A stretch of DNA of 32,000 nt, taken from Candidatus Saccharimonadota bacterium. Lineage in GTDB: Bacteria > Pseudomonadota > Gammaproteobacteria > Enterobacterales > Enterobacteriaceae. The notes under the pieces were generated by a model. That model was not told the origin of the DNA. It ran no database searches and saw only the letters and a list, made by a program, of their open reading frames with translations. Of this stretch, positions 1 through 32,000 are shown piece by piece. Location of the stretch: NCBI RefSeq assembly GCF_000973505.1, contig NZ_CP010048.1, positions 690,001 through 722,000 of the forward strand, given 5' to 3'. The number at the start of each line of letters is the position of its first letter. The stretch's first letter is position 1. Made by a program: the position numbers and the translations under genes.

Positions 1-336
1 ACTTATATAACTTAATACCAAACTACCATAGAAAAACATGGCTTATAAACTGCAAACTAATAGTAATTAGTAACAGATTAGCCATACACGCTAAAATACT
101 AGGTTGGAAAAATATTACTATCGTAACCACAACAAACAAAAAAAAACTAATAAATACACTACTAAATATATAATAATACACAACAATAGTTATAAAAAAA
201 ATTTCAAAAAAACACAAAACTAAACCAACTTATAATCCAAAAACAAACTTATAAAAAACTATAACAAAATACATAATAATACTGCTATTACTCTATCGGA
301 AACTAATATTTTCGCACTTAAAAAAACTCTTAAAAA

Positions 337-410
337 TCGGCGAGAGAGGATTTGAACCTCCGACCCGCTGGTCCCAAACCAGCTGCGCTACCAAACTGCG
401 CTACTCGCCG
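337..410 (-). tRNA. proM: tRNA-Pro (anticodon UGG)
   Basis: The reverse complement reads CGGCGAGTAGCGCAGTTTGGTAGCGCAGCTGGTTTGGGACCAGCGGGTCGGAGGTTCAAATCCTCTCTCGCCGA. It has a 7-bp acceptor stem, anticodon loop TTTGGGA and a T-loop GGTTCAAATCC, and is near-identical to E. coli proM as I recall it. It is the last member of the argX-hisR-leuT-proM order. The 3' CCA is not encoded. Confidence 0.93.
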
Positions 411-468
411 TTTCAATCACATTGAAAATAATATATGATTACAATAAATATATTTTATCCTATAACAT

Positions 469-555
469 TGCGAAGGAAGGGATTCGAACCCTTACATCTA
501 AAACAAAGATACTAATATCTGAAACTAGCGCGTATACCAATTCCGCCACCTCCGC
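469..555 (-). tRNA. leuT: tRNA-Leu (anticodon CAG), long variable arm
   Basis: The reverse complement starts GCGGAGGTGGCGGAATTGGTATACGCGCTAGTTTCAGATATTAG and ends AAGGGTTCGAATCCCTTCCTTCGCA. The anticodon loop is TTCAGAT, it is a class II tRNA with a long variable arm, and it closely matches E. coli leuT. CCA is not encoded. Confidence 0.9.
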
Positions 556-608
556 AAAATAAATATTTAAAATAATTCTACCCTACTTTTAATCAAAATA
601 TATAACTG

Positions 609-682
609 GGTGATTGATGGGATTCGAACCCACGACGACTGGAACCACAATCCAGGGCTCTACCTGCTGAGCTACAATCACC
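609..682 (-). tRNA. hisR: tRNA-His (anticodon GUG) with encoded G-1
   Basis: The reverse complement reads GGTGATTGTAGCTCAGCAGGTAGAGCCCTGGATTGTGGTTCCAGTCGTCGTGGGTTCGAATCCCATCAATCACC. The anticodon loop is TTGTGGT and the extra 5' G pairs with C73, as is typical for tRNA-His. It is followed by CA-G rather than a full CCA. Confidence 0.92.
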
Positions 683-734
683 ATTTTTTTACAATTTTAT
701 CCTATACACCGCTATACAAGACAGACATAATACA

Positions 735-808
735 CGCGTCCGACAGGATTTGAACCTGAAACCTCTGTCTTCGGAGGACAGTGCTCTTCCAAAATAAGCT
801 ACGGACGC
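735..808 (-). tRNA. argX: tRNA-Arg (anticodon CCG)
   Basis: The reverse complement reads GCGTCCGTAGCTTATTTTGGAAGAGCACTGTCCTCCGAAGACAGAGGTTTCAGGTTCAAATCCTGTCGGACGCG. The anticodon loop is CTCCGAA and the sequence matches E. coli argX. It is the first gene of the four-tRNA cluster on the minus strand. CCA is not encoded. Confidence 0.92.
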
Positions 809-997
809 CAATATACCTTTATAAAATATTTTAAAACTAAAGTATTTTAAAACTATTAATAATTATCACAACAACACTTTCACATTCAATACCATCACAC
901 TGACAACAATAATTAAACAAATTCTAGTTAAAGACACCATAAAACTCAACATTACAACAAAAATTTATCAAAAAAACAAATAAAAATATTAATTGAA

Positions 998-2257
998 TCA
1001 AGCACGTTTCATCATATCAAAGAATTCATTATTAGTTCTCGTCATTGATAATTTATTCATCATAAACTCCATAGCGTCAATTTCCCCCATTGGATGAATA
1101 ATTTTACGCAAAATCCATATTTTTTGTAACTCATCTTGAGTAGTTAATAACTCTTCTTTTCGAGTACCTGAACGATTATAATCAATAGCAGGAAACACTC
1201 GCTTTTCAGCAATTTTTCTAGAAAGATGCAGTTCCATATTACCGGTTCCTTTAAATTCTTCATAAATAATCTCATCCATTTTAGAACCGGTATCAATTAA
1301 AGCCGTAGCAATAATAGTCAAACTACCACCTTCTTCCATATTACGCGCCGCTCCAAAAAACCTCTTTGGACGATGCAAAGCGTTAGCATCAACACCCCCA
1401 GTTAAAACTTTTCCAGACGCTGGAACAATAGTATTATAAGCCCTTGCTAATCTAGTAATAGAATCTAATAAAATAACAACATCTTTTTTGTGTTCCACTA
1501 GACGCTTTGCTTTTTCAACAACCATTTCAGAAACTTGAACATGACGAGAAGCAGGTTCATCAAAAGTAGATGCAATTACTTCGCCTTTAACTAGCCGTTG
1601 CATTTCAGTAACCTCTTCAGGGCGCTCATCAATTAAAAGAACCATTAATACACAATCTGGATAATTATAAGTAATACTCTGAGCAATATTTTGTAATAAT
1701 ATGGTCTTACCAGCTTTTGGAGGCGCTACAATTAAACCTCGTTGACCACGACCAATTGGAGAGGCTAAATCTAAAACCCTAGCGGTTAAATCCTCAGTAG
1801 AACCATTACCTCTTTCCATACGTAATCTAGAATTAGCATGCAAAGGAGTTAAATTTTCGAACAAAATTTTATTTCGAGCATTTTCTGGCTTATCATAATT
1901 AACATCACTCACTTTCAATAATGCAAAATAACGTTCTCCCTCCTTTGGAGGACGAATTTTACCAGAAATAGTATCACCAGTTCGTAAATTAAACCGACGG
2001 ATTTGACTAGGAGAAACATAAATATCATCTGGGCCAGCAAGATATGAACTATCACTAGAACGAAGAAATCCGAAACCATCTTGTAAAATTTCTAATACAC
2101 CATCACCAAAAATATCCTCACCACTTTTAGCATGCTGTTTGAAAATAGCAAAAATAATATCTTGCTTACGCATACGAGCTAAATTTTCTAATCCCATGCC
2201 TTCACCAAGAATTACTAACTCAGGAACCGGCATATTTTTTAATTCGGTAAGATTCAT
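998..2257 (-). CDS. rho: Transcription termination factor Rho
   Basis: This is a 419-aa ORF with ATG at 2257-2255 and a TGA stop. The product is almost identical over its full length to E. coli Rho, for example [43 protein letters not shown], Walker A APPKAGKT and [20 protein letters not shown]. Confidence 0.98.
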
Positions 2258-2653
2258 AATTTTGAATTCTTAACTTGCGATAATACATCTTGCTCGAACG
2301 TAAAATGACATGACAAATGGTAATATGAATAAATCATATTTTTAAAAAAAGTAAACAAACCAAACCACCACTTCATAATCTTTTCAGATATGAAGAAACA
2401 ATAATAAAGTATTATAATCAGACACAATTCAATTATAAAAAAATAAACAACACTCAACAAAATAATCACACACTTAACATATACCTAACTCATAAACAGT
2501 ATAATCATACAACACTAAATCCTCCATAACCAGTATATTATTAAAAACAACGACAACCAGAAAACATTATAATAACACAAACATCAAAAAACGTCTACAC
2601 AGATCATAACAAAAATAATTGCACATATCAAAATCCTACTACTGAAAAAAACT

Positions 2654-2989
2654 TTATAAATTAATATTTAAAAACTCACATAACTCCTTTTTTGATAACA
2701 CACCAATTTTACTAGAAATCATCACACATTTTCGAAATAACAACAATGTTGGAATACTACGAATATTATATTTCTTAACTGTTAATGAATTCCCATCAAC
2801 ATTGAACTTCCCAAATTGCACTGTTTCATGATATTCAATAGCTATTTCATCAAATACAGGAGAAAATATTTTACATGGATTGCACCATTCTGCCCAAAAA
2901 TCAACCAAAAACAATTTATTCTCCTGTGCCTGAAGATAACTATCAAAATTAACATCGTTTAACACAAGTACCAAACTGGTCTCTATCAT
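2654..2989 (-). CDS. trxA: Thioredoxin 1 (active site WCNPC instead of WCGPC)
   Basis: This is a 111-aa ORF with an ATG start. It is collinear with E. coli TrxA (LVDFWAEWCxPCK, IRSIPTLLLF, IGVLSKKEL). It sits immediately upstream of rho, as in E. coli. Confidence 0.92.
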   Translation of the reverse strand: MIETSLVLVLNDVNFDSYLQAQENKLFLVDFWAEWCNPCKIFSPVFDEIAIEYHETVQFGKFNVDGNSLTVKKYNIRSIPTLLLFRKCVMISSKIGVLSKKELCEFLNINL

Positions 2990-3075
2990 AACTATTACAC
3001 CTCATCATAACTACATAATAACTATCTATATTTATATTTATGATATAAAAAACTATCAACCCTCATCTATAATCC

Positions 3076-4551
3076 TCAAATAACTTCAACCACCTTCATA
3101 TCCTGCATATTACTACGAAGAAACTTACCAATTTTTTCAATTGGATGATTGCGAATAATATGATTAACTTTATATAAATTAATGTTATCAACCTTAATAT
3201 CTTTAACAAACATCCCTAAATCCTCAATTGTCAAATTAGAAGACATAAAACTACTTAACACAGGCGATGCAGAATCACTAAATAAATAACTACCATATTC
3301 AGCCGTATCAGAAATCACTAAATTCATTTCATTCAATCGTTTTCGAGCAATAGTATTAGCAATTAAAGGCAACTCATGAAGGGACTCATAATACGCTAAC
3401 TCCTCACTAATACCACATTGCACCATAATTTCAAAAGATAACTCTACACCAGCACGTATCATAGCGACCATAAAAATACACCGATCAAAATACATCTGCT
3501 CATCAATATAATCTTGACACACTGGTGCTTGCTCAAAATTAGAAAAACTATTTTTTTCACGCCATTTTCTCAATTTAACATCATTATTTTTCCAATCTGA
3601 TATTATTTCCTGAGAAAATGTACCAGTAATAATATTATTCATATGCTCTTCAAATAAAGGACGCAACAACACTTTTAACTTTTCAGATAAATCAAATACA
3701 CGTATTTTACTACTATTAGACAAACGATCAAACATTAATGTAATCCCACCATGCTTTAAAGATTCAGTAATTACCGACCAACCATACTGAATTAACTTAC
3801 CAGCATAAGATGCATCAATACCATTAGAAACCATCTTGTTAAAACATAAATCAGAACCAATTTGCAACATACCACATAATATCGTTTGTTCACCCATTAA
3901 ATCCGATTTCACTTCCGCAACAAAAGATGTCTCTAAAACTCCAGCACGATGACTACCAATTGATTCTGCCCAAGACATTGCTAATAAAATACCTTCATGT
4001 TGTGGATCATTCTCAGAATGTACAGCAATTAAAGACGGAACACCAAACCCTCGACAATACTCCTCACGAACTTCAGTACCAGGACATTTCGGGGCAACCA
4101 TAACAACAGTAATATCCTTTCTAATTTGTTCACCACACTCTACAATATGAAAACCATGCGAATAACCTAAAAAAGCTCCATATTTCATTAATGGTTGAAT
4201 CCGTTTAACCACTTCAGAATGACACTTATCAGGAGCTAAATTAATTACTACATCAGACGATGGCACTATATTTTCATATGTACCAACCAAAAAACCATGT
4301 TTAAGCACATTCCGATAAGAAACTGTCTTGTGAACAATCGATTCATCACGTAAAATATATGAAACATCAATACCAGAATCCCTCATGTTTAAACCTTGAT
4401 TTAAACCTTGCGAACCACATCCAATAATTGCAACTTTTTTAGTTTGTAAATATCCTACAACCTTAGAAAATTCTGAACGGTGAATAAATCGACACCTTTT
4501 TAAGTGCTTTACCTTTTGAAGAAACGTTAACGTACTAAAATAATCAACCAT
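3076..4551 (-). CDS. ilvC: Ketol-acid reductoisomerase
   Basis: This is a 491-aa ORF with an ATG start, the same length as E. coli IlvC. Collinear motifs include [53 protein letters not shown] and [20 protein letters not shown]. Confidence 0.97.
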
Positions 4552-4890
4552 AATTTATCACTCCGCACTTAAATTTATAAATTACACCTAATTCAAAAAA
4601 TATAAAAACAACATAAATAATCAAACAACATAACGTAATACAACTTTTGTAATTGTAATATATCACTTTTAAAATAAAAATACACAAAAAATCAAAAAAA
4701 TGACAAAACATACAAACGCTAACAAACCACAATACAACAAATAAACAAACGCTTACACACAAACACACCTCAATAAAATATTCACGTATATCATAATCAA
4801 TAATATAACAACAACACCTAGTTTTTCATCACTAACAAAAAAAAATCATCAACATCCTCACAACAAAATAATTTACTACACAAATTCTCA

Positions 4891-6462
4891 TTAAAAATTA
4901 TCACATACTTTATTCGATAAAAAAAAACGATATGCTGGACTAGCTGTCACGTCATGATAATTGTAACCTAATTTTGATAAATGATCATTGAATTCAGGTT
5001 CTTCAACATCTAACTCAAAACCAGCTAAAACGCGACCATAATTAGTACCGTAACTACGATAATGAAATAAAGAAATATTCCATCGAGTACCAAGAGTATG
5101 AAGAAATTTTAATAAAGCACCAGATAATTCCGGAAAATCAAAACTAAAAATACGTTCACGCAATCCTTTGGATAATTTTCCACCTATCATATATCTTATA
5201 TGCAATTTAGCCATTTCATCATCAGACAAATCTACAACATCATAACCACCAACTTGTATTTCTTTAAGTATCTCCGTCTTTTCAGAACCACCTCGTAATA
5301 AACGAACACTAACAAATATACAAACCGTATTTGAATCATTATAACGATAATTAAATTCAGTAACAGATCGATTACCTAATAATTTACAAAACTCCAAAAA
5401 TCCACCTTTCACTTTAGGAATAGTCACAGCCATTAATACTTCACGTTGTTCACCCAATTCACACCGTTCCGAAACATAACGTAATTCATGAAAATTAACA
5501 TTCGCACCAGAAAGAACATGAGCTAACCTCTCCCCCTGAAGATTACGCACCTGAATATATTTCTTCATTCCAGCTAAAGCTAATGCCCCTGAAGGTTCAG
5601 CAATAGCACGAACATCTTCAAACAAATCCTTAACAGCCGCACATATAGCATCACTATCAACGGTAATAACATCATCTAAATACTTTCGACACAAACGAAA
5701 CGTTTCATGACCCACACAACGCACAGCTACACCTTCAGCAAATAAACCAATTTTATGCAAATATACAGGACCCCCCGCAGATAAAGCCGCACACAAAGAT
5801 GCAGACTCTTCAGCCTCAACACCTATAACTTTAATATGGGGCATTAAATGCTTAATTAATACAGAAACTCCTGCAGCCAATCCACCACCACCAACAGGTA
5901 TAAAAACACGATCTAAACTAGTATCTTGTTGCAATAGTTCCATTGCTAACGTAGCTTGCCCAGCAATAATTGCAGGATGATCAAATGGAGGAATAAAAGT
6001 TAAATTACGCTCTTTAGCTAATCGTATAGCCTCCAATTGTGCTTCATCAAAATTAGCTCCCCATAATATCAACTCTCCACCAAATCCCCGTACTGCATTT
6101 ATTTTAATATCTGCAGTATTTTTAGGCATTACAATTAACGAAAAAATACCAAGTTTTCTTGCAGAAAGAGCTACCCCTTGAGCATGATTACCTGCTGAAG
6201 CAGTAATAACCCCACGAGACTTTTTTACATTACTTAAACTGGAAATCATCGCATAAGCACCCCTCAATTTAAAACTATGTACCAACTGTCTATCTTCACG
6301 CTTTACTAATATAGTATTAGAAAAACGTTCAGAAAGATTTTTCATAATTTGTAACGGGGTAACTTTAACTACCTCATATACTTGAGAACGTAAAGCAGCA
6401 CGTAAATACTCCACCGGACGGGGCATAGCAGAAAGACCACCATTAAAATCTTTCATAATCAT
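4891..6462 (-). CDS. ilvA: Biosynthetic threonine dehydratase (threonine deaminase)
   Basis: The ORF aligns end to end with E. coli IlvA (VHSFKLRGAYAM, ITASAGNHAQGVA, the VGGGGLAAGV PLP loop, and the C-terminal regulatory domain NISLFHYRSYGTNYGRVL). The open frame extends to a GTG at 6474. I prefer the ATG at 6462 because an AAGGTGA Shine-Dalgarno-like motif lies about 8 nt upstream. The ATG at 6456 is also possible. Confidence 0.95.
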   Translation of the reverse strand: MIMKDFNGGLSAMPRPVEYLRAALRSQVYEVVKVTPLQIMKNLSERFSNTILVKREDRQLVHSFKLRGAYAMISSLSNVKKSRGVITASAGNHAQGVALSARKLGIFSLIVMPKNTADIKINAVRGFGGELILWGANFDEAQLEAIRLAKERNLTFIPPFDHPAIIAGQATLAMELLQQDTSLDRVFIPVGGGGLAAGVSVLIKHLMPHIKVIGVEAEESASLCAALSAGGPVYLHKIGLFAEGVAVRCVGHETFRLCRKYLDDVITVDSDAICAAVKDLFEDVRAIAEPSGALALAGMKKYIQVRNLQGERLAHVLSGANVNFHELRYVSERCELGEQREVLMAVTIPKVKGGFLEFCKLLGNRSVTEFNYRYNDSNTVCIFVSVRLLRGGSEKTEILKEIQVGGYDVVDLSDDEMAKLHIRYMIGGKLSKGLRERIFSFDFPELSGALLKFLHTLGTRWNISLFHYRSYGTNYGRVLAGFELDVEEPEFNDHLSKLGYNYHDVTASPAYRFFLSNKVCDNF

Positions 6463-6479
6463 TAAATCACTCACCTTAC

Positions 6480-8327
6480 TTACAATAACTGAGATTTATC
6501 ACGTACCGCACCTTTATCAGCACTAGTAGCTAATTGAGCATATGCTTTTAAAGCAAAAGAAATATTTCTAATTCTACTACGCGGAGTCCACGCTCGATGC
6601 ATACGAGCTAATTCCATACTTTTACGACTTTCTAATTCAATATCTGAAACATTTAAAACAATACTACGATCAAAAATATTAATATCGATCATATCTCCAT
6701 CACATACTAAACCTATCAAACCAGCACTAGCAGCTTCTGGAGAAATATGACCTATAGATAAACCAGAAGTACCACCAGAAAAACGACCATCTGTAATCAA
6801 CCCACAAGATTTATCTAACTTCATAGATTTAAGAAAAGAAGTGGGATACAACATTTCTTGCATACCTGGGCCACCCTTTGGCCCTTCATAACGAATCACT
6901 ATTACAGTACCTGGTAAAATCCCACCAGACAATATAGCGTCTGACGCTTCCTCCTGACTTTCATATACTTTCGCTGTACCAGAAAATTTTCGCATATTAA
7001 ACGCCACCCCTGCGGTTTTTATTAAACACCCATTTGCAGCGAGATTCCCATAAAGTACTGCTAAACCTCCATATTGACTATATGCATATTCACAAGAACG
7101 AATACAGCCATAACGGCGATCAGTATCCAATGAAGGCCAGCGACATCTTTGAGTAAAAGCCTCACTAGTACGAATTCCTGCAGGTGCTGCAGAATACATG
7201 CTTCTTACAGAAGCATTATTAGAAACCATAACATCATAACATGTTAATATTTCTGATAATGATTTTCCAATCACATTACAAACGCCCTGATTTAAAAAAC
7301 CTGCACGATCTAATTCCCCTAAAATACCTATCACACCTCCCGCACGATGAAGATCTTCCATATAATATTGATTTGTATTTGGAGACAACTTACACAAATG
7401 AGGAATATTCCGAGATAAACGATCCACATCCGATATTGTAAAATCTATATCACCTTCCTGTGCCGAAGCTAATAAATGCAAAACAGTATTAGTTGAACCA
7501 CCCATAGCAATATCCAACATCATAGCATTTTCAAAAGCTAATTTATTAGCAATACTTCTCGGTAATACAGTGTCATCATTGTCCTCATAAAACGACTTGG
7601 TTAATTTAACAATATAGCGACCCGCATCTACAAATAATTTTTTACGATCATAATGAGTTGCCAATAAGGAACCATTTCCAGGCTGAGCCAATCCTAAAGC
7701 TTCAAGCAAACAATTCATAGAATTAGCAGTAAACATACCGGAACATGAACCACAAGTTGGACACGATAAACTTTCAATGTAACGACTATCACCATCAGAA
7801 ATAGTAGAATCAGCCCCATAAACAATAGCATCTACTAAACTTAATCTAACATTCTTATTAAAGAATACAGCTCTACCAGATTCCATGGGGCCACCAGACA
7901 CAAAAATTGTTGGAATATTTAAACGTAGAGCAGCCATCAACATCCCAGGAGTAATCTTATCACAATTAGAAATACACACCATTGCATCTACACAATGAGC
8001 ATTAATCACATACTCTATAGAATCAGCAATTAACTCTCTAGACGGCAAAGAATATAACATGCCACTATGTCCCATCGCAATTCCATCATCTATAGCAATA
8101 GTATTAAATTCTCTCGCAATACCACCACAAGCATAAATTTCTTGTGCTACCAACTGCCCTACATTTCGCAAATGAATATGACCAGGAACAAATTGACTAA
8201 AAGAATTAACAACAGCAATAATCATTTTTCCAAAATCAGAATCAGTCATACCAGTCGCACGCCATAAAGCACGAGCACCAGACATATTTCTACCAGAAAT
8301 AGTAGCAAAAGAACGGTACTTAGACAT
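6480..8327 (-). CDS. ilvD: Dihydroxy-acid dehydratase
   Basis: This is a 615-aa ORF with an ATG start. Collinear IlvD motifs include [37 protein letters not shown], the Fe-S cluster cysteines and [16 protein letters not shown]. Confidence 0.97.
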
Positions 8328-8458
8328 AATTAATTACAACCCCGCCGGTAATATTATAGATGTTTATTATTGTAACCTACATATATATATTTATAATACA
8401 ACAATAATACATCTATATTACAACAATATTAATAAAATGTAACTATAAAAATATATTA

Positions 8459-9403
8459 CTATATATTAACTCGATCTAACCAATGCCATTTATCACGTGT
8501 TATTCCAGTAAATAACCCCAAAAATAATTCCTGTAATTTCTTTGTAACTGAACCTCGCTTACCAGTACCAATAAAAATACCATCAACACTACGAACCGGA
8601 ATAATTTCAGACGCAGTCCCAGAAATAAAAATTTCATCTGCCAAATACAAAGATTCACGGGAAAACACCTCCTCTTTAACAACTAACCCAGAATCCTCCA
8701 ATAACTTTATTATCGCAGCACGTGTAATACCGGGTAAAATAGATGAACTTAATGGAGGAGTAAAAACAATTTCATCTTTAACTATAAATATGTTTTCACC
8801 AGAACATTCCGAAACATAACCATGTATATCTAAACCAATTCCTTCTTGATAACCATGACGACGCGCCTCATTACTAATTAATAATGATGATAAATAATTA
8901 CCTCCTGCCTTAGACATAGTAGGAATAGTATCGGCTGGTACGCGACGCCAAGAAGAAACCATTACATCAATACCTTCCTCAAAAGATTTGTTACCTAAAT
9001 ACACTGGCCAATAAAATACTGCAATAACAACATCAGTGTGATAATGATTATGAAATGTTGGATCAATGTCTATCCCAACATCTCCATTAAAAATTAATGG
9101 CCTAATATAAATATTATTATTATTAACCAATTTATTTTTTTTTAAAATAGAACGACATGCATCCATTAATTGATCTATACTCCAAATAACCGACATACGA
9201 TAAATTTTAGCAGAATTAAGCAATCGCTGCATATGTTCACGATGACAAAAAATCACTGGTCCTTGATATGAATCATAACAACGAATACCTTCAAAAACTG
9301 ATGTCCCATAATGCAAAGCATGAGACATCACGTGCACTTTAGCTGCATTCCATAATATAATTTCTCCATTAAACCAAATAAAATCAGTTCTCTTTATTGT
9401 CAT
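8459..9403 (-). CDS. ilvE: Branched-chain amino acid aminotransferase
   Basis: This is a 314-aa ORF with an ATG start. It is collinear with E. coli IlvE (IWFNGE, KVHVMSHALHYGTSVFEGIRCYDS, KAGGNYLSSLL, RESLYLADE, DKWHWLDRVN). Confidence 0.97.
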   Translation of the reverse strand: MTIKRTDFIWFNGEIILWNAAKVHVMSHALHYGTSVFEGIRCYDSYQGPVIFCHREHMQRLLNSAKIYRMSVIWSIDQLMDACRSILKKNKLVNNNNIYIRPLIFNGDVGIDIDPTFHNHYHTDVVIAVFYWPVYLGNKSFEEGIDVMVSSWRRVPADTIPTMSKAGGNYLSSLLISNEARRHGYQEGIGLDIHGYVSECSGENIFIVKDEIVFTPPLSSSILPGITRAAIIKLLEDSGLVVKEEVFSRESLYLADEIFISGTASEIIPVRSVDGIFIGTGKRGSVTKKLQELFLGLFTGITRDKWHWLDRVNI

Positions 9404-9431
9404 TTTTATCTCTAATTAAATGTTATTTATG

Positions 9432-9701
9432 CTAGTTAATACGATTATAATTTTTAGTAGCACCTTGTACAACCACACATGAAACATCTATTAACTTATT
9501 TAAATGTTCACATAATACATCAATAGAACGTTTGCTCATCAAAGTTATATAAATATGCAATGTGTTATTTGTTAAATGACTGCATGGTAACATATTTAAT
9601 GCATATAACACAAAACCTCTATGGCGAATTACACGAAGAATCCTTTCAACCACCTCTGGACGAAATTTAACTTCAATATATAAAAAATAATAAATCATCA
9701 T
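9432..9701 (-). CDS. ilvM: Acetolactate synthase II small (regulatory) subunit
   Basis: The supplied ORF start at 9722 is a TTG overlapping ilvG. The ATG-ATG at 9701/9698 gives MMIYYFLYIEVKFRPEVVERILRVIRHRGF, which aligns with the E. coli IlvM N-terminus MMQHQVNVSARFNPETLERVLRVVRHRGF. The resulting length of 89 aa compares with 87 aa in E. coli. Confidence 0.88.
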   Translation of the reverse strand: MMIYYFLYIEVKFRPEVVERILRVIRHRGFVLYALNMLPCSHLTNNTLHIYITLMSKRSIDVLCEHLNKLIDVSCVVVQGATKNYNRIN

Positions 9702-9714
9702 ATTATCTGTGTAC

Positions 9715-11376
9715 CTATCCAATCAACATGACATCATTAGCAGCTCCTGGAGGTACTAACGGCCAAACATTATCAAATTCATTAATTATCACATGTAACA
9801 AAAAAGGAACTGCATCAGCAAACAATATATTAATTGCATTCTCAATTTGATCCTTATTGGATATAGACAAAGAACCAATCCCAAATGACTGAGCTAATAT
9901 AACAAAATCAGGATTATCAAACAAACTTGTTTCACAATAACGTTTATCAAAAAATAATTCTTGCCACTGTCGTACCATACCCAAACGTTTATTATCTAAT
10001 AAAATAATTTTGACAGGTAATTTTTTCCTCTTAATGGTACCTAATTCCTGCACATTCATCATAAAAGAACCATCACCAGAAATACATATTACTGTACTCT
10101 GAGGACGACCAACTTGCGCTCCTATAGCTGCTGGTATACCAAACCCCATTGATCCCAGACCACTAGAAGTAATAAAATTTTCTGGATAACTAAATTTCAT
10201 ATGCTGAGCAACCCACATTTGATGTTGCCCAACATCTGTAGTGACAATAGTATCACTTGGAAGATGATCACTAATATGTTTTAAAAAAACTGGAACAGAA
10301 ATAGATTGATTACCTACATTATCATCATATAACCAACGATATTTTTGCCTTAAATCCTGCACTTCTAATCTCCAAGCATCAATAGATAACGACTGAGACA
10401 ACTTTTCCAAAAAATCTTTTAAATTACCTAACAAAGTTACATCTGCACGACGTAATTTATTAAACTCAGATGGATCAATATCCAAATGAATAACTTTTGC
10501 CATGGGAGCAAAAGAACTAACTAAACCAGTTACACGATCATCAAAACGAGCACCTATAGCAATTAATAAATCACATCTTTGAACAACCAAATTAGCAGCT
10601 CGATTACCGTGCATACCTAACATGCCTAAATAGCACGGATCATGATAATCTACAGACCCTAAACCTTTCAAAGTCACCACAACTGGTATACCTGTCACAC
10701 AAATAAATTCACGTAATTTCAAAACTGATCCTGAAATACCAACACCCCCCCCAACATATAATACTGGCCTAAGAGATTTAGTAATTAATGAAAATGCTAC
10801 ATCTACACCCGCATTTGATACCACTTTACTATCAATACAAGCTGTTTCTGAACTTAAAAAATTACAATTTATATTATTATCAGTCAATAATTGAATATCT
10901 TTAGGAATATCAATTAATACCGGGCCAGGTCTACCACTGGTAGCAATAATAAATGCTTGCTGAATAATATTAGATAATGCACATAAAGATTCCACCAAAA
11001 AACTATGCTTTGTACAAGCTAAAGATAAACCAAGAACATCAATTTCCTGAAAAGCATCAGTACCAATAAAATTTAGCCCAACCTGACCAGTAATAGCAAT
11101 CACTGGTACAGAATCTAAAAGTGCGTCAGCTAATCCAGTAACAAGATTGGTAGCACCTGGCCCAGAAGTAGCAAAACATACACCTACCTTACCAGTTGCA
11201 CGTGCATACCCAATCGCTGCAAAAATAGCACCTTGTTCATGGCGACACAATAAATGTTCTATCCCCCCATCAAATAAAGCATCATATATTGGCATTATAG
11301 CACCACCAGGATATCCAAAAACTACATCAACACCATGATCCTTTAATAATTGAACCACCCATTGAGCTCCATTCAT
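9715..11376 (-). CDS. ilvG: Acetolactate synthase II large subunit (intact, not frameshifted)
   Basis: It is collinear with E. coli IlvG from MNGAQWVV through the ThDP motif [14 protein letters not shown] to VWPLVPPGA. The open frame reaches an ATG at 11391 ([10 protein letters not shown]). The ATG at 11376 matches the E. coli start and has GAGG 9 nt upstream. Confidence 0.95.
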
Positions 11377-12469
11377 ATTACACTGCCTCATATTATTTAT
11401 ACTATTTATGATGCTATTTTTTATATAATGATACCTAAAATATTAATAGTAATTTAATATATTAATAAAAAACATAATAATTAATATGTTTAATTTTATT
11501 TTTTATAAATAATCATATGACACATAAAAATCAATTAATTATTTCTAACATTAGCCCACAAACTATTTTACAACAAATAACAAATAAACTAACAACACAA
11601 TAAAAAACAACACACTTTATATTAATTACTTGTGACTCTCATTCAATTACATAATGAAAATCAATAAACTACATGACACTGATAACTAATTTAAACACAA
11701 CAATAATAAAAAATAATACAAATAAAATCTCTAACTAATAACATAATTGTTTTATTCTAAATAACAAATTACAAATATCATTAATATAAATATGAAACAT
11801 AAATAAAATTACATATTAAATAAAATAAATCAAATAATTTACAAAAATATATCAAATATATCTCGTTCACTCTAAACATCATATTGTTAAAATATTCCTA
11901 AATACTAATACAATATATAATTAAAATATTAATAAATATAAAATAATCACACTCACAAAACACCAACCACGACAAATTACCATCGTAATATTAATCCTCT
12001 TTTAAACAATACTTAAAATAAATAAATTACCTAAAAAAATTTAACATACAAACACTACATATAAACAAAAACAAAAAACGAACAAACAAAAAAACACATT
12101 ACTTCTCATCAATATTATATGGTATATAACAATCACTCATTCAAACTTAAATTTAGTATATTTCATGTTTGTTTAAATATAATACACACTTGCACTCATA
12201 CTATATCACTATATCAATATCAACACACTCCTGTAATCCATTAATAACAAAAATATTAATCGTTTAATTAATATTATAACATTTAAAAACATAATCACAC
12301 TATAATAAATATAAAATTTATATATCAACACTATCAACACAATATGAAAACAACAAAAAAAATAACACCATACTCTATCATCTTAAGATAGTATCTTAAA
12401 TCTTAAAATATAACAAAATCGTGATTAACCGAATAAGTATAACAACTATAAACGACTAAAAAAACCAAA

Positions 12470-12543
12470 CAGGGGTGAAGAGACTTGAACTCCCAACTTC
12501 CGGTTTTGGAGACCGCCGTTCTACCAAATTGAACTACACCCCT
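12470..12543 (-). tRNA. trpT: tRNA-Trp (anticodon CCA)
   Basis: The reverse complement reads AGGGGTGTAGTTCAATTTGGTAGAACGGCGGTCTCCAAAACCGGAAGTTGGGAGTTCAAGTCTCTTCACCCCTG and closely matches E. coli trpT. The anticodon loop is CTCCAAA. CCA is not encoded. Confidence 0.92.
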
Positions 12544-12549
12544 TTAATC

Positions 12550-12626
12550 TGGCGGTGCGGACGGGATTCGAACCCGCGACCCCCGGCGTGACAGGCCAGT
12601 ATTCTTACCATCTGAACTACCGCACC
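12550..12626 (-). tRNA. aspT: tRNA-Asp (anticodon GUC), CCA encoded
   Basis: The reverse complement reads GGTGCGGTAGTTCAGATGGTAAGAATACTGGCCTGTCACGCCGGGGGTCGCGGGTTCGAATCCCGTCCGCACCGCCA. It is 77 nt and closely matches E. coli tRNA-Asp. It lies 6 nt upstream of tRNA-Trp, like the aspT-trpT pair distal to E. coli rrnC. Confidence 0.94.
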
Positions 12627-12698
12627 ATTATTTTATTATAATCAAAAACCATACACAAAAAAATACAACACGATCATCTGCCACGCATTAAAAATTAC

Positions 12699-12771
12699 TG
12701 GAGCTAAGCGGGATTGAACCGCTAACCCCCTGCGTGCAAAACAGGTGCTCTACCTATTGAGCTATAGCCCC
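12699..12771 (-). tRNA. tRNA-Ala (anticodon UGC)
   Basis: The reverse complement reads GGGGCTATAGCTCAATAGGTAGAGCACCTGTTTTGCACGCAGGGGGTTAGCGGTTCAATCCCGCTTAGCTCCA. It has the G3:U70 Ala identity pair (GGGGCTA/TAGCTCC) and anticodon loop TTTGCAC. It is the isoacceptor that normally sits in 16S-23S spacers. CCA is not encoded. Confidence 0.92.
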
Positions 12772-12924
12772 ATGAAATATAACCATACATCAGTAGTCAA
12801 ATAAATAATATTTTATTATATCATTAAACATAATAAACATCACACCATAGAAATATCACCGCTATAAAACAAAAACACACATACCAACATTATTAACATT
12901 TTACAATATCCAATATACAGTTAC

Positions 12925-13785
12925 TTATACCGATATCTCTGCCAAAGAAGAAAAACCATAACGATATAACACTAACGACCACTGCATAAACACTGTATCC
13001 GTAATAACAGAACAATACGCTTGATTTTCTATTGTTTTTACTCCAATATTTCCAACGTACATATTACTATTTTTTAATAAACAAGCAATACGATAAGCTA
13101 AATTTTTAGAAGAACCTACTAAACAAACTCTTTTTTGAAAAATCAATCGAAATTCATATTCTAAATGTAAAAAATGAGTACACCCCAGGATAATTGTATC
13201 AGGTTTCTTAGAAAGACTCAACCATGGACTAAAAATTTCATATAATAAATTAATAGAAACTTGTTTATTATTTAATACTTTATCTTCAACACAACGCACT
13301 AACTCAGAAGCACTTAATAACAAAATATTACAATGTGTTGATAATCGATTGATTATATTCAATATTAATTTACTATTGATGGTTCTGTAAGTTGCTAACA
13401 AACCCACAACACCATTACGCGTACACCTAATCCCTAATCGAATATCAGGTATTATGCCAATAATCGGAAAAAAAAAACAACTCCGCACTGTTTCTAAAAA
13501 CGTCACTGTTGCAGTATTACAAGCAATAATTACCAAATCTAACTTATGATATCGACATACCGCCCTAAAAATACTATTCACACGATCTAATATAGATAAG
13601 TGTGAACTTTCACCATAAGGAAACACCTCATTATCAAAAAAATATAAATAACGTATATAAGGTAATAACACTCTAAGTTCCTGATAAATAGATAAACCAC
13701 CTACTCCAGAATCAAATATTAAAACTGTTAACTGATGATTATTTAATCTAACGCAACAATTTATATCATTAACAACAACAACCAT
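12925..13785 (-). CDS. murI: Glutamate racemase
   Basis: This is a 286-aa ORF with an ATG start. Diagnostic motifs are FDSGVGGLS, the catalytic IACNTAT and LGCTHF. It is collinear with E. coli MurI, and the long E. coli N-terminal extension is shortened here. Confidence 0.93.
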   Translation of the reverse strand: MVVVVNDINCCVRLNNHQLTVLIFDSGVGGLSIYQELRVLLPYIRYLYFFDNEVFPYGESSHLSILDRVNSIFRAVCRYHKLDLVIIACNTATVTFLETVRSCFFFPIIGIIPDIRLGIRCTRNGVVGLLATYRTINSKLILNIINRLSTHCNILLLSASELVRCVEDKVLNNKQVSINLLYEIFSPWLSLSKKPDTIILGCTHFLHLEYEFRLIFQKRVCLVGSSKNLAYRIACLLKNSNMYVGNIGVKTIENQAYCSVITDTVFMQWSLVLYRYGFSSLAEISV

Positions 13786-14046
13786 GCCAATATACTCATA
13801 TACAAAAATTTCTAAATATCACAATTTTAACCAAAATCATTAAAAAATAATCATTATACACCAATAACATTAACTATATTAACCTACAATCACAAATAGC
13901 ATTAAATAATAACTACCCAGCAAGCAATTCATCATTACACACCTTAAATAACACCACTAATCAGATTATTAACAAAATACTATCACAACAATTACATTTT
14001 ACTACAAAAAATAAAAAACTAATATATTCTATCATATCAAACTGAA

Positions 14047-14946
14047 CTAAACACCTTTACTATTTTTTCTTACACCTAACATAGAACATATAGCATAAGT
14101 AAGTTCAAAACGATTTAAAGTATAAAAATGAAAATCCCTAACTTCTTCACGAATTAAAATCCGTATTATTTCCATAGCAATGACAATACCAATCATTTTT
14201 TGAGTATTTTTATCAGACTCTAACCCATCAAACACACTTAAAACCCATCTTGGCAACACTACTCGAGTAAAAGTTAAAAAACGCTTTAATTGACAAAAAT
14301 CAAACACAGGTAAAATACCAGGTACAATTGGAATTGATATGCCAGAAGATACACATAAATCTCGAAATTTTAAATATTTTTCAACATCAAAAAAAAATTG
14401 AGTAATCGCACGATTAGCCCCAGCATCAATTTTCTTTTTCAAATACAATAAATCAGATTGTGCACTAATTGCTTCAGGATGTACCTCTGGATAAGCTGCA
14501 ACAGAAATATCAAAATTGGCAATTCTTTTCAATAACACAACTAAATCTATAGCATACATAGCTGATTGACAAACCTTATCCACAGGATCACCTCTTAATG
14601 CTACAATATGCCGGATACCATTATTCCAATATTTTTCAGCTAAAGCTGTTAATTGCTGCAATGTAACATCAATGCATGTTAAATGAGGTGCAACTGTCCA
14701 ACCAGTACGACACTTAATCTCCTGAATAATATTATAAACATAATCACTATTTCTAAAATTCACACCAGAAGTAACAGAAACAAACACAGGTGCTAATTCG
14801 GATAATTTTGTAATAGATTGCCAAAAAATTTTCTTCATCCCTTCATTATGAGGCGGGAAAAACTCAAATGAAACATTAATACCATTGGATACATTTAACA
14901 TAAATTGATCATCTAATAATTCTGAACCAACATATAATACATCCAT
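14047..14946 (-). CDS. metF: 5,10-methylenetetrahydrofolate reductase
   Basis: This is a 299-aa ORF with an ATG start. It is collinear with E. coli MetF (NVSFEFFPP, APHLTCID, NGIRHIVALRGD, DISVAAYPEVHPEA, DAGANRAITQFFFD, FHFYTLNR). Confidence 0.96.
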   Translation of the reverse strand: MDVLYVGSELLDDQFMLNVSNGINVSFEFFPPHNEGMKKIFWQSITKLSELAPVFVSVTSGVNFRNSDYVYNIIQEIKCRTGWTVAPHLTCIDVTLQQLTALAEKYWNNGIRHIVALRGDPVDKVCQSAMYAIDLVVLLKRIANFDISVAAYPEVHPEAISAQSDLLYLKKKIDAGANRAITQFFFDVEKYLKFRDLCVSSGISIPIVPGILPVFDFCQLKRFLTFTRVVLPRWVLSVFDGLESDKNTQKMIGIVIAMEIIRILIREEVRDFHFYTLNRFELTYAICSMLGVRKNSKGV

Positions 14947-15663
14947 ATTATCCCCTAGCTAGTAACTTAAACATCATATAAAATAATGATTTTATTCGTA
15001 CTAATAAAATAATATTGATATCTATTCTATTCGTAATAAAATATTAATTCAAAATTAAAAACACTGAACAATACTACCAATAATTAAAAAATTTACTTAG
15101 CAATCAATCTACTTTTGTCTATTCAATAAAATATTTTATAAAAATATTTACTCATTTTTTTAATTACAAAATATATACACCAAAACATAAAATAGTAAAA
15201 AAAACTAAGAAATATATTTTAAAATATAAATTACAACATCTCGAATAAGATCACATAAAAATATTTTACATATAAATAAAATTAAATAATACGTATTAAA
15301 TAGATAATTTATACTTTTAACAACACAACATTTCAAACTAATATTACATTGTCTACCATCATAAATAATACATCATATTTAATAACACAAACGAATAAGA
15401 TTTTTATAATATTCATACACAAAATAACAAAAAAAATCATATTCGATAAATCTTTCAAATATTTTAAATTAAAACATAAATTCTAAACTTCAACACCAAC
15501 TATCATCAAATAACATTTCACAAACTAAATTTTTTTTAAAAATATACAAATATTATAAAATACTTTACCAAACTTAATTTAATACGAAAACAGTAATACA
15601 CCCATTGTATATTTAAGTATATATTTTTAATACCTTAATCTAATCAAACGTCACTAATATACA

Positions 15664-16833
15664 CTACATGATACCTAACGCATTCTTTAAATCATAAATT
15701 AAATCATTACTATCCTCAATACCCACAGAAACACGAAATAATCTATCACTTATACCAGCCCTATCACGCACTTCCTTAGACATAGCCGCATGAGTCATAG
15801 TAGCAGGATGTGCAATCAAACTTTCTACACCACCAAACGACTCAGCCAAAGTAAATAATCTTAAAGAAGACAAGAAATCGTCAATACTAACCTTAGTAAT
15901 ATCCAATTCAAAACTAAATATTGCACCAAAACCACGTTGTTGTTGAACAGCAATATTATAACCACTATTATTTAATAATCCCGGATAATACAAAATCTCT
16001 ATTTGTGGCACATTTTCTAAAAAACAAATAATATCTTGAGCATTACGTTGTTGTTGTAAAATACGAGGCGTTAACGTACGAACACCCCGTAACAATTGAT
16101 AACTATCAAAAGCACTAGCACTAATACCTAAAACATTAGCCCACCATGTTAACTCAGATAAATACTTAGAATCTTTAACAACAACAACTCCAGATACTAA
16201 ATCAGAATGCCCATTTAAATATTTTGTACAGGAATGTATCACTAAATCAGCCCCTAAAACTAACGGCTGTTGAAACACCGGACTCATAAAAGTATTATCC
16301 ACAATACATAAAGCATTTTTATTACTCTCATGAACCATTTTACAAATAGCAGAAATATCCACAACACGCAACAATGGATTACTTGGAGTTTCAATAAAAA
16401 CTAATTTCAGACGAGGAGATAATGAGAGTTTCATTAATAAACAATAATCACTTTGATCAACAAAATTCACTTCATATAAACCACGTTCATGCAAAGCACA
16501 TAACAGCCTATAAGTGCCACCATAACAATCATGCGGTGCTATTACTAAATCACCAGGCTTTAAAAAAGTCATACATATCAAATAAATAGCAGACATGCCA
16601 CTACTTGTTATAATTGAACCAATTCCACCAGTTTCCAATTCCGCTAACAATCTTTGCACAACATCACGTGTTGGATTACTACGACGCGAATAATCATACG
16701 CACGAGGTTTATTAAAGCCTAAAAAATTATATGTGCTAGAAAGAGTAATAGGAGGAACAACGCAACCATATTGTTCATCATTATTTAATCCTGCACGTAC
16801 CGATACTGTTGCCTGACTAAATTTACGATCCAT
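15664..16833 (-). CDS. metB: Cystathionine gamma-synthase (O-succinylhomoserine lyase)
   Basis: This is a 389-aa ORF with an ATG start. It is collinear with E. coli MetB (DEQYGCVVPPI, YSRRSNPTRDV, HDCYGGTYRL, the PLP-lysine context HSCTKYLNGHSD, and LAESFGGVESLIAHPATMTHA). Confidence 0.95.
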   Translation of the reverse strand: MDRKFSQATVSVRAGLNNDEQYGCVVPPITLSSTYNFLGFNKPRAYDYSRRSNPTRDVVQRLLAELETGGIGSIITSSGMSAIYLICMTFLKPGDLVIAPHDCYGGTYRLLCALHERGLYEVNFVDQSDYCLLMKLSLSPRLKLVFIETPSNPLLRVVDISAICKMVHESNKNALCIVDNTFMSPVFQQPLVLGADLVIHSCTKYLNGHSDLVSGVVVVKDSKYLSELTWWANVLGISASAFDSYQLLRGVRTLTPRILQQQRNAQDIICFLENVPQIEILYYPGLLNNSGYNIAVQQQRGFGAIFSFELDITKVSIDDFLSSLRLFTLAESFGGVESLIAHPATMTHAAMSKEVRDRAGISDRLFRVSVGIEDSNDLIYDLKNALGIM

Positions 16834-17198
16834 TCAAAATGCCCATTTACACAACAAAACAAAACATATTTACTAATACTAAGTATGTAAAATACCCTCA
16901 ACATTCAAAATATTTAATTATACAACATAAAAAAACATCAAAAAACTCAGTATACATGAATTTACCATTTTAATATAACATATTAAACATAATATTACAA
17001 ATACTCATCAATTATTCTAAAAAAATTTAAAAAATTAATACAAATTAATGTAACTGAATCTCCTTTAAACAAACAACTCACACAACACTTTTCGAACATA
17101 CTAAAATAATATTACATTCAATATACTACTAATTCACCAGCATAATATTTACATAAACACAAATATCTTAATGTTTAACAAAAATATTTTTTCATAAT

Positions 17199-17411
17199 TT
17201 ATGAACGAAATAACATATTAAAACGTTTATTAAATTTATTTATACGACCATGAGAATCAATAGTACGTTGTTTGCCAGTATAAAATGGATGACAAGCACA
17301 ACACACATCTAGCACTATATCACGACTTAAAGTAGACTTGACACTAATCACATTACCACATGAACAAACTGCAGTAATTTTACCATATTTCGGATGAATA
17401 CCATATTTCAC
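17199..17411 (-). CDS. rpmE: 50S ribosomal protein L31 (zinc-ribbon type)
   Basis: The 70-aa product [20 protein letters not shown]...[15 protein letters not shown]...NKFNKRF aligns residue for residue with E. coli L31. The four Zn-ligand Cys positions are retained. The start codon is GTG (reverse complement of 17409-17411) at the position homologous to the E. coli ATG. Confidence 0.95.
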
Positions 17412-17882
17412 AATAATACTCCAAAAATTAAGCGACCAATCTTTGTCTATTAAATAAAGACATTTAAATCAATCATATTTTATTTTTTCAAACACATAAT
17501 ATATTGTAATTATAATACCACATATAACCAAAAATAAAATAAATAACAAAACACTTAAAATAAAATCATGATCATTATTTCATATAATAGAGAACATCAC
17601 TACGCTATAATTGTATTTAAATAATTTACACAAAATAACATTTTACTTTAAAAAATATACAAAACTAAAAAAAATCAACAACATATTATACAATTTTTAC
17701 ATACATACTTACATCATCAATATCTTAATGTTTAAAACATTTAAACTGCACATTCAATGAAATAGAAAATACTCAACATAAATAACAAAACAATACAAAT
17801 TAAGTCATTAATATAATTGACAAATATTCACATTTGAATACAATGCATAACATTGTAGTTTTTATTAAAATTTTACAACCTA

Positions 17883-18167
17883 ATGATTAATAAAGATTAT
17901 GTATATATAAACACCTTCCAATATAAAATAAAAAAAAATAAAAATTATTTCATAAAAACATTATACTTAATCATCACTTGGATATTGATCGGTATACTGA
18001 TTTTGCTAAATTGTTTTTGTACATATAAAAAAACATATATCAAAAATTCAAATATTACAACCACTGAACACATCACAAACAACCAACAGCAAATAAACGT
18101 AAAAATACAAACACTAAAAGAACGATGGAAATATATTGAAACACTACACAATCTGAATGCTGAATAA
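17883..18167 (+). CDS. ftsN: Truncated (minimal) cell-division protein FtsN: cytoplasmic tail, TM helix and essential-domain motif only
   Basis: The ORF runs ATG to TAA and encodes 94 aa. MINKDYV matches E. coli MAQRDYV and there is a basic patch KIKKNK. There is one TM helix, LYLIITWILIGILILLNCFCTY. KERWKYIETL matches E. coli EERWRYIKEL (W83/Y85/L89). Its location and orientation, divergent from rpmE, match E. coli ftsN once priA and cytR are deleted. G/T-rich TM codons sit in an otherwise G-poor strand. Confidence 0.68.
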   Translation: MINKDYVYINTFQYKIKKNKNYFIKTLYLIITWILIGILILLNCFCTYKKTYIKNSNITTTEHITNNQQQINVKIQTLKERWKYIETLHNLNAE

Positions 18168-18260
18168 ATAATAATACACACACGATGAATTTATTATATT
18201 AACATATAATATAATAATAATACATACACATAACATAATAGATTTATTATATTAACATAT
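18168..18260. repeat. Imperfect tandem direct repeat (two units of about 40-47 nt) with a perfect 19-nt core
   Basis: The core ATTTATTATATTAACATAT occurs at 18189-18207 and again at 18242-18260. Both copies are preceded by ATAATAATACA(C/T)ACAC...-type sequence. The repeat starts immediately after the mini-ftsN stop codon. Confidence 0.6.
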
Positions 18261-18546
18261 CATCCATCCGCAGAATAATAATCTAAATTAGCAATATTTT
18301 ACATACTACAATATAAAATTACAAAAATATAAAAAATCACAATATAATAAAAAAAAATACGAACATATTCATCATATCACTCATAATACTCTACATAAAA
18401 TAATCAACACTTCAAAAAATATTTTTAAAATATACTTAACATTATTAATTAAAAAATACCTCATTCAAAAACAAACAATCATAGCGTATAACACTAATCA
18501 TAACACTTCAAATAAAAACAACCAATTCTACCATGGAGACAAAATA

Positions 18547-19293
18547 ATGACTATATGGATTACTGGAGAAATAATAAACAACATACATTGGACCAACGAA
18601 TTATTCAGCCTAACCGTACGAGCACCAATCGAACCATTCATAGCAGGACAATTCACAAAAATTAAATTAACAATAAACGGACGGAACATTCAACGACCAT
18701 ATTCATACCTAAATTCTCCAACCAGCAAAAATTTAATTTTTTATCTAGTAACCGTCCCTAAAGGAAAATTGACTCACACTTTATATAAATTACAAACCGG
18801 AGACACCATAAAACTTACAAAACAATCATACGGAAACTTTGTAATAAACAAAATTCCACAATGTGAAAATTTATGGATGATTGCTACAGGAACAGGAATT
18901 GCACCATATTTATCAATTTTAACACATGGAAAAGGATTAGAAAAATTCACTAATATTATATTAATATACGCAGTACGATTTTCAAAACATTTACATTATA
19001 CAAATATCATCAATCAATTAAAAATAAAATACCAAAACAAACTAACAACACAAACTATTCTAAGTCAAGAAAAATCACCAGATACACTCACCGGACATGT
19101 ACAAGAACTAATCGCTAACGGTGAACTAGAAAAAAAAATAGGTTTACAATTAAAAAATAAAAACAGCCATATAATGCTTTGTGGCAACCCCAATATGATT
19201 TACGAAACACAAACACTATTAAAAGAATATTATAATATGAATCATCACTCTAATACACACCCAGGACATATCACTACAGAACGTTACTGGTAA
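18547..19293 (+). CDS. fpr: Ferredoxin/flavodoxin-NADP(+) reductase
   Basis: The ORF encodes 248 aa, the same length as E. coli Fpr. GGAG lies 8 nt upstream of the ATG. Collinear motifs are FSLTV.AP, FIAGQFTK, RPYSYLNSP, LWMIATGTGIAPYLSIL, HIMLCGNP and the C-terminal ERYW (EHYW in E. coli). Confidence 0.95.
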   Translation: MTIWITGEIINNIHWTNELFSLTVRAPIEPFIAGQFTKIKLTINGRNIQRPYSYLNSPTSKNLIFYLVTVPKGKLTHTLYKLQTGDTIKLTKQSYGNFVINKIPQCENLWMIATGTGIAPYLSILTHGKGLEKFTNIILIYAVRFSKHLHYTNIINQLKIKYQNKLTTQTILSQEKSPDTLTGHVQELIANGELEKKIGLQLKNKNSHIMLCGNPNMIYETQTLLKEYYNMNHHSNTHPGHITTERYW

Positions 19294-19584
19294 TATATTA
19301 GTAGTATAATACATAATCGTAATATATAATTTATACAATTATAATATCAACCAAAAAACATATTCATATAAACTGTCAAATTAAAAAACTAAATCGACAA
19401 ATATAACATATGATTATATAAAAAACAACAAAAACAATAAATCATCAAACCAATATCTAAAATTAAACATAAATAAAAAAATAAACAAACAATAGGTATT
19501 ATACAAAACATATCAAACCAATCTAATATAATTTTAGAAACAAGTAAAAAATCACATGTATATAATAATACAAAGGAAAAAACA

Positions 19585-20382
19585 ATGCGAAAATGTTTAA
19601 TAGTCGCTAACTGGAAATTAAATAACAATACAAACACCATCAAAAAATTCTTTCACGAACTAAAAAAAAACGACCACATCATAATTAATACCGCTTGTCA
19701 TATTGCGATCGCCCCATCATTAATGTACTTATATTTAATCAAAAAATATACTATCAATTACCCAAATATCGACTTAGCTGCTCAAAATGTAGACATCCAT
19801 CTATCAGGAGCATTTACTGGTGACATATCTGCAGCAATGCTAAAAGATATTGGCGTACGCTATGTTATCATCGGCCATTCCGAACGGAAAAAATATCATA
19901 AAGAAAACAATAAAAACATCGCTAAAAAATTCGAAATTTTAAAAAAAACAGGACTAACTCCAATCTTATGCATTGGAGAAAACCAACAAGAAAAGAAAAA
20001 TGGACAAACCGAATCCATTTGTGCTACACAATTAGAAACAATATTTAAATTACTTGGTCCACAAGCATTTGAAAATGCCATAATCGCATATGAACCAATT
20101 TGGGCAATCGGAACAGGAATCACCGATACTCCAGAAAACATACAAGCTACGCATAATTTCATCAGAAATTATATTGCCCACTACAATACATCAATAGCAA
20201 ATCAAACAATTATTCAATACGGAGGATCAGTAAATCATACAAATATTAACAATTTATTAATACAACCAGACATCGATGGAGTTTTAGTAGGTACCGCTTC
20301 TTTAACAGCTTCAACTTTCACAAAAATTATAAAACATGCTCAAAAAATTAAATATTCATCCCTCAAAATTAATAACATATAA
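19585..20382 (+). CDS. tpiA: Triosephosphate isomerase
   Basis: The ORF encodes 265 aa and an AAGGAA motif lies upstream of the ATG. Motifs are ANWKLN, AAQNVD...SGAFTGDISAAMLKDIG, IIGHSERK, AYEPIWAIGTG and IQYGGSV. It has a C-terminal extension of about 8-10 aa relative to E. coli. Confidence 0.96.
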   Translation: MRKCLIVANWKLNNNTNTIKKFFHELKKNDHIIINTACHIAIAPSLMYLYLIKKYTINYPNIDLAAQNVDIHLSGAFTGDISAAMLKDIGVRYVIIGHSERKKYHKENNKNIAKKFEILKKTGLTPILCIGENQQEKKNGQTESICATQLETIFKLLGPQAFENAIIAYEPIWAIGTGITDTPENIQATHNFIRNYIAHYNTSIANQTIIQYGGSVNHTNINNLLIQPDIDGVLVGTASLTASTFTKIIKHAQKIKYSSLKINNI

Positions 20383-20509
20383 AACATTCGATGACTCATA
20401 AATAACTATTTTTATACATAATCACTATTTTTATAAACTATCAATGATAACCATCCTCATTATTAGCACCAAAATAATTAAAAAAATAAAAAACAAAAAC
20501 ATCATATCA

Positions 20510-21520
20510 TTACATCACTATTAACACTATATATTCAATATAATACAATAAAACAACCGAAAATAATTTTTTTGCCATCCTTAATACATCATGACGAAAA
20601 GGACGCTTCATATACCGTATAGCAGTAACAATATCATGATGCACTAAACGTTCATCCTGTACACCAACACAACGCCCAGAATAACCACTTAACAACAACT
20701 CAATTGAATACGCGCCCATACGAGACGCTAAAATCCTATCATATGCAACAGGCTTTCCACCTCGCTGAATATGTCCTAAAACAGTAGCTCTAGTTTCCCT
20801 GTTAGTTTCCTTCTCAATATATCTTGCTAACTGAAACACATCACAAATATGCTCAGTAATAACAATAATTGCATGTTTTTTCCCTTTAGAAATACCTGAT
20901 CTTATCTCACATACCAAATCTTTTGGTCTAAACTCGACTTCAGGTAAAACAATAAACTCACAACCACCAGCTATAGCAGCCGCCATAGTTAAATCACCAC
21001 AACAACGACCCATAACTTCAACAATAGAAATTCGCTGATGCGAAGAAGAAGTATCACGCAAACGATCAATAGCTTCAATAATCGTTTCTAAAGCTGTAAA
21101 ATAACCAATAGTATAATCAGTGCCAGCAACATCATTGTCAATAGTACCTGGTAAACTAATACATGGAACACCCATTTCAGTCAACCTACTCGCACCAATA
21201 TAAGAACCATCACCACCAATAACAATCAGGGCATCAAGACCCCGCCGTTTTAAATTTTGAATAACAATTGATCGAATTCTATACTCACGTAACTCAGGAA
21301 ACCGAGCAGAACCTAAAAAAGTACCACCACAATTAATAATATCAGAAACACTATATCTATCTAACCGCACCATCCGATCTTCAAATAAACCAAAATATCC
21401 ATCATACACCCCATACACCTCTAACCCCTCAGATAAACTTGTTCTAACTACACCTCGAATAGCTGCATTCATACCTGGCGAATCACCACCACTAGTTAAT
21501 ACAGCAATTTTTTTAATCAT
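20510..21520 (-). CDS. pfkA: ATP-dependent 6-phosphofructokinase (with 16-aa hydrophobic C-terminal extension)
   Basis: The ORF encodes 336 aa and GAGG lies 7 nt upstream of the ATG. It is collinear with E. coli PfkA ([69 protein letters not shown]). E. coli ends at the residue homologous to ...AKKLF, whereas here [16 protein letters not shown] follows. Confidence 0.96.
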
Positions 21521-21962
21521 ATTCGCCTCTATAATCCATAAAAGTATTTTACAGAATTATAAATCTACTTAAATATATTGAAATATCAAAAATTTAACAT
21601 CAAAAATATTTACTCACCCACTTAAATCAACAAAGTATTCCAAATATTTAACAAATAAACACCACAAAAAAACATTAAACATTACCATATACAACTTACA
21701 TGCAAAATAACTACATATATCAATAAAATATAATATAACCTTAACAACCAATAACACAAATAACGATCATTAACATAAAATTCACTCCATAATATTTAAT
21801 ATTAAAGTATTATCAACGCACTACATGTATGTATCAAAAAACAAAGATTTCATGAAAAATACAGTATAAAAAAATAAACTCTTCATCAACACAAAACTTA
21901 TTTATATATAAAATATATAATATTATTATCATGACAATGTCTATTTCAATACTCTCTAATTC

Positions 21963-22727
21963 TTAATTTTTCCCACCAACAACAACTTTTGCTGGATTAC
22001 CAGCAACAGTGGTATACGCAGGCACAGAATGTAGCACCACCGACCCAGCACCAACTTTAGCATAACAACCTATTTCAATATTTCCTAAAATAATCGCACC
22101 AGCACCAATCATTACCCCCATTCGGATTTTCGGATGACGATCACCAATTACTTTATCCCCTCTGCCACCTAAAGTAACAAATTGCAATATAGATACATCA
22201 TCTTCTACTATAGCTGTTTCACCAATAACAATACCGGTCGCATGATCAAAGATTACACCAGACCCAATAGACGCCGCTGGATGAACATCAACACTAAAAA
22301 TACATGCAATACGACTTTGAAAGTATAATGCTAATAATCTGCGATTATTTTTCCATAACCAATGAGAAATTCTATAAGCCTGCAAAGCATGAAATCCTTT
22401 AAAATATAAAACAGGCACACAATATTTATCCACAGCTGGATCACGTAACCAAATAGCATGAATATCTCTCGCTGCACAAAGAACTATTTCGGGATCATTA
22501 CTATATGATTCTTTAATTAAAATCATCATTTCTTGAAATGACATAATAGTACTACATAACTTATAAGCAAGTATACAAGTTAATACATCGGATAAATCCT
22601 TATGTTTTAACAACATATCCCATAATAATTGCGAACACATATACTCACTATCAACCAATATTTGCGCCTCAGATTTAATATTATTCCAAACAAATTCCAT
22701 TATTTCTAAAGACATACAATATTCCAT
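21963..22727 (-). CDS. cysE: Serine O-acetyltransferase (C-terminal tail missing)
   Basis: The ORF encodes 254 aa. The ATG at 22727 and the ATG at 22715 (MSLEIMEFVWNNIK, versus E. coli MSCEELEIVWNNIK) are both possible starts. Motifs are RDPAVDKY, KGFHALQAYRISHWLW and the hexapeptide-repeat region DVHPAA.IG.G...DHATGIVIGETA. The product stops about 20-25 residues before the E. coli C-terminus. Confidence 0.94.
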   Translation of the reverse strand: MEYCMSLEIMEFVWNNIKSEAQILVDSEYMCSQLLWDMLLKHKDLSDVLTCILAYKLCSTIMSFQEMMILIKESYSNDPEIVLCAARDIHAIWLRDPAVDKYCVPVLYFKGFHALQAYRISHWLWKNNRRLLALYFQSRIACIFSVDVHPAASIGSGVIFDHATGIVIGETAIVEDDVSILQFVTLGGRGDKVIGDRHPKIRMGVMIGAGAIILGNIEIGCYAKVGAGSVVLHSVPAYTTVAGNPAKVVVGGKN

Positions 22728-22809
22728 AAACTACGAATATTTCGTAAAACAACACCAATATCATTAAAATCGAGGATGTTGCACAACACCACACATTTTC
22801 TGTATTGTC

Positions 22810-23829
22810 CTATGAACGATCTAATAAACTTACAGCCGCATCATACACACTCTTATGATGGTATAATATATAATATACTTGTTCAGTGATTGGCATATAC
22901 ACACTATATTTAATAGATAGCAAATGTACTTCCTTAACATTACGAACTCCCTCAATAACCTGATTAATTCTCTTTTTGGCTTCAAATATACTCAGACCTT
23001 TCCCTAATAATAAGCCAAATTTTCGATTACGTGATTGATCATCCGTACACGTCAAAACTAAATCTCCTAAACCGGACATACTCATAAAAACATCAGACTG
23101 AACACCCATAGATTCACCTAAACGGGACATTTCTGCTAATCCCCGAGTAATCAATACTGTACGAGCACTAGCACCAAAACCAATCCCATCAGAAATACCA
23201 GAAGCAATAGCAATAATATTTTTTACTACACCAGATAATTGAACACCAATAAAATCTGAATGACAATATACTCTGAAATTTTTATTAGAATGCAATAACT
23301 GTGTTAAATCCGCAGAAAAACTACTATCTGAAGCCACTAATGTAATAGCAGTTGGCAAACCTGCTGCAAGCTCATGTGCAAAAGTTGGACCAGAAATAAC
23401 CGCACATGGAATATGTGCCCCTAAAATATCACGAACAACATCACTTAAAAATCGACCAGTATCCTTTTCTAAACCCTTTGTAGCTATAATAATTCGATTA
23501 TTACATCGCAAATACAACTTTAAATAGATCATAACAGTAGTAAAAACATAACTTGGCACAGCCACAAACACGTCTTTACAATTGCTCAACAACCCTGCAG
23601 ATAAAGTATCCTCTACAGTTAAAGACGGAGGAAACAATATATTCGGCAAATAACTACGATTACAACGATCCTGCTTCATTTTTTTTATATGCAAGGGGTT
23701 ATGTCCCCATAAAACAACATTATAATGCTTACGGGCTAACACAACAGCCAACGCCGTACCATAAGCACCAGCTCCTAAAACAATCACCGAAGGAACACTA
23801 GAGATCATCACTAATACCATAATATGCAT
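22810..23829 (-). CDS. gpsA: NAD(P)H-dependent glycerol-3-phosphate dehydrogenase
   Basis: It is collinear with E. coli GpsA ([82 protein letters not shown]). The open frame extends to an ATG at 23895, but those 22-29 extra codons are F/L/V-rich filler with no counterpart in E. coli. Likely starts are ATG 23829, 23820 or 23808, and the exact start is uncertain. Confidence 0.93.
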
Positions 23830-24131
23830 CAAAAACAAAACATTTAAATAAAGAACTCCCACTAATTTCAAAGCTAAATCAATAATACACAACATTTTAA
23901 ATTAAAAAATTTTAACAGCTATAACAACACATCTAAAAATACAATACACATAATCCAATCTATACAAAGTAAAAATACAAATAAACACATACAACACACA
24001 AAATAAAAATAATAAAAAAAAATAAAAAAACGTATATAACAAATTTTCTACACATCTACTATTTTTTATTTCCGAATATCTAACTACTACAACATATATT
24101 CTTAAACTTAATATTCACTATAAATTTTTAT

Positions 24132-24401
24132 TTATTTATGTATAGCACTGATTAACATAACATCTAATTTCCCCTGATCATCCAAAACATACAAATCATC
24201 AGAACCGCCTATATGCTCATTATCAAAAAAAACTTGGGGTACCGTTGTACGACCACAACGATTTACCATTTCTTCATATAATTTCACGTTATCATCAATA
24301 ACAATCTCTTCGAACAACACAGATTTTTTAATTAGCAATTCCTTAGCTCGCCGACAATAAAAACAATATTTCTTTGTATATATTTCAATTTTCATAATCA
24401 T
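24132..24401 (-). CDS. grxC: Glutaredoxin 3 (active site CFYC instead of CPYC)
   Basis: The ORF encodes 89 aa. IEIYTKKYCFYCRRAKELL, GRTTVPQVFFDNEHIGGSDDLYVLD aligns with E. coli GrxC VEIYTKETCPYCHRAKALL, GRTTVPQIFIDAQHIGGYDDLYALD. It lies next to yibN and gpsA, as in E. coli. Confidence 0.92.
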   Translation of the reverse strand: MIMKIEIYTKKYCFYCRRAKELLIKKSVLFEEIVIDDNVKLYEEMVNRCGRTTVPQVFFDNEHIGGSDDLYVLDDQGKLDVMLISAIHK

Positions 24402-24480
24402 CTAATACCTAAATATAATTTTAATTTAAAAATTTTTATTAAATAAGTTAGTTACTAATTCATTTTAAATACACAAAAAC

Positions 24481-24918
24481 TCACTTTTTACCTTGTACCA
24501 GTGGTAAAGATTCATTTTTCCAACTTGCAATACCACCTGCAAGCACATATATTGGACTAAACCCTAATTTATATAAACACCTTGCTATTGAACAAGACAC
24601 AATACCGTTACTGCAAACCAATATCAATGATTTCCCTTTAAATGTAAATAATTCACGAGAACCATAAACACGAATATCTTCAGCATATAAATGTACACTA
24701 CCAATAATATGCGATTGATAAAAATCATTCTGATTACGTACATCAATAACTACAGATCCTTCGGTGTTAATCAATCGAATAACATCATAACATGATATCT
24801 CTGAAAAATTAGACAACCACTTTAAAACAATTACATAAACCAAAGCAATAAACAAAAAACACCACGCCAAACTAATCAATACATGATCAGCAATAAACTC
24901 AATAAAATCTTTTATCAT
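24481..24918 (-). CDS. yibN: Rhodanese-domain inner-membrane protein YibN
   Basis: The ORF encodes 145 aa with an ATG start, an N-terminal TM helix (VLISLAWCFLFIALVYVIVL) and a rhodanese-like domain ending GGIASWKNESLPLVQGKK (E. coli ...GVAGWAGENLPLVRGK). It is in the syntenic position beside grxC. It is more diverged than its neighbours. Confidence 0.8.
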   Translation of the reverse strand: MIKDFIEFIADHVLISLAWCFLFIALVYVIVLKWLSNFSEISCYDVIRLINTEGSVVIDVRNQNDFYQSHIIGSVHLYAEDIRVYGSRELFTFKGKSLILVCSNGIVSCSIARCLYKLGFSPIYVLAGGIASWKNESLPLVQGKK

Positions 24919-25132
24919 TAAAATTCATCTATAAAATAAAAATACCAAAAATAAACATACACATTACACAAAAAAACAACAAACAATATTAAAAAAATAC
25001 GATATTTAATTAAATAACCTGGACGAAAAAGTGTATAATAACTTTATTGTTATTGCAAACTATATCATCGATTAAATTGATTAAATACTCACTACTATAA
25101 TATTTAAAACAAATACACAAGAATAGATCAAC

Positions 25133-26080
25133 ATGATTATCGTTACTGGCGGAGCCGGATTTATTGGCAGCAATATCATTAAACATCTAAACAAACAAAA
25201 CCATACAAACATTGTAGTTGTAGACAATCTTTCTAACAGCAAAAAACACACTAACCTAACAGATCTAAAAATTGTAGATTACATAGATAAAAAAGATTTC
25301 ACTACAATCATCAACGTATCAAAAAACAAAATGAAAAACATACAAGCTATATTTCATCAAGGAGCATGTTCATCTACTACCGTTCAAAATGGACGTTACA
25401 TTATGAAAAATAACTACCAATATTCAAAAAACATACTTCAATACTGCTTGAAATATAAAATTCCACTTTTGTATGCTTCTTCCGCAGCAGTTTACGGCAA
25501 ACAACACTCACAATGCACTGAACATCATCAATACGAATACCCAATTAATATTTATGGATATTCTAAACTCTTATTTGACCAGTATGTACGCTCCATACTA
25601 CCACAAGCGCAATCACAAATCTTTGGAGCACGTTATTTTAACGTTTACGGACCACGAGAACAACATAAAAACAAGATGGCTAGCATAATATTTCAAATTA
25701 TTAATCAAATCAACAATAATAAACAACCCACACTGTTTTCCGGTAGTGAAACTTTTTCAAGAGATTTTATCTATATCGATGATGTTATTGACGTTAATAT
25801 ATGGGCATTTAAAAATAACATATCAGGAATTTTTAACATTGGAACTGGAATTTCAACATCATTTACCGAAATTGCTAACACTACATTAAATCTCTACAAT
25901 AACGAAAAAAAACACACAATAAACTATATAAACTTTCCTATACAATTAAAACATTCCTATCAAACTTTTACACAAGCCAACATTAAACATTTACAACAAT
26001 CTGGATATAACAAAAAATTCATTCCAACAGATCAAGGAATAAAAAAATATATTTCTTGGTTAAAAACTAATAACAATTAA
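25133..26080 (+). CDS. hldD: ADP-L-glycero-D-manno-heptose 6-epimerase
   Basis: The ORF encodes 315 aa with an ATG start. It is collinear with E. coli HldD/RfaD (MIIVTGGAGFIGSNI, VVDNL, IFHQGACSSTT, NNYQYSK, YASSAAVYG, YGYSK.LFDQYVR, RYFNVYGPRE, RDFIYIDDV, FNIGTG, YQTFTQA). Confidence 0.96.
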   Translation: MIIVTGGAGFIGSNIIKHLNKQNHTNIVVVDNLSNSKKHTNLTDLKIVDYIDKKDFTTIINVSKNKMKNIQAIFHQGACSSTTVQNGRYIMKNNYQYSKNILQYCLKYKIPLLYASSAAVYGKQHSQCTEHHQYEYPINIYGYSKLLFDQYVRSILPQAQSQIFGARYFNVYGPREQHKNKMASIIFQIINQINNNKQPTLFSGSETFSRDFIYIDDVIDVNIWAFKNNISGIFNIGTGISTSFTEIANTTLNLYNNEKKHTINYINFPIQLKHSYQTFTQANIKHLQQSGYNKKFIPTDQGIKKYISWLKTNNN

Positions 26081-26291
26081 CATCATTATAAATGTTACCC
26101 CAAATAGCTACACCCTAAAACAACATAAATAACATCACATGTTAATGTGAATGTATTAACACAACCCCATTTAATAAATATTTTTTTACATTAAAATACA
26201 CTCACTCAAAGTCAAATGACAATAAAATCTATCTACATATCATGAATTAATTATTAACAATTCAAATTAAATCAACTAACAATCAACAATT

Positions 26292-27347
26292 ATGAGAATA
26301 TTGATTATCGCACCATCATGGATCGGTGACGCCATAATGTCACAGACTATGCATCGTTTACTCGTACAGCAGGATCCAAAAATAAAAATTGACATTATAG
26401 CATCTACCTGGAACCAAGCCTTATTCTATAGAATGCCAGAAATTCACAAAGTTTTAACTTTAACACATGCTAAACATGGCTCATTTCCAATAAAAAAATA
26501 TTATCAATATGGAAAACTATTACAAAAAAGTCAAAAATATCAACAATCCATAATTTTACCAAACTCATTTAAATCTGCACTTATCCCATTTTTTGCTGGT
26601 ATACCAAAACGTACTGGATGGCGCGGAGAAATGAGATATGGAATAATTAATGATATGCGTATATTACACCCTAAAAATTTTCCTCTAATGATAGAACGAT
26701 ACGCCGCATTAGCTTTCAAAAAAGAAAATATTAACAACACCCTTGATTTACCACATCCACTCCCTTTGCCATATCTACATTATAATCCACAAGAACTACA
26801 TGCCATATCAAACAAATTTAATATCACTGATAATACAACCAAAATAAGAATTGGCATCTGTCCCGGCGCTGAATCTAACCAAGCTAAACGTTGGCCAATA
26901 CATCATTATGCTAGGTTAATATTAAAACTTATTAATCAAGGATACCAAACTATTTTGTTGGGTTCCTATAAAGAAATAAAAATTGGAAGAAGTATAAAAA
27001 ACAGTATTCCTAAAAATCTACAAACATACTGTCATAATTTAATCGGCCTCACCTCACTAGATGAAGCGATTCTATTAATTAAAAAATGTCATGCAATCAT
27101 AAGTAATGATTCTGGACTAATGCACATAGCTTGTGCACTACACAAACCAGTCGTAGCATTGTACGGTCCTAGCGATCCAAACTGTACACCACCATTATAT
27201 CATCATACAAAAATAATAAAAATAAAAACTCATAACACCTACAAACAACAAACACAACACTCTTATTATAATCTAGACAAATATGATCCCAACTTAATAA
27301 ATATTCAACCACATACAGTCCTAGAAACACTACACAAACTTCTATAA
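26292..27347 (+). CDS. waaF: ADP-heptose:LPS heptosyltransferase II
   Basis: The ORF encodes 351 aa with an ATG start. It is collinear with E. coli WaaF (PSWIGDAIMSQ, LPNSFKSALIPFFAGIPKRTGWRGEMRYG, MIERYAALAF, CPGAE...AKRWP, NDSGLMHIA, ALYGPS). Confidence 0.95.
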   Translation: MRILIIAPSWIGDAIMSQTMHRLLVQQDPKIKIDIIASTWNQALFYRMPEIHKVLTLTHAKHGSFPIKKYYQYGKLLQKSQKYQQSIILPNSFKSALIPFFAGIPKRTGWRGEMRYGIINDMRILHPKNFPLMIERYAALAFKKENINNTLDLPHPLPLPYLHYNPQELHAISNKFNITDNTTKIRIGICPGAESNQAKRWPIHHYARLILKLINQGYQTILLGSYKEIKIGRSIKNSIPKNLQTYCHNLIGLTSLDEAILLIKKCHAIISNDSGLMHIACALHKPVVALYGPSDPNCTPPLYHHTKIIKIKTHNTYKQQTQHSYYNLDKYDPNLINIQPHTVLETLHKLL

Positions 27348-27348
27348 T

Positions 27349-28332
27349 ATGCAAACAAAAAAAAAAGTACTTATTATTAAAACATCATCAATGGGAGACA
27401 TCATTCATACCTTGCCTGCTATTACAGATGCAGGAAAGGCTCTGCCATATATAGAATTCGACTGGATACTAGAAAAAAATTTCTCACAAATTCCAACTTG
27501 GCATCCACAAATAAAAAATACAATACCAATAACTCTCCGAACTTGGAAAAAAAAATATTATAACCTTAAATCATATCAAGCCTATTTCAAGTTTATCAAC
27601 CAACTGAAAAACAAGAAATATGATATTGTTATCGATGCTCAAGGACTAATAAAAAGCTCTTTTTTAATTACCTATTTCACTCAGGGTGAAAAACATGGCA
27701 TGGATTATAAAAGCATACGAGAACCAATCGCAAGTTTATGCTACAATAAACAACACAAAATACCAAAACAACAACACGCCGTTGAACGTATACGACAATT
27801 ATTCTCTTTGAGCTTACAATATCCACTACCAACTAGCAAAATTAATTATCATATTTCACATAATTTTAAAACAAAAAAATACATATCACCATATTTAATA
27901 TTTTTACACAGCACCACACACGCTAAAAAACATTGGCCAGAGTCTCATTGGAGAGATATATTACAAAAAACTATCACAGCGGGTTATAAAATTAAATTAC
28001 CATATTGGTCATACAATGAACAATTACGCATAAAAAGAATAATTAATGGACTAAACAACAACATCATGATATTGTCACAACCCACATTGACAGAAATTGC
28101 TAAAGAAATCGCCTCAGCACGTGCTGTAATATCAGTAGACACAGGACTAAGCCATTTAACTGCTGCACTATCTCGACCTAACTTAACACTGTATGGACCT
28201 ACTAATCCTCAACTAATTGGAGTATATGGTGATCATCAACAAAAAATACACTCAACAAAAAAAATTATGGATTCTATTACACCAGAAGAAGTTTGGAAAA
28301 AATTTCAAAAAATATTAAACAAACAAATATAA
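27349..28332 (+). CDS. waaC: ADP-heptose:LPS heptosyltransferase I
   Basis: The ORF encodes 327 aa and its ATG lies 1 nt after the waaF stop. It is collinear with E. coli WaaC (IIKTSSMGDIIHTLPAITDA, FDWILE, VIDAQGLIKS, KHGMDYKSIREPIASL.YN, QQHAVERIRQLF, KHWPE.HWR, SVDTGLSHLTAAL.RPN, YGPTNP). Confidence 0.95.
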   Translation: MQTKKKVLIIKTSSMGDIIHTLPAITDAGKALPYIEFDWILEKNFSQIPTWHPQIKNTIPITLRTWKKKYYNLKSYQAYFKFINQLKNKKYDIVIDAQGLIKSSFLITYFTQGEKHGMDYKSIREPIASLCYNKQHKIPKQQHAVERIRQLFSLSLQYPLPTSKINYHISHNFKTKKYISPYLIFLHSTTHAKKHWPESHWRDILQKTITAGYKIKLPYWSYNEQLRIKRIINGLNNNIMILSQPTLTEIAKEIASARAVISVDTGLSHLTAALSRPNLTLYGPTNPQLIGVYGDHQQKIHSTKKIMDSITPEEVWKKFQKILNKQI

Positions 28333-28596
28333 TTATTTACATATATTTTATGTTTATTATGTAATAAACTACATAGTTATTAGTCAATAATCTGTGCATA
28401 TTAAAAAATTACACACTGCTTACTAGCTTACTACATATACCACTAAAATATACTGCACAACAAAAAAATGATAGATATATCTAATTAATATCCAGCGTCA
28501 ATTAACAAACAAATATGATTTCATTATTACACTAAACTAATATCAAATTTTCTTAATTATCCCAACTAAAATTCAACTATAAAATAACACTTTTTA

Positions 28597-29739
28597 ATGA
28601 CAAAAAATATCATTCAATTAGCAATTATACGACAAAAATACCGCATAGACGGAGGGGGGGAAAAAATTATTTTATCAATCTTACAAGGACTGAATACGTA
28701 CAAAATACAACCACATATAATTACTAGATATTGGCCAAAAAATATACAACACATCAAATATAACGTCCACATATGTAATCCATTTATATGGAATCGAATA
28801 TCAAGAGAAAAACAATTCTCTAAAACTGCTATGGAATATTGTGAAAAAAAATTTAACATCATCCAAAGTCATGAACGCATCCCTCATTGTGATATTTTTC
28901 GGGCTGGAGATGGTGTACACCAAGCATGGTTAACACAACGAAACCGCGTTTTACCCCGACATCAACAATGGTACCAAAATATAAACAACTACCATCAATA
29001 CATATTACAAACAGAACAAAAAATGTTTGATTCACCCAAATTAAAAATAATCATTTGTAACTCACATATGGTAAAAAAAGACATAATAAATTTCTACAAT
29101 ATCAAACCAAATAAAATTAAAATCATTCATAATTCTGTAGATTCAAAAAAATTTTTTCCGGCAAACAATACACAATATTATCAAGCAAAAAAAAAATTGC
29201 AGATTCCACAACAATCTTGTACATTAATTTATGTAGGATCAGGCTTTGAAAGAAAAGGATTGCAACGAGCAATATATGCTATTTCACTTACTAATAGATA
29301 TTTAATAATTGTAGGATATGATAAATATATAAAACGTTATCAAACACTATCAAAAGAACTCGGATGTTTCCATCGTACACGTTTTATAGGAATATCTAAT
29401 AATTTACTGCCTTATTATCATGCAGCAGACGCTCTAATTTTACCAACATTATATGACCCATTTCCTAATGCAATACTTGAAGCTATGTCATGTGCATTAC
29501 CAATTATAACTACTTGGCAATGTGGAAGTTCTGAACTTATTAAAACAGGACAAGAAGGATTTATATGCGATGCTCTTGATATAAACAATTTGCAAAAATT
29601 TGTTCTAGAAATTCCTTTAAAAAACAAATATCCTTATATGGGACTCGCTGCTAGAAAAAAAATTATTAATTTAAACAATAATATTCTTACTAAAAAACTA
29701 ATCACCCTATATACAAACATTATTAATCATACTATTTAA
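28597..29739 (+). CDS. GT4-family LPS core glycosyltransferase (RfaG/WabG-like)
   Basis: The ORF encodes 380 aa with an ATG start. It has the GT4 signature (GSGFERKGL, YHAADALILPTLYDPFPNAILEAMSCALPIITT). The N-terminal block IRQKYRIDGGGEK...HICNP...ISREK...QSHERIP.CDIFRAGDGVHQAWL resembles, from memory, the WabG-type core transferases of Klebsiella and Serratia more than E. coli WaaG. It sits between waaC and waaA. Donor-sugar specificity cannot be read from the sequence. Confidence 0.8.
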   Translation: MTKNIIQLAIIRQKYRIDGGGEKIILSILQGLNTYKIQPHIITRYWPKNIQHIKYNVHICNPFIWNRISREKQFSKTAMEYCEKKFNIIQSHERIPHCDIFRAGDGVHQAWLTQRNRVLPRHQQWYQNINNYHQYILQTEQKMFDSPKLKIIICNSHMVKKDIINFYNIKPNKIKIIHNSVDSKKFFPANNTQYYQAKKKLQIPQQSCTLIYVGSGFERKGLQRAIYAISLTNRYLIIVGYDKYIKRYQTLSKELGCFHRTRFIGISNNLLPYYHAADALILPTLYDPFPNAILEAMSCALPIITTWQCGSSELIKTGQEGFICDALDINNLQKFVLEIPLKNKYPYMGLAARKKIINLNNNILTKKLITLYTNIINHTI

Positions 29740-29857
29740 ATAATTATAGATTGTAAAAGTAATTTAAAATAACAACTAACTTCACTATAATTAAAAACTA
29801 CATAACACTCTCAATATAAATTACTATAAACATTTCAAAACATATTATTTATCTACT

Positions 29858-31189
29858 ATGCTATACTACATTATATATAACACTATTATATATTTAATAC
29901 AACCAATAATACTAATACGACTATTGTGGCGTAGCATTAATATCCCTGCTTACCGAAAAACATGGAATGAAAGATATGGTTTTTATAATACAATAATACA
30001 ACCACGAGGAATCATACTTCATGCTGTATCAGTTGGGGAAACATTAGCAGCTATTCCATTAATTCATGCATTACAAAAAAAATATCCATCTCTAAATATC
30101 ATGCTTACATCAATGACACCAAGCGGAAAAGAAGTAGCACAATCCATACTTGGCAACACCATAAATTATGGTTATCTACCTTATGATCTACCAGGTGCAA
30201 TACGACGATTCATACATCATACTCAACCAATATTAGTAATTACATTAGAAACAGAACTATGGCCTAATCTTATAAAAATATTATATAAATACCACATTCC
30301 ATATATCATTGCTAATGCTCGACTATCTTCACAATCGGCTAATAACTACAAAAAAATAAAAAAATTTATCACTTTAATAATGCAATATGTTACTTTGATT
30401 GCTGCACAAAATAAAAAGGACGCCGAAAGATTCATTTCATTAGGATTACAAAATAAAAAAATAGCAATTACCGGCAACATAAAATTTGACGTTCCAATTA
30501 ATAATAATTTACTCAAAAAAAGCCAAACGTTAAAAAAACTATGGGCTAACAACAGATATGTATGGATAGCTAGCAGCACACATAAAGGCGAAGAAACACT
30601 ACTTTTACAAGTACATGAAAATTTACTAAAAAAAATTCCTAATTTACTCATGATACTTGCCCCACGCCACAAAGAACGATTCATTTCAGTACATAAAATT
30701 ATAACAAAAACTAAACTTAGATTTATCACACGCAGCAGCGGTCAAAATCCAACATACAATACACAAGTCATTATTATCGACACTATAGGAGAACTTACGT
30801 TATTATATGGCGTAGCTGATTTAGCATTCATAGGGGGCAGTTTAATAAAACACGGAGGACATAATCCAATAGAAGCTGCGGCACATGGAATTCCCATATT
30901 AACAGGACCTTATGTCTTTAATTTTCATGCTATTTACAATATAATGATTAAAGCAAAAGCTTCAATAAAAATAACCAACATAACTTCGCTAGAAAACAAA
31001 ATTTACACATTGCTAACAAATCAAACATATCGACTTTATTACGGGAAAAATGCCACTCATGTACTACGAACCAATCAAGGTGCCATAAAAAAATTACTAC
31101 CCTTATTAGATCATTATATTCTAACAAACGATAAACTATCAACATATCAACACATAAAAAAAAATAAATACTCCACTAATGTCTCATAA
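29858..31189 (+). CDS. waaA: 3-deoxy-D-manno-octulosonic acid (Kdo) transferase
   Basis: The ORF encodes 443 aa with an ATG start. It is collinear with E. coli WaaA/KdtA (LIQP.ILIRL, PAYRK.W.ERYGFY, LHAVSVGETLAAIPLI, ETELWPNLI, IANARLS, LIAAQN, WIASSTHKGEE, LAPRH.ERF, TRSSG, GGSL..HGGHNP.EAAAHGIP). It has a C-terminal extension of about 18 aa whose last 11 nt overlap the next gene. Confidence 0.96.
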   Translation: MLYYIIYNTIIYLIQPIILIRLLWRSINIPAYRKTWNERYGFYNTIIQPRGIILHAVSVGETLAAIPLIHALQKKYPSLNIMLTSMTPSGKEVAQSILGNTINYGYLPYDLPGAIRRFIHHTQPILVITLETELWPNLIKILYKYHIPYIIANARLSSQSANNYKKIKKFITLIMQYVTLIAAQNKKDAERFISLGLQNKKIAITGNIKFDVPINNNLLKKSQTLKKLWANNRYVWIASSTHKGEETLLLQVHENLLKKIPNLLMILAPRHKERFISVHKIITKTKLRFITRSSGQNPTYNTQVIIIDTIGELTLLYGVADLAFIGGSLIKHGGHNPIEAAAHGIPILTGPYVFNFHAIYNIMIKAKASIKITNITSLENKIYTLLTNQTYRLYYGKNATHVLRTNQGAIKKLLPLLDHYILTNDKLSTYQHIKKNKYSTNVS

Positions 31190-31979
31190 CCGACTATCTG
31201 TAGTAATAATTACACGCAATGAAGAAAAATCATTACCAGATTGTTTACAATCAATAAACTGGGCACATGAAATTATTGTACTTGATCATTTAAGTAGTGA
31301 TGCAACCCGACATATTGCTAAAACAGCTGGAGCACGCGTATATAATTCAAAAAAATGGGAAGGATTTGGCAAACAAAGACAAATTGCTCAACAGTATGCA
31401 ACTGGCGATTATATCCTAACACTAGATGCCGACGAACGCGTTAATACACAACTTAAACAATCAATATTGTCAATATTAAATCAAAAAATAAACAATAATA
31501 TTGTATATGCATGTGCAAGACGCAGTCTATTCCTTAATCACTGGATGCGACACAGCGGATGGTATCCGGATTTTGTGATACGACTGTACCCTAAAAAATA
31601 CTCATATAACTCAATGAAAGTACATGAATCACTAAACACTCATGATGCTAAAATAAATATATTGACAGGCGAACTACTACATATTGCTTGTCAATACTTA
31701 CCAACATTTCAAAAAAAACAACTACAATATGCAGAGATTTGGGCACTAGAGCATTTTAAAAAAAAATGCAACCTACTCACTATATGCCTACACACCATAG
31801 GAACATTTTTAAAAGTACTATTGCTACAGATGGGATTTTTAGATGGAAAATATGGGCTACTATTAGCCCTTGTTAAATCTCAATACACATTTAATAAATA
31901 CTCAACCATTTGGTCACTACAACAACAAATAAAACATGATATACACAACAAAAAAATAACAAAAAAAATAACAATATAA
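31179..31979 (+). CDS. waaE: GT2-family LPS inner-core glycosyltransferase WaaE/KdtX-like
   Basis: The ORF encodes 266 aa and its ATG overlaps the waaA stop region. It resembles Klebsiella WaaE and Serratia KdtX as recalled (LSVVIITRNEEKSLPDCLQS, EIIVLD, W.GFGKQRQIAQQYATGDYILTLDADERV, ARRSLFLNHWMRHSGWYPD, VHESL, GFLDGKYGLLLA, QYTFNKY). It is in the conserved position immediately downstream of waaA. Confidence 0.85.
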   Translation: MSHNRLSVVIITRNEEKSLPDCLQSINWAHEIIVLDHLSSDATRHIAKTAGARVYNSKKWEGFGKQRQIAQQYATGDYILTLDADERVNTQLKQSILSILNQKINNNIVYACARRSLFLNHWMRHSGWYPDFVIRLYPKKYSYNSMKVHESLNTHDAKINILTGELLHIACQYLPTFQKKQLQYAEIWALEHFKKKCNLLTICLHTIGTFLKVLLLQMGFLDGKYGLLLALVKSQYTFNKYSTIWSLQQQIKHDIHNKKITKKITI

Positions 31980-32000
31980 ATTAAACTATATCTCCTTCCT

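Follow-up and report, generated by a model that had tools for sequence, protein, structure and literature searches.

An open reading frame between rpmE and fpr

The window (the whole 32,000-nucleotide stretch of DNA that was analysed) comes from the 749 kb genome of the Blochmannia endosymbiont of the ant Polyrhachis turneri, and its fpr product is 100% identical to the one recorded at NCBI for the Blochmannia endosymbiont of Polyrhachis (Hedomyrma) turneri. The local gene order is metB-rpmE-ORF-fpr-tpiA. The open reading frame (ORF) in the middle runs on the plus strand from an ATG at 17883 to a TAA at 18165-18167 and encodes 94 residues, MINKDYVYINTFQYKIKKNKNYFIKTLYLIITWILIGILILLNCFCTYKKTYIKNSNITTTEHITNNQQQINVKIQTLKERWKYIETLHNLNAE. 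Its sequence is unchanged in an independent read assembly (L002). The features of the locus and of the product are:

17199..17411, minus strand: rpmE (ribosomal protein L31), divergent upstream neighbour and synteny anchor, identified by the Pfam Ribosomal_L31 match on the identical contig and by E. coli gene order
17817..17844, plus strand: candidate sigma-70-like promoter (TTGACA, 16 nt, TACAAT), an 11/12 match whose 3' end lies 39 nt before the ATG
17883..18167, plus strand: mini-ftsN ORF, 94 codons plus TAA, identified by its match to an HMM of the FtsN N-terminal region
17883..17957, plus strand: putative cytoplasmic tail, residues 1-25 (MINKDYV with Asp5, Tyr6 and Val7, then the basic patch KIKKNK), from a 12-sequence alignment and the comparison with B. 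obliquus
17930..17938, plus strand: in-frame A9 homopolymer in the basic patch; its B. obliquus counterpart is an out-of-frame A10 (L005 7190-7199)
17958..18020, plus strand: predicted transmembrane (TM) helix, residues 26-46 (TLYLIITWILIGILILLNCFC), from KD19, G content and AlphaFold2
18021..18110, plus strand: short putative periplasmic spacer, residues 47-76, with little conservation and predicted disorder (pLDDT <50 at residues 57-74)
18117..18146, plus strand: EFtsN-type essential motif K79-E-R-W82-K-Y84-I-E-T-L88, from BLASTP, the published consensus and the 12-sequence alignment
18147..18167, plus strand: C-terminal tail HNLNAE, six codons followed by TAA; linker and SPOR domain absent
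18547..19293, plus strand: fpr (ferredoxin-NADP reductase), downstream neighbour and synteny anchor

The interval between rpmE and fpr in E. coli K-12 contains priA, cytR, ftsN, hslVU, menA, rraA, zapB and glpFKX. The ORF has the position and strand that ftsN has in the Enterobacterales, where the priA-cytR-ftsN-hslVU strand is divergent from rpmE. An earlier note on this DNA had drawn attention to the divergent arrangement, and both the coordinates and the K-12 gene order agree with it. No RNA gene was found at the site by Rfam or ARAGORN, and an exact-protein look-up of the protein collection returned no entry for the product.

Across both strands of the entire window, just one other site matches as well as the candidate promoter (11/12 or better). 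The probability that such a match falls by chance somewhere within the 471 nt of upstream flank is 0.06, and the candidate is no more than suggestive. At the B. obliquus locus an equivalent promoter was not found, the best match being 9/12. The Shine-Dalgarno match of the ORF is the weakest among the 23 genes of the window (2/5), although 8 of the 22 others reach only 3/5. No intrinsic terminator was found 3' of the ORF.

Architecture of the product

The earlier note proposed that the ORF encodes a natural mini-FtsN, consisting of the FtsA-binding tail, a TM helix and the essential periplasmic peptide, and each of these elements can be located in the product. MINKDYV aligns with MAQRDYV of E. 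coli FtsN, including the conserved Asp, and the basic patch KIKKNK follows in the same tail. In a MAFFT alignment of FtsN N-terminal regions (12 sequences), the invariant columns are M1, D5, Y6, V7, R81, W82, Y84, I85 and L88. The net charge ahead of the TM segment is +5. The KD19 maximum is 2.54, at residues 27-45, comparable to 2.40 in E. coli FtsN, and a single TM helix with N-in (type II) topology is predicted, as in FtsN.

Near the C-terminus, KERWKYIETL lies opposite EERWRYIKEL, with W82, Y84 and L88 at the positions of W83, Y85 and L89 and, as in FtsN, about 25-35 residues beyond the TM helix. The segment W82-K-Y84-I85-E-T-L88 conforms to the published E-peptide consensus (W/Y/L/F)x(Y/F/L)hxxL, including its invariant Leu (bioRxiv 10.1101/2023.05.12.540521). 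The frame stops six codons past L88, and the loss of the linker and SPOR domain described in the earlier note stands: tblastn with full-length E. coli FtsN found no remnant of either downstream of the ORF, and the product has no Pfam match to a SPOR domain. An AlphaFold2 monomer has pLDDT 86-95 in the TM segment and a helix at residues 78-93 (pLDDT about 81), with a disordered stretch between them. We give this model little weight because the alignment supplied to it was that of FtsN. No solved structure of the FtsN N-terminal region was found by sequence search.

Homology to FtsN

The resemblance to FtsN was assessed with a profile HMM built from 12 FtsN N-terminal regions, all from outside Blochmannia. 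The ORF scores 16.6 bits (E = 3.9e-7 as a single target, about 1e-4 over 260 ORFs), and the alignment runs end to end, with HMM positions 1-91 matched to ORF residues 1-90. None of 20,000 shuffles of the ORF reaches this score (maximum 11.6; empirical P below 5e-5), a null that handles composition but not the layout of a basic tail followed by a TM segment, which is common to many bitopic proteins. Among 260 stop-to-stop segments from eight Blochmannia loci, the ORF ranks second, the first is the B. obliquus homologue, and the best unrelated ORF scores 4.4. The pairwise comparison is less extensive than this collinear profile match: BLASTP against E. coli FtsN gives a 12-residue match alone, to residues 80-91, with E = 0.006. 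Identity to FtsN N-terminal regions in the 12-sequence alignment is about 23-30%, and 26% to E. coli FtsN.

When 16 E. coli proteins encoded around the locus were compared with the gaps, FtsN was the sole significant match. A relic of priA, cytR, hslV, hslU, menA, rraA, zapB, glpF, glpK, glpX, yiiX or metJ was rejected, as tblastn returned noise (E at least 0.3). A blastn comparison of the turneri and obliquus gaps under lax scoring gave many non-collinear AT-rich matches; it was uninformative and was discarded.

Searches of general collections are less productive. No FtsN model in Pfam or NCBIfam matches the ORF at E up to 10, and the sub-threshold matches to WBP-1 and CoxB in these libraries were judged spurious. 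A single-sequence, word-indexed search of 5.8 billion proteins found no match to the ORF. Two matches (E = 8e-5 and 4e-4) came from an exhaustive phmmer search of 1.84 billion representatives; we rejected both because they are tandem-repeat proteins that sum one weak 26-residue match. In a genome contig collection that excludes these Blochmannia genomes, a scan with fpr turned up no relative, and the turneri and obliquus alignment had a sole match, LKERWKYIE, within an unrelated 533-aa Chryseolinea enzyme. Because of this occurrence, the E motif alone is not evidence of homology.

We conclude that the ORF almost certainly descends from ftsN, on four independent lines of evidence: the profile match, the intermediate in B. 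obliquus, the genomic position, and the lack of any other annotated ftsN together with the retention of its partners. The decisive evidence is the B. obliquus intermediate at the rpmE-fpr position.

A homologue in B. obliquus and loss in the Camponotus clade

The Blochmannia tree has the form (obliquus, (turneri, Camponotus)) and is about 40 My deep. The fpr products of turneri and obliquus are merely 54% identical, and the split between these two lineages is therefore deep. In the rpmE-fpr interval of B. obliquus (CP010049; L005 7157-7436) we observe an unannotated homologue that ends in LPPKPKEKWHYIKELKR followed by a stop. The locus is detected by tblastn with E. coli FtsN as query (E = 4e-8). 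The A10 tract is a frameshift that places the tail and the remainder of the protein in separate frames; with one A removed, the FtsN N-terminal HMM gives 50.1 bits (E = 1.4e-17). Past the tract a further 78 codons are still open, and their product nearly matches the free-living consensus, with LPPKPKEKWHYIKEL where E. coli FtsN has LPPKPEERWRYIKEL. Unless its extra A is a sequencing error, the B. obliquus copy depends on transcriptional slippage in that homopolymer.

The two products are collinear and 30% identical (E = 5e-5). Both begin with MINKDY, both have one TM helix, and both carry W-x-Y-I-x-x-L (KEKWHYIKEL in obliquus), followed by a stop two codons after the motif Leu in B. obliquus and six in turneri. 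The obliquus homologue differs in its GTG start, its frameshift and its length, 92 aa once corrected. It is also far nearer free-living FtsN (50 versus 16.6 bits) and keeps LPPKP, the stretch that all other FtsN proteins have ahead of the motif and that turneri has lost.

No trace of ftsN was found at seven Camponotus-clade Blochmannia loci, where the gene is wholly lost. As to conservation in relatives, which the earlier note had named as a check, a homologue is kept at the B. obliquus locus, frameshifted, and the gene is missing from the seven Camponotus-clade loci.

Signs of constraint on the ORF

In simulated gaps, a plus-strand ORF of at least 94 codons occurs in 0.14-0.5% of cases (P = 0.001-0.005). 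Together with the shuffles, this upholds the claim of the earlier note that the frame is more than a chance ORF. The same is true of its observation on G-bearing TM codons in a G-poor strand: G content is 3.8% in the flanks and 14-15% in the TM (14.3%) and E-like segments, which together hold 17 G in 117 nt (binomial P = 2e-6). The tail plus spacer, in contrast, has 6 G in 165 nt (P = 0.59), a base composition like that of the noncoding flanks.

Comparing turneri with obliquus, 12 of the 16 columns designated beforehand as functional are identical, compared with 15 of 71 elsewhere (permutation P = 1e-4). Residues 1-6 are the same in both, and codons 2-6 differ by four synonymous third-position changes and no replacements.

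Comparison with FtsN of E. coli and other symbionts

E. coli FtsN has 319 residues, and the elements of the 94-aa ORF follow the same order at nearly equal residue numbers. Both have the M-x-x-[KR]-D-Y-V tail, the basic patch, one N-in TM helix (predicted in the ORF) and ERW-x-YI-x-x-L (80-89 in E. coli, 79-88 in the ORF), and the two genes lie in the same place and direction with respect to rpmE. Unlike E. coli FtsN, the ORF lacks the Gln-rich linker, the SPOR domain and the LPPKP lead-in. In E. coli the SPOR domain is not needed for the essential activity of FtsN (bioRxiv 10.1101/2023.05.12.540521), and laboratory truncations without it, such as FtsN 1-119 and the exported E peptide, are reported still to support division (PMC5013485, citing earlier work; bioRxiv 10.1101/2023.05.12.540521). 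The absence of the SPOR domain is therefore an argument against full-architecture membership and does not weaken the case for descent from ftsN or for an FtsN-like mechanism.

Erosion of FtsN has been described in other insect symbionts. Serratia symbiotica SCc and STs have a shrunken FtsN, which the authors explicitly related to experiments with E. coli FtsN(1-119) (Manzano-Marin & Latorre 2016, PMC5013485). Compared by description, these genes differ from those of Blochmannia: they belong to another lineage, the reductions are much younger, the products are highly conserved relative to free-living Serratia, and the genes were recognised and annotated. In 'Ca. Pantoea carbekii', an intact 387-nt N-terminal part of ftsN lies beside a decayed SPOR region, and Ishikawaella FtsN has 170 aa (PMC4350177). 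These host-restricted Enterobacterales resemble Blochmannia in that FtsN is eroded from the C-terminus with its N-terminal part intact, although their products are longer, and in P. carbekii the gene is annotated as a pseudogene with SPOR debris that is not seen in Blochmannia. Two annotated, SPOR-less FtsN proteins from reduced Sodalis genomes (Sodalis sp. Fse, P0226, 106 aa; a Sodalis MAG, P0211, 168 aa) keep the tail, the TM helix and LPPKPEERWRYIKEL, and are 50-53% identical to E. coli FtsN. The Fse truncation is a recent frameshift, with linker remnants (LTDAQRESLEQMQAE) running on in another frame.

The Blochmannia mini-FtsN fits this set of domain-eroded proteins, in which the tail, TM helix and E region are kept and the SPOR domain is lost. 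The earlier note called the ORF an evolutionary replica of the laboratory deletion mapping of FtsN. The architecture matches that description, but the novelty was overstated: the same idea is in print for Serratia symbiotica (PMC5013485), and a paper on Pantoea carbekii and Ishikawaella (PMC4350177) also touches on it. With C-terminal FtsN erosion in symbionts already described, the Blochmannia mini-FtsN is a new, extreme and unannotated example, not a new principle.

Division partners and annotation status

The published annotation of B. obliquus, B. turneri and the Camponotus clade, which covers genes outside the window, lists ftsA, ftsQ, ftsL, ftsB, ftsW, ftsI, mrcB, lpoB, amiB and nlpD in all Blochmannia lineages (Table S3 of PMC4389277). 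The same ortholog table has no entry for ftsN, rlpA, dedD or damX, and no other SPOR gene is annotated. The full-length ftsN that the earlier note named as an observation against its reading is not annotated elsewhere in the genome. At the rpmE-fpr locus no gene is called in either annotated genome, turneri or obliquus. The published annotation dropped ORFs that had no match below 1e-5 outside Blochmannia, and the ORF was missed because of this rule.

Proposed function and alternative explanations

Based on the homology, architecture, conservation pattern and retained partners, we think it probable that the ORF is the ftsN orthologue of Blochmannia turneri, cut to the tail, TM helix and E peptide, and that it functions as follows. 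By analogy with E. coli FtsN, the product would be expressed and inserted N-in as a bitopic inner-membrane protein. The MINKDYV tail would bind the 1C subdomain of FtsA through Asp5, the residue at which a D5N change in E. coli FtsN weakens FtsA binding (PMC9525312), and this contact would be the sole remaining route to the division site. The helix W82-x-Y84-I-x-x-L88 would dock on FtsL(AWI)/FtsI and turn on septal peptidoglycan synthesis by FtsWI; possibly it stimulates PBP1b too. Without the SPOR domain there would be no self-reinforcing recruitment to denuded glycans. The statement in the earlier note that FtsN-type activation persists in this reduced genome is consistent with the retention of FtsA, FtsQLB and FtsWI and with the conservation of the essential segments, but the activity is predicted from E. 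coli, and the Camponotus clade is without the gene. As that clade lost ftsN and kept the partners, the gene is dispensable in that background, and FtsN-type activation is therefore not an absolute requirement in Blochmannia.

An alternative is that the ORF is a true but nonfunctional relic of ftsN, a pseudogene fragment whose frame is open by chance in turneri and which is en route to the loss seen in the Camponotus clade. Such decay would agree with the complete loss at the seven loci, with the A10 frameshift in B. obliquus, which has the most pseudogenes of any Blochmannia, and with three properties of the turneri ORF: the absent Shine-Dalgarno match, the noncoding-like composition of the tail (beyond residue 7) and spacer, and the missing LPPKP. 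We nevertheless consider it rather unlikely. Homopolymer frameshifts are regarded in the Blochmannia literature as rescuable by slippage, and the obliquus frame past the tract remains open and near the free-living consensus. In turneri, all 94 codons are open in stop-rich sequence after a split about 40 My ago that has left fpr at 54% identity. The identity of the functional columns, the purely synonymous differences in codons 2-6 and the G-rich TM and E codons retained against a 3.8% G background also argue against a neutral relic.

A second alternative is a functional ftsN descendant that is no longer the divisome trigger and has another membrane role, or acts on PBP1b alone and not on FtsQLB/FtsWI. 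The E peptide is reported to stimulate PBP1b in vitro, mrcB and lpoB are kept, and the Camponotus clade divides without the gene. However, the conserved residues coincide exactly with those required to bind FtsA (D5) and to contact FtsL/FtsI (W, Y, L), and nothing else is conserved in the protein to carry another function, which makes this explanation very improbable. Finally, a chance ORF in an AT-rich spacer with a coincidental likeness to FtsN would explain the 12-residue BLASTP match, the lack of hits to curated models and large protein databases and the chance 9-mer in Chryseolinea, but it is close to refuted by the end-to-end profile alignment, the 50-bit obliquus intermediate at the same syntenic position, the collinear turneri-obliquus alignment, the ORF-length null and the correct position and strand relative to rpmE.

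Returning to the ftsN orthologue that we favour, the last common ancestor of all Blochmannia, which lived about 40 My ago, would already have carried its pruned form. The turneri and obliquus lineages would then have kept the gene, and the branch leading to the Camponotus clade would have lost it. Tentatively, we propose a two-step history, which is possible but doubtful as a whole: FtsN may have been pruned at least about 40 My ago to the module that suffices in E. coli and kept under selection in two deep lineages, and the later Camponotus-clade loss may have been offset by 'superfission'-like substitutions in FtsL, FtsB, FtsW, FtsI or FtsA, which would be readable from genomes already available.

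Significance

Blochmannia has hitherto been treated as lacking ftsN. Two deep lineages encode a minimal one, and the reconstructed ancestral gene set should therefore include ftsN. To our knowledge, the Blochmannia products, at 92-94 aa, are among the smallest natural FtsN derivatives. The conservation between them picks the same residues as mutagenesis in E. coli, Asp5 and the Trp, Tyr and Leu of the E peptide, and lends independent evolutionary support to the two-contact model of FtsN. A real gene was lost to the rule requiring an external match below 1e-5, which bears on the discovery of small proteins in fast-evolving reduced genomes. Some Blochmannia lineages have the gene and others lack it, and FtsA, FtsQLB and FtsWI are kept in every one of them; this contrast provides a ready comparative system for finding natural FtsN-bypass substitutions.

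Gene layout at the rpmE-fpr locus

The 94-codon reading frame (mini-ftsN) lies in the gene order rho-trxA-ilvCADE(M)G-tRNAs-murI-metF-metB-rpmE-[ORF]-fpr-tpiA-pfkA-cysE-gpsA-yibN-hldD. The fpr product of the window matches, at 100% identity, an NCBI protein assigned to the Blochmannia endosymbiont of Polyrhachis (Hedomyrma) turneri, whose genome is 749,321 bp. The placement, strand and length given in the earlier note are exact, and the features it had read are all present: MINKDYV, KIKKNK, a single hydrophobic segment, KERWKYIETL and a stop six codons past L88. There is no start codon further 5' in the same open frame. The features of the locus and of the predicted protein are as follows:

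17199-17411, reverse strand: rpmE, divergent neighbour of the frame; metB, metF and murI farther out
17883-18167, forward strand: mini-ftsN, 94 codons, ATG at 17883, TAA at 18165-18167
18547-19293, forward strand: fpr, 380 nt downstream of the frame, then tpiA
Residues 1-25: tail, Lys-rich, net charge +5
Residues 26-46: strong TM segment, KD19 2.54 vs 2.40 for E. coli FtsN
Residues 47-76: spacer, poorly conserved
Residues 77-94: region of the motif resembling EFtsN, the essential periplasmic peptide of FtsN (E peptide)

The charged tail and the TM segment, by the positive-inside rule, predict an N-in topology, as in FtsN. AlphaFold2 predicts a confident TM helix, disorder at 57-74 and a helix at 78-93; this model is not independent support because the alignment supplied was FtsN. 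The earlier note had proposed that the Gln-rich linker and the SPOR domain are deleted, and nothing resembling either is left downstream of the frame in turneri or in obliquus, the Blochmannia of Colobopsis obliquus.

Several other features surround the frame. An imperfect tandem duplication of ~50 nt begins at its stop codon (18167-18212 and 18213-18263, sub-blocks 84-94% identical) and contains no terminator-like hairpin. An antisense ORF (17945-18181, reverse strand, 78 aa, GTG start) covers nearly all of mini-ftsN; it does not stand out when ORF segments are ranked by the FtsN profile described below, and nothing else marks it as a gene. Searches for Rfam families and tRNAs give nothing that overlaps the site. 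Sister Blochmannia have secB and grxC in the interval from gpsA to the rhodanese gene yibN, and in the window this interval is just 586 nt long (23896-24480). In B. turneri the loss of secB is published and grxC is kept (Table S3, PMC4389277), and the gap agrees with this.

The frame is nearly invisible on its own

Taken alone, the frame is nearly invisible to sequence searches. It has no FtsN match in Pfam or NCBIfam, a word-indexed search of 5.8 billion proteins returned no match, and the protein collection searched contains no identical entry. Exhaustive phmmer against 1.84 billion representatives gave two matches only, both tandem-repeat artefacts. BLASTP against E. coli FtsN aligns just KERWKYIETLHN with EERWRYIKELES (E = 0.006), at nearly equal residue numbers (79-90 in the window frame, 80-91 in E. 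coli FtsN). An E-like motif alone is not diagnostic, because the nine residues LKERWKYIE occur by chance in Chryseolinea sp. H1M3-3 (SLKERWKYIEQTH, L012 3001-3075), within a 533-aa cytoplasmic enzyme-like ORF. The published Blochmannia annotation dropped predicted genes without a match below 1e-5 outside Blochmannia and screened intergenic regions by BLASTX at 1e-5 (PMC4389277). The frame can pass neither filter and was therefore missed; Table S3 of that paper lists fpr directly after rpmE.

Sister Blochmannia loci

The decisive evidence on the frame comes from sister genomes. We compared the rpmE-fpr loci of obliquus (L005), three named Camponotus symbionts (L003/L004, L006, L007/L008) and three Camponotus-clade read assemblies (L009-L011). 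In all of them 0.7-1.6 kb separates rpmE from fpr, and no forward-strand gene is called in this spacer. The obliquus spacer contains a sequence that starts GTG-ATC-AAC-AAA-GAC-TAC (VINKDYINIDSKKK), runs into an A10 tract and continues past it, one frame over, with QKKHKKLTSNHNRIKYTRLIIITLLIFYVIFIYYIYSNKLQKNAVISKTKISEYNQKISTNLPPKPKEKWHYIKELKR and a stop. With one A removed, it encodes a 92-aa product ending in LPPKPKEKWHYIKELKR, whose C-terminal end is identical to E. coli LPPKPEERWRYIKEL at 12 of 15 positions. The homologue is unannotated:

L005 7157-7436 (CP010049): B. obliquus ftsN homologue, GTG start, frame-shifting A10 at 7190-7199

The same basic patch carries an in-frame A9 in the window. 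Homopolymer frameshifts are treated as rescuable by polymerase slippage in Blochmannia (PMC4389277); the A10 is a candidate for such transcriptional rescue, or the extra A could be a homopolymer sequencing error.

In the Camponotus-clade loci (L003, L004, L006, L007, L009, L010, L011) there is no trace of an ftsN-like ORF or motif, so Blochmannia is able to divide without mini-ftsN. The Camponotus-clade spacers measure 715-1558 nt, a large noncoding stretch where the genomes are only about 0.75-0.79 Mb; in L006 one 46-aa reverse-strand ORF is called beside rpmE.

Descent from ftsN

A profile HMM was built without any Blochmannia sequence; its 12 members are N-terminal parts of FtsN from free-living Enterobacterales and from Sodalis. 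Both products align to it end to end. The score is 50.1 bits for obliquus (E = 1.4e-17) and, for the window frame as a single target, 16.6 bits (E = 3.9e-7). In 20,000 shuffles that preserved composition the observed scores were never attained; the highest for the window frame was 11.6. Stop-to-stop segments of 60 aa or longer were also ranked, 260 in all from the window and seven Blochmannia loci: the obliquus frame comes first (46.5), the window frame second (16.1), and the best other segment scores 4.4. Compared with each other, the two products give a collinear alignment (30% identity, E = 5e-5). Unaided MAFFT places M1, D5, Y6, V7, R81, W82, Y84, I85 and L88 of the window frame in columns invariant across FtsN N-terminal regions. 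On these comparisons we regard descent from ftsN, as the earlier note had proposed, as established.

Sixteen E. coli proteins from the metB-fpr interval were compared with the spacers, and FtsN alone is significant (obliquus, E = 4e-8). The others gave only noise, and the idea of a relic of priA, cytR, hslVU or another lost gene was therefore discarded.

Sequence constraint

The forward strand at the locus is strongly G-poor (GC skew about -0.35; 3.8% G in the flanking spacers), and strand asymmetry is uniform and very strong across the whole window, 1-32000 (GC skew -0.21 to -0.44, AT skew +0.13 to +0.30). Since noncoding forward strand holds only about 4% G, codons with G in them are a sensitive indicator of constraint. 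The TM and E segments contain 14-15% G (17/117 nt, P = 2e-6 against the flanks), confirming and sharpening a remark on TM codons in the earlier note; tail and spacer match the noncoding background (6/165 nt, P = 0.59). Sixteen functional columns, residues 1-6 and 79-88, were chosen in advance on the basis of work in E. coli. Turneri and obliquus are identical at 12 of these 16 vs 15 of the 71 others (permutation P = 1e-4), and codons 2-6 differ by four synonymous third-position changes and no replacements.

The two lineages are deeply split: their fpr identity is only 54%, the published tree is (obliquus, (turneri, Camponotus s.s.)), and the symbiosis is dated to about 40 My. The last common ancestor of Blochmannia therefore already had the mini-gene. 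The ancestral gene was either truncated already, or the same module was reached by independent pruning in both lineages.

A probable minimal FtsN

In E. coli, the cytoplasmic tail of FtsN binds FtsA, and D5N weakens the binding (PMC9525312). The E peptide has the consensus (W/Y/L/F)x(Y/F/L)hxxL, in which W83, Y85 and L89 are critical, and it binds FtsL(AWI)/FtsI and activates FtsWI; the non-essential SPOR domain binds denuded glycans and concentrates FtsN at the septum (bioRxiv 10.1101/2023.05.12.540521). According to Table S3 (PMC4389277), all three Blochmannia lineages keep ftsA, ftsQ, ftsL, ftsB, ftsW, ftsI, ftsZ and ftsK, likewise mrcB, lpoB, amiB and nlpD, and have no ftsN, rlpA, dedD, damX, zipA or envC.

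Because the tail, the E peptide, the anchor and the partner genes are all retained, the frame probably encodes a functional minimal FtsN. Such a protein would be tethered via FtsA and would activate FtsWI without SPOR-based feedback. Homology and architecture are supported, and activity is plausible.

The claim of function is tempered by the out-of-frame obliquus copy, by the traceless Camponotus clade, and by a Shine-Dalgarno match that is the weakest of 23 window genes, many of which have none. A non-functional relic, to be set against the constraint on the TM and E segments, is a less likely but serious alternative. A candidate sigma-70 promoter lies 39 nt upstream of the frame (17817-17844; TTGACA, 16 nt, TACAAT; 11/12), one of only two matches of at least 11/12 in the 32 kb; the flank would contain such a match by chance with a probability of 0.06, and there is none to correspond to it in obliquus. 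The other match (31113-31142, reverse strand; TTGATA, 18 nt, TATAAT) lies within a forward-strand ORF, 29858-31189. The window protein keeps exactly an FtsA-binding-type tail, an E-type peptide and a membrane anchor, and a repurposed function seems improbable. A chance frame is scarcely credible: only 0.14-0.5% of simulated spacers contain a forward-strand ORF of at least 94 codons.

Comparison with known reduced FtsN

Reduction of FtsN in symbionts is already known. The earlier note had presented the frame as a natural replay of a laboratory truncation; in this it was preceded by a report on Serratia symbiotica, whose authors drew an explicit connection between its shrunken FtsN and the experiments with FtsN(1-119) in E. 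coli (PMC5013485). 'Ca. Pantoea carbekii' has an intact 387-nt N-terminal ftsN fragment beside a decayed SPOR region, and Ishikawaella FtsN is 170 aa (Kenyon et al. 2015, PMC4350177). Our search found SPOR-less FtsN annotated in Sodalis too, at 106 aa in Sodalis sp. Fse and at 168 aa in a Sodalis MAG. The Fse gene (L013 5001-5400, CP072937) differs in being a recent frameshift truncation, with the linker LTDAQRESLEQMQAE running on in another frame just downstream; about 1.6-2 kb on each side is without a called gene, which fits a pseudogene-rich genome. What is new in Blochmannia is that the mini-gene is unannotated, very small (92-94 aa, ending 2-6 residues past the motif Leu), ancient and common to two deep lineages, and cleanly lost later in a sister clade where every partner gene remains.
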